A DNA stretch of 40,189 nucleotides, taken from contig CAZTVM010000004.1 of the NCBI GenBank assembly GCA_964617065.1, positions 1 through 40,189 on the forward strand, written 5' to 3'. The position numbers were made by a program, and so were the translations under genes. The notes below the pieces were generated by a model. It did not search any database, was not told the origin of the DNA, and worked only from the letters and a program-made list of their open reading frames with translations. Below, piece by piece: positions 1 to 40,189 of this stretch (position 1 is its first letter; each line of letters begins with the position of its first letter). The DNA comes from an uncultured Muribaculaceae bacterium. GTDB lineage: Bacteria; Cyanobacteriota; Vampirovibrionia; Gastranaerophilales; Gastranaerophilaceae.

Positions 1-123
1 GCCTGCTTTTTTAGTGTATTTATGTCAAATATCGACTCTAATTAGCATTAGATGATTGGAAGATTTACTGCACAATTATTTTGTTTGTAGTATTATGTTA
101 GCAAGGTAATTAACCTTGGAATT

Positions 124-870
124 ATGATAGATACTATGAACACACTGAACATCAAATATTATGAACAATTAAGTTCTACGAATGAGTATGCAATGTCAAA
201 TATTGCAGAAATTGCCAATAAAACGATTATTGTGGCTGCGAAGCAAATTAGTGGTTACGGTCGTTTTAAAAGAAAATGGCTTTCTGCTAATGAAGATAAT
301 TTATACGCTTCTATTGTTTTAAAGCCTGATTTTGCGCATGCTCCTAATTCTTTTTTGGCGAATTTTACACAATATTTTTCGGTTATACTTTGTGAAACAT
401 TTGAAAAGTACGATGTCAATGCTGAAATAAAATGGCCCAATGATGTCTTGATTAAAGGCAAGAAAATTGCTGGGATTTTGAGTGAAACGTCTTTTCAAGG
501 GCAAAATTTTAAAGGTTTAGTTTTAGGTTTTGGAATTAACTTGAACATGACTCAGGCTGAATTAGATTTGATTGACCAGCCTGCAACTGCATTGAATATT
601 GAAAAAAAGCAAAAAATTGATAAACAACAATTTTTAGAAACTTTGCTGACTGATTTTTTCGCAGATTACGAAAAATTTTTACTAGATGGTTTTGCTTTCA
701 TAAAATCAAGGTATGTGCAAAAATGTTCTTTTATCGGCAAAGAAATTTTAGTAAAGAATTTAGATAAGGAACAGTCAGGGTTGGCAATAGCCATTAACAA
801 TGATGGCTCTTTACAAATACAAAATGATAAAAAGGAATATAAAATACTAATGGGAGATATGACATGTTAG
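124..870 (+). CDS. birA: Biotin--protein ligase, short group-I form without N-terminal HTH repressor domain
   Basis: 248-aa ORF with BirA catalytic blocks (SGYGRFKRKWLS; KWPNDVLIKGKKIAGILSE). Its 3' end overlaps the next ORF by 7 nt. It sits directly upstream of a biotin-dependent decarboxylase operon. The start could be ATG 124 or ATG 136. Confidence 0.85.
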   Translation: MIDTMNTLNIKYYEQLSSTNEYAMSNIAEIANKTIIVAAKQISGYGRFKRKWLSANEDNLYASIVLKPDFAHAPNSFLANFTQYFSVILCETFEKYDVNAEIKWPNDVLIKGKKIAGILSETSFQGQNFKGLVLGFGINLNMTQAELDLIDQPATALNIEKKQKIDKQQFLETLLTDFFADYEKFLLDGFAFIKSRYVQKCSFIGKEILVKNLDKEQSGLAIAINNDGSLQIQNDKKEYKILMGDMTC

Positions 871-1085
871 AAGATGGACTTTTCGTTACAATAGTAGGAA
901 TTGGCGTAGTTTTTGGCTTTCTGTTGATACTTGTAATTACTATGAGTATTACTGCAAAAATTATGGTGGTAATTAATAAACTATTCCCGGAAGCTGTGGT
1001 TGTTACTGCTTCAAAAGTTAAAAAGGATACAAGTTTAGATGAAGAAATAGCTGTTGCTATAGCAGCTACAAAAGCTTTGCGTTAA
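864..1085 (+). CDS. oadG: Oxaloacetate decarboxylase gamma subunit (OadG family small membrane anchor)
   Basis: 73-aa ORF with a single N-terminal TM helix (FVTIVGIGVVFGFLLILVITM) typical of OadG. GGAG lies 7 nt upstream of the ATG. Position is immediately before the oadA/oadB homologs. Confidence 0.65.
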   Translation: MLEDGLFVTIVGIGVVFGFLLILVITMSITAKIMVVINKLFPEAVVVTASKVKKDTSLDEEIAVAIAATKALR

Positions 1086-1107
1086 TTAGAAAAAAGGAAA
1101 TAAGAAA

Positions 1108-2901
1108 ATGACAAAAAAACAAATCAGAGTTATGGACACATCATTCAGAGACGGTTTTCAATCTGTTTATGGGGCAAGAGTTTTTTCAAGAGATTTTTTG
1201 CCTGCATTAAAATCAGCCGTAGAAGCAGGTATAAGACATTTTGAAGTTGGCGGTGGCGCTAGATTTCAGTCTCCGTTTTTTTACTGCAATGAAAATGCAT
1301 TCGAGATGATGGATACAATCAGAGCTACTGTCGGCGATGACGTTAATTTACAAACGCTTGCTCGTGGTGTTAATGTTGTTGGACTTGAGTCACAAACAAA
1401 AGATGTAATCAATTTACATGCTAAATTGTTTAAAAAACATGGAATGACGACTATTCGTAATTTCGACGCCCTAAATGATGTAAATAATTTAATATACAGC
1501 GGTCAGTGTATAAGTAATAACGGATTAAATCATGAAGTTACAATAACGATGATGGGATTGCCTTTAGGTTGTGAAGGCGCTCACAATCCGGATTTTTACG
1601 AAATGGTATTGAGAAAAATTTTAGATTCAGGTTTACCGTTTAATTCTTTGGCTTTTAAAGACGCTTCAGGTACTTCTACTCCTGCTACTGTCTATGAAAC
1701 AGTGAAAAGAGCTCGTGCGTTACTGCCTGAAACTCATATTAGATTTCACTCACATGAAACTGCCGGCACTGGTTTGGCAATGTATTTAGCTGCACTCGAT
1801 GGTGGTGCTGATGGACTTGACCTTGCGATGAAACCTGTTTCAGGTGGTACGAGTCAGCCTGACATTATCTCCATGTGGCATGCGCTAAGAGGTTCTGAAT
1901 ATGATTTAGGTATTGATATAGACAAAATCGTAGAAACTGAAGCTGTTTTCAAAAATTGCATGAAAGATTACTTTATGCCTCCTGAAGCCGCTGCTGTTGA
2001 CCCGATGATTGTATTTTCTCCAATGCCGGGAGGCGCTTTGACCGCTAATACACAAATGATGAGAGATAATGACATTTTGGAAAAATATCCAGCAGTTATT
2101 GAGGCAATGAATGAAGTCGTTAAAAAAGGCGGGTTTGGTACTTCGGTTACGCCTGTGTCTCAATTCTATTTTCAACAAGCTTTCAATAATGTAATGTTCG
2201 GAGATTGGCAAAAAATTGCTGACGGTTACGGAAAAATGGTCTTGGGCTATTTTGGTAAAACACCTTGTGAACCAGATGCTGAGATTATTAAAATTTCTGC
2301 AGAACAATTAGGTTTGGAGCCTACTAATGAAACTGTTTTGGATTTGAATGAAAAAGATGAAAATAAAGGTATTGACGTTGCTCGCAAATTGTTGAAAGAC
2401 GCAAATTTAGAAGAAACAGAAGAAAATTTATTCATTGCAGCTGCTTGTAAAGAAAAAGGTATTACTTTCTTGAAAGGTGAAGCCACGACAAATGTTCGCA
2501 AAAACATCTCAAATCCAGACACTGCATGTTCTGATAGCGAAAAATCTGACAGTTACACAGTTAAAGTAAACGACAAAGTTTATTGTGTAAAATTCGATGG
2601 CGGAAAAGCTGTTGTAAATAACAAAACTTACGATGTTTCGATGACAGCGGGAATAGCTGAAAAAACAGCAACTGAGTCTTCAAGTGATGCTACAGAAGTC
2701 AAAGCGCCATTGCCGGGAGCTGTGATGAAAGTGTTGGTTAATCAAAATGACACAGTATCAGAGGGCGACACGCTTATTGTTGTCGAAGCTATGAAAATGG
2801 AAACAGAAATTAAGGCACCTACAAATGGTTGTGTCTCAGCTGTTATGGTTTCTACTGGAGATCATATCACTTCTGGGCAAACTTTAGTAAGTATTAATTA
2901 A
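1108..2901 (+). CDS. oadA: Oxaloacetate decarboxylase alpha subunit (carboxyltransferase domain plus C-terminal biotinyl domain)
   Basis: The N-terminus [13 protein letters not shown] is the HMGL-like/5S carboxyltransferase signature. The C-terminal biotinyl domain carries [11 protein letters not shown], with the biotinyl-Lys codon at about 2794-2796. AAGGAAA SD upstream. Confidence 0.9.
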
Positions 2902-2914
2902 AAAGGAGCGTAAT

Positions 2915-4102
2915 GTGAATATACTAAACGGTTTAATTGATTTATATAATGAAACAGGTTTCGCAAATATTGTAAAATCTCCGTTGGAGGGGCTTTCAGG
3001 TATTGAACAATTTTTGCATGTTTACGGAACTATTATAATGTTTGCGGTGTGCTTGCTTTTATTGTTTCTTGCGATAAAAAAAGGTTACGAACCGCTATTA
3101 CTTTTGCCTATTGGCTTTGGAGGAATATTGGCAAATATTCCAGTCGCAGGCATAGCGCAAGATGGTGGATTTTTACACATAATTTATAGCGCAGGTATAG
3201 AATCTGGTTTGTTTCCACTTTTCATATTTATGGGCGTTGGTGCAATGACTGATTTTGGTCCATTAATTGCGAATCCCAAAACGGCTTTACTCGGTGGTGC
3301 GGCTCAATTTGGAATATTTGGTGCTCTTTTAGGTGCATTATTCTTGGGGCAATACTGTGGATTTGACTTCGGAATGGCTGAAGCAGCTTCAATTGGTATT
3401 ATCGGTGGTGCTGACGGTCCTACCTCTATTTTTGTTACCTCAAAATTAGCGCCTGATTTACTTGGCGCAATTGCGGTTGCTGCGTATTCTTATATGGCAC
3501 TTGTCCCTATAATTCAACCGCCGATAATGAAAGCTCTCACGACTGAAGCTGAAAGAAAAATACAAATGTGTCAACTTCGTCCTGTTACGCAAAGAGAAAA
3601 AATTATATTTCCTCTTATCGTTTTAGCTTTGTGCATTATCTTTTTACCGAGTGCTACGCCTCTTATAGGTGCTTTAACTTTTGGCAATCTTGTTAAAGAA
3701 TGTGGTGTCACTGAAAGGTTATCGAAAACTTTGCAAAATGAATTTATCAATATTGTTACTATTTTGCTCGGTCTTTCTGTTGGTTCGAAGCTGTCGGCTG
3801 ACAAATTTCTTTCGCTTGAAACTTTAGGGATTTTGTTCTTAGGCTTATTAGCTTTTTCGCTGGCTACTGCATCAGGCGTTATTTTTGCCAAAATAATGAA
3901 TTTTCTATCGAAAGAAAAAATCAATCCGCTTATCGGCGCAGCAGGCGTTTCAGCCGTGCCGATGGCAGCTCGTGTTGTTAATAAAGTCGGATTGGAATAC
4001 AATAACCAAAACTTCCTGCTAATGCACGCAATGGGACCTAATGTTGCCGGTGTTATCGGCTCAGCTGTTGCGGCAGGTGTTTTATTATCACTATGTCATT
4101 AA
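2915..4102 (+). CDS. oadB: Na+-translocating decarboxylase beta subunit (OadB/GcdB/MmdB family)
   Basis: GTG start after an AAGGAG SD. Polytopic membrane protein with family blocks [13 protein letters not shown] and [14 protein letters not shown]. Confidence 0.9.
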
Positions 4103-4136
4103 TCAAATTCAAGTCATAATTTAAAAGGAGAAAAAA

Positions 4137-5798
4137 ATGAGTACAATTGAATTTTTTAGAAACTCTGAAGAACTAAAGCAAATTACATCGGCTGCTCGTG
4201 CAACCCTTACTGCTCCGTTCTTCGGTAACAATGTAGAACCTGTAAAGTCGGTAGCTGAAGCTTATAAACTCGCTAAAGATAGCTCAGGAACTATTGAATT
4301 AACAGGAATGCCGGTTTATATGCCGGAAAAAATCGGTTTACCTCAAGGCGCTAATCAACTACTATTCAACGATGGAACTGTTGTCGGTCGTTGTGCTGCT
4401 GCGAGAAAAATCGTCGGTGAACCTGGTTGTGATTTAAAACAGCTTTTGCCTGTAATAAGAGAAGCTGTTTACAATACTCGTGACAGGCTGATGTATCGTA
4501 CGGAAGCAGTGGTTGGTCTAGACAATGACTTTATGATTAAAGCCCATTTGCTAATCCCTGAAGGTTTTGAAAACGTTATGTATTCTTGGCTTTTAAACTT
4601 CCAGTACATAAATGAAACTTACGCTGAAATGTACTCTAATTCAAGAGAAATATCAGAAGGTGATATATACGTATTTTCTGATCCTGACTGGACACATCCT
4701 GATTTCCCTTATGGATTAACATTCTTTGACCCGAAACACAATTGTGCCGCAATTCTAGGCATGAGATATTTCGGAGAACATAAAAAAGGTACATTGACAC
4801 TTGCATGGGGCGCTGCTGCCAGAAATGGTTATGCGTCATGTCATGGCGGTATGAAAAGATACAATTTAGAAGCTGGTCGCTCTTTCCAAGCTGCTGTTTT
4901 TGGACTTTCGGGCTCTGGTAAATCTACTATTACTCATGCTAAACACAACAATAAGTACGATATCACAGTTTTACACGATGATGCTTTTGTAATTAACGTT
5001 CATGACAAGTACACAATTGCTCTTGAACCTGCTTATTTCGATAAAACGGCTGACTATCCGATGGGTTGTGAAGACAATAAATATATTCTTACTCAACAAA
5101 ACAATGGTGCTATCGAGGGTTCTGATGGCAAAGTCTATTCAATTACTGAAGATATAAGAAATGGCAACGGTCGTGCAGTTAAATCGAAACTCTGGTCACC
5201 TAATAGAGTTGATAGAATTAACGAGTCAATAAATGCTATTTTCTGGTTGATGAAAGATCCGACAATTCCACCTGTATTGAAACTTAATGGTGCTTCGCTC
5301 GGCTCTGCTATGGGTGCTACTTTAGCTACGAAACGCTCATCTGCTGAAAGATTGGTCGCCGGTGTTGATCCAAATGCTTTAGTCGTTGAGCCTTATGCTA
5401 ACCCATTCAGAGTTTACCCTCTAGAAATGGATTACAATAGATTTAAACAACTTATTCAAGATGGTGTTGCTTGTTATATTTTGAATACCGGTGATTTTAT
5501 GGGTACTAAAGTTCAACCTAAACACACTTTGGGTATTCTTGAAGCTATCGTTGAAGGAAACGCTAAGTTCCGTAAATGGGAAAATTTCTCTGATATTGAA
5601 ATTATGGATATTGATGGCTTTGACGCTTCTTTTGCTGATAAAGACTATGCTGACCAATTCGTTAAACGTGTGCAAGACAGAATTGAATTCGTTAAATCGA
5701 GAGAAGTTGAAAAAGCAGGCTTAGACAGATTGCCTGACGATGCTTTAGACGCATTGCAAAATGTGATTAATCAGGCTCATACTACTGCTGCTGTATAA
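4137..5798 (+). CDS. pckA: Phosphoenolpyruvate carboxykinase (ATP-dependent type)
   Basis: 553-aa ORF with an AAGGAGAA SD. Kinase-1a P-loop FGLSGSGKST followed by LHDDAF, and an overall PEPCK-ATP-like layout. Confidence 0.8.
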   Translation: MSTIEFFRNSEELKQITSAARATLTAPFFGNNVEPVKSVAEAYKLAKDSSGTIELTGMPVYMPEKIGLPQGANQLLFNDGTVVGRCAAARKIVGEPGCDLKQLLPVIREAVYNTRDRLMYRTEAVVGLDNDFMIKAHLLIPEGFENVMYSWLLNFQYINETYAEMYSNSREISEGDIYVFSDPDWTHPDFPYGLTFFDPKHNCAAILGMRYFGEHKKGTLTLAWGAAARNGYASCHGGMKRYNLEAGRSFQAAVFGLSGSGKSTITHAKHNNKYDITVLHDDAFVINVHDKYTIALEPAYFDKTADYPMGCEDNKYILTQQNNGAIEGSDGKVYSITEDIRNGNGRAVKSKLWSPNRVDRINESINAIFWLMKDPTIPPVLKLNGASLGSAMGATLATKRSSAERLVAGVDPNALVVEPYANPFRVYPLEMDYNRFKQLIQDGVACYILNTGDFMGTKVQPKHTLGILEAIVEGNAKFRKWENFSDIEIMDIDGFDASFADKDYADQFVKRVQDRIEFVKSREVEKAGLDRLPDDALDALQNVINQAHTTAAV

Positions 5799-5813
5799 TA
5801 ATATTACATTTTT

Positions 5814-5849
5814 AAAGAGGTTTTTTATTGATAAAAAACCTCTTTTTTT
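5814..5849 (+). terminator. Rho-independent terminator ending the birA-oadGAB-pckA operon
   Basis: Perfect 13-bp stem AAAGAGGTTTTTT / AAAAAACCTCTTT with the 6-nt loop ATTGAT, running into a T-tract. It lies 16 nt after the pckA stop. Confidence 0.85.
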
Positions 5850-5930
5850 GTATCCGTTTTTTTTTAACTTGTTAAATAATCTTATAAGCCTTGTTGTACA
5901 ATTCTTTTGCCTTTTAACTAGAACAAAAGC

Positions 5931-5959
5931 TTGACTTTTGTATTTATAAGTGGTAGAAT
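5931..5959 (+). promoter_or_regulatory. Sigma-70-type promoter with extended -10 (TTGACT-N17-TAGAAT, TG at -15/-14)
   Basis: TTGACT at 5931-5936, a 17-nt spacer ending in TGG, TAGAAT at 5954-5959. The ORF-track TTG start at 5931 is this -35 box. Confidence 0.6.
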
Positions 5960-6008
5960 GCCAAAAATTGAGTATTTTTTAAGAAAGAGCAAAGTAAGGA
6001 AAATCCCC

Positions 6009-6578
6009 ATGACAAGAGTTAGTTGTGTCAATAATTCAGAACCTAAAGTAAGTATGTTTAATTATGCTGCAATGGGAGCATTGGGCGGTTATGCCCTGAA
6101 ATATACGTTGCCTTTGACTGAAAAAGAAAAAAATTTGTATAATAAAGACTTTTTTACTCGTGAGCAGACAGGTTTGAGCACAAATATTCGCAAAGAATTT
6201 ATTGAAAACATAGAAAATGCAGCAAAAAAAAATCCTGAAAATAAAGTATACAGTACTTTTCTAGCCGTTGTAGGTAAAAAAGGTGAAAACGTTGAAAATC
6301 TCGAAAAAAATGCTGTATTTCAAAAAAGTTCTAAAGAAATTCAAAACGGCGTAGAGCAGTTAATGAGCTCGTATAGTAATATATCAAAAGATGTAAAAAA
6401 CTTTGGTGAACATACGTTCAATACGCTTGTAAAAACGGCACGTTCAGCACCTCTTTTTATTGGTGTTGGGGCATTAGCCGGTGTAGTCGCAGCTGTCGGC
6501 GTAAATGCATTGAATAAGAACGGCGAGCGACTCGAAGCTGAATACGAAAAAGAAAAAGCTTTCGACGAAATAGCTTAG
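6009..6578 (+). CDS. Hypothetical membrane protein (hydrophobic segments at both ends, Lys/Glu/Asn-rich middle)
   Basis: The ATG at 6009 is preceded by an AAGGAAA SD and lies downstream of the promoter above. There is a glycine-rich hydrophobic N-terminal stretch (FNYAAMGALGGYAL) and a C-terminal TM (APLFIGVGALAGVVAAVGV). I recognise no family. Confidence 0.55.
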   Translation: MTRVSCVNNSEPKVSMFNYAAMGALGGYALKYTLPLTEKEKNLYNKDFFTREQTGLSTNIRKEFIENIENAAKKNPENKVYSTFLAVVGKKGENVENLEKNAVFQKSSKEIQNGVEQLMSSYSNISKDVKNFGEHTFNTLVKTARSAPLFIGVGALAGVVAAVGVNALNKNGERLEAEYEKEKAFDEIA

Positions 6579-7351
6579 TTCAGTCCGACATAAAAATTTT
6601 CATCTTTAGAGAGTTTTGAGTAGCAGTTATTCAAAACTTCATTTTTTATTTGCGCTGAGTTCATTACTTTTAAAAGTTTGTAAACTTTTTCACGTATCGT
6701 GTAGTCATCAAAAATAGACATCTTTTCTATAACATTTTGGAGCTTTAACAAGTTAAAGTCAACTTTGTACTTCGTGGTAAGCGCAGCGTCTAAAACTGTA
6801 GTTAGAGCTTCAAATGTCCAGTATAATTTGAATGTTTTTTTGTTAATCAAATGTTTAGGTATGCTACTGCACTCTTTTTCTATTTCATTCACCAAAACGT
6901 CTAATTTTTCCAGAATTAAATCAATTAGTATATTTCTTTCGTTTATAAATGTTAACACTTCAATGATTAAACGACAAATAGCAGGATTAACGTCAGTAGA
7001 GCCTTCTAAAAGTGTTTGCATTACAGATTTTGATTGAAAAAATTTTGTGAATTTGTTCTCTTTCACAAGTTCGTTTATTTTGAATGCGGTAGTTTCTCTA
7101 ATTCTGCCATCTTGTTTAGTTAGATTTTGAAGCAATTTATCAGCGTCCGATTGCTGTCTTATTTCTTGTAAATTAAGCAAGCAAGCTTGTTTTTTTATGA
7201 TATTATTATTTTGTAATTCTTTAATAATATTGTCATAATCGATACTATCACAACATAGTTCGCAGGCGAGTTGAGAGTTATTTTCTTCAATAGAATGATT
7301 AATATTTTTCATAGTATTAAAAATATAGCACAACAGGGGATTAAAAAACAT
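6575..7351 (-). CDS. Hypothetical protein, HEAT/ARM-like helical repeat protein with N-terminal Cys cluster
   Basis: 258-aa ORF. HEAT-like segments by eye (DGRIRETTAFKINELV, NPAICRLIIEVL, DDYTIREKVYKLL) and CELCCD near the N-terminus. No SD; the start is uncertain (7351 or 7312). Confidence 0.45.
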   Translation of the reverse strand: MFFNPLLCYIFNTMKNINHSIEENNSQLACELCCDSIDYDNIIKELQNNNIIKKQACLLNLQEIRQQSDADKLLQNLTKQDGRIRETTAFKINELVKENKFTKFFQSKSVMQTLLEGSTDVNPAICRLIIEVLTFINERNILIDLILEKLDVLVNEIEKECSSIPKHLINKKTFKLYWTFEALTTVLDAALTTKYKVDFNLLKLQNVIEKMSIFDDYTIREKVYKLLKVMNSAQIKNEVLNNCYSKLSKDENFYVGLN

Positions 7352-7412
7352 TCAAAATAATTTAAAAATGGTATATAATATTTTTAAAGACAACAGTAAC
7401 GAGGGAAAGACA

Positions 7413-7595
7413 ATGAACGGAATAATAGATTTTATAAAAGACCTATTGATGTTAAAAAAAGAAGACAAATCATACGTCGGCTTAGCATGGTTAACCAAAA
7501 ATGCAGAGTCTGAAAAGATTGTAGACTCTATTCCTAAGAAACCAAAATCAACTTCTGAAATAAAAATATCTGACTTAATGCGTCGTGCCGGTTGA
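7413..7595 (+). CDS. Small hypothetical protein (60 aa), basic C-terminus ending KISDLMRRAG
   Basis: The internal ATG at 7413 has a GAGGGAAAGACA SD. The ORF-track start at 7368 overlaps a TGGTATATA extended -10-like box. Confidence 0.45.
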   Translation: MNGIIDFIKDLLMLKKEDKSYVGLAWLTKNAESEKIVDSIPKKPKSTSEIKISDLMRRAG

Positions 7596-7695
7596 TATTA
7601 AATAAGTTGTAATAAATATTTTAGTATTGGTGTTCATCATGCTTTCTCCACAAGGTGTGATATTGCTTAAATCAAATAAATTGGTTACGTCATCA

Positions 7696-9114
7696 TTAAG
7701 CGGAAAGTTTGCATTCGATTTCAAAAAATCTGTCCCAAGGAAATTCGTATACAATATCAGAAAAATCTGTTTTCAAAAAATTTTTCAATATATTTTCGTA
7801 AGGCACCATCAATTCTTTTACAGTATCCTCAGAGAGCCCACAATTAGTGGTTTTCATTTGTTGTCTTACATTAGATTGGTAAGCCCAGTCGTCTAAAAAT
7901 CTCGTAAATATTGTCAGATTAAATTTTCTAATATCAATTGATTTTGAAACTAACCTTGATAACGAAATGGCTATGACACTGCCTAACGTGTTACTTGTGG
8001 TATTCCAACCGGCATAACCGTACAAAGTGTCAACACTCTGGTTTTTGTTAAAAAGTGTTGCTACAAAGCTGTTATCTGCGCCATTGGCATTCAAAATATC
8101 CGCTATAAAATAAGGCTTTTTAGGCAACTCAAACTGGTCATAAAAGCCCTCCTCGTAAACGCCCATTACGAGCTCACCCTGTTCATTTTTAAAATTGTTG
8201 ACCAATAAAATCAAGTCGGCGTCTTGCTCATTTTCTGTCTCAATCGCTCCAGCTAATTCTATTTGCAGACTGACAGAAGTTTTTACAGATATATCTTCAT
8301 ATTTTGATATTTTACTCGTAAATTCTGGTTGCGTAAAAATAGTTTTAATTTTGATTGTTTTATTGTCTGTAAACACTTTTGAGAGTAACGTTAGTGGTAT
8401 TTCATCTGCGCCTGTTTTTACAGTAGCATCGAGATTTTCATCGTTTATCATTTGCTGCAAAATCTGTGCTTCCTTCACATTAAACCCATATTGAGCGCAA
8501 TCGTCTTTTGAATAAACTATAAAATCTAAAATCCCATTTTTAAGCCACTCAAGATAGTATTTATTTACATTAAAATTTCTTTCTCTTGTTTGAGTGTAAT
8601 CGTCGATAATCGCCTTTGGTAAAGTATTTTTAATACAATTACATTTATTTTGCGCTTCTGCCTCGAAAAGTGCCTCCGCACGATGTTTATTATAGGAATA
8701 ATCAAATATTTTTTTTCCGTATTGTGACCAGTATGTTTTTTCTTCTTCATTTATATTGTTGTTCGAAATACGCATTATACTTGAAAATGCAAAAACTTTT
8801 GCTGTTTTTTTGCTCAAAATATTTTTTAAATTTTCCAAATTTTCAACAATTCTTTCATACACATCTTCTGACTTTCTAGAGTTAATCAACCCGCCATAGG
8901 CTATAGTATCAAGAGCAATAACTATATAGTCAGGATTTTCAACAGATTTTAACCATTCGAGAATTTTTTTAGCGTCTGCGTTAGTTTTTAGTCCGCCTAG
9001 TAAATTTCTTGGTGGTAAAAAAATTTCATAATCGTCGCTAAAATCTATTATTTGTTTAGGCAAACAATAACATACAGGTCTGTTGTCAATTGGTACAAAT
9101 GCAATTTTTTTCAT
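7696..9114 (-). CDS. DUF4127-like protein (uncharacterised family)
   Basis: 472-aa ORF. The N-terminal motif FVPIDNRPVCY and the length match my recollection of DUF4127. The start is 2 nt downstream of the upstream gene's stop, with an AGGA SD inside that gene's end. Confidence 0.5.
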   Translation of the reverse strand: MKKIAFVPIDNRPVCYCLPKQIIDFSDDYEIFLPPRNLLGGLKTNADAKKILEWLKSVENPDYIVIALDTIAYGGLINSRKSEDVYERIVENLENLKNILSKKTAKVFAFSSIMRISNNNINEEEKTYWSQYGKKIFDYSYNKHRAEALFEAEAQNKCNCIKNTLPKAIIDDYTQTRERNFNVNKYYLEWLKNGILDFIVYSKDDCAQYGFNVKEAQILQQMINDENLDATVKTGADEIPLTLLSKVFTDNKTIKIKTIFTQPEFTSKISKYEDISVKTSVSLQIELAGAIETENEQDADLILLVNNFKNEQGELVMGVYEEGFYDQFELPKKPYFIADILNANGADNSFVATLFNKNQSVDTLYGYAGWNTTSNTLGSVIAISLSRLVSKSIDIRKFNLTIFTRFLDDWAYQSNVRQQMKTTNCGLSEDTVKELMVPYENILKNFLKTDFSDIVYEFPWDRFFEIECKLSA

Positions 9115-9116
9115 GG

Positions 9117-9947
9117 CTAAAATCCTACTGTTTCCGTCTTTACATCTAGTATAGTATTTTCTTTTTTGAGTGATTTTTGGTAATTTACTTGGATTTTTCT
9201 AAATACAGCCGGATAATTATCAAAAGATGGTGTCGAAATATGGTAAATACCTCTTTTATCCTGCACTACCTCATCAGCGTCAAAATGACCTGACGCAATT
9301 AAAACAACATTTTTATGTTTATTCAAAACAGCCTGATATTTGTCAGGTTCCCGTGTAGAATACCTGTAGTCGTTGTTAGGCAAATTTATTGGAAAATGCT
9401 GAAAAATCAAAACTTTTTTACGGCAATTCATTCTCAATGTTTTGTCGAGCCATACCAAAGTACTGGCGCTGTAAGAGCCTCTTGGACTTTTCATTCGTGG
9501 CTGTGAACCGTCGAGGATTATTACTAAAAAATCTTTGTTAAATTTCGCTTCATAATTAGATAATTCAGTTAATTGGTTTTGATTTTTAGCGCTCAAGTAA
9601 ATCATATAATCGCTTTTCGACATACCATTTACTAAATGAACATCATTTTCGCCAAGCGCAACGTAATAAGGGATTTTTAGTTCTTTGATTATTTTACAAA
9701 AAAGTTTTAATTCTTCTTTTTTCGAATTTTCTATATTGTCGCCTGTGAATACAATCAAATCAATATCTTCGTACGAGTTCATTTCTTCGACAAATTGCTT
9801 CAATTTTTGAGAGTTTCTTGCATTTTCCATATCAGAACACAAAGACGAAATATTAACATCTGTGACTTGAACTACGTTAATCGTTTCAGCAAACGCTGAC
9901 AAAGATGAAACAAATAAAATTGCAATTATTACAAAAAACTTTTTCAT
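9117..9947 (-). CDS. Secreted calcineurin-like metallophosphoesterase
   Basis: Sec-type signal peptide MKKFFVIIAILFVSSLSAFA. Metallophosphoesterase blocks DLIVFTGDN, GENDVH and ASGHFD. Confidence 0.75.
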   Translation of the reverse strand: MKKFFVIIAILFVSSLSAFAETINVVQVTDVNISSLCSDMENARNSQKLKQFVEEMNSYEDIDLIVFTGDNIENSKKEELKLFCKIIKELKIPYYVALGENDVHLVNGMSKSDYMIYLSAKNQNQLTELSNYEAKFNKDFLVIILDGSQPRMKSPRGSYSASTLVWLDKTLRMNCRKKVLIFQHFPINLPNNDYRYSTREPDKYQAVLNKHKNVVLIASGHFDADEVVQDKRGIYHISTPSFDNYPAVFRKIQVNYQKSLKKENTILDVKTETVGF

Positions 9948-10114
9948 AAAATAATTTTATCATATTTTTCAATGATTGAAGTATAAAAATTTTACGCACC
10001 TTACTCGCAGAAACATTGAACTGCTCAACAAAAATTTTAAACGAGATGTTTTATTATAAAAAACAAATATTTTGATGTAAAATAATAAAAAACATAGTTT
10101 AACGAGGAAAAATA

Positions 10115-11128
10115 ATGTCGCATAATATTACACTGATACCAGGAGACGGAATAGGACCGGAAATAGCAAACAGCGTTGTTGAAATTATTGAAAAAAGTGG
10201 ATTGAAAATTAATTGGGATATTCAAAACGCCGGTGCTGATGTTGCAGAAAAAGAAGGCTCACCACTTCCAATAAGAGTAGTAAATTCAATAAAGAAAAAC
10301 AAAATTGCGCTTAAAGCTCCTGTAACTACCCCGATAGGCAAAGGCTTCCGTAGTGTTAACGTGCAACTGCGAAAAGAATTAGATTTATATGCAAATCTAC
10401 GTCCATGTAAGAATCTTGTAGGAATTAAAACAAGGTTCGACAACGTAGATATCGTGGTTGTTCGTGAAAATACAGAAGACTTATACGCTGGTATAGAACG
10501 ACAAATTGATGAAGAAACAGCTGAATCTATCAAAATTATTACGAAAAAAGCGTCATTGCGAATTGCGAAATTTGCATTTGATTATGCTGTAAAAAATAAC
10601 CGCAAGACAGTAACGGCGGTGACAAAAGCTAATATTTGCAAACTTACAGATGGGCTGTTTTTAAATTGCGCTCGTGAAATAGCTGCGAAATATCCACAGA
10701 TAGAGTATAAGGAAATTTTAGTCGATAATTTATGCATGCAACTCGTTCAAAATCCTGAAAAATTTGATGTTTTAGTTTTACCAAACCTATATGGAGATAT
10801 AGTTTCAGACTTAACTGCTGGCTTAATCGGCGGCTTGGGTGTCGCTCAAGGCGCAAATATAGGGCTAGAAGCGGCTGTATTCGAACCTGTGCACGGCTCT
10901 GCACCTGATATAAAAGGGAAAAATGTGGCTAATCCTACGGCACTTTTACTTTCTGCAATTATGATGTTGAAATATATAAACGAAAATGCTTACGCTGAAA
11001 ATATCGAAAATGCGCTGTTTAAAACTCTTGAAAATAAAGATTTTTTAACTCCTGATTTGGGCGGAAAAGCGACTACTCAAGATTTTACGTCTGCTGTTAT
11101 CAACAACCTTGAAAAAGTTGAGGTGTAA
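10115..11128 (+). CDS. Isocitrate/homoisocitrate dehydrogenase of the NAD-dependent IDH3-like branch (isocitrate/isopropylmalate dehydrogenase family)
   Basis: ITLIPGDGIGPEI N-terminus. GFRSVNVQLRKELDLYANLRPC and VVVRENTEDLYAGIE closely mirror the IDH3-type blocks. GAGGAAAAATA SD. Confidence 0.8.
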   Translation: MSHNITLIPGDGIGPEIANSVVEIIEKSGLKINWDIQNAGADVAEKEGSPLPIRVVNSIKKNKIALKAPVTTPIGKGFRSVNVQLRKELDLYANLRPCKNLVGIKTRFDNVDIVVVRENTEDLYAGIERQIDEETAESIKIITKKASLRIAKFAFDYAVKNNRKTVTAVTKANICKLTDGLFLNCAREIAAKYPQIEYKEILVDNLCMQLVQNPEKFDVLVLPNLYGDIVSDLTAGLIGGLGVAQGANIGLEAAVFEPVHGSAPDIKGKNVANPTALLLSAIMMLKYINENAYAENIENALFKTLENKDFLTPDLGGKATTQDFTSAVINNLEKVEV

Positions 11129-11749
11129 ATGAAATTAGCTGTTTTTGATTTTGATTCGACCTTGATGGATGGGGAGACACTTGAATTTTTGGCAAAGGAA
11201 TTTAATTTACATGCGCAAATTAAAGAAATTACAGACAAAGCTATGCAAGGTAAATTAGATTTTTTCGAAAGTTTAACATACCGTGTTTCACTGCTGAAAG
11301 GTTTGTCGGTTGCGAAAGTCAATGAAATCTGTTCTGATTTACCATTGATGAATGGTGCAACTGAAACAGTCACTGAACTAAAAAAAATGGGTTATAAAGT
11401 CATTTGTTTTTCAGGCGGTTTCAAAAATGCAACAATCCCTGCTATGAAAAAAATAGGTTACGATGGAGAATTTTCAAATATTTTCCATGAAAAATCAGGA
11501 TTACTTACAGGACTCGTTGGTGGTGAGATGATGTTCAATTTCAGCAAAGGTGAAATGCTGAAAAATTTGCAAAAAATTCTTTGCGTAACAAAGGAAAATA
11601 CGCTCGTAATCGGTGATGGCGCAAATGATATCTCTATGTTCAGGCATGCAGGTTTGAAAGTCGCTTTTTGTGCAAAAGATGTTCTTAAAAAAGAAGCCAA
11701 TATTATTGTAACTGAAAAAGACTTAACTCAAATTTTGTCAAAAATCTAG
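11129..11749 (+). CDS. serB: Phosphoserine phosphatase (HAD superfamily, SerB type)
   Basis: HAD motif I DFDSTL at the N-terminus, motif IV GDGANDISM. The ATG directly abuts the stop of the preceding gene (TAAATG). Confidence 0.75.
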   Translation: MKLAVFDFDSTLMDGETLEFLAKEFNLHAQIKEITDKAMQGKLDFFESLTYRVSLLKGLSVAKVNEICSDLPLMNGATETVTELKKMGYKVICFSGGFKNATIPAMKKIGYDGEFSNIFHEKSGLLTGLVGGEMMFNFSKGEMLKNLQKILCVTKENTLVIGDGANDISMFRHAGLKVAFCAKDVLKKEANIIVTEKDLTQILSKI

Positions 11750-11889
11750 ATTGCATTGCAACAAAACTGATTTCAAAACAGCTGTAAAGTTTTGTAACAA
11801 ATAACGATTTTTCTTAATTAATTATTAAAGTTTTAATTGTTTTGGACGATATAAAATTTATCAATCAGGATAAAAACAAGGAGATGCAA

Positions 11890-12297
11890 ATGTCAAATAT
11901 AACACCGGAATTCAACTTTCGTCCTAAAGTAACTATCGACAAAGACGACTCAAAGTCTAAAAATCAGCCAACTAATGACAAAGCCGAAGAACAAGGCAAT
12001 ACTTCTTCATCTCAAAAAACTGTTGCACCTGAAATAGCTATGGACTATCTTGCTAACATTGGTTCGTTGAATATGGTTTCTACTGCGCAACCATCAGTTG
12101 CTGAGGCTATGCTTGCAAGTGGCAATATTAAAGTTTCTCCGGAAGAAGAAGCTCGTATAGAAGATTTTATAAGTACTATAGATGAGTTATATGATAAAAT
12201 TTATCCTGAAGTTGATGAAATTCTTGGTGATAGCACGTCAAATGCGGCAAAGCAAGAATTAGCTTGGCTGACAATGGGGTCATTACTCAACGTTTAG
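11890..12297 (+). CDS. Hypothetical protein (135 aa), disordered polar N-terminal half
   Basis: The ATG at 11890 has an AAGGAG SD 6 nt upstream. The ORF-track TTG at 11842 has no SD. I recognise no family. Confidence 0.5.
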   Translation: MSNITPEFNFRPKVTIDKDDSKSKNQPTNDKAEEQGNTSSSQKTVAPEIAMDYLANIGSLNMVSTAQPSVAEAMLASGNIKVSPEEEARIEDFISTIDELYDKIYPEVDEILGDSTSNAAKQELAWLTMGSLLNV

Positions 12298-12314
12298 GTA
12301 TAACGAACATCAAT

Positions 12315-12352
12315 AAAAAAGCCGTGTACAGAATTGTCACGGCTTTTGTTTT
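12315..12352. terminator. Bidirectional rho-independent terminator between convergent genes
   Basis: GCCGTG / CACGGC stem (12321-12343), flanked by an A-run on one side and a T-run on the other. It therefore reads as hairpin plus U-tract on both strands. It lies between the 135-aa ORF and ileS. Confidence 0.8.
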
Positions 12353-12368
12353 ATATTTTTTATTGATT

Positions 12369-15194
12369 TTAAGAATTTATTGCCTCATAACAGTCTTTGC
12401 AAATCGTCGGATAACCGGTTTCTGTACCTAATTTCCTGTATTTCCAACATCTTTCACATTTTTCGCCTTCTGCTTTTGTGACAATTATTGAATATTCTTC
12501 TTCCTTGTATTCATTTAAAACATCACTTTCAGGTTGTTCGTTTATATAAGCTTGAGAAACTATAAATATGTTGCATAAATCAGCTTCGTTTTTGTTTAAA
12601 ATTTCTAAATTTTTATCAGTATTTATGTAAACTGCGACTTCAAGAGAACTTCCGACTTTTTTATCGGCTCTGAGCGGTTCAATTGCACGAGTTACTATTT
12701 CACGCAATTTTAAAATTTCGCTAAACTCAGCATCAATTTGCGAATTATCCCAATCCGGAGTTACTTTAGCTTTGTTCAGCAACAAAACGCTTTCAACATT
12801 GTCTTTTTGTTCAGTGATAATATTTTGCCAAATATCTTCAGCTTGATGAGGCATTACAGGAACTAAAATTCTTACTAATGTTTGAGAAATCTCATAAAGC
12901 ACTGTTTGACAAGCTCTGCGAGAAAGTGATTTTTTACCTGCCGTATAAAGTCTATCTTTCACGATATCCAAGTAAAATGAGCTTAAATCTACTGCCGCAA
13001 AGTTTTGCAAATGTTGAAAATATTTATAAAATTCGTAAGAACCAAATGAGTCTTCGACATTTCTGATTAAAATATTTAATTTATGCAAAGCGAATTTGTC
13101 TATGCTTTTCAGATTTTCGTATTTAACGTAATCAGTTTTAGGGTCAAAGTCATAAATATTGCCGAGTAAAAATCTTGCAGTATTCCTTGTTTTTTTGAAA
13201 ATTTCAACCAATTGTTTGATGATTGTATCTCCGATTTTTATATCATTTCTGTAATCAACAGAAGCCGCCCAAAGACGTAGAACATCTGCACCGTAAATCT
13301 TTATGATATCTTGAGGCACAATGACATTTCCTAATGATTTACTCATTTTACGACCGTCGCCGTCGAGGACAAAGCCATGAGTCAAGACTTCTTTGTAGGG
13401 CGCTTTGCCTTTCGTCGCAACAGAAGTGAGTAAAGATGATTGGAACCAACCTCTGTGTTGGTCGGAGCCTTCGAGATACATCTCAACAGGTAATTCTCCT
13501 AATTCTTCTGAACGTTTAGCGACTACTGCTCTGTGAGTGACTCCTGAATCGAACCAAACGTCCATAATATCTGTTTCTTTTTTGAAATTTGAGCCGTTAC
13601 ATTTTGGACATTTGAAATCTGCAGGCATTAATTCTTTTTCCGTATAATTTACCCATGCGTCAGAACTTTCTTTTTCGAAAAGTTTTGCGACATGTTCAAT
13701 AGTTTCGTCATTAACAATAACTTCGCCACAATCTTTACAATAAAATACAGGGATAGGCACTCCCCATGCTCGTTGGCGGGAAATGCACCAGTCAGAACGC
13801 ATTTCAACCATGTTTGAAATACGACTTTCTCCTGATGATGGTATCCATTTAACTTTTTTGATTTCATCAAGAACTTGTTGTTTAAATTTTTTAACTTTGA
13901 CAAACCATTGGTCAGTTGCTCTGAAAATTACAGGTTTTTTGCAGCGCCAGCAATGTGGGTAGCTGTGAACGATGTCTTTTTTACCTAACAAAACATTTGC
14001 ATTTTCCAGATGTTCAATAACGATATTATTTCCTTTGCTGTAGTGTATTCCTTCCATATCGGGGACTTGATTGGTCCAACAGCCTTTTGCATCTATTGGC
14101 GAAAATACTTCAATACCATATTTTAATCCTATTTCCCAGTCTTCAACACCATGTCCGGGTGCTGTATGAACGCAACCTGTACCGGATTCAGCTGTAACGT
14201 GGTCACCCAAGATTATCGGACTAGTGACTTCAGGGTAAAGTGGGTGAGTCGTTTCAAATCCTTCTAATTCAGCGCCTTTAATATCAGCTAGAACAGTAAT
14301 TTCAGGTTGTTCCCAACCTAAATCTGCTAAAACAGAAGAAATTAAATCAGTTGCAATTACATAGACATCATTACCTCGCTGTATCAGTGAATAATTTAGA
14401 CGTGCATTCAAGCATATTGCACGATTAGATGGAATTGTCCAAGGTGTGGTGGTCCATATAATAGCGTATAGAGGTTTATCAGTTTTTAAATTCGTTTTTT
14501 GATAAATTGTTTTTTCATCGTTTTCTTTGAATTTGAATTTGACGTAAATACTTGTCGTTGTGTGGTCTGCGTATTCAACTTCAGCTTCTGCTAATGCTGT
14601 TTCACAGTCTGTGCACCAGTATACAGCTTTCAAGCCTTTTTCTACATAACCTTTTTTAAACATTTCACCGAAAACTCGAATTTGCTCAGCCTCAAATTCA
14701 GAAGCTATTGTGACATAAGGGTGTTCCCAATTGCCTAATATACCTAATCTTTTGAAATTAGTTGCTTGACCATTAAGGTTCTTCATCGCAAACTCTCTAC
14801 ATTTTTGTCTTAATTCGTATGGCGTAATGGCTGAACGACCGCCTTTTATGTTTTTCACAACGGCATTTTCTATCGGCAAACCATGCCCATCATAACCTGG
14901 GACGTATGGCGAATAACAACCGCATTGAGTTTTGTATCGAATTATTATGTCTTTTAAAATCTTGTTCAAAGCGTGTCCTATATGGATTTTTTCTGAACTT
15001 AAATATGGTGGACCGTCGTGTAATATAAATTTATTGTTTTTATCACATTTCGCATTTATTTTTTCATAAATATTATTTTCTGCCCAAAATCTTTGAGTTT
15101 CAATTTCTTTTACGGCTGCGTTTGCTCGCATTTCAAGTGTCGTTTTGACCAAATTTAATGTGTCTTTATATTCTGTTTTTTCTGCGTTACTCAT
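12369..15194 (-). CDS. ileS: Isoleucyl-tRNA synthetase
   Basis: 941 aa. HIGH motif (IHIGHALNK), KMSKS motif (RKMSKSLGN), CP1 editing-domain-sized insertion, C-terminal Zn-finger cysteines (CERCW...CKDC). AGAGGGAAATT SD. Confidence 0.95.
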   Translation of the reverse strand: MSNAEKTEYKDTLNLVKTTLEMRANAAVKEIETQRFWAENNIYEKINAKCDKNNKFILHDGPPYLSSEKIHIGHALNKILKDIIIRYKTQCGCYSPYVPGYDGHGLPIENAVVKNIKGGRSAITPYELRQKCREFAMKNLNGQATNFKRLGILGNWEHPYVTIASEFEAEQIRVFGEMFKKGYVEKGLKAVYWCTDCETALAEAEVEYADHTTTSIYVKFKFKENDEKTIYQKTNLKTDKPLYAIIWTTTPWTIPSNRAICLNARLNYSLIQRGNDVYVIATDLISSVLADLGWEQPEITVLADIKGAELEGFETTHPLYPEVTSPIILGDHVTAESGTGCVHTAPGHGVEDWEIGLKYGIEVFSPIDAKGCWTNQVPDMEGIHYSKGNNIVIEHLENANVLLGKKDIVHSYPHCWRCKKPVIFRATDQWFVKVKKFKQQVLDEIKKVKWIPSSGESRISNMVEMRSDWCISRQRAWGVPIPVFYCKDCGEVIVNDETIEHVAKLFEKESSDAWVNYTEKELMPADFKCPKCNGSNFKKETDIMDVWFDSGVTHRAVVAKRSEELGELPVEMYLEGSDQHRGWFQSSLLTSVATKGKAPYKEVLTHGFVLDGDGRKMSKSLGNVIVPQDIIKIYGADVLRLWAASVDYRNDIKIGDTIIKQLVEIFKKTRNTARFLLGNIYDFDPKTDYVKYENLKSIDKFALHKLNILIRNVEDSFGSYEFYKYFQHLQNFAAVDLSSFYLDIVKDRLYTAGKKSLSRRACQTVLYEISQTLVRILVPVMPHQAEDIWQNIITEQKDNVESVLLLNKAKVTPDWDNSQIDAEFSEILKLREIVTRAIEPLRADKKVGSSLEVAVYINTDKNLEILNKNEADLCNIFIVSQAYINEQPESDVLNEYKEEEYSIIVTKAEGEKCERCWKYRKLGTETGYPTICKDCYEAINS

Positions 15195-15283
15195 AATTTC
15201 CCTCTAGCTTAATCCTTTGTTAATATTATTTTAGTACAAAAAATATTTTTTACGTAATCTGTCTTTAAATTATTAAAAATAAT

Positions 15284-15292
15284 TGCTATAAT
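15284..15292 (+). promoter_or_regulatory. Extended -10 promoter element TGcTATAAT placed 6 nt before the kinase ATG
   Basis: TGC at 15284-15286, TATAAT at 15287-15292, ATG at 15299. No purine-rich SD lies in the 6 intervening nt (TCTTTT). Confidence 0.5.
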
Positions 15293-15298
15293 TCTTTT

Positions 15299-16030
15299 AT
15301 GCAAGATATTGAACAGACATATTTAGATTTTATTTCGACGGTGAGTCATGAGTTGCGCACCCCACTTACTAGTATAAGGGGTTTTGCTGACACGCTTTTG
15401 ACTTCTCGTGAGCAACTTTCTGATGAGCAAAAAGAAAAATTTTTACATATCATCAAAGACCAATCTAATAGGCTAATTAAGCTTGTAGAAAATCTTTTGG
15501 CTATTTCTAAAATGCAATCGAGTAATTCTCTTTTGATTTTCAAAATACTTGACGTAAAATCTGTAATTGAGCAAACTGTTCAAATTGTCAAAAATCAATA
15601 CAAAAATCATAATTATGAAATAAATATAGATAAAAACGCACCGCAAATTTATGTTGATGTTGATAAATTTCAACAAATCATGGTCAACTTAGTCGAAAAT
15701 GCTGCGAAATATTCTAATCCTAAAACAATAGTAAAAATTGCAGCTAAAAGTAAAAATGAAAATCTTTCTATAACGGTTACTGACGAAGGTATCGGTGTTG
15801 AAGCTGAAAATATGACCAAAATATTTGATAAATTTTCCAGAATTGATAATCCCTTGACCAGAAAAACTCAAGGAAGCGGACTCGGACTTTTTATTACTAA
15901 ACAATTGGTTGAACAAATGAATGGGTCTATTAGTGTGAAAAATAACGAGGTCGGTTGTACTTTTGAATTACTGTTTCCTATATTTACTCCTGAATTACAC
16001 GCAAAAGCAAAATTGAAAGAGTTGCTATAA
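15299..16030 (+). CDS. Sensor-less histidine kinase (DHp plus HATPase_c core only)
   Basis: H-box FISTVSHELRTPLTSIRGF begins at residue about 11. N-box VNLVENAAKYS, G1 DEGIGV, G2 GSGLGLFI. No TM, PAS, HAMP or GAF region precedes the H-box. Confidence 0.85.
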   Translation: MQDIEQTYLDFISTVSHELRTPLTSIRGFADTLLTSREQLSDEQKEKFLHIIKDQSNRLIKLVENLLAISKMQSSNSLLIFKILDVKSVIEQTVQIVKNQYKNHNYEINIDKNAPQIYVDVDKFQQIMVNLVENAAKYSNPKTIVKIAAKSKNENLSITVTDEGIGVEAENMTKIFDKFSRIDNPLTRKTQGSGLGLFITKQLVEQMNGSISVKNNEVGCTFELLFPIFTPELHAKAKLKELL

Positions 16031-17346
16031 TGCTAAAGCAAGTTATTTTGATTATAGATAAAAGAGTAGAGCTTTCTACAAAATACAAAAAAATACTCGA
16101 ACAAATGGGGTTTACGGTTTTTTGTGAAAGTACTATTGCTGCTTCACTCGATATATTGACAAAGTATGAGCCTGATTTAATACTAATTTCTGATAGTCTT
16201 GAAAAAAATATAGCGGACACGTGCAAAAAAATCAGAATTTTAAGTTACACGTTTAGACCGGTGATGATAGCACTTTCAAAGTCGACTCACATGCCTGATA
16301 AACTCGATACTTTGAACTCAGGAGCAGATGATTTTTTGAGTGAGCCAATTGATACAGACGAGTTCAAGGCTCGTATAAATGCTCACATTCGTAGACACAC
16401 GGAAAATAATGTTAATCCGGTTACTCAACTTTATGATGCGAAAATCTCTTTTCAGTATTTGAGACGATTGTTGCTGACTCCACATGAAAATTTTTATGCA
16501 ATGCTCGTGGATATAGATAACTATGAATTTTATAGAGAGATATACGGAGAAATTGCCGCAGATAAAATGTTACAGACTTATCAGGCGATAATAACTTCTG
16601 TGCTAGAGAAAGATGACTATCTCGGTCATGTCGGAACGAATGATTTTTTAATAGTAACGAAATCTGACAAAGTTGAAAAATTAGCCTCATATTTTACGTA
16701 CGCTTTTGATATGATTGCAGAAAAATTCTATTCAAACGAAGATATTTCGCACAAATATATGTTGTTACAAAATGATGAAAAAGATGGGAAACCTATTTCG
16801 CTTGTATCTACCAGTATAGGTATTGTCAGTAATAGGTACAAAAATTTTACGACAGTAAAGCATCTTATGAGTTCGCTTATTTCTGTATTGCAGTTGGCTA
16901 AAACAGACGCAAAATCTAAATATATTTACGAACGCCCGAAAATAGCCTCAAATGACATTATTGAACAAGAAGATTATAATAAAAATATTTTAATTATAGA
17001 GCCCGACGGAGCGTTGGCTTTTTTGTTGTATACAGCAGCTTCTATTCAAGGATATAATCCCAAAATTCTTGAAAATTTTGACGATTTATTTGAGGCAATA
17101 GAAAATTTTACTCCTGCAGTCGTTATTATTGACGCAGGTAGTGACAACAATTTTGTGGGGCTTAATTTTTGCAAAAAAATAAAAGCTGACACCTCTTTCA
17201 GTAAAATTAAAATTATAGTTACAGCAATAGTTCACGACAAAATCAGCGTACTCGATGCCGGTGCTGATGTTTATTTGCCGAAACCTTATGAGTTGACAAC
17301 GATTTTTACGTGGATAAAAAAACTCGTTTCTGATTACAACAATTAA
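16030..17346 (+). CDS. Response-regulator-like protein: degenerate REC - degenerate GGDEF-like domain - canonical REC
   Basis: The ATG overlaps the kinase stop (TAATG). The N-terminal REC has DK instead of DD, and E (codon 16342-16344) where the conserved Lys sits (GADDFLSEP). The middle domain aligns to GGDEF but has GTNDF (16633-16647) in place of GG[DE]EF. The C-terminal REC keeps D (VVIID), T (IIVTA) and K (YLPKP). Confidence 0.75.
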   Translation: MLKQVILIIDKRVELSTKYKKILEQMGFTVFCESTIAASLDILTKYEPDLILISDSLEKNIADTCKKIRILSYTFRPVMIALSKSTHMPDKLDTLNSGADDFLSEPIDTDEFKARINAHIRRHTENNVNPVTQLYDAKISFQYLRRLLLTPHENFYAMLVDIDNYEFYREIYGEIAADKMLQTYQAIITSVLEKDDYLGHVGTNDFLIVTKSDKVEKLASYFTYAFDMIAEKFYSNEDISHKYMLLQNDEKDGKPISLVSTSIGIVSNRYKNFTTVKHLMSSLISVLQLAKTDAKSKYIYERPKIASNDIIEQEDYNKNILIIEPDGALAFLLYTAASIQGYNPKILENFDDLFEAIENFTPAVVIIDAGSDNNFVGLNFCKKIKADTSFSKIKIIVTAIVHDKISVLDAGADVYLPKPYELTTIFTWIKKLVSDYNN

Positions 17347-17349
17347 CGC

Positions 17350-19455
17350 TTATTGGTAAATATTGACATAATTCCAATAGGCTTTATAAACTTTTTTCAC
17401 GTAATTTTTTGTTTCATTATATGGTATATCTTCGACAAATTCATCAAAATCAGTGTAGTCTTTATTGTTAAACCAATAATTAACTGCGTTAGGTCCACCG
17501 TTATAAGCAGCAACAGCGAGTTGGTCGCTATTTCTTAATTCGTTTTTTATAAACGCAAAATAGCTACAACCTAACAATATATTCAATTGTGGGTCAAAAA
17601 GTTCTTCTGGTGAAAGATAAGGTATATTTGTTTTTTGAGCAATAAATAATGCGGTATCAGGCATGAGTTGCATCAGTCCTCTCGCATTAGAAGTGCTGAC
17701 TACACTTGAATTAAAATGACTTTCTTCCTTCAGCAATGAAAGCATCAAATAAACATTCAAATTTAATTTAGTGCATGTTTCGTTTAAAATATCGGTATAG
17801 TGCAAGGGGTAAGCAAGTTTATAAGGCATTTTATTGAAATCAGGCTTCGGAAAAGTATCTTTCAACCAATCTCTTGCATATACAGATGACGTAGAATATT
17901 TCCCATTTTTGTCCATAATCCAACTTTGCACAAGTTTGTTTTGTATCCCAATATCGTCTAAAATAGTTAAGTCGTTTGCGTTTATAGCTAAAGTAACCAT
18001 TTTTGTGCTTTTTTCATCCCAATTTGTATATTCAAAAGGGAATTGGTAGACTTGTAATTTCTCTGTCAACTTTTTAGATATTTTATCATGATTAAAATTC
18101 GGATTTATATTTTTTAAATTGTACATAGCTGCTGCTCTAAAGGCGTAGTAGTCATCAGGATATTCTTTCATCAATTTTTGGTAATAAAATTTTGCCTTTT
18201 CAAATTGTCGTTGCTCATGATAAATTTTTGCGACCCAAAACAATATAGCAGGTGCTGAATTTGCTTGAGGATACAAACTTATATGCTTTTCTCCCAAGCT
18301 CAAAGCAGTTTTAAAAGATTTATTTTTATAGTAAAACCTAAACAATTCCCACAAAGCCTCTGGTGCGTAGTCGCTTCTTTGATATTGCTGTGTCAGCGAA
18401 GTAAAATAACTGGCTCGTTCACGCTCATTTGTAGATAACAAACCCAAATTGTACAGTATAAAGTCTTCTGATTGAGCTTGATTTTTGCGACAAATTTGCC
18501 ACAATTCTATCCAAGCTTCTTTTTTGCTTAAGTTCGAACTGTTGACTACATCTGTCAAAACTGTGTTCAATTTATTTTTGTCTATAGTTCTCGAAAATTT
18601 AGGATAGTAGTAATTAAATACAGCTTTTGCTTTTTCAGCATGCAAAAGTTTTTTTTCTGTAAAATATTTTGCGTCCCAATACTGTCGATAATTGCCTCTT
18701 TCGAAATATGCCGCCGCTTTTTCATAATTACCGTTAGCATAATATGCGTTCGCTAACTTTACATTAATTATCGGTGATAGTTGCTTATTAAATGTTATTA
18801 TTTCATTGATACAGTCTTGTGAGTAAGTGCACTGAGGACAATTATCTAAATAAGCAAGCCATAAGTTTGTAGCTTCGACAATTAAATTTTGGTTGTAATT
18901 GTCTGCCATTGTCAACTCTGCAGCAAAAGGATCCTGCTCTGTTTGATAAACTAATTCTTTCTTATCTTTTTTTGCGCTTTCTTTTATCATTTCAGCCAAA
19001 AAATAATTTGCAGCCACCGCATAATCACTTTGCGTATAATTGAGCCGTATTTGATTGAAAAGGTATTCACTCTTTTTGTATTCTTTGTCACTGAAATAAG
19101 CTTTCGCTAATTCGTACGTAGCTTTTTCCGTGAAAATAGTATTTTTGTAATTCTTTATAAAAATAGAATATTTTTCTATGCTTGATTTTGTATCTTTTAG
19201 TTGCTCAGCGCAATAACCTTGTCTGTACAACGCTATTGGATAATATGGCGAATTTGGTCGTATTTTTGAAAAATTGTAGTATGCGTTTTGGTAATCCTTT
19301 TGATTTAAAAAATTTACACCTTGCGTATAATAAGTAACTGCAGTCGATGAAGGTATGAAAAAATAAAAAAAACATTTTGTCGCAATTAAAAACAAGCCTA
19401 TCGAAATCAGGATTAATAATGCGTTTTTTATATTCTCAAGTTTCAAATCTATCAT
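17350..19455 (-). CDS. Soluble lytic murein transglycosylase (Slt70-like: N-terminal anchor, TPR/superhelical domain, C-terminal SLT domain)
   Basis: 701 aa. The C-terminal SLT catalytic block LLKEESHFNSSVVSTSNARGLMQLMPDTA ... AAYNGGPNAV. TPR-like repeats upstream. N-terminal TM/signal anchor. Confidence 0.85.
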   Translation of the reverse strand: MIDLKLENIKNALLILISIGLFLIATKCFFYFFIPSSTAVTYYTQGVNFLNQKDYQNAYYNFSKIRPNSPYYPIALYRQGYCAEQLKDTKSSIEKYSIFIKNYKNTIFTEKATYELAKAYFSDKEYKKSEYLFNQIRLNYTQSDYAVAANYFLAEMIKESAKKDKKELVYQTEQDPFAAELTMADNYNQNLIVEATNLWLAYLDNCPQCTYSQDCINEIITFNKQLSPIINVKLANAYYANGNYEKAAAYFERGNYRQYWDAKYFTEKKLLHAEKAKAVFNYYYPKFSRTIDKNKLNTVLTDVVNSSNLSKKEAWIELWQICRKNQAQSEDFILYNLGLLSTNERERASYFTSLTQQYQRSDYAPEALWELFRFYYKNKSFKTALSLGEKHISLYPQANSAPAILFWVAKIYHEQRQFEKAKFYYQKLMKEYPDDYYAFRAAAMYNLKNINPNFNHDKISKKLTEKLQVYQFPFEYTNWDEKSTKMVTLAINANDLTILDDIGIQNKLVQSWIMDKNGKYSTSSVYARDWLKDTFPKPDFNKMPYKLAYPLHYTDILNETCTKLNLNVYLMLSLLKEESHFNSSVVSTSNARGLMQLMPDTALFIAQKTNIPYLSPEELFDPQLNILLGCSYFAFIKNELRNSDQLAVAAYNGGPNAVNYWFNNKDYTDFDEFVEDIPYNETKNYVKKVYKAYWNYVNIYQ

Positions 19456-19710
19456 AAATTTAAAATTCTCATTCTAATTCCTATAAAAGTATCCTTAAAA
19501 TTTACCAAAATAACAAGGTCTTTATTTTTACATTATTGCATATTAATTATTATTTACACAAGTTAGGTATTATATGAGTTCATTGTTAACAACAAAAAGC
19601 AGGCTTAACCACCTTCTCAAAAAAAAATTTACAAACTGCAATAACCAGAAATCAAAAATTATAAAAAATTATGTCTATAGTTTCGAAAAAAAATTAATTC
19701 AATAAACAAA

Positions 19711-19740
19711 AAAGACTTTATAAATAAAGCCTTTTTGTTT
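19711..19740 (-). terminator. Rho-independent terminator downstream of the 687-aa gene
   Basis: On the minus strand, AAAGGCTTTA / TAAAGTCTTT is a 10-bp stem (one G-U pair) with a 4-nt loop, followed by TTTTTTG. It is a weaker hairpin plus T-run on the plus strand. Confidence 0.6.
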
Positions 19741-19783
19741 GTAATCGTACTCTGTACTTTTTTCTTTGCTCCGAATTTCGATT

Positions 19784-21847
19784 TTATGCGTTGTTAGTTT
19801 CTTCTTCTGTGTCAGGTTCATTTTCGTTTTCAGCTGTCGTTTCACCCCAGTTTTTGTTAATGATATCTACTGTTATTTTTTCACCGTCGAGAACCATTGT
19901 ACCATTTGTCTGGAGTGTAATTCCTGCAGAATTAGCTGCGGCTAAAGACTCATTAGCTTCTTTTTTACGTCTGGCATTTTCAGCTTCAAAGTCGGCTGTC
20001 GCTTTTGTGAGTGCGTCTTTTGCATCTTCAATGGATTTTCTTGAACTATCTTTTGCTGTAGAATCCGCTTGAACATTCAAATCTATTATATTTCCGTTCG
20101 CATCTAATGTTGGGTCGTAATTTATAGTATATTTCATATTGTAGGCATCTTTGTAAACTTTTGAAATATATTCATTATTGTCCAATCGTTGGTAACCGCT
20201 CAATGTATTGCCATTAGACATTGAAACATTGAATCTGTTTTGTGTCAGATTGTTGTTGATGTCGAGCCAATTTTCTTTGTTAATCAAACTACCACTGTAT
20301 GCACCACCACTTTGGAATGTGCTTAAATCAATGCTCGTGACACCTGCTAGTGAAGCTGACGTGAAAGATCGTGCACCGGTTGCCCAGTTAGTTTTTAGTA
20401 TAGTCAAGTCTTCAAGTTCTTCATTTTCAATTTTTCCGTTTTTGTCTGTGTCGTACATCAATAATTCTTCTATGCCTGTTATAAACCCATCACCGTCTAC
20501 GTCGAATTTTTTTACGTCTTCAGCGCTCATGCCTGCAAATTTTTCACCAAATGTAGATACGATATTTGCGTCAGTCAATGATGATGTTTGCACTTTGGCT
20601 GCGCCCAAAAATTCTTCTGAACCGTTAAAAATATTATCACCATTAGCGTCTACTACAAAATCATAACTGATGTTACCGTGATTGAAGCCAATAGGGTCAG
20701 TTCTGTCTTCTTCAACCTGTTCATCTTCGTTTTCTACGACAGCTTCGCCCTCATCGGTAGGAAGATTTACTGTTCCACCTGTCGCAGTGACTACTTGAGG
20801 AGTAAATACGTTTCCGGCTGCATCAGTATATGTTCCGTCACCATTATTTGTAGCATTAGCAATTTTTGTATCTGAATTTGCCCAATCTAATGAATTTAAT
20901 TGTGATACTAATTTGCCGTATGTGTCACGTTCTTCTGTTCCATGTCCCCATGGGACTACAAACTTATTTGTCGCTGCATCATAGCTTATACCAGTATCAG
21001 GAAACATCCAGTTGATTGCATAAACGGCTTCCGGCATACTGAATGCACCATCGTACATTTGTCCAATTATGCCATCGTCTAAAGCTTTTCCTAGCCCACT
21101 TAAACCACCGTCATTAGCGCCTTTGCCATATTTCGATGATAGAAAATCTATCAAGTCGACCTTTTGTGGACTGTATATTGAAGAACCGCTTGCGTACTTT
21201 TTGTCAAAATCAACTGCTTCAGTCATGTTTGCTAGCAACGCATTGACTGTATTTAATGAAACAGTTGTCAATGCCAACTGCTGCTGAGTGACTGTCAAAG
21301 ATTGAGTCGTGTCGCTGATAGTTTCACTAAGTGCTGTTATTTTTTGTTTGTACGCTGTATTTCCATCTAATTTTTGTTGCAATTGGGTTTCTGTCATATT
21401 AGAAAAACCAAGCATAACTATCTTTCCTGCCAATTTACTTGAAAATTCATCTTCTGTAATTTCACCTTTTTTCAAATCTTCAATTAAACTACTTTGTGCT
21501 TTACTTATTTCTTTTTGTTGTTCTTCTGTTAAATCAGCGGCTTCTTGCATAATCTCTTTTAATGAAGCGTCTAATTCTTCTTCATATTGAGCTATCAACT
21601 CGATATTATCATTATTATCGGTTTCGAGCTCTTTTATTTTTTTATTCAAGGTTTCAATAGCTGCCTGTAAGCTTTTTTGTTGAGCTTCTAAATCTGCTTT
21701 TTTTGATGTATCTGAACCTACATTAAACAATTTGCTGTTTATTAGCCCGTTTGCTTCTGTTTGAGCAGCAGCTAATTGATTTATGTCGTTTAATGCTGAA
21801 TTTACTTTCGTGCCAAGACCTAATACACTATTTACGTCAAATGCCAT
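19784..21847 (-). CDS. Large coiled-coil protein with RTX-associated/EF-hand-like Ca2+-binding region, no signal peptide
   Basis: Preferred start is ATG 21847 (GAGGTG SD 5 nt upstream) rather than the ORF-track GTG 21853. There is a long N-terminal heptad-like region. An acidic linker comes next, then TDPIGF...FDVDGDGFITGIEELLMYDTDKNGKIENEELEDL...GVTSIDL (about 20404-20512). A C-terminal coiled coil and acidic tail complete the protein. Confidence 0.7.
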   Translation of the reverse strand: MAFDVNSVLGLGTKVNSALNDINQLAAAQTEANGLINSKLFNVGSDTSKKADLEAQQKSLQAAIETLNKKIKELETDNNDNIELIAQYEEELDASLKEIMQEAADLTEEQQKEISKAQSSLIEDLKKGEITEDEFSSKLAGKIVMLGFSNMTETQLQQKLDGNTAYKQKITALSETISDTTQSLTVTQQQLALTTVSLNTVNALLANMTEAVDFDKKYASGSSIYSPQKVDLIDFLSSKYGKGANDGGLSGLGKALDDGIIGQMYDGAFSMPEAVYAINWMFPDTGISYDAATNKFVVPWGHGTEERDTYGKLVSQLNSLDWANSDTKIANATNNGDGTYTDAAGNVFTPQVVTATGGTVNLPTDEGEAVVENEDEQVEEDRTDPIGFNHGNISYDFVVDANGDNIFNGSEEFLGAAKVQTSSLTDANIVSTFGEKFAGMSAEDVKKFDVDGDGFITGIEELLMYDTDKNGKIENEELEDLTILKTNWATGARSFTSASLAGVTSIDLSTFQSGGAYSGSLINKENWLDINNNLTQNRFNVSMSNGNTLSGYQRLDNNEYISKVYKDAYNMKYTINYDPTLDANGNIIDLNVQADSTAKDSSRKSIEDAKDALTKATADFEAENARRKKEANESLAAANSAGITLQTNGTMVLDGEKITVDIINKNWGETTAENENEPDTEEETNNA

Positions 21848-21947
21848 ATTCACACCTCATTGGTTACACATTTATATAAAGTCTTTCGAATATATAATAT
21901 TTCAATATTTCTTATATCTGTTACAAATTTTAACAAACGGCAAACAA

Positions 21948-21972
21948 AAAGAGACTCTGAATGAGTCTCTTT
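21948..21972 (-). terminator. Rho-independent terminator downstream of rpoZ
   Basis: AAAGAGACTC / GAGTCTCTTT 10-bp stem with a 5-nt loop. On the minus strand it is followed by TTTTGTTTG. Confidence 0.8.
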
Positions 21973-22001
21973 AAAATTTTGTATTCATTAAATAAAATTA
22001 A

Positions 22002-22244
22002 TTAGCCGACTAAACGACTTTCGTCAGATTCAGAAGCTTTTACCATGATAGCATGTTCTACAGGGTTTTCTTTTTTAATAGAGCTATCAAAAACAGCGTC
22101 ATCGTAGCCAAATTCTTCACGAGGTTTTTTTAGCTGATATTCATCAACTAATTTTTTAGCCAATTCAGCTATTTCATAAACTAATTGGTATCTATTTTCA
22201 GTATTTTCATTTAATTCCCACGCTACTTTTATAATTTGATTCAC
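22002..22244 (-). CDS. rpoZ: DNA-directed RNA polymerase omega subunit
   Basis: NRYQLVYEIAELAKKL matches the omega signature (NRY-x-LV...A-x-RA-like helix). The GTG at 22244 has a strong AAAGGAGAA SD and gives a normal 16-residue lead-in. The ORF-track ATG at 22301 has no SD (see findings). Confidence 0.7.
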   Translation of the reverse strand: MNQIIKVAWELNENTENRYQLVYEIAELAKKLVDEYQLKKPREEFGYDDAVFDSSIKKENPVEHAIMVKASESDESRLVG

Positions 22245-22309
22245 TTTTAATTCTCCTTTTTTTGATGAACACCGACCTAATTGCACCGACATGGTACTCA
22301 TCTGATTAC

Positions 22310-22338
22310 ATAATACTATGTGAAAAATAATATCGCAA
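22310..22338 (-). promoter_or_regulatory. Candidate sigma-70 promoter for rpoZ (TTGCGA-N17-TATTAT on the minus strand)
   Basis: Minus-strand TTGCGA at 22338-22333, 17-nt spacer, TATTAT at 22315-22310. Confidence 0.4.
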
Positions 22339-22375
22339 CAATATTTTGTTACTTTTTGTGTATTAATGCAAAAAA

Positions 22376-22404
22376 ATGGTTTTATCGATATGACAAAACC
22401 ATTA
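22376..22404 (-). terminator. Rho-independent terminator downstream of the zinc-ribbon gene
   Basis: AATGGTTTT / AAAACCATT stem (11-nt loop). On the minus strand it is followed by TTTTTTGC. Confidence 0.65.
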
Positions 22405-22429
22405 TAAAAGTATTCAATTTTATTTTAAA

Positions 22430-22702
22430 TTATTGTTGTCCATGAATATCATTGTAGCAGTCTTTGCAATAAACATCTTTTCCGTTAATAGGTTTAAACG
22501 GAACTTGAGTTTGGCAACCGCATTTTGAACAAACAACATCAAACATCTTTTTCTTTGATTTTTGTCTTCTGTTTTTTCTGCATTCAGGGCATCTTTTTGG
22601 CTTGTTGACAAGTCCTTTTTCTGCGTAAAATTCTTGTTCACCTACAGTGAATAAGAATGTGCATCCGCAATCTTCACAAACAAGCTTTTCGTCTTCGTAC
22701 AT
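22430..22702 (-). CDS. Double zinc-ribbon protein (two CxxC...CxxC units joined by a basic linker)
   Basis: CEDCGC...CPECR and CSKCGC...CKDCY flank RKNRRQKSKKK. Strong AAGGAGAAG SD. It resembles the widespread CxxC-x17-CxxC zinc-ribbon family of unknown function. Confidence 0.7.
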   Translation of the reverse strand: MYEDEKLVCEDCGCTFLFTVGEQEFYAEKGLVNKPKRCPECRKNRRQKSKKKMFDVVCSKCGCQTQVPFKPINGKDVYCKDCYNDIHGQQ

Positions 22703-22850
22703 TTTGGTCTTCTCCTTGATTAGTTAAACTGGGTAAATAACGAACCGACTAGGAATTAAATAATAATTACTATTGGACTGATACTTACTTTTTTTATTTT
22801 AAATCCTTTTTATAAATTACGCAAGCTATTTCTTATTTTCGTGACTTTTT

Positions 22851-23978
22851 CTACACAATTCTTCCATTTAAAATGTTAAAAATCTCCACATCTTTGAGGT
22901 ATTTAGTGTCGAAATGCAGAGTATCAACTGAAGTTATAATAGTTTGTGTTTTATTATCAATAGCATTCAGCAAATAATTTTGTCGCAAATCGTCTAACTC
23001 TGCTAAAACATCATCTAAAAGTAAAACCGGTGCGTAATTATACTGCTTTTTTATCAGCGCAAGCTCCGCAAGTTTCAGGCTTAAAACTATCGTTCTTTGC
23101 TGACCTTGTGATGCAAATTTTTTCGAGTCTACATTATTTATGAAATACGAAATGTCATCACGATGTGGACCGACAAGCGTTTGCGCTCTGATGAGTTCCT
23201 CTTGCATTTTTTCTTCAATCTTTTTTTTGAATATATGTGCTATTTCTTCTACTGATAGAAGTTCATCATTTTTACTGTTAAAATCTCCTATGACTGTTGA
23301 ATTATATAAAATATTCATTTCTTCATTTTGAGAAATTTCAGTATGTTTTAGTGTTGCTATTTTTTGTAATTCTTTCAAAAACTTTGTTCGTAAATATACG
23401 ATATTACTGCCTGTAGTTACTAATTGTGTATTCCATACGAAAAGTATATTTTCATCTAAATCACTCGAAAATTTCAACGATTTTAGGTAATTATTTTTTT
23501 GTATGCGGATTTTATTGTATTTGATTATTCTATCAGAATATGCCGGATAAATTTGTGATATAGCAATATCGAGCCAATCTCGTCTATCATCCGGGGCGCC
23601 TCTTAAAAGTAATAAATCATTCACTGTAAAACTGACTACAGCAAAATTTGAAATAAATTCTGAAAATTTCGATTTTTTTACACCATCAATTTTTAAAACT
23701 TTTTTTCTCGGTGGATTAATAATTACATCTAAACTCGTCTCTAACTCATTTTTTTCAATAGTCGCTTTTAAAGTTGTAGTTGTTTTATCCCATTGCATTA
23801 TTTCGGTGTCATTTTTTGCATTAAGTGGTCTAAGATTAGACAGGTAATAAATTGCTTCAAGAATATTTGTTTTGCCTTGAGCGTTTTTCCCGATAAGCAA
23901 AATTTTATTAGAATTAAATTCTACATTCAATTCTTCGTAATTCCTGAAATTATTTAGTTGTAATGATTTTATTCTCAT
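22851..23978 (-). CDS. recF: DNA replication and repair protein RecF
   Basis: N-terminus IKSLQLNNFRNY, Walker A GKNAQGKTNILEA, signature SQGQQRT, Walker B LLLDDVLAELD. Confidence 0.9.
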   Translation of the reverse strand: MRIKSLQLNNFRNYEELNVEFNSNKILLIGKNAQGKTNILEAIYYLSNLRPLNAKNDTEIMQWDKTTTTLKATIEKNELETSLDVIINPPRKKVLKIDGVKKSKFSEFISNFAVVSFTVNDLLLLRGAPDDRRDWLDIAISQIYPAYSDRIIKYNKIRIQKNNYLKSLKFSSDLDENILFVWNTQLVTTGSNIVYLRTKFLKELQKIATLKHTEISQNEEMNILYNSTVIGDFNSKNDELLSVEEIAHIFKKKIEEKMQEELIRAQTLVGPHRDDISYFINNVDSKKFASQGQQRTIVLSLKLAELALIKKQYNYAPVLLLDDVLAELDDLRQNYLLNAIDNKTQTIITSVDTLHFDTKYLKDVEIFNILNGRIV

Positions 23979-24037
23979 GTTAATTCTTTTTTATTTTTTC
24001 TTTTATAATAACAAAAAATTTGCTATTATATATAATT

Positions 24038-24664
24038 ATGACAGAATTAGATAACATAAAAAATGAAATAATAAAATATGGCGAGTTGCTTTACAAAAAA
24101 GGGCTGTCACCTGCAACATCAGGAAACATAAGTGTAAAGTTTGATAAAGGCTATTTAGTCACAGCGTCCGGTGTTTCTTTAGGTGATTTAACTTTCGAAG
24201 ATATAATTTTTATCGACGAAAATGCAAATATATTAGAAGGCACAAAAAAGCCAACATCAGAGAAGTTTTTACATCTCAAAACTTATTCGCTTCGCTCAGA
24301 TATAAACGCAATTATACATTGTCATTCTCCGAAAGCGACGGCTTTTTCAGTTGCAGGGCTCGGAATGGACATGCCGATATTGAGCGAATTTGTCTATTAC
24401 TTCGATAAAATCCCACTGGCAAAGTATGCAACTCCATCATCGACGCAATTGGTAGAAAACACAGTGCCCCATTTAAAAGACTCAAAAGCAGTTTTAATGG
24501 CTAATCATGGAGTTATTACAATCGCAAATAATTTAAAAAACGCTTTTTATCAAATAGAAACTATTGAAGCGTACGCAGAAGTGTACCTAAACTCAATAAC
24601 ATTAGGAAAAATGAATAAACTTTCTAAAAAAGATATTGAGGAAATTAATAAACTTCATAATTAA
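24038..24664 (+). CDS. Class II aldolase/adducin-family protein (fuculose-phosphate aldolase / MtnB-like)
   Basis: ATSGNISVK and HCHSP...ANHGVIT blocks of the class II aldolase fold. I prefer ATG 24038 over the ORF-track TTG 24020, which lies in a TATA-rich promoter-like stretch. Confidence 0.75.
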   Translation: MTELDNIKNEIIKYGELLYKKGLSPATSGNISVKFDKGYLVTASGVSLGDLTFEDIIFIDENANILEGTKKPTSEKFLHLKTYSLRSDINAIIHCHSPKATAFSVAGLGMDMPILSEFVYYFDKIPLAKYATPSSTQLVENTVPHLKDSKAVLMANHGVITIANNLKNAFYQIETIEAYAEVYLNSITLGKMNKLSKKDIEEINKLHN

Positions 24665-24675
24665 ATTCAGTTATA

Positions 24676-25041
24676 TTATGCTTTTTTAGCAAAAATATTA
24701 CAAATCCAATCACCGGCTTTAGCTATAGAATACTTTGTTTTAGCCCAAATACCTTTTTCAGCTTTGTCCCAGCCGTTCAGAGGAATGTCTTTCAGTCCGG
24801 TCCATTTTCTAGTAGCAGCCAACCCTCCACCTATAACAGCAACACCTATCAAGGTGCCTATTATTTTTGCAGTTAACGAGGTTTTTGGTTTTTCAGCTGT
24901 ATTTTCGTAAGTGTCCTTCATATTTTGGTTTAACGATGAAGAAGGTACAGACGATTGTGAAGATATATTTTGACGATTAGTTTGTGGTGTAGCTATTAAT
25001 TGTTGTAATGTCGCTGAATCGCTTATTAAAGTTGTTGACAT
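24676..25041 (-). CDS. Hypothetical single-pass membrane protein (121 aa)
   Basis: Perfect AGGAGG SD 5 nt upstream of the ATG. Ser/Gln-rich N-terminal half, TM helix IIGTLIGVAVIGGGLAA, Trp/Lys-rich C-terminal tail. I recognise no family. Confidence 0.6.
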   Translation of the reverse strand: MSTTLISDSATLQQLIATPQTNRQNISSQSSVPSSSLNQNMKDTYENTAEKPKTSLTAKIIGTLIGVAVIGGGLAATRKWTGLKDIPLNGWDKAEKGIWAKTKYSIAKAGDWICNIFAKKA

Positions 25042-25226
25042 GTGACCTCCTATTTCATTTTATACTGTTATTATTTTAATACATGAGAATATTTTTTATT
25101 GTTATTTACATGATTTTTTTTACTGAAATGTAATAATTCTTAATATTAGTTAACTTTTTTCCTTAATATTTTGTTTTATTTTGTTAATTTGTTATAAAAT
25201 TATTATTAGGAAATTGGGGAAAAAAC

Positions 25227-26870
25227 ATGCCTAAAATAATGAGCGAGGAGAAAATAGCTATAACTCCGGATATAGTTGACGAATCAAAAAAATCGGCGGC
25301 TTTGGTTTCTGATGAAAATCTGAGGAAAAAAGTATTCGTATCTTTTTTAGCGCTTAACAGCTTTGTTAAGTTTATGGGCGAAAACGATATTAGCATGGAT
25401 ATACGTGAAAGCTTATCTCGTGTAAATTCTATTTTTGAATGTATTGATTTGTGCCATTTGACTTATAAAAATTTACAAATAGACATAAGAGTTATTTTAG
25501 AAGGCAATAGCTTTTTTATCCCTAAATCCCATTTTAGAAAAGATATCGTACCGGATTTGTATGTAGTAGATAAAAAACTTAAAGACATTGAGTTTTTAGG
25601 CTACGTGAGCACAAATATGCTCGAAGTGGCTGAAGATTTAAACGAATACTATGGTGTTCCTATATTTGCGCTAAAGCCTATAGAGGATTTGTTTTTCGAT
25701 ATTATTACGATGGTACCTAATAAAAAACTTTTTGACCAGTCTGAGCATGCTGCTGCTCAAGAACTTTTCTCTGATTATTTTGATGGCAAATTATCAAAAG
25801 TAGAAAAAATGTATCTGATTAAACATTTGTTCTACTGTTCAGAATGTAGAGAGAAATTTATTAATTTCTATGATTTCGATATTCTCGCAAAGCAAATTCA
25901 AAATCATCCGCAAATATTAAAAAATTCAAAATTGAATATAGACATGGAAAGTGATGATACTCAAGAAATTGTTGAAGAACTTTTGTCTGCACCAAATAAA
26001 AAAAATAGCGATGATGAATTTTTTGAAGATTTAAGGAATGATATACATAGCAGTGCGCCACCTGTTTTTAAAAATAAATTTCAAAAAGCTCTAGATGGCG
26101 ACATGCCGACAGAACCAAATCAAGTTAGTGGGAAAATACCATTTGTTCAAACAGAAATAACTGAAAACGATAAACTTTATGTGCATGCTCCTGTGGAAAA
26201 TGATAACAATTTGGCTGTGTTGTTTGATGAAAATTCTATACCACAAGAAAAAACTGTTTCAAAACTTTATTCGGCACAATCATCAGGTAATCCCAAAACA
26301 GGTAAAAATATTGCAATTCTTGTCGTTGCTTTGTCACTGGCTTTAGCTTTATTCTCTTTTGGCTGCTATAAAGTATTTAAAGGCTACCATAAACCTCAAA
26401 CTGCTTCGTCTGAAAACTTTGATTTTTCTCCTGAGAATATGGCGAATAACGCTGAATTAAACGCTGATGCAGGGCCTAAAGACATTAATAAAACTATAGC
26501 CGATAGTTTTAATGATTATGTTTCGCCTATTTCAATTACTAAAATTTCTTGGGAAGTCCTACCTCAGTACGCTGAAAGTGAAGTTTTCGTCGATTATTTG
26601 CAAAATACAGGCGCAAGTATTCAAAATAATTTAATACAAGATTTGGCTAAAATTAAAGAAGCAGCTACGTTTAGTGATGTTGTTGTTGTGAGTTTCACTT
26701 TTACTAACAATCAATCCATTAAAAATTTCAAAATTGAAAAATCAAGTGGCTCTGATGTGTTAGACAAAGCTATTTCAAACAGCGTCCAAAATACGCTGAA
26801 AATGTATTCTTACCCTACTTTCGATTCGAAAGTAAAAAGCATTGACTTTAAGTTAATTATTGGATTTTAG
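25227..26870 (+). CDS. Candidate membrane anti-sigma factor: DUF1822-like N-domain - zf-HC2 motif - TM helix - TonB-C-like C-domain
   Basis: Residues about 30-135 follow the DUF1822 pattern as I recall it (FLALNSFVKFM...IDLCHL...FFIPKSHF...DLYVV...IEFLGYVS). H-x3-C-x2-C (HLFYCSEC) is at 25824-25847. TM helix IAILVVALSLALALFSFGCY at about 26310-26375. The C-terminal block VVVSFTFTNNQSIKNFKIEKSSGSDVLDKAISNSV resembles the TonB C-terminal domain. Confidence 0.6.
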   Translation: MPKIMSEEKIAITPDIVDESKKSAALVSDENLRKKVFVSFLALNSFVKFMGENDISMDIRESLSRVNSIFECIDLCHLTYKNLQIDIRVILEGNSFFIPKSHFRKDIVPDLYVVDKKLKDIEFLGYVSTNMLEVAEDLNEYYGVPIFALKPIEDLFFDIITMVPNKKLFDQSEHAAAQELFSDYFDGKLSKVEKMYLIKHLFYCSECREKFINFYDFDILAKQIQNHPQILKNSKLNIDMESDDTQEIVEELLSAPNKKNSDDEFFEDLRNDIHSSAPPVFKNKFQKALDGDMPTEPNQVSGKIPFVQTEITENDKLYVHAPVENDNNLAVLFDENSIPQEKTVSKLYSAQSSGNPKTGKNIAILVVALSLALALFSFGCYKVFKGYHKPQTASSENFDFSPENMANNAELNADAGPKDINKTIADSFNDYVSPISITKISWEVLPQYAESEVFVDYLQNTGASIQNNLIQDLAKIKEAATFSDVVVVSFTFTNNQSIKNFKIEKSSGSDVLDKAISNSVQNTLKMYSYPTFDSKVKSIDFKLIIGF

Positions 26871-26873
26871 ATT
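26861..26873 (+). repeat. Copy 1 of the exact 13-nt repeat TGGATTTTAGATT, followed by tandem TAGATTAG x2 and a third TAGATT
   Basis: Read directly. It spans the stop codon of the anti-sigma-like gene and sits 28 nt before the sigma-like GTG. TAGATT recurs at about 26868, 26876 and 26895. Confidence 0.7.
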
Positions 26874-26900
26874 AGTAGATTAGTAATAGGATGATAGATT

Positions 26901-27491
26901 GTGAGTATCGTTAAAGAAAAACAAGTAGAATTAATTAAGCAGGTAGTTTTGAGTAGTGACTACTACGAAGGCAATGAAGATTTATTGTATGAATTTTGTC
27001 AAGAAGTCTATGGCAAGTCATATTTGTTATTCAAAACTGTATCTAATCACGAGTATTTGAAAGGGTATTTAAGAAAAATAGCCACAACTTCTATAATAAA
27101 GATTTTGAAGCAAAAAAATCGATTAAAAAGAAATCCTAGCAGTTACATGACTGTTAAAGAGCCTGCTGTAGACTCCAACTCTGCTGCAAACGATGTAAAG
27201 GCCCTTCCTGCAAGAAATAAGCATGTTTATGATGTTTATAAAATTGAAGACCCTTATGAAGAAGATTTTGAGCCCAGTTTCGCTGACAGTGACATAAAAA
27301 AAGTTCTCTACCTTGTGCAGGTTATCGATTCGGCTAATCCCAGTCAAAATTATTTAGCGTTGTTTAAATCCAGATATATTGATAATAAATCTAATTCTGA
27401 AATAGCTCAAAAATTAAATTTGCCTGAAAACATAGTCTTACAAAGACTATTAGAGCTTTCTGTACTTATTTGCAAGAATTCTCAAGTCTAA
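26901..27491 (+). CDS. Divergent ECF-like sigma-70 family factor (region 2-like and region 4 HTH separated by a long linker)
   Basis: GTG start with an AGGA SD 9 nt upstream. Region-2-like EDLLYEFCQEVYGKSYLLF...YLKGYLRKIATTSIIKILKQKNR. Region-4 HTH LALFKSRYIDNKSNSEIAQKLNLPENIVLQRLLEL. Confidence 0.6.
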   Translation: MSIVKEKQVELIKQVVLSSDYYEGNEDLLYEFCQEVYGKSYLLFKTVSNHEYLKGYLRKIATTSIIKILKQKNRLKRNPSSYMTVKEPAVDSNSAANDVKALPARNKHVYDVYKIEDPYEEDFEPSFADSDIKKVLYLVQVIDSANPSQNYLALFKSRYIDNKSNSEIAQKLNLPENIVLQRLLELSVLICKNSQV

Positions 27492-27511
27492 TCTTTTTTT
27501 ACCCCTATTGG

Positions 27512-27524
27512 TGGATTTTAGATT
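27512..27524 (+). repeat. Copy 2 of the exact 13-nt repeat TGGATTTTAGATT
   Basis: Read directly. It lies in the intergenic region 20 nt after the sigma-like stop. It is 24 nt upstream of a TATAAT (27548-27553) that precedes the thioredoxin-like gene. Confidence 0.7.
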
Positions 27525-27572
27525 GTAGTAAATAAATTATTATGCTTTATAATGTATAGAGGAGCTTTTGAC

Positions 27573-27980
27573 ATGAAAAAATGGTTATTAATATTATTCA
27601 TAGTAGTTTTGCCAATGATTGTATTTTATTTCTTTGATTTGAAAAAAGGAACGGATACATCTTCGCTTGAGTTACCGGCAGCCCTTGCTGCAAACAAACC
27701 AACGGTTTATCGATTTTCGTCATCTATGTGCATGGATTGTCAAGAATTAGAAAAAGTAATGAAAGAAGTTGAACCAAAATATTCGGATAAAATCGTTTTT
27801 TATTCTTTTAAAGTTGACAGAGCAAACAAAAATGTGAAAGAAAAAATTAAAAAATATAACATTTCGCTTGTTCCGACTATGATTTTAATTGATAAAAACG
27901 GAAAAGAAACTCTTAAAATAGAAGGTTTTGTAGAAAAGCCTGTTTTAGAAAAACATTTTAAGGCATTGAGCAATGAATAG
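27573..27980 (+). CDS. Membrane-anchored thioredoxin-fold protein (CxxC = CMDC)
   Basis: The ATG at 27573 has an AGAGGAG SD. N-terminal TM anchor WLLILFIVVLPMIVFYFF. CMDC active-site-like motif and a VPT cis-Pro-like block (SLVPTMILID). Confidence 0.7.
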   Translation: MKKWLLILFIVVLPMIVFYFFDLKKGTDTSSLELPAALAANKPTVYRFSSSMCMDCQELEKVMKEVEPKYSDKIVFYSFKVDRANKNVKEKIKKYNISLVPTMILIDKNGKETLKIEGFVEKPVLEKHFKALSNE

Positions 27981-28686
27981 TATTTTTAGTTTTTTTCATG
28001 AACAATTAGCTGTCGGACATTTTTCGTTGTTGCTCTTAGCATTGGCGTTTTTGGGCGGTATTGTTATGTCACTGGCACCCTGTAACCTCGCTATTTTACC
28101 GCTTGTTATTGGATATGTTGTCGGTTGCAGTGAAAATGTAAATCACAAATTAGTACTTCAACTATGCCTGTTTGTTGTAGGTATGTCGTTGGTATTTACG
28201 ACTATTGGTATTATTTCTGCACTTACTGGCATGGTATTTATTTCATTTTTGAGCCCTTATTGGATATTATTTATAGCTTCTGTCATTTTGATTTTCGGGT
28301 TAAACATGGCAGGGTTCATTTCGTTTAATTTCCCTGTCTTAATAAAAAAATATCCTACAGTGTTGAGCAACAATGGGTACTTATATGCTTTTTTAATAGG
28401 TATGATTTTTGCTTTAGCAGCTACACCTTGCTCTACTCCTATTTTAGCGAGTATAATGGCAGCTACTTCTTTAAGCCAAAACATTCTTATGGGGGCATTA
28501 ATGCTTTTTTTGTTTTCAATAGGGCAAAGTTTAATTATTATTCTTGCTGGACTGTGCACATCTTTTTTGAAACATTTAAAACGAATAAATCAATACACTG
28601 AGTATTGCACACGCTCGACCGGGTGGGTGTTTATATTATTTGCTGCATACTTGTATTACAAGATGTTCAAGCCGTTTTTTGTATAA
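27973..28686 (+). CDS. ccdA: Cytochrome c biogenesis / thiol:disulfide electron-transfer membrane protein, CcdA/DsbD-TM family
   Basis: The start overlaps the previous gene by 8 nt. Six-TM protein with the two signature Cys-Pro segments (LAPCNLAILP, ATPCSTPIL). Confidence 0.8.
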   Translation: MNSIFSFFHEQLAVGHFSLLLLALAFLGGIVMSLAPCNLAILPLVIGYVVGCSENVNHKLVLQLCLFVVGMSLVFTTIGIISALTGMVFISFLSPYWILFIASVILIFGLNMAGFISFNFPVLIKKYPTVLSNNGYLYAFLIGMIFALAATPCSTPILASIMAATSLSQNILMGALMLFLFSIGQSLIIILAGLCTSFLKHLKRINQYTEYCTRSTGWVFILFAAYLYYKMFKPFFV

Positions 28687-28692
28687 ATTAAA

Positions 28693-30546
28693 TTAATTTG
28701 CACTCACGTCATCAGCTAAGCCGACTTGATTTCTTCCGTTTTCTTTCGCTTTATATAAACCTTTATCAGCATATCCGATAATATCGGTCGAACTTACTCC
28801 GTTTTCAGGATATGTAGAAACTCCGAGACTGATAGTCACTGTTTGTATATTATTTTGACCTAACTTAAAAGGAGTATTAGCAACAATATTACAAATTTTT
28901 TGTGCAGTTAAAACGGCTTCTTGCTTAGCCGTATTAGGCAGTATTATAGTCATTTCTTCTCCGCCGTAGCGACAAACAATGTCACTTACCCTGACTGTTT
29001 TTTTTAAAATTTGTGAAACTTGTTTAAGTACGTTATCTCCGGCTTGATGACCATATTTATCATTGAATTTTTTGAAAAAGTCTATGTCTATTAGAAGTAA
29101 CGAAAAGCTTGTGCCATACCTTTTGCTGTTTTCTATATTAATAATTAATTGCTCCTGAAAATATCTGTGGTTATAAAGTTCAGTCAATCCATCAGTCGTC
29201 GCCAATTTATATGTATACTCTAAATCTCTTGATTTTAAAAGATACTTTACGACGTAAACAGCTGTGAAAGTCAGCAATAATGAAATTACAGGAAGGATAA
29301 TAGGAATCCATATATCGTAAACTTTCATAATCCAACCGGAAAATAAAATATAACCAACTGTTAAAAGAATTGTTACTAAAAAACATATAGTAGGGCGCTT
29401 TATACGGAAAAGGAAAAATATTAACAGCACTGATAAAGTGAATGTTATTAAAAAGTCAGCCAGTGGATTTAATCGGACAATAAAACTATTATCGAGTGCG
29501 TTATTTACAAAGGTAGTATGCAGATTTACTGCCGGCATGACCGATGTTATCGGCGAAGACTTTATATCATATAGCGCAACAGCCGATGTTCCCACATAAA
29601 TTATTTTGTCTTTAAAGTAATTTTTTGGAATTTTGTTTAGCGTCTTTTCACCCTTCATTGATTTGTAAACATCTAAAAAAGATACCTGCGCAAAACTATT
29701 ATTTCTATCGTACCAGTGCAAAATGCTCGTTGCATTTTTTTGTAACGGAATTTTGTATTCTCCTATTTCAAGTTGGTTATTAGAGTTAATAATTAATTCA
29801 TCAATTTTCTTTTTTGTTTTTTGTTCCTCAAGTTGCATTAAGAGTTTTGTCGACAAATTTGGGTAATATTCATTTTTATACACAAAAAATGGTGAAAACT
29901 CACGATAAATACCGTCAATAGAGGGTGTTGCATTTATCAAACCTATGTTTTTAGTAGAATTCAGTATTTCAGGTAATATTTTTCTGCAATTTGGGAAATT
30001 AATATTAATATTTTTTTGGGGTTCTATTTTTGAATAATTTTTTATATTTACTTTAAGTCCGCTAGGCAAATCAATAGGAAGTCTGGTTTCTGCTGTTTCA
30101 AAGTCAAAATTCATTGATGTAAAAACATTTTCATATTTTGCTATTGTTTTTGATAAATATTTATCACTTTCTAAAGAACTTTTTATAGAACTTATAAACA
30201 ATAAGTCGAGACAAATCGCTTTAGGAGAGTCCCTTTCAATATAGTTTATAATGTCGGCATAAACATCACGAGGTATTGGCCATTCTCCGAAACGCTCAGT
30301 CAAGGCACTATAAGTTCTTTCATCGATAGCCAGAATTACGACATCATCACTCGTCTCACGACTGCTTGCGTTTATTCTTTGCCGAGCGTCAAAAGTCTTT
30401 AACTCCACAGTCTCCAAAAAATTAATCACATTCGTAAATATATTTGCTACAGTACTTTGATTGATTACCAAAGCCAAGCTGCACACTAATAAAATAAATA
30501 CCGACGCAGCTATGACCAAAGTTTGCTTATATGTTTTTTTGCCCAT
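28693..30546 (-). CDS. CHASE2 sensor-domain diguanylate cyclase (GGDEF)
   Basis: N-terminal TM, then a CHASE2-like periplasmic block (VVILAIDERTY...GEWPIPRDVYA...AICLDLLF), three TM helices and a GGDEF domain. The active-site motif reads GGEEM. An RxxD I-site (RVSD) lies 5 residues upstream. Confidence 0.85.
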   Translation of the reverse strand: MGKKTYKQTLVIAASVFILLVCSLALVINQSTVANIFTNVINFLETVELKTFDARQRINASSRETSDDVVILAIDERTYSALTERFGEWPIPRDVYADIINYIERDSPKAICLDLLFISSIKSSLESDKYLSKTIAKYENVFTSMNFDFETAETRLPIDLPSGLKVNIKNYSKIEPQKNININFPNCRKILPEILNSTKNIGLINATPSIDGIYREFSPFFVYKNEYYPNLSTKLLMQLEEQKTKKKIDELIINSNNQLEIGEYKIPLQKNATSILHWYDRNNSFAQVSFLDVYKSMKGEKTLNKIPKNYFKDKIIYVGTSAVALYDIKSSPITSVMPAVNLHTTFVNNALDNSFIVRLNPLADFLITFTLSVLLIFFLFRIKRPTICFLVTILLTVGYILFSGWIMKVYDIWIPIILPVISLLLTFTAVYVVKYLLKSRDLEYTYKLATTDGLTELYNHRYFQEQLIINIENSKRYGTSFSLLLIDIDFFKKFNDKYGHQAGDNVLKQVSQILKKTVRVSDIVCRYGGEEMTIILPNTAKQEAVLTAQKICNIVANTPFKLGQNNIQTVTISLGVSTYPENGVSSTDIIGYADKGLYKAKENGRNQVGLADDVSAN

Positions 30547-30662
30547 TCTCTTTTCCTACTTCTTTGTTAAAGTTTTCCAAAACGACCGTAAGTGCCTCTA
30601 AATCGTCAGGCAACTGCAAAAATTTCAACAAACATCTTTCATTAAGATTCATAAAATATCCA

Positions 30663-30691
30663 TTACAAACTAACATCTTTATTGTTGCAAA
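30663..30691 (-). promoter_or_regulatory. Candidate sigma-70 promoter for the CHASE2-GGDEF gene (TTGCAA-N17-TGTAAT on the minus strand)
   Basis: Minus-strand TTGCAA at 30691-30686, 17-nt spacer, TGTAAT at 30668-30663. This implies a 5' leader of roughly 110 nt. Confidence 0.4.
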
Positions 30692-30792
30692 ATCAGCGCA
30701 CTGTCACATCAATCTAAGGGATTAAATAACAGGATTAAACCATCGTATAAATAGATGAATAAACAAGTTGCAATCATATATAGGTAGTAAAA

Positions 30793-31449
30793 TTATTTTT
30801 TAGTTAGTGTAATCGGGGGCGGTTGTATATAAAGCGGTTTTAAATTGTACCAAGGATAATCGCCTTGTTTTTTGTTCGCCAATATCATCAAATACTCGCC
30901 TAGCGGCAAATTATTACTTTCAAAATCTAAGGCATTGATATTTTGTTCTTCTAATATCTTAGAGGTTTTTGTATCAGCAATTATGTAAAAATCTTCTTTA
31001 GCTATTTCAAACATTTGTTCTGTCGTAATAGCTTGAGGCGCCATAAGTTCCTTTTCTTTTTCATAAATAGCAGAATAAAATTTATTTTTTCTAGCATCCA
31101 TAAGAATTAATGACTTTTTATTTGTTGAATTAGCCTGAGAAAGGATTTCTAAAGAAGAAATACCTATAGCAGGAATGTTTAATTGTTGCGCCATTACTTT
31201 TGCAACGGTGAGGCAAACTCTTATACCGGTAAAGCTCCCAGGTCCGATATTTGTCGCAATTTTATCAATACTTTGCATTGTTAAATCGTTTTCTTTTAAA
31301 ATCTGCGCAATATTTGAAATTAAATATGCAGAATGATATTTTTCACCATCAGAACTGATTGTGCGCCTGACTAATTCTTTTGAATTTTCTGATAACGTTA
31401 TATAAGTTTTGTCAAAGCCGGTATCAAAGGTTAGAATAATCATTCGCAA
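30793..31449 (-). CDS. tsaB: tRNA t6A37 threonylcarbamoyltransferase complex dimerization subunit TsaB
   Basis: ILTFDTG N-terminus and GPGSFTGIRVCLTVAK block of TsaB/YeaZ. The ORF-track start is TTG 31449. ATG 31443 is an alternative. Confidence 0.85.
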   Translation of the reverse strand: MRMIILTFDTGFDKTYITLSENSKELVRRTISSDGEKYHSAYLISNIAQILKENDLTMQSIDKIATNIGPGSFTGIRVCLTVAKVMAQQLNIPAIGISSLEILSQANSTNKKSLILMDARKNKFYSAIYEKEKELMAPQAITTEQMFEIAKEDFYIIADTKTSKILEEQNINALDFESNNLPLGEYLMILANKKQGDYPWYNLKPLYIQPPPITLTKK

Positions 31450-31897
31450 TGTCCTTTATTATTTCAAAAGTAGCGCCTAGAGCGATAAAATCGAACTCAC
31501 GAGAATGTTCGCCTTTATATTTTATGCAGATTTCAATACGATTTTGCGGTAATTCAATGTTTGAATACTCAGCCCATTCTACAAGTGTGAGCACATTCTC
31601 TTGAGAGTATTCATCTATCTCGGCAGCTATCGTCTTTACACCTTCCATCTCAAGTCTGTATAAATCAAAATGATAAAAGGGTATGCAGCCTGAATGATAT
31701 TCATTTAATATAACAAAACTGGGGCTGGTCACATTTTCAGTGACACCTAAATATTTAGCGACACTTTTCGTAAACGTTGTTTTGCCTGTACCGATTTCAC
31801 CGTAAAGACAAACGAATGCACCGCTCGTTCGCACTTTTTCAGCAAAAACTTTCGCTAATTTATCTGTATCTTCTAAACTTTCTGCTACAATTAACAT
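31424..31897 (-). CDS. tsaE: tRNA t6A37 threonylcarbamoyltransferase complex ATPase subunit TsaE
   Basis: Walker A LYGEIGTGKTTFTK and the SPSF...HFDLYRL motif of TsaE/YjeE. It overlaps tsaB by about 20-26 nt. Confidence 0.9.
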   Translation of the reverse strand: MLIVAESLEDTDKLAKVFAEKVRTSGAFVCLYGEIGTGKTTFTKSVAKYLGVTENVTSPSFVILNEYHSGCIPFYHFDLYRLEMEGVKTIAAEIDEYSQENVLTLVEWAEYSNIELPQNRIEICIKYKGEHSREFDFIALGATFEIIKDIANDYSNL

Positions 31898-31985
31898 TTC
31901 TAAAGTTTATCACAAAGAAATTTGCTAATACATATTTGTTTTATTAAGCTAATTTATTATCGATATATAATACGCTCAATAGTAA

Positions 31986-32015
31986 TTGGCAAAATTTATA
32001 AATTCAGTATAAAAT
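31986..32015 (+). promoter_or_regulatory. Sigma-70 promoter abutting the permease start codon (TTGGCA-N16-TATAAA, or N18-TAAAAT)
   Basis: TTGGCA at 31986-31991, TATAAA at 32008-32013 (or TAAAAT at 32010-32015), ATG at 32022. No SD lies between. Confidence 0.55.
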
Positions 32016-32021
32016 ATATTT

Positions 32022-32987
32022 ATGGCAATTTTTATTTACATAATTAAGCGTCTCTTGCAAACGATACCACTATTGGTTATAGTTTCGTTGGTGAGCTTTT
32101 TTATAATAAGGCTTTCACCTGTTGACCCTTTAGGTGAACTCAAATTAAATCCATCTATTTCTGAAGAAACACTAAAAATTGAGGAGCAACGATTGGGATT
32201 AGACAAACCAATCACTACACAGTACGTTTTGTGGGCGAAAAACTTTTTACGTGGGAATTTCGGAGTTTCTGTAACAGGTGAAAAAGTCTCTGATAAATTG
32301 AAAGAACGCATACCAAATACGTTGCTTTTGACGAGTGTGGTTATACTGTTCACATGGCTTGTAGGACTGCCTTTAGGTATTGTCGCCGCACTTCATTGGA
32401 GAGAGCCGATTGACAGAATTTTAACTATTTTAAGTAGTATTGGAATGGCAATACCGTCGTTTTTCTTTGCATTGTTGCTGTTGATTTTTGCGGTAAAAAC
32501 AGGTTGGTTCCCCACCGGTGGTTTGACTTCGTACAATTTTAATTCTATGAATATTTTTCAAAAAATTGTAGATATAGCACATCATTTAGTTTTGCCGACT
32601 ATTGTTTTATTTACATTGTCACTATCAGGATTGCAAAGACAAATGAGAGGTAATTTACTCGATGTACTTGAAAGTGATTATGTGAAATTTGCACGTGCGA
32701 AAGGTTTGAGTGAAACAAAAGTTATTTATAAACATGCTTTGAGAAATGCGATTAATCCAATGGTAACTCTTTTAGGTTTTGAGTTCGCTTCTTTGCTCAG
32801 TGGCGCTGCTCTTACTGAATTTGTTTTTCAGTATCCGGGATTAGGTCGGCTTATTTTAGAGGCTGTTATGAAATCTGATATTAACTTGGTGATGGCATCA
32901 TTGATGATGGGCGCAATAATGTTGATTTTAGGGAATTTAATTGCTGATATTTTGCTGAAGCTTGTCGACCCAAGGGTGAGAGTGTGA
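32022..32987 (+). CDS. ABC transporter permease, peptide/nickel (OppB/DppB-like) family
   Basis: YIIKRLLQTIPLLVIVSLVSFFI N-terminus typical of DppB/OppB. EAA-loop region DYVKFARAKGLSETKVIYKHALRNA. Confidence 0.85.
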   Translation: MAIFIYIIKRLLQTIPLLVIVSLVSFFIIRLSPVDPLGELKLNPSISEETLKIEEQRLGLDKPITTQYVLWAKNFLRGNFGVSVTGEKVSDKLKERIPNTLLLTSVVILFTWLVGLPLGIVAALHWREPIDRILTILSSIGMAIPSFFFALLLLIFAVKTGWFPTGGLTSYNFNSMNIFQKIVDIAHHLVLPTIVLFTLSLSGLQRQMRGNLLDVLESDYVKFARAKGLSETKVIYKHALRNAINPMVTLLGFEFASLLSGAALTEFVFQYPGLGRLILEAVMKSDINLVMASLMMGAIMLILGNLIADILLKLVDPRVRV

Positions 32988-34087
32988 AAATGTCTAAAAA
33001 AATAAATGAGTTGAACTACGAAAATCCTAAATTACTTCTTGAAATGTGCAAAGATAAATTTGCATTTATCTCTTTAGTTGTACTTGTTATTTTGTATTCT
33101 ATGATATTTTTTGCAGATTTTTTGGCGCCATACACGAAAGATTTTTCTGATAGAAAATCAGCCTATTCGCCACCTTCTACAATTTATACAATTGATGAAA
33201 AAGGACATTTTTCAAGACCATATACTTATAACTATATACGAGAATTTGATTCGAATAATTTTAAGTTTACTTATAGACCAGACCGCTCAAAAAAATATTA
33301 TGTAAAATTTTTTGCTAAAGGAGAACCGTACAAATTTTTGGGTTTAATTCCTTCGAACAGGCATTTTTTTTGCGTTGACAGTGGTGGCAAGATATTTTTA
33401 TTAGGCACGGATATAAATGGACGAGATAATTTTTCGAGACTCTTGTTTGGTGGGAGAATTTCACTAACTATCGGCTTTTTAGCTTTGTTTATATCGTTTC
33501 CGATAGGAATGATTTATGGCGGGATATCAGGGTACATTGGTGGCAAAATTGACAATTTAATGATGCGTTTTGCCGAAGGCATAATGTCAATTCCCAGTTT
33601 TTATTTGCTAATTATTCTCGCCTATATCTTACCGGCGAACATGACAAGTTCACAGCGTTTTGCCCTAATCGTGACAATTTTAGCGTTTATCGGTTGGTCT
33701 GGCTTTTCTCGAGTAGTAAGAGGAATGGTTTTGTCAATCAAAAATCAGGAATTTGTGCAAGCTGCAAAATCAGTCGGTGCTTCAAAAATGAGAATTATAA
33801 TTAAACATATTTTACCTCAAACATTGAGCTATGTAATAGTTGCGATAACGCTCAGTGTCCCCTCGTATATATTATCAGAGTCGGGTTTGAGCTTTATAGG
33901 TTTGGGTATTCAGCAGCCTGATGCGAGTTGGGGGAATATGCTCAAAGAAGCACAATCTTTTATTAATATAGTTCAGCGACCATGGCTATTAACACCCGGA
34001 TTTTTAATTTTTGTTGCGGTTCTGGCATTTAACGTAATTGGTGATACAATTAGAGATGTGTTGGATCCAAAAAGTAAAATCGGGTGA
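32984..34087 (+). CDS. ABC transporter permease, peptide/nickel (OppC/DppC-like) family
   Basis: N-terminal OppC_N-like extension, GTDINGRDNFSRLLFGGRISL block, EAA-loop EFVQAAKSVGASKMRIIIKHILPQ. The start is ambiguous (GTG 32984 overlapping the upstream stop, or ATG 32990). Confidence 0.85.
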   Translation: MKMSKKINELNYENPKLLLEMCKDKFAFISLVVLVILYSMIFFADFLAPYTKDFSDRKSAYSPPSTIYTIDEKGHFSRPYTYNYIREFDSNNFKFTYRPDRSKKYYVKFFAKGEPYKFLGLIPSNRHFFCVDSGGKIFLLGTDINGRDNFSRLLFGGRISLTIGFLALFISFPIGMIYGGISGYIGGKIDNLMMRFAEGIMSIPSFYLLIILAYILPANMTSSQRFALIVTILAFIGWSGFSRVVRGMVLSIKNQEFVQAAKSVGASKMRIIIKHILPQTLSYVIVAITLSVPSYILSESGLSFIGLGIQQPDASWGNMLKEAQSFINIVQRPWLLTPGFLIFVAVLAFNVIGDTIRDVLDPKSKIG

Positions 34088-34092
34088 AATTT

Positions 34093-34815
34093 ATGGAACA
34101 TTTGAATATTTGGGACTTTAATCTGGAAATGGTATTAGGAATTTTCTTGTCAGTTGTTTTAGGCTTTATCCTCGGGTTAGAACGTGAAATTACGAACAAA
34201 TGGGCAGGTTTAAGAACACATATTTTGGTTTGTTTAGGTTCATGCTTATTTACGACACTTTCCATCTATGGCTTTCTGGTATATTCTGACCCTGCTGACA
34301 TAATGAGTACTCGTTACGGTGACCCTTCTCGAGTTGCAGCGCAAGTTCTTACAGGCATAGGTTTTATCGGAGGGGGTACGGTCTTGCGTCATGGCGCTTC
34401 TATTTATGGTTTGACAACAGCTGCTACGCTTTGGGTTTCAGCCAGTATTGGTATGGCGTGTGCATGTGGAATGTATAAACTAGCCATTTTTACTGCTCTT
34501 TTGAGTGTCGCAGTCCTTGTGCTTATCAGACTGTTTGAAAAGAAATTTATCAGACGCAGTTTTAAAAATAAATGCAAAATAGAAATTTGTCTTTCAACTT
34601 CAGATTTATATGTCGATGAAGTTTATTCAGATATATTGAATAAATTTAACAATATTTTGGAATTGAAAAAAGAATTGTCGACAACTGATGAAAATGCAAC
34701 AGAAATTATTGTATTAATGGAAACCAATGGGAAAGTTTCCACAAAAACATTTTATTCTCAGTTGTCTGAAATAAAAAATATAAATGCGGTTACAGTAAGA
34801 GAGTTGCATGAATAA
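34093..34815 (+). CDS. mgtC: MgtC/SapB family membrane protein with C-terminal soluble domain
   Basis: LGFILGLEREITNKWAGLRTHILVCLGSCLFT is the MgtC family signature. The ATG at 34093 has a GGGTGA SD. The ORF-track GTG 34084 overlaps the upstream stop. Confidence 0.8.
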   Translation: MEHLNIWDFNLEMVLGIFLSVVLGFILGLEREITNKWAGLRTHILVCLGSCLFTTLSIYGFLVYSDPADIMSTRYGDPSRVAAQVLTGIGFIGGGTVLRHGASIYGLTTAATLWVSASIGMACACGMYKLAIFTALLSVAVLVLIRLFEKKFIRRSFKNKCKIEICLSTSDLYVDEVYSDILNKFNNILELKKELSTTDENATEIIVLMETNGKVSTKTFYSQLSEIKNINAVTVRELHE

Positions 34816-36058
34816 TAAAGTTAATCCTAAAAATTACTTATATACTTTCGCAATTACGATTTTAGCCGTCGTGATTTTTATAATTTGTCTTCAAATAAAT
34901 ATTTTTATACAAGTTTTTTCTGGCAAAGTTATAGACAGAGAACGTAATGTCCCTAAAACTAAAAATTGGGAATACTTAATCGAACAGTATAAATTGAAAG
35001 AAACAGAGGAACCTCAAAACTATCAGATTAATTATTCAATGGCTCGTTTATACGAGTACCATGAAAAATATTCGGAAGCTGAAATTGAATACAAAAAAGT
35101 AATATATAAATCTAACTCTTTGTTTTATAATCCTATTTTTGATTTAGCTAATATGTACACAAACCTAGGATATTATGATTCCGCAAAAGAACTGGCAGGA
35201 AGCGTAAGCAGCCTTCCTATAAAAAAAGTTTTGCGATTGAAAGAAAAATTTTATAAGAATTTAGGCGATAAATTTTATGAAAAGAAGATGTACGACAAGG
35301 CTCTGGAAGCGTATTCTCAGACAATATATTTTAGACAAAAAATAAGTAAAAAAAGTAGCATTAAAGATATTCAAGAAAATTTAACGGATACCTATGTAGC
35401 TCTTTCAGAAGTAGCAATATTAGAAGGCGACACCGGAAAAGCTTTAAACTACATTAATACTGCGCTTAACTACAAAAAAGTGCCTATTTTGTATTACAAA
35501 CTTGCGTTGCTGTATTTGAATAAAGATGCTGAAAAAGCTTATTTTTATATGAACAAAACCAGACAATTAGACCCTACTATAATTAATTACGCACTTTATG
35601 AAAAATTACTTAAAACGCTTTCGGAAAAAACTGCTGATTCTTCAAAAGCAGAAGTCTATGAAGTTAAAATAAGAAATTTGCATAGATTTTTGAAAGCTAC
35701 CTTTGTCACACCATCTGATATTAAAATTACTTATTTGAAAAAAGAAGCAAAACTAAATCCTTTGACAGGAAATGGTAAAATAAATGTTGAATTCCAACTG
35801 AAAAATATTTCTGATGTCATAATAAAAAATTTATTTATGTATGTTGAAATTACAGACAATGAAGAAATTATTCATGAACAAAAAATAGTAGTAGCTTCAA
35901 TTACAAAAAAAATGAAGCTTGAAGATGTAAGTAAAATATACAAAATAAAGTCTAAAATAAAACGAAATGAACATCATATTATAAAATGCAAAATATACAT
36001 GACGAAAAACAAAAATATCCCACTAGAAATAATTTCTGAAGAAATATTGCATTTTTAA
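34808..36058 (+). CDS. Membrane-anchored TPR-repeat protein with C-terminal beta-rich domain
   Basis: The start overlaps the mgtC stop by 8 nt. N-terminal TM (LYTFAITILAVVIFIICL). Several TPR-like units (YSMARLYEYHEKYSEAEIEYKKVI, LGDKFYEKKMYDKALEAYSQTI, ...). Confidence 0.65.
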   Translation: MNNKVNPKNYLYTFAITILAVVIFIICLQINIFIQVFSGKVIDRERNVPKTKNWEYLIEQYKLKETEEPQNYQINYSMARLYEYHEKYSEAEIEYKKVIYKSNSLFYNPIFDLANMYTNLGYYDSAKELAGSVSSLPIKKVLRLKEKFYKNLGDKFYEKKMYDKALEAYSQTIYFRQKISKKSSIKDIQENLTDTYVALSEVAILEGDTGKALNYINTALNYKKVPILYYKLALLYLNKDAEKAYFYMNKTRQLDPTIINYALYEKLLKTLSEKTADSSKAEVYEVKIRNLHRFLKATFVTPSDIKITYLKKEAKLNPLTGNGKINVEFQLKNISDVIIKNLFMYVEITDNEEIIHEQKIVVASITKKMKLEDVSKIYKIKSKIKRNEHHIIKCKIYMTKNKNIPLEIISEEILHF

Positions 36059-36178
36059 ATTAAAAAAAAGAAAATACTTTACGGTATATTAAGCATTATT
36101 ATAAAAAGACTATTATTTTAATTGTTAGCAAGTACAATAAGCATGGAAATCTTAGTAAATATATTAGAGGAGTAAAAA

Positions 36179-37567
36179 ATGCTTGAATTTGATTACAGGA
36201 ATGTCGAGGCGTCAGCCGTAGGAGTTGAACACGGTTTAAATGTCGAAGAAAAGTTCAACGAATATCAATCTAAAATTACAAAAATTATTGCAGATTTGAA
36301 TTCACGAAAAGATAAGCTTGGGCAATGGTTGCAATGGATGAATTTGGGTTACAACGAAGAAACTGTTTGGTATGTAAAAGAATTTGCATCTCAAGTCAAA
36401 GGCAAGTATGAAAATATTTTAATTTTAGGCATAGGTGGGTCAGCATTAGGAGGCATCGCAGTTTGTGAAGCATTATTAAAGCCGTATTGGAATATGCTGA
36501 ATGAAGAACAAAGAGCCAATTATCCTAAAATTTTCTTTTTGGACAATATTGATCCAGACCAGATTAATGGTTTATTAAATGTGTTAGATTTGAAAAAGAC
36601 TTTAGTTAATGTAATTACAAAATCTGGTTCTACGGCAGAAACAATGTCACAATTTATGATATTAAAAGATAAATTGGAAAAAGAACTGGGTGAAAATTAT
36701 GGTGATAATATTGTTGCAACGACTGATAAACAAACTGGTGTGTTACGTCAACTTGCTGAACAAGAAGGCTACAAGACTTTTGTAGTGCCTGATGACGTTG
36801 GCGGTCGTTTCTCTGTATTCTCTGCAGTGGGGCTTTTACCGTTTGCACTCGTCGGAATAGACATAGATGTAATGGTTTCAGGCATTAAAGATATGGATTT
36901 AGCGTTAAAAAATACAGACATTCATCATAATATAGCAGCACAAAACGCTCTTATACATTATTTAATGGATACAGAAAAAGGAAAGAATTTATCAGTTATG
37001 ATGCCTTATTCAAGCAGATTAAAGTATGTTTCTGATTGGTATGTGCAGCTTTGGGCAGAATCATTAGGCAAAGAAATGGACAATGACGGTAATAAAGTCA
37101 ATAATGGTCCTACTCCGATAAAAGCGTTGGGCGCAACTGACCAGCATTCTCAAATTCAGTTGTACAACGAAGGTCCTAATGATAAGTTGATTAACTTTAT
37201 AAGGGTGGGTGAGTTTGATACAACTCTACAAATTCCTGAAATATTTGAATACACAGGTATAGGTTATTTAGGTGGTAAGACTGTTAACGAATTGATTAAT
37301 GCTGAAGCAGATGCAACGGCTGTCGCTTTGACAAATTATTCACGTCCTAATGTTACAATAAAAGTTCCTAAAGTCGACGAGTATTACATTGGTCAACTTT
37401 TGTACATGCTTGAAGTTCAAACATCGATTGCAGGTGAATTGTATAACATCAACACTTTCAACCAACCAGGTGTTGAACAAGCTAAAAATTACACGTACGC
37501 ACTTATGGGCAGAGCAGGCTACGAAGAAAGTGCAAAAATGCTTAAAGAAAAAATGGCTCTTGTGTAG
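36179..37567 (+). CDS. pgi: Glucose-6-phosphate isomerase (short bacterial type)
   Basis: ILILGIGGSALG SIS motif, GGRFSVFSAVGLLP, TDQHSQIQLYNEGP, GELYNINTFNQPGVE. AGAGGAG SD. Confidence 0.9.
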   Translation: MLEFDYRNVEASAVGVEHGLNVEEKFNEYQSKITKIIADLNSRKDKLGQWLQWMNLGYNEETVWYVKEFASQVKGKYENILILGIGGSALGGIAVCEALLKPYWNMLNEEQRANYPKIFFLDNIDPDQINGLLNVLDLKKTLVNVITKSGSTAETMSQFMILKDKLEKELGENYGDNIVATTDKQTGVLRQLAEQEGYKTFVVPDDVGGRFSVFSAVGLLPFALVGIDIDVMVSGIKDMDLALKNTDIHHNIAAQNALIHYLMDTEKGKNLSVMMPYSSRLKYVSDWYVQLWAESLGKEMDNDGNKVNNGPTPIKALGATDQHSQIQLYNEGPNDKLINFIRVGEFDTTLQIPEIFEYTGIGYLGGKTVNELINAEADATAVALTNYSRPNVTIKVPKVDEYYIGQLLYMLEVQTSIAGELYNINTFNQPGVEQAKNYTYALMGRAGYEESAKMLKEKMALV

Positions 37568-37602
37568 TTTTATTATGAATTAAATAACGAAAAATTGTTG
37601 TT

Positions 37603-37640
37603 AAAAAGTCGATTTTTATAAAAAAGTCGACTTTTTAAAT
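37603..37640 (+). terminator. Probable rho-independent terminator after pgi
   Basis: AAAAAGTCGA (37603-37612) pairs with TCGACTTTTT (37627-37636). The loop is about 14 nt, so the call is less certain. Confidence 0.5.
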
Positions 37641-37688
37641 ATTTGTAAATTTTAGGACTTTTAAAATAATTTATATTAAAATTTTATT

Positions 37689-38000
37689 ATGAAAGATAAA
37701 ATTATAAAATTATTTCAAGACAAAGAAGCTGCCGATATACGTTATTTTCAGGGATTCAATTATATTAAACTCGACAAAGACAAAAATGGTAATAATTTTA
37801 ATGCGGAGCATTTGTCACTTTATGCACGACATTGTCGGTATTTGGTCACGGTAATGCGTGAAAAACATAAAAAAACAGTTTTGTATAACTATGAAGTGCC
37901 GTCTGATAAATTGTTAGAATTTTTACTAAAATTTCAAAATAATGAGTTAGATGGTTCAATTATTGAAATAGATAAATATTTGCCGGATGATTTTGCTTGA
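37689..38000 (+). CDS. Hypothetical protein (103 aa), start/stop-overlapped with the downstream radical SAM gene
   Basis: ORF with no SD. TAAAAT at 37677-37682 lies exactly 6 nt before the ATG. The stop TGA overlaps the next ATG (TGATG). I recognise no family. Confidence 0.5.
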   Translation: MKDKIIKLFQDKEAADIRYFQGFNYIKLDKDKNGNNFNAEHLSLYARHCRYLVTVMREKHKKTVLYNYEVPSDKLLEFLLKFQNNELDGSIIEIDKYLPDDFA

Positions 38001-40189
38001 TGAATACTCTCGAAAAAATTTTGAATAATGTAAATAAACCATACCAGTATGTTGGTAATGAAATGCAGTCAGTCAATAAAAATTGGAGTGACTCAGATGT
38101 GAAGCTCGCTTTGGTTTTTCCCGATAAATACGAAATTGGCGCTAGTAATCTCGGTCAAAAAATTTTGTATTCGCTTGTAAATCAGCAAGAAAATTTATTT
38201 GCAGATAGAGCTTATGCGCCTGATTTAGATTTTATTGCAGAATTAAATAAAAATGATGTTGAATTATATGGATTGAATTCAAAAAAAAGTTTGCGAGATT
38301 TTGATTTTGTTGGATTTTCACTGCAGTATGAATTGGCGTATCCAACAGTATTAAAGCTTTTGGAAATGGCGAAAATTCCGGTTAAAAGAGAAGAAAGAGA
38401 TGAAAATTATCCTATCATCTTAGCCGGTGGACCTTCGACTTTCAATCCTATCCCGATGTCTGATTTTATTGATGTTTTTCAAATTGGAGATGGTGAAGAA
38501 ACAACCGTGCAAATCATGCAAATGTATCTTAAATTAAAAAATCAAGGTTTATCTAAAAAAGAAATTTTGCACGAATTATCTAAAATCCAAGGGCTTTTTA
38601 TTCCTGAATTGTATAATTACAGAAAATTACCGATTACGCCAAAATACGAAAATGTGCCTGAGAAAGTAAAAAAAGCGATGGTTCAATTAAATGCAGAGAA
38701 TTTTCCTGAGCTTTACCCAGTAGCGTATTCGACATCGATACATGACAGGGCAACATTAGAAATACGACGAGGTTGCGGTCGAATGTGTAGATTTTGTCAG
38801 CCAGGGCATGTGACATTGCCTGTGCGAGAACGAAAAGCTGCAGATATAATTGCCGCCACAAAGGAACTAGTTAAAAAAACAGGTTACGACGAGTATTCAC
38901 TTTTGTCGTTATCATCGAATGACTATACAAATATTGAAAGTGTAATTGAGGAGTTGAGTTGCACTTTTTCATCAAAAGGTATTTCAGCGTCGCTACCAAG
39001 CCAGCGGGTGGATAAGTTTAGCGTGAAATTGGCTAATTTAGTACAAGAAATTCGCAAATCGACATTGACTCTGGCACCTGAAGCAGGTTCTCAACGAATG
39101 AGAAATGTAATTAACAAAAATTTGACTAAAGAACAAATAATTTCGGCTTCTTTACAAGCTTATGAAAACGGTTTTCATCAGTTGAAATTTTATTTTATAA
39201 TCGGCTTGCCTACTGAAACGTATGAGGATTTAGACGAATTGATTAGCTTGTTAAGCGAAATAAAAAATGCGGCTAATAATCTTAAACGAGAAAAAAATAT
39301 ACCTCAAAGTCTTACTTTGACTTGCACTTTATCAATTTTTGTACCAAAACCGTTTACACCATTTCAGTGGTTTGCACAAACAGATTTAGAAGAAATAATG
39401 AATAGAATTCATTATTTGAAAGAAAAAGCAAAAATTTTAAAAGGTGTAAAATTGAATTATCATGATAAAGCCATATCACAGATTGAAGCTGTTTTTTCAC
39501 GTGGCGGTTATGAGTTGAATGATTACATATATGCTTTGTATAAAAAAGGCGCTTATTTAGATGGTTGGGACGAGAATTTTAACTATTCGATGTGGCGTTC
39601 AACAGCTGAGGCTTTGGGAATTTCTTTAGAACAATTAGCACAAAAGGTATATGAATTAGACGAACCACTTAGTTGGGATGTGATTGATGTCGGAGTAAAC
39701 AAAGAATGGTTGCAGAATGAGTATAGACAAGCTTTAATTTCTCAAGTATCTGTACCTTGTGAGGTAAAATGCACGAACTGTGGCGTTTGTCGTTCTTTTA
39801 ATACGAAAAAAGTCGTTGACTCCAGCTATTCACCGAATTTGACACATAAAAAAGTTTTTAATGAAACAACATATAAATACAGAATAAAACTGTCTAAAAT
39901 GGGTTATTTGAAATATCTTTCACATTTAGATTGGCAAAATACTTTGCTGAAAGCACTTTACAAGACTGATTTGAATTTGGTTTTTTCGCAAGGTTTTAAT
40001 CCAATACCAAAAATTTCGCTGGGAGTAGCGTTGCCGTTATTTGTTGAAAGTGAATGTGAATTAGTTGACATTGAACTTTATGATGATTTGGAAGAAACGG
40101 AGTTAAAAAAAATTATTCAGCAAAAGTTGCCTGAAAACTCGATAATCTCCAAAATAACGAAAATCGATAAAAAAGCTCTTTCTATAGAT
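38000..40189 (+). CDS. Radical SAM protein of the uncharacterised TIGR03960-like family, fused to a DUF2344 (TIGR03936-like) C-terminal domain; 3' end runs off the window
   Basis: Open frame from ATG 38000 to the window end (730 codons), absent from the ORF track because no stop is reached. N-terminal B12-binding-like region. CxxxCxxC (CGRMCRFC) at 38774-38797. From about 39870 on, YKYRIKLSKMGYLKYLSHLDWQNTLLKAL...SQGFNPIPKISLGVALPL matches the DUF2344 pattern. Confidence 0.8.
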   Translation, partial: MNTLEKILNNVNKPYQYVGNEMQSVNKNWSDSDVKLALVFPDKYEIGASNLGQKILYSLVNQQENLFADRAYAPDLDFIAELNKNDVELYGLNSKKSLRDFDFVGFSLQYELAYPTVLKLLEMAKIPVKREERDENYPIILAGGPSTFNPIPMSDFIDVFQIGDGEETTVQIMQMYLKLKNQGLSKKEILHELSKIQGLFIPELYNYRKLPITPKYENVPEKVKKAMVQLNAENFPELYPVAYSTSIHDRATLEIRRGCGRMCRFCQPGHVTLPVRERKAADIIAATKELVKKTGYDEYSLLSLSSNDYTNIESVIEELSCTFSSKGISASLPSQRVDKFSVKLANLVQEIRKSTLTLAPEAGSQRMRNVINKNLTKEQIISASLQAYENGFHQLKFYFIIGLPTETYEDLDELISLLSEIKNAANNLKREKNIPQSLTLTCTLSIFVPKPFTPFQWFAQTDLEEIMNRIHYLKEKAKILKGVKLNYHDKAISQIEAVFSRGGYELNDYIYALYKKGAYLDGWDENFNYSMWRSTAEALGISLEQLAQKVYELDEPLSWDVIDVGVNKEWLQNEYRQALISQVSVPCEVKCTNCGVCRSFNTKKVVDSSYSPNLTHKKVFNETTYKYRIKLSKMGYLKYLSHLDWQNTLLKALYKTDLNLVFSQGFNPIPKISLGVALPLFVESECELVDIELYDDLEETELKKIIQQKLPENSIISKITKIDKKALSID

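Follow-up and report, generated by a model that had tools for sequence, protein, structure and literature searches.

An overlapping histidine kinase–regulator gene pair with a degenerate GGDEF domain in Vampirovibrionia

Gene organization of the locus

We found two overlapping forward-strand genes in the window (the whole 40,189-nucleotide stretch of DNA that was analysed). The first (15299..16030) has an open reading frame for a 243-aa histidine kinase, a DHp and CA core without an input domain. The second (16030..17346) encodes a 438-aa regulator, for which the open reading frame and Pfam define a pseudo-receiver (pseudo-REC), a degenerate GGDEF domain and a receiver (REC). The genes join at a TAATG sequence, in which the last base of the kinase TAA (16028–16030) is the first base of the regulator ATG (16030–16032), giving a 1-nt overlap. 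A preliminary description of this DNA had reported the TAATG overlap and a 438-aa protein of three domains, and both open reading frames lie where it had placed them.

A consensus scan located a promoter-like site upstream of the kinase gene on the same strand (15264..15292), with TTTAAA and a TG-extended TATAAT separated by 17 nt. This TATAAT, which is a consensus match only, ends 6 nt before the kinase ATG, and the position of the putative promoter suggests that the kinase transcript may be leaderless or near-leaderless. The downstream gene is pepA (M17) in 51 of 80 Gastranaerophilales loci, which is not so in the window. A third gene conserved around the pair throughout the class was sought and none was found, the co-conserved genes being the kinase and the regulator only.

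The kinase and the loss of its PAS domain

Pfam assigns to the kinase a HisKA/DHp domain (residues 10–74; 15326..15520, forward strand; 72 bits, cut-off 26.9) and a HATPase_c catalytic domain (residues 120–227; 15656..15979, forward strand; 89.6 bits) whose N, G1, F and G2 boxes are all intact, and no other match. The phospho-accepting histidine is His17 (codon 15347–15349) in the motif SHELRTP, which also contains an E-x-x-T phosphatase motif. H17, E18 and T21 are invariant among 60 orthologues, as are the ATPase residues N130/N134, D162/G164/G166, F176/F179 and G192/G194/G196. The AF2 model (mean pLDDT 81) consists of a single helix from residue 2 (DHp α1), a second DHp helix and the ATPase domain, with low pLDDT in the ATP lid (180–193). 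Judged by its conserved boxes, the protein belongs to the PhoR/WalK-like HisKA kinases and has an intact catalytic machinery. The two Pfam matches and the helix beginning at residue 2 agree with the earlier claim that it has no input domain.

Kinase orthologues in other Vampirovibrionia families are 356–411 aa long and have a PAS-like region at the N-terminus. The Gastranaerophilales orthologues are mostly 241–256 aa, and a reduced PAS is kept at about 17 of 76 loci of this order. The kinase is thus short in Gastranaerophilales because a cytoplasmic PAS domain, present in its orthologues, was lost, and we read the short form from these comparisons as the outcome of a domain loss that is fixed in this lineage, and not as a piece of a broken gene. 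Truncation or mis-annotation was considered and ruled out, since following the open frame back beyond the ATG adds just 10 codons (253 aa against 243), the divergent ileS gene lies at a distance of 104 nt and the majority of orthologues are short. The suspicion that the frame might be the 3' part of a gene that is longer in relatives therefore holds in the evolutionary sense, in that the PAS-bearing orthologues exist, but the window ORF itself is no truncated fragment.

The three domains of the regulator

The regulator was modelled by AF2 with a mean pLDDT of 86.4 and a pTM of 0.68. HMM mapping and structure prediction, which the preliminary description had proposed, bore out the domain composition of both proteins. 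The residue statistics below are for 182 distinct Gastranaerophilales orthologues of the regulator, in which the GGDEF-like domain, taken as a whole, is no less conserved than the receivers (mean column conservation 0.72 as against 0.74 and 0.71).

The first receiver (REC1, residues 4–125; 16039..16404, forward strand) was aligned to YycF and KdpE. It has D10-K11 as its acidic pair, S54 aligned with the phospho-Asp of both proteins, D55 one residue later, and E105 at the position of the conserved Lys. S54-D55 and E105 are found in 182/182 orthologues and DK in 175/182; the α4-β5-α5 face (GADDFLSEP...AHIRRH) is conserved. By these alignments REC1 is a pseudo-receiver in which the acceptor Asp and the conserved Lys are both missing. 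The degeneracy noticed earlier (DK, an ambiguous DLILISD register and Glu for Lys) is thereby confirmed, with Ser at the Asp position.

The middle domain (residues about 129–300; 16414..16929, forward strand) is a degenerate GGDEF-fold domain according to Pfam and Foldseek. Its Pfam GGDEF match exceeds the cut-off (45.2 as against 23.8 bits) but is partial (model positions 4–114 of 161), the FYSxxDxxxxY hallmark is conserved, and Foldseek matches the fold to WspR, DgcR and PleD with a probability of 1.00. The signature reads G202-T-N-D-F206 (16633–16647). Eighty-one signature variants occur in the 182 orthologues, none of an active type: neither a [GAS]G[DE]E[FY] motif nor GG at positions 1–2 combined with acids at positions 3–4 was found in any of them (0/182 each), indicating relaxed selection on this site. 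The RxxD position, five residues before the signature, reads E193-K-D-D196, and an RxxD I-site was found in no lineage: Gastranaerophilales have D, E, N or G in place of the R, and the other families often have P. Other positions were compared with PleD by motif alignment, using what we take to be the PleD numbering (N335, R446). The N335-equivalent R169 is K or R in 177/182 orthologues, and in place of GRN there is GS or a similar sequence, with Ser as the R446-equivalent. The substrate-site positions that survive are D161/D163, D178 (D344-equivalent) and K288 (K442-equivalent). These results side with the earlier view of a GTNDF domain that lacks an I-site and is probably not a cyclase.

The second receiver (REC2, residues 318–432; 16981..17325, forward strand), aligned to ArlR and MtrA, contains E324-P325-D326, D368 (codon 17131–17133), T398 and K418. 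D368, K418 and T/S398 are each fixed in 182/182 orthologues, and EPD is present in 160/182. P325 occupies the second acidic, metal-binding position in comparison with ArlR (EDE) and MtrA (DDD), and is followed by the invariant D326, which may or may not take its place. The Pfam REC score is 34 bits, as against 85–112 for ordinary receivers of the same genome. Calling this receiver fully canonical, as the preliminary description did, was a slight overstatement: D368, T398 and K418 are present, but the second acid is not. From its conserved residues, REC2 is the one part of the regulator that can plausibly accept phosphate, although the proline and the low score mean that phosphotransfer to it is not assured.

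In a sister clade of four families the REC2 acceptor is Glu, so that neither receiver has an acceptor Asp, yet the kinase still has its His, N, G1 and G2 boxes, and its gene still lies beside that of the regulator. This combination indicates that phosphorylation of the regulator is not essential for keeping the pair together, and that the regulator may serve the kinase as a binding partner no less than as a substrate.

Distribution of the pair

The kinase gene lies directly upstream of the regulator gene on the same strand at 76 of the 80 Gastranaerophilales loci, the remaining four being cut by contig ends. The same arrangement is found at 19 of 20 loci from other families, where the flanks differ; the twentieth has an intervening ORF. 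Full-length or near-full-length regulator matches occur in most of 151 Vampirovibrionia genomes, and a match of any kind (E ≤ 1e-10), some of them partial, in 138 of these. An orthologue was also sought in the rest of the phylum: among the other Cyanobacteriota of a 201-genome sample there were three matches to the GGDEF domain only and no full-length match (E ≤ 1e-15).

Since the features of the regulator are fixed in 182 distinct orthologues, they are not due to chance, and on this comparative evidence the kinase and regulator are a real signalling pair. In the explanation that we prefer, to which, together with the functional scheme below, we give an even chance, the two genes form a dedicated two-component pair, coupled in translation and of ancient standing within the class Vampirovibrionia (Melainabacteria).

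Proposed function of the pair

With an inactive REC1 and an inactive cyclase-like domain, the regulator most likely acts as a phosphorylation-controlled, non-catalytic adaptor and not as an enzyme. In the predicted scheme, the kinase, which would receive no signal of its own, would autophosphorylate at His17 and hand the phosphoryl group on to Asp368 of REC2. Phosphorylation of REC2 would alter the oligomeric or partner-binding state of a constitutively dimeric body formed by the pseudo-receiver and the degenerate GGDEF domain, which would work through protein–protein contact without c-di-GMP synthesis. Flux could be controlled by expression, by a partner protein or by the regulator's own non-catalytic domains feeding back on the kinase. 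To see which receiver touches the kinase, covariation of the kinase with each of the three domains was scored by APC-corrected mutual information (94 pairs, Neff about 57); the highest-scoring pairs marked clades.

Another explanation, which we regard as unlikely, is that the three-domain protein is mainly a regulatory partner of the kinase, a trans-acting input or pseudo-substrate on the DHp domain, and that the true phosphoryl output is another response regulator. The regulator would then replace the lost PAS as the input in Gastranaerophilales. Receivers can regulate kinases, as do DivK on DivJ/PleC and FixT on FixL. The clade with Glu acceptors and intact kinase boxes favours such a role, as do the divergence of REC2 with its missing second acid and the presence in the same genome of about 21 receiver domains vs 11–13 HisKA kinases, which indicates that orphan receivers exist there. 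However, D368, T/S398 and K418 are invariant in the lineage of the window, for which phosphorylation is the simplest explanation. A related proposal, somewhat more doubtful, is that the pseudo-REC/degenerate GGDEF/REC protein is a response-regulator-derived input module that binds its kinase and controls it instead of, or besides, accepting phosphate. It would be unphosphorylatable in the Glu clade, though still coupled there to an intact kinase, and would have taken over the PAS role in Gastranaerophilales; the true substrate would be an unlinked regulator.

Less probable again is a nucleotide sensor, in which the degenerate GGDEF domain would bind GTP, c-di-GMP or another nucleotide and join this input with phosphorylation, as an effector of the PopA/PelD type. 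That c-di-GMP signalling exists in this genome follows from its six canonical GGDEF proteins, and the surviving substrate-site residues D161/D163, D178 and K288 would suit a binding function. A CHASE2 gene adjoins the kinase divergently in 6 of the 80 Gastranaerophilales loci, and a CHASE2-GGDEF cyclase is also encoded in the window, at 28693..30546, 11 kb from the pair; however, across the class sample of Vampirovibrionia, CHASE2 genes are not adjacent to the pair. Ligand binding is further disfavoured by the absence of the RxxD I-site from every lineage, by K or R as the N335-equivalent and Ser as the R446-equivalent, and by the hypervariability of the phosphate-contacting signature loop. 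Finally, it is very unlikely, judging from the motif, that the middle domain has kept nucleotide cyclase activity through an unorthodox signature: outgroup relatives carry GGDDF, a variant whose activity has been demonstrated in Geobacter GSU1937 (PMC8835794), but the window has GTNDF, and its orthologues show 81 motifs without a single GG followed by two acids.

The pair is of interest in two respects. It is one of the few signalling modules common to most sampled Vampirovibrionia, including small (1.5–2 Mb) gut genomes, whereas no full-length counterpart turned up in the photosynthetic cyanobacteria searched, and it probably controls something basic to a lineage with almost no cultured members. 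It also presents a natural decay series of a two-input cyclase, in which REC1 died first and the cyclase next, followed by loss of the PAS or, alternatively, replacement of the acceptor Asp by Glu. This series could show how signalling enzymes turn into adaptors, and whether coupling of a kinase to a partner can outlast phosphorylation of that partner.

Comparison with known systems

The kinase core gives its best NCBIfam matches to PnpS, WalK and PhoR (216, 188 and 181 bits), far below the equivalog cut-offs of 400, 725 and 334, so it does not belong to these equivalogs. It shares the type of H-box with such kinases, and its longer orthologues have a PAS directly before the DHp domain. Unlike them, the window kinase has no TM, HAMP or PAS region and no pst/phoU or cell-wall gene context.

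PleD of Caulobacter resembles the regulator in combining a GGDEF domain with a phosphorylatable receiver and a pseudo-receiver that acts as an adaptor, and in being served by dedicated kinases. Its order is REC, pseudo-REC, GGDEF, whereas Pfam gives pseudo-REC, GGDEF, REC for the regulator, whose cyclase is predicted to be dead; the difference in order had been pointed out in the preliminary description. The regulator scores 90.8 bits against the NCBIfam PleD model NF007135 (cut-off 474) and falls outside that family. PopA, also from Caulobacter (REC-REC-degenerate GGDEF), is likewise a protein adaptor that has the shape of a response regulator and a GGDEF domain without catalytic function. 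It differs in that an intact RxxD I-site, which the regulator lacks, lets it bind c-di-GMP, and in that it has no C-terminal receiver and is not known to have a dedicated adjacent kinase.

WspR of Pseudomonas and DgcR of Leptospira, consisting of REC, an α5 stalk and GGDEF, correspond to the N-terminal two thirds of the regulator in fold and order. They are its top Foldseek hits (3bre, 6zxm/6zxb; probability 1.00), and its REC1-GGDEF half can be superposed on those of WspR, DgcR and PleD. WspR and DgcR also share with the regulator the conserved α4-β5-α5 face and a GGDEF domain that begins with LTxLP. Unlike these two, the regulator has no phospho-Asp or Lys in REC1, no GG[DE]EF and no RxxD I-site, and carries an additional receiver at the C-terminus. 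From this comparison, the regulator is a WspR/DgcR-like REC-GGDEF protein with a dead receiver and a dead cyclase site, to which a second receiver was added C-terminally.

In the literature searched we found no mention of a REC-GGDEF-REC or GGDEF-REC architecture, and nothing relevant on Melainabacteria GGDEF proteins or Gastranaerophilales two-component systems. The unusual domain order is real but not unique: the same order is found in undescribed proteins of the REC-GGDDF-REC type from Gemmatimonadota, Elusimicrobia and Spirochaetota (for example RMH73602.1, OGS21029.1 and MCX8059173.1). These proteins score 150–185 bits to the regulator family profile and belong to the same GGDEF subfamily, with a Pfam match ending near position 112, an LPGN start and an FYxxEDLQRGY hallmark. 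The Elusimicrobia example sits between two HAMP kinases, and one of these proteins carries an HD-GYP tail. Unlike in the regulator, REC1 is canonical in these proteins (DD, D, K), and their HIGGDDF motif is possibly active. The Vampirovibrionia regulator family looks like a decayed derivative, with one input left.

The kinase and its relatives

The kinase gene (15299..16030, + strand; 243 aa) and the regulator gene (16030..17346, + strand; 438 aa) share one nucleotide, the last base of the kinase TAA being the first base of the regulator ATG. They belong to a Gastranaerophilales (Vampirovibrionia/Melainabacteria) gut metagenome-assembled genome of 1.84 Mb (137 contigs, 91% complete). The divergent ileS gene lies 104 nt upstream of the kinase gene, and a convergent TPR/Slt-type lytic transglycosylase gene ends 3 nt past the regulator stop codon; no terminator-like hairpin was found between these two gene ends (17344..17352). 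Within 15264..15298 we found a promoter-like TTTAAA with a 17-nt spacing and a TG-extended TATAAT (TG-n-TATAAT) that ends 6 nt before the kinase ATG. Because of this short distance, and because no Shine-Dalgarno sequence exists between TATAAT and the ATG, the nucleotide sequence suggests a leaderless kinase transcript.

Pfam matches in the kinase are limited to HisKA (residues 10-74) and HATPase_c (120-227), and 5' of the ATG the frame stays open for 10 codons only, which bears out the preliminary description of a kinase without an input domain. The AF2 model (pLDDT 81) has two helices (2-35 and 42-73) followed by an ATPase domain whose ATP lid is disordered. Neither His17, in SHELRTP (with the E-x-x-T phosphatase motif), nor the N, G1, F and G2 boxes vary among 60 orthologues. 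The top NCBIfam matches are PnpS, WalK and PhoR, all with scores far under the cut-off. Since the DHp and ATPase motifs are intact and no other domain exists, the protein looks like a competent kinase/phosphatase core lacking an input.

The 120 closest kinase homologues have 237-300 aa, nearly all of them 243-256. Among species-representative genomes, a kinase gene directly precedes the regulator gene on the same strand in 76 of the 80 Gastranaerophilales loci, the remaining four being cut by contig ends. About 57 of the 76 kinases have their histidine at position 15-37 and thus no input domain. About 17, Candidatus Limenecus and Spyradomonas records among them, are longer (319-336 aa) and begin with a segment of ~85 residues that exceeds the Pfam PAS cut-off but matches no more than the first half of the model (loci L037, L049, L058-L060, L081, L086, L087, L089, L092, L095, L098, L102-L104 and L106; the gene just upstream of locus position 2501). 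Several loci with such a reduced-PAS kinase also carry a divergent upstream CHASE2 gene. In the 20 loci from other GTDB families of the class, the kinase encoded upstream is longer still (356-411 aa): 115-150 residues form an N-terminal cytoplasmic region, and three of the seven regions tested match PAS models. PAS was first reduced and then lost, the short kinase being the derived state. The preliminary description had raised, against its own reading, that the kinase might be a 3' remnant of a gene that is longer in relatives. Because relatives have longer PAS-bearing orthologues, this holds in the evolutionary sense, but a gene fragment is ruled out: the short form is fixed, begins at a start codon of its own and is maintained by selection.

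The two receivers of the regulator

In the regulator, Pfam recognizes two REC domains, REC1 (6-116) and a C-terminal REC2, on either side of a GGDEF domain (129-233; 45 bits over model positions 4-114 of 161). In its AF2 model (pLDDT 86, pTM 0.68) three domains are folded and a single linker (305-313) is disordered; by Foldseek, REC1 and the GGDEF domain match WspR, DgcR and PleD (prob 1.00). Alignment to YycF and KdpE puts Ser54 at the phospho-Asp position of REC1, followed by Asp55; the acidic pair is D10-K11, and Glu105 replaces the conserved Lys. All of 182 distinct Gastranaerophilales orthologues have S54-D55 and E105, and 175 of them have DK. REC1 has indeed lost its canonical residues, as first proposed.

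In REC2, Asp368 and Lys418 never vary among the same 182 orthologues, and position 398 holds either Thr or Ser in all of them. Pro325 occupies the second, metal-binding acid position in alignments to ArlR (EDE) and MtrA (DDD), directly followed by an invariant Asp326, and REC2 scores 34 bits against Pfam REC, compared with 85-112 for ordinary receivers of this genome. The preliminary term "fully canonical" is thus too strong. REC2 can fairly be called the sole receiver of the regulator that could be phosphorylated.

A possible mechanism

The sequences show directly which domains make up the two proteins, the state of their key residues and how well these are conserved, how the genes are coupled and where they occur. 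For the mechanism we favor, with about even confidence, a reading in which the kinase core, having no signal of its own, would transfer a phosphoryl group to Asp368 of REC2. Phosphorylated REC2 would then alter how a non-catalytic pseudo-REC/GGDEF* body, GGDEF* being the middle domain, binds partners or oligomerizes. This body would dimerize through the α4-β5-α5 face, and the output would be exerted by protein contact.

The REC2 acceptor is Glu in all 12 sampled members of four GTDB families (labelled f3, f8, f7 and f4; loci L013-L015, L017, L023-L025 and L027-L029, proteins P0257 and P0261). When aligned independently to MtrA, DrrD and other receivers, this Glu falls on their phospho-Asp. They lie on one side of a branch in a maximum-likelihood tree (support 89/63), compatible with a single Asp-to-Glu change. 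Their REC1 has no consistent Asp. The adjacent PAS-kinases nevertheless retain their His as well as their ATP-binding boxes, with the gene pair still coupled, so these kinases must either phosphorylate something else or sit in a complex with a partner they cannot phosphorylate. The Glu state is not directly applicable to the lineage of the window, where Asp368 is invariant, but it does show that physical association of both proteins, beyond phosphotransfer, is the conserved feature. A regulator serving mainly as a kinase-binding input or pseudo-substrate is unlikely in our estimate.

The middle domain carries GTNDF as its signature and EKDD at the RxxD position, in agreement with the initial observation. 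The signature has 81 forms across the 182 orthologues, none of which fits [GAS]G[DE]E[FY] or GG[DE][DE]F. The position that we take, from motif alignment and PleD numbering, to match PleD N335 is K or R in 177 of these orthologues. Mean column conservation is 0.72 in this domain versus 0.74 and 0.71 in the receivers (182 sequences), the pattern expected of a domain whose function persists and whose old active site is drifting. That this function is nucleotide sensing seems improbable to us, and residual cyclase activity highly so.

Beyond the switch by phosphorylated REC2 that we favor, a link of the pair to c-di-GMP was considered. The genome encodes six canonical GGDEF proteins, and the window has a canonical CHASE2-GGDEF cyclase 11 kb from the pair (28693..30546, - strand; GGDEF 169 bits, CHASE2 153 bits), whose counterpart in a few relatives is a direct neighbor of the kinase gene. 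A divergent CHASE2 gene adjoins the kinase gene in six of the 80 Gastranaerophilales loci; in the class sample the pair has no CHASE2 neighbor, so the link to c-di-GMP is a hint only. In 51 of the 80 loci (L032-L111) the regulator gene is followed by a same-strand M17 (pepA-like) leucyl aminopeptidase gene, and in 19 a TolC-like gene precedes the pair; neither flanks the pair in the window, and no third gene is conserved with the two class-wide. Separately, another contig of this genome (locus L007, contig C103, 324..2640, - strand) encodes a second degenerate GGDEF protein of 432 aa, with a partial N-terminal receiver and a GGDEF match that stops near position 115. Its gene overlaps the start of a downstream 345-aa ORF, which looks like two putative CheW-like repeats.

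Distribution and intact relatives

Regulator matches, mostly of full length, exist in 138 of 151 sampled Vampirovibrionia genomes; they are weaker or partial in a few families and absent from one (0/9 genomes). In a 201-genome sample of the phylum, the genomes from outside the class gave, at E<=1e-15, no full-length regulator and only three GGDEF-domain-only matches. When 1.84 billion cluster representatives were searched with a profile, 277 proteins matched at E<=1e-30, ~45 of them full-length members; under ~190 bits the matches shade into ordinary REC-GGDEF proteins.

The weaker full-length matches include a separate group of proteins from Gemmatimonadota, Elusimicrobia and Spirochaetota (P0306, P0313, P0327, P0334 and P0336; loci L112 and L113). 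One member has an HD-GYP tail, and the Elusimicrobia gene is flanked by two HAMP kinases. The REC-GGDEF-REC order is thus not unique to the Vampirovibrionia family, although our literature search found no paper naming it, and these proteins appear to be undescribed. The preliminary observation was confirmed, its interpretation in part only. The pair is a new, class-wide arrangement of known parts, a two-component system with a degenerate GGDEF adaptor.

Like the regulator, the proteins of the three phyla have the three-domain order, an LPGN start and FYxxEDLQRGY as hallmarks of the same GGDEF subfamily, and a Pfam GGDEF match that stops near position 112. Unlike it, they have intact receivers, with a canonical REC1 (DD, D, K), and a HIGGDDF motif, and they look like intact relatives; a GGDDF motif can be active, as in Geobacter GSU1937 (PMC8835794). 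Most economically, the ancestor was a two-input cyclase that lost its REC1 input and cyclase site in Vampirovibrionia, the kinase PAS being lost afterwards in most Gastranaerophilales. Set beside these relatives, the regulator family is an instructive decay series.

What the first reader, a model, noticed from the sequence alone, without database searches (positions are those of the whole stretch)
25227..27491. Candidate novel sigma/anti-sigma system: DUF1822-like domain fused to a zf-HC2 anti-sigma motif, TM helix and TonB-C-like domain, followed by a divergent ECF-like sigma
The 547-aa protein combines four elements I have not seen described together.
- **N-terminal domain (about 190 aa):** it follows the DUF1822 pattern. 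DUF1822 is an uncharacterised family reported mainly from cyanobacteria.
- **H-x3-C-x2-C motif (HLFYCSEC, 25824-25847):** this is the zinc-binding anti-sigma signature. It normally sits at the extreme N-terminus but lies at residue 200 here.
- **A long low-complexity linker and a single TM helix.**
- **C-terminal domain:** an extracytoplasmic domain resembling the TonB C-terminal fold.

The next gene, 30 nt downstream, encodes a 196-aa protein with ECF-like region 2 and a clear region 4 HTH, separated by an unusually long linker. The gene order (anti-sigma first, sigma second) is the reverse of the usual ECF arrangement.

The fusion gives a concrete functional hypothesis for DUF1822: a cytoplasmic partner or regulatory domain of a sigma-control pathway.
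Basis: partly seen in the sequence, partly recalled or inferred. Interest (0 to 1): 0.7.

Follow-up and report, generated by a model that had tools for sequence, protein, structure and literature searches.

The report
Anti-sigma factor with nuclease-fold domain
These two genes encode an alternative sigma factor and the membrane protein that most likely holds it inactive; that inhibitor belongs to a large, undescribed family from non-photosynthetic relatives of cyanobacteria and carries an unusual extra domain with the fold of a restriction enzyme.

Summary
Both ORFs sit at the stated coordinates, and every domain call survives profile and structure tests. The 547-aa protein runs: DUF1822-like α/β domain, zinc-type anti-sigma domain (ASD), charged linker, one TM helix, TonB/TolA-C-like domain. 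A divergent ECF-type sigma gene starts 30 nt downstream.

New findings:
1. This is not a one-off fusion. The N-terminal module matches 736 representative clusters, nearly all with the same architecture. The identifiable sources are a Gastranaerophilaceae MAG, the ACD20 genome and human-gut metagenomes.
2. In all 14 related loci with downstream DNA, the next gene is a homologue of this sigma.
3. The DUF1822-like part has a restriction-endonuclease (PD-(D/E)xK) fold with a conserved but non-canonical D…DxR…PKxH motif. Only the N-terminal half of DUF1822 is present.
4. Four zinc ligands (H174, H200, C204, C207) co-vary across the family.
5. Thioredoxin/CcdA are syntenic neighbours, not operon members.

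Best reading: a lineage-specific ECF sigma/anti-sigma pair with a new anti-sigma architecture. The trigger is unknown. A DUF1822–ECF sigma gene-neighbourhood link in cyanobacteria was already published (Kaur et al. 2021), so that idea is not wholly new. Novelty: new variant of a known kind. Interest 0.6.

The parts
24676..25041 (-). Small single-pass membrane protein (121 aa), transcribed divergently from the anti-sigma gene. A frequent third component of the locus.
   Evidence: Homologous small genes occupy the same divergent position in L001, L002, L006, L016, L017 and L018 (local BLASTP on a tiny database: E 1e-6 to 3e-4 between clades, 1e-31 within a clade). They are absent in L003-L005. 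No Pfam or NCBIfam family.
25124..25134 (+). TGAAATGTAAT element about 100 nt upstream of the start codon. Candidate promoter or operator element (a lead only).
   Evidence: TGAAA(C)...TGTAA(C/T) lies at -98 to -118 in the window, L001, L006, L016, L017 and L018, that is, in both protein clades. No conserved -10 partner was found. The only other copy in the window (38935) is inside an ORF.
25227..26870 (+). Gene for the 547-aa membrane anti-sigma-like protein (whole ORF).
25248..25709 (+). N-terminal alpha/beta domain (residues ~8-161). Homologous to the first ~180 positions of Pfam DUF1822 and has a restriction-endonuclease-like (PD-(D/E)xK) fold.
   Evidence: AF2 model pLDDT 89.7, pTM 0.85. 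Foldseek against PDB: Hjc resolvases (prob 0.99), NaeI, DpnI, HincII, EcoRV, PA-N, RecU. Foldseek against BFVD: 15 hits with E<=1e-3, best 4.2e-7, including 'Restriction endonuclease' phage proteins with TMt 0.59-0.64. DUF1822 hits 21 of 23 members. Conserved residues out of 143: [E/D]74 140, D77 136 (H in the window), D86 135, R88 139, P99 143, K100 123, H102 136, Y112 143, G125 143.
25737..25922 (+). Class I anti-sigma domain (residues ~171-232; helices 171-185, 191-203, 205-226, 229-232).
   Evidence: zf-HC2 above threshold. Profile against PDB: RsiW 5wuq_C E=1.7e-4 (ASD residues 5-55), DdvA 8rlz, RslA 3hug_B. Helices from the AF2 model.
25746..25748 (+). Codon of H174, the proposed fourth zinc ligand.
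   Evidence: 97 of 143 family members have H/H/C/C at positions 174/200/204/207, about 35 have lost all four together, and only about 9 are partial. Also visible in alignment A6.
25824..25847 (+). H200-x3-C204-x2-C207 zinc motif (HLFYCSEC).
   Evidence: Read directly from the sequence. Invariant in the close clade. Family covariation.
25932..26297 (+). Low-complexity charged linker (residues ~236-357), inferred to be cytoplasmic.
   Evidence: Not alignable between orthologues. Family-wide the linker has median length 483 aa (range 121-1573), with D+E median 32% and K+R 5%. The window has the shortest (121 aa, D+E 19%).
26298..26366 (+). Single transmembrane helix (residues ~358-380).
   Evidence: Hydropathy scan. 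A TM helix is present at the equivalent place in 130 of 150 representatives.
26523..26867 (+). C-terminal extracytoplasmic TonB/TolA-C-like domain (residues 433-547).
   Evidence: The isolated domain scores TonB_2 24.6 bits (threshold 22) and TonB_C 23.4 bits (threshold 24.6). TonB_2 hits 15 of 19 members and TonB_C 14 of 19. Weak PDB profile hits to TonB and TolA C-domains, E 0.13-0.53. The domain is present in 135 of 150 representatives.
26901..27491 (+). Gene for the divergent ECF-type sigma factor (196 aa): sigma-2 residues ~3-71 (26907-27113), disordered linker 78-127 (27132-27281), sigma-4 129-194 (27285-27482).
   Evidence: TIGR02937 E=8.2e-9, below the cut-off. Region 4 in 6 of 6 relatives, above threshold in the L016 sigma. 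SigR region 2 (1h3l) E=0.004. AF2 model. Foldseek top hits are Mtb SigH, E. coli sigmaE/RseA, AlgU/MucA, SigL and SigW/RsiW, prob 0.95-1.00. A homologue follows the big gene in all 14 related loci with downstream DNA.
27573..28686 (+). Membrane-anchored thioredoxin (CMDC motif; the likely true start is 27573) and CcdA/DsbD_TM. Syntenic neighbours, probably a separate transcription unit.
   Evidence: Pfam Thioredoxin and DsbD_TM. Present after the sigma gene in the window, L001 and L003 only. A terminator hairpin lies between sigma and trx in L001 and L003, and trx in the window has its own TTGTAG-N18-TATAAT.

Best explanation
The two genes encode an ECF-type (group 4) sigma factor and its cognate single-pass membrane anti-sigma factor. 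They are one member of a large lineage-specific family, so far traced to Vampirovibrionia/Melainabacteria sources.

Shown here: the 547-aa protein contains a class I zinc-type anti-sigma domain (helices 171-232; ligands H174, H200, C204, C207). The gene that follows encodes a two-domain sigma-2/sigma-4 protein. This gene pair is conserved across the family.

Inferred mechanism: the anti-sigma domain clamps sigma-2 and sigma-4, as RsiW does with SigW and RseA with sigmaE, and so holds the sigma at the inner membrane. The periplasmic TonB/TolA-C-like domain is the sensor. It probably binds a periplasmic or outer-membrane partner through the beta-strand-addition contacts typical of that fold. Loss or gain of that contact would lead to regulated proteolysis of the anti-sigma and release of the sigma.

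The N-terminal DUF1822-type restriction-endonuclease-fold domain is predicted to pack rigidly against the anti-sigma helices. In this clade it is most likely non-catalytic (the motif reads D74/H77/D86-x-R88). It probably acts as a stabilising or second-input module, binding a ligand, a nucleic acid or a partner protein. The zinc site is probably structural rather than a universal redox switch.
For: ASD:
- zf-HC2 30.8-34.1 bits against a threshold of 22.2.
- Profile match to RsiW from the solved SigW-RsiW complex, E=1.7e-4, then DdvA and RslA.
- Helices in the AF2 model.
- Four-ligand covariation, 97 of 143 HHCC against about 35 with all four lost.

Sigma:
- TIGR02937 E=8.2e-9.
- Region 4 in all relatives.
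- Foldseek neighbours are ECF sigmas, several of them solved in complex with anti-sigmas.

Pairing: the sigma homologue lies immediately downstream in the window and in all 14 related loci with downstream DNA. This includes members with only about 30% identity in the N-module.

Architecture conserved in the family: 736 representative clusters match the N-module. Of the top 150, 135 have the C-domain and 130 a TM helix.

TonB/TolA-C-like periplasmic domain.

Rigid packing of the nuclease-fold domain on the ASD: pTM 0.85 for the 235-residue module.

Context: ordinary chromosomal genes, and no defence-system HMM hits.
Against: - No direct test of sigma binding, zinc binding or RNAP binding was possible.
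- The sigma is below the curated cut-offs of every sigma model when scored alone. Its AF2 model is only moderate (pLDDT 70.9, from a 5-sequence alignment), and the Foldseek E-values are about 3e-3.
- Membrane topology (N-in, C-out) is inferred, and the flanking charges are ambiguous.
- Nothing identifies the signal, the periplasmic partner or the proteases.
- The strong conservation of D77, D86, R88, K100 and H102 in most of the family shows that the nuclease-fold domain has its own conserved site. Its role is unexplained, and it could be the primary sensor rather than an accessory.
- A conserved, hyper-acidic cytoplasmic linker up to 1573 aa long has no role in the standard model.
Confidence: 0.6

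Rival explanations
1. A thiol-redox switch of the RsrA/SigR type. Oxidation of the Zn-Cys site releases the sigma, which then drives envelope thiol-reducing functions (thioredoxin and CcdA).
For: An intact H/H/C/C site in the window clade. A membrane-anchored thioredoxin and CcdA lie directly downstream in the window, L001 and L003. The best sigma-2 sequence match in the PDB is SigR.
Against: About a quarter of the family has lost all four ligands, so zinc or redox cannot be the general mechanism. Trx-CcdA is absent from L004, L005 and the whole distant clade. A terminator hairpin separates sigma from trx in L001 and L003, and trx has its own promoter-like site in the window. From my own knowledge, most ZAS-motif anti-sigmas are not redox sensors.
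Confidence: 0.15
2. The DUF1822-type nuclease-fold domain is the primary sensor. It binds nucleic acid (for example invader or damaged DNA) or another cytoplasmic ligand and allosterically opens the adjacent ASD. This would link the module to the counter-invader systems in which Kaur et al. place cyanobacterial DUF1822 and ECF sigma genes.
For: The restriction-endonuclease fold is confident. There is a near-invariant acidic and basic residue cluster, [E/D]74, D77, D86, R88, K100, H102. The domain is predicted to pack rigidly on the ASD. A DUF1822-ECF sigma neighbourhood in cyanobacterial caspase-EACC2 systems is published. The hyper-acidic linker could act as an intramolecular DNA mimic (speculative).
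Against: Arg replaces the canonical Lys, and the window clade has lost D77 (H or N). No caspase, EACC2 or other defence gene is nearby, there are no PADLOC hits, and the neighbours are housekeeping genes. The membrane anchor and conserved periplasmic domain argue for an envelope input.
Confidence: 0.15
3. Not a sigma/anti-sigma pair. Instead, a TonB/TolA-like envelope protein with an incidental zinc finger, next to an unrelated HTH regulator.
For: All sigma profile scores for the window protein are below the curated cut-offs. The TonB/TolA-C similarity is real.
Against: The TM helix lies just before the C-domain rather than at the N-terminus, there is no Pro-rich periplasmic spacer, and the long linker is on the cytoplasmic side. 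The ASD matches solved anti-sigma domains. The small protein has both sigma-2- and sigma-4-like halves and ECF sigma structural neighbours. The gene pairing is strict.
Confidence: 0.05

Closest known systems
RsiW/SigW (Bacillus subtilis) and similar single-pass class I zinc anti-sigma / ECF sigma pairs (RslA/SigL, RseA/sigmaE)
   Same: A cytoplasmic helical ASD with an H-x3-C-x2-C motif plus an upstream fourth ligand. One TM helix and an extracytoplasmic C-terminal domain. An adjacent ECF sigma gene. RsiW is the best PDB sequence match of the ASD. SigW, sigmaE, SigL and SigH are structural neighbours of the sigma.
   Different: The ASD is internal (it starts at about residue 171) and follows a 160-aa nuclease-fold domain. 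The gene order is anti-sigma then sigma. There is a long charged cytoplasmic linker between the ASD and the TM helix. The periplasmic domain is TonB/TolA-C-like. The sigma has a linker of about 50 residues with a conserved Y-[DE]-x-Y-K-I-E-D-P motif.
ChrR/sigmaE (Rhodobacter sphaeroides) zinc anti-sigma
   Same: The same ligand chemistry and spacing, as I recall it: ChrR H6, H31, C35, C38, against H174, H200, C204, C207 here. Weak NCBIfam hit to anti_sig_ChrR.
   Different: ChrR is soluble with a C-terminal cupin sensor and has no N-terminal extra domain or TM helix.
Cyanobacterial DUF1822 (PF08852) proteins next to ECF sigma factors and EACC2-caspase genes (Kaur, Iyer, Burroughs, Aravind 2021, PMC8195603)
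   Same: Homology to the first ~180-190 positions of the DUF1822 model. Genomic association with an ECF-type sigma. A sister lineage of the cyanobacteria.
   Different: Only the N-terminal half of DUF1822 is present. The C-terminal half (called 'TPRs' by Kaur et al.) is replaced by an ASD, and the ASD segments alone never hit DUF1822. There are no caspase, EACC2 or TRADD-N genes nearby. The protein is membrane-anchored with a periplasmic domain.
PD-(D/E)xK restriction-endonuclease-like superfamily (Hjc resolvases, type II REases, phage 'restriction endonuclease' proteins)
   Same: The fold of residues ~8-161. Acidic residues at the positions expected for the motif: D77 at the start of one strand, and D86-x-R88 on the next.
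   Different: Arg replaces the catalytic Lys throughout the family, and D77 is H or N in the window clade. The domain is fused to an anti-sigma domain. No nuclease context.
TonB / TolA C-terminal domains and FecR-type trans-envelope signalling
   Same: The C-terminal ~85 residues match TonB_2 and TonB_C profiles. As with FecR, the anti-sigma has a periplasmic domain likely to contact an envelope partner.
   Different: It is not an energy transducer: there is no N-terminal TM anchor or Pro-rich spacer. The anti-sigma itself carries the TonB-C-like domain rather than binding a TonB-dependent transducer through a FecR domain.

Membership tests
Class I anti-sigma domain, zinc-binding (ZAS; Pfam zf-HC2 PF13490) | Profile match above the curated threshold | tested here: met
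   30.8 bits (full protein), 31.4 bits (N-module) and 34.1 bits (ASD alone) against a threshold of 22.2.
Class I anti-sigma domain, zinc-binding (ZAS; Pfam zf-HC2 PF13490) | H/C-x(23-26)-H-x3-C-x2-C four-ligand site | tested here: met
   H174-x25-H200-x3-C204-x2-C207. The ligands co-vary: HHCC in 97 of 143 members, all four lost together in about 35.
Class I anti-sigma domain, zinc-binding (ZAS; Pfam zf-HC2 PF13490) | Bundle of three to four helices | tested here: met
   AF2 helices 171-185, 191-203, 205-226 and 229-232, with pLDDT mostly above 90. Aligns to RsiW residues 5-55.
Class I anti-sigma domain, zinc-binding (ZAS; Pfam zf-HC2 PF13490) | Encoded next to its ECF sigma | tested here: met
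   The window and all 14 related loci with downstream DNA.
Class I anti-sigma domain, zinc-binding (ZAS; Pfam zf-HC2 PF13490) | Binds and inhibits the sigma; binds zinc | not testable with these tools
   No multimer prediction and no model coordinates were available. This needs biochemistry.
ECF (group 4) sigma-70 family | Profile match at the curated cut-off | tested here: not met
   TIGR02937 35.3 bits against 42.9 (E=8.2e-9). Sigma70_r4_2 16.9 bits against 25.7. Relatives reach threshold for region 4 (L016 sigma 27.8 bits). Sigma70_r2 hits only 2 of 6 members, weakly.
ECF (group 4) sigma-70 family | Only sigma-2 and sigma-4 domains, about 200 aa | tested here: met
   Two helical domains, 3-71 and 129-194, joined by a disordered linker.
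ECF (group 4) sigma-70 family | Structural similarity to solved ECF sigmas | tested here: met
   The top 15 Foldseek PDB hits are all ECF sigmas (prob 0.95-1.00, E 3e-3 to 4e-2). Region 4 gives TMt 0.63-0.71.
ECF (group 4) sigma-70 family | Binds core RNAP and directs promoter-specific transcription | not testable with these tools
   Needs an experiment.
DUF1822 (PF08852) | Profile match above the gathering threshold | tested here: inconclusive
   The full protein scores 23.2 bits, below 25. The isolated N-module scores 25.8 bits, above 25. 21 of 23 family members hit, best 9.6e-13. P0034 scores 45.2 bits.
DUF1822 (PF08852) | Coverage of the whole 370-position model | tested here: not met
   Matches always end at model position ~157-193. 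ASD segments alone do not hit DUF1822. This is homologous to the N-terminal half only.
PD-(D/E)xK nuclease superfamily | Restriction-endonuclease-like alpha/beta fold | tested here: met
   Foldseek against BFVD, best E 4.2e-7, TMt up to 0.64 over ~180 columns, with targets named restriction endonuclease. Against PDB, Hjc prob 0.99.
PD-(D/E)xK nuclease superfamily | Catalytic D...(D/E)-x-K motif | tested here: not met
   The family consensus is D77...D86-x-R88, and the window has H77...D86-x-R88. The residue-to-site mapping is inferred from the secondary structure, not from a superposition.
TonB energy transducer | C-terminal TonB_C/TonB_2 domain | tested here: met
   TonB_2 24.6 bits, above 22, for the isolated domain. 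15 of 19 members hit.
TonB energy transducer | N-terminal TM anchor coupling to ExbBD, with a Pro-rich periplasmic spacer | tested here: not met
   The only TM helix is at residues 358-380, after 357 cytoplasmic residues. The linker is acidic and charged, not Pro-rich.

The most novel reading that the evidence does not exclude
The DUF1822 N-terminal domain is a degenerate restriction-endonuclease-fold sensor that has been wired repeatedly into ECF sigma control. In Melainabacteria it is fused directly to an anti-sigma domain. In cyanobacteria it appears as a separate DUF1822 protein next to ECF sigmas. It would gate sigma release in response to a cytoplasmic nucleic-acid or nucleotide signal. 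This would make the family a two-input anti-sigma (periplasmic TonB-C-like domain plus cytoplasmic nuclease-fold domain) and would assign a function to DUF1822.
Probability: 0.15. Interest if true: 0.8.

Novelty: new variant of a known kind. Interest (0 to 1): 0.6.

Why it matters
The finding defines a large conserved sigma/anti-sigma family that every named source simply calls 'hypothetical'. It comes from a poorly studied, largely uncultured lineage: gut and groundwater relatives of the cyanobacteria.

The anti-sigma architecture breaks several textbook rules. The anti-sigma domain is internal. A nuclease-fold domain is packed against it. A hyper-acidic cytoplasmic linker runs to hundreds of residues. 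The periplasmic domain is TonB/TolA-like. The gene order is reversed.

It also gives DUF1822 a structural identity (restriction-endonuclease fold) and a second, independent link to ECF sigma control. That turns a vague gene-neighbourhood observation into a testable protein-level hypothesis.

Tried and rejected
- The word-indexed protein search reaches this family poorly. It found 5 hits for the big protein, 5 for the sigma, and 3 with a 23-sequence profile. The family size came only from the exhaustive profile search.
- The exact-sequence contig look-up of the window protein found nothing.
- I tried to reach canonical cyanobacterial DUF1822 genes and their neighbours. The Tolypothrix plasmid accessions are not held. 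tblastn of the best DUF1822-scoring N-module against plasmids gave only a chance hit. So I could not compare the C-terminal half of canonical DUF1822 with an ASD by profile-profile alignment. The indirect test (ASD-only segments against Pfam) was negative for DUF1822.
A 13-sequence alignment worked.
The 5-sequence model is only moderate.
- Model coordinates are not exposed. Zinc-site geometry, the clustering of the nuclease-motif residues and the domain-ASD interface could not be measured.
- PADLOC defence models gave no hits.
- Literature searches for anti-sigma with Melainabacteria, for zf-HC2 with TonB, and for PF08852 found nothing. The ECF reclassification paper does not mention DUF1822, caspase or CHAT in its main text.
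- I rejected the idea that Trx-CcdA is part of the operon.
- I rejected the second copy of the upstream motif at 38935 as a regulon site, because it lies inside an ORF.
- No conserved -10 partner was found for the TGAAAC-like element.


Full report
**1. Observation**

The window carries ORF 25227-26870 (+, 547 aa). Thirty nucleotides later comes ORF 26901-27491 (+, 196 aa, GTG start preceded by AGGA). HLFYCSEC is residues 200-207, which is nt 25824-25847.

Pfam on the whole 547-aa protein:

| Model | Bits | Threshold | Residues |
|---|---|---|---|
| zf-HC2 | 30.8 | 22.2 | 176-208 |
| DUF1822 | 23.2 | 25 | 10-181 (model 1-180 of 370) |
| TonB_2 | 20.8 | 22 | 461-533 |
| TonB_C | 20.0 | 24.6 | 484-530 |

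Scanned as separate domains, the N-module scores DUF1822 25.8 and zf-HC2 31.4. The C-terminal 115 residues score TonB_2 24.6. Some sit on the edge of the curated thresholds for this one sequence, but they are secure at family level (section 2).

**2. It is a family, not a one-off fusion**

Word-indexed search found only four homologues (36-39% identity), all with the same architecture. The exhaustive profile search with the N-terminal 235 residues gave a very different picture. It found 736 representative clusters with E<=1e-3 and 647 with E<=1e-10. Almost all match the whole module at their own N-terminus, in proteins of 750-1100+ aa.

Among the best 150 representatives:
- 105 keep H-x3-C-x2-C at about residue 200.
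- 135 have the same C-terminal domain.
- 130 have a TM helix before it.

Wider members pass the Pfam thresholds clearly. DUF1822 gives 45.2 bits (P0034) and 33.8 (P0103). zf-HC2 gives 27.6. TonB_2 gives 25.6. DUF1822 hits 21 of 23 diverse members, and TonB_2 hits 15 of 19.

Sources that can be named are a Candidatus Gastranaerophilaceae MAG, human-gut metagenome contigs and EKE03481.1 from 'ACD20'. To my knowledge ACD20 is a groundwater Melainabacteria genome. Every source that names these proteins calls them 'hypothetical protein'. The window's 32% G+C fits this lineage. Its ordinary chromosomal neighbours (recF, class II aldolase, CHASE2-GGDEF, tsaB, PGI) show it is not a mobile element or defence island.

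**3. Gene context**

The big gene is immediately followed by a homologue of the window's 196-aa protein (E 1e-48 to 1e-99 against a small local HMM). This holds in L001, L003-L009, L011-L013 and L016-L018, which is every related locus with downstream DNA. It includes loci whose big protein is only about 30% identical in the N-module. The order anti-sigma then sigma is a family trait.

A small single-pass membrane protein is encoded divergently upstream in 7 of 10 distinct loci from both clades.

The thioredoxin and CcdA/DsbD_TM genes follow the sigma only in the window, L001 and L003. In L001 and L003 a terminator hairpin separates them from the sigma gene. In the window, trx has its own -35/-10-like site and a better start at 27573. 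I treat them as neighbours, not operon members.

**4. The anti-sigma domain**

A 23-sequence profile of the N-module finds RsiW from the SigW-RsiW complex (5wuq_C, E=1.7e-4, RsiW residues 5-55). It then finds DdvA (8rlz) and RslA (3hug_B). The AF2 model (23 sequences; pLDDT 89.7, pTM 0.85) shows helices 171-185, 191-203, 205-226 and 229-232.

The alignment reveals a fourth conserved ligand, H174, 26 residues before H200. Across 143 full-length members the four positions read H/H/C/C in 97. All four are replaced together in about 35, and only about 9 are mixed. That covariation is what a single four-ligand zinc site predicts. As I recall them, the ligand type and spacing are those of ChrR (H6, H31, C35, C38).

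About a quarter of the family has discarded the site altogether, so zinc is unlikely to be the general signal receiver. I have no gene context for the zinc-less members. All loci with a confirmed sigma partner are HHCC.

**5. The DUF1822-like domain is a restriction-endonuclease fold**

Residues ~8-161 form an alpha/beta domain.

- Against the PDB, the best Foldseek neighbours are Hjc Holliday-junction resolvases (2eo0_A, prob 0.99, E 3.3e-3). They are followed by NaeI, DpnI, HincII, EcoRV, influenza PA-N, RecU and a SPARDA nuclease.
- Against predicted viral structures there are 15 hits at E<=1e-3 (best 4.2e-7; TMt 0.59-0.64 over ~180 columns). These include proteins named 'Restriction endonuclease', 'PD(D/E)XK endonuclease domain-containing protein' and 'Holliday junction resolvase'.

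The family has a near-invariant residue set (counts out of 143): [E/D]74 140, D77 136, D86 135, R88 139, P99 143, K100 123 (plus 16 R), H102 136, Y112 143, G125 143.

D77 sits at the start of one strand and D86-x-R88 lies on the next. This looks like PD...(D/E)xK with Arg for Lys. I infer that mapping from the secondary structure, because no superposition was available. The window clade has H or N at position 77. I therefore regard the domain as a conserved, probably non-catalytic, nuclease-fold module.

The DUF1822 profile match never extends beyond model position ~193. ASD segments alone never hit DUF1822. So the family shares only the N-terminal half of DUF1822, and the ASD replaces the C-terminal half.

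**6. Linker, TM helix and C-terminal domain**

Between the ASD and the TM helix lies a non-alignable linker:
- Median length 483 aa (range 121-1573).
- D+E median 32%, K+R median 5%.
- The window has the shortest (121 aa) and a less acidic one.

About 165-195 residues follow the TM helix. The last ~115 form the conserved TonB/TolA-C-like domain.

N-in/C-out topology is inferred from three things. There is no signal peptide. The ASD needs to be cytoplasmic. A very long acidic segment would be hard to export.

The protein is not a TonB-type energy transducer, because it lacks the N-terminal anchor and the Pro-rich spacer.

**7. The sigma**

Evidence that the 196-aa protein is an ECF-type sigma:
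- NCBIfam sigma70-ECF covers residues 14-185 at E=8.2e-9, but at 35.3 bits it is below the 42.9 cut-off.
- Region 4 is found in all six relatives first tested, and it reaches threshold in the L016 sigma.
- The region 2 profile best matches SigR (1h3l, E=0.004).
- The AF2 model (pLDDT 70.9) has helices 3-71 and 129-194 with a disordered 78-127.
- Its top 15 PDB neighbours are all ECF sigmas (Mtb SigH, sigmaE-RseA, AlgU-MucA, SigL), with SigW-RsiW a little further down the list. Region 4 gives TMt 0.63-0.71.

The linker of about 50 residues contains a conserved Y-[DE]-x-Y-K-I-E-D-P motif. So this is a divergent ECF-type sigma. It is a member by architecture and fold, but below the curated sequence cut-offs.

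**8. Mechanism**

Shown: an ASD-bearing single-pass membrane protein is strictly paired with an ECF-type sigma.

Inferred:
- The ASD sequesters the sigma at the membrane.
- The periplasmic TonB/TolA-C-like domain receives an envelope signal by protein-protein contact.
- Regulated proteolysis frees the sigma.
- The nuclease-fold domain packs rigidly against the ASD (pTM 0.85) and either stabilises the complex or provides a second, cytoplasmic input.

Rivals:
- **Redox switch.** Weakened by family-wide loss of the ligands and by the non-operonic Trx-CcdA.
- **Nuclease-fold domain as the primary nucleic-acid sensor.** Supported by its conserved site and by the cyanobacterial conflict-system contexts. 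Weakened by the degenerate motif in this clade, the housekeeping context and the absence of PADLOC hits.
- **Not a sigma system at all.** Unlikely.

**9. Prior art and novelty**

Kaur et al. [quoted passage not shown] They also list DUF1822-named proteins as TRADD-N+TPRs. So a DUF1822-ECF sigma association by gene context is already published.

I found three things undescribed in that paper or in the other searches. These are the fusion of the DUF1822 N-domain to an anti-sigma domain, its nuclease fold, and this Melainabacterial family.

I classify the finding as a new variant of a known kind (ECF sigma / class I anti-sigma), with interest 0.6.

**10. Candidate cis element (lead only)**

A TGAAA(C)...TGTAA(C/T) element lies 98-118 nt upstream of the start codon in both clades (window 25124-25134). 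It resembles the 'AAC' -35 motif of ECF promoters. I could not find a conserved -10 partner, so it remains a lead.

Noticed in passing
window 24676-25041 (-); L001 5173-5565; L002 4275-4784; L006 3245-3772; L016 3287-3781; L017 3092-3607; L018 3574-3786: A small single-pass membrane protein (120-175 aa). It has an S/P/Q-rich N-terminus, a 'KKKSHWF'-TM-'A(A/I)(T/L)RK' core and, in the distant clade, an Ala/Glu/Thr-rich repetitive tail. It is encoded divergently upstream of the anti-sigma gene in 7 of 10 distinct loci. No family match.
   Followed up: partly
window 25124-25134, and the equivalent positions in L001, L006, L016, L017, L018: A TGAAA(C)...TGTAA(C/T) element sits at a constant distance (-98 to -118) from the anti-sigma start codon in two clades whose proteins are only ~30% identical. 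It resembles the ECF -35 'AAC' motif. No conserved -10 partner was found.
   Followed up: partly
window 27228-27254 (sigma residues 110-118): A conserved Y-[DE]-x-Y-K-I-E-D-P motif lies inside the otherwise variable, predicted-disordered sigma-2/sigma-4 linker of the sigma family. Its function is unknown. It could be a region-3.2-like element.
   Followed up: no
window 25932-26297, and the linkers of P0012-P0155: The cytoplasmic linker between the ASD and the TM helix is hyper-acidic and hypervariable in length across the family (median 483 aa, up to 1573; D+E median 32%). No explanation. The window clade has the shortest and least acidic linkers, and it is also the clade that lost D77.
   Followed up: partly
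P0012 (1086 aa): This family member carries two tandem copies of the N-terminal module (residues ~6-234 and ~330-560). Both lack the zinc ligands.
   Followed up: no
L018 3971-6781: The big gene appears broken into several ORFs (N-part 195 aa, C-domain 80 aa), while the downstream sigma gene is intact. This is either a pseudogene or an assembly or frameshift error.
   Followed up: no
L001 ~8228-8270; L003 ~3385-3425; window 27492-27572: A terminator-like hairpin (AAAGGCAT...ATGCCTTT plus a T-run) lies between the sigma gene and trx in L001 and L003. In the window, trx has TTGTAG-N18-TATAAT and a GAGGAG ribosome-binding site that favour a start at 27573 rather than 27552.
   Followed up: yes
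window 28693-30546 (-): A CHASE2-GGDEF diguanylate cyclase is encoded convergently right after ccdA. L001 also has a large gene convergent at the same place, which was not examined.
   Followed up: no
window 19784-21853 (-): A 689-aa ORF with no Pfam hit at E<=1e-5.
   Followed up: no
PDB 8rot_B: A CHAT (caspase-like) domain protein in the PDB has an N-terminal segment (residues 9-48) that weakly matches the ASD part of the profile (E 1.1). This recalls the cyanobacterial caspase / ECF sigma / DUF1822 neighbourhoods.
   Followed up: no
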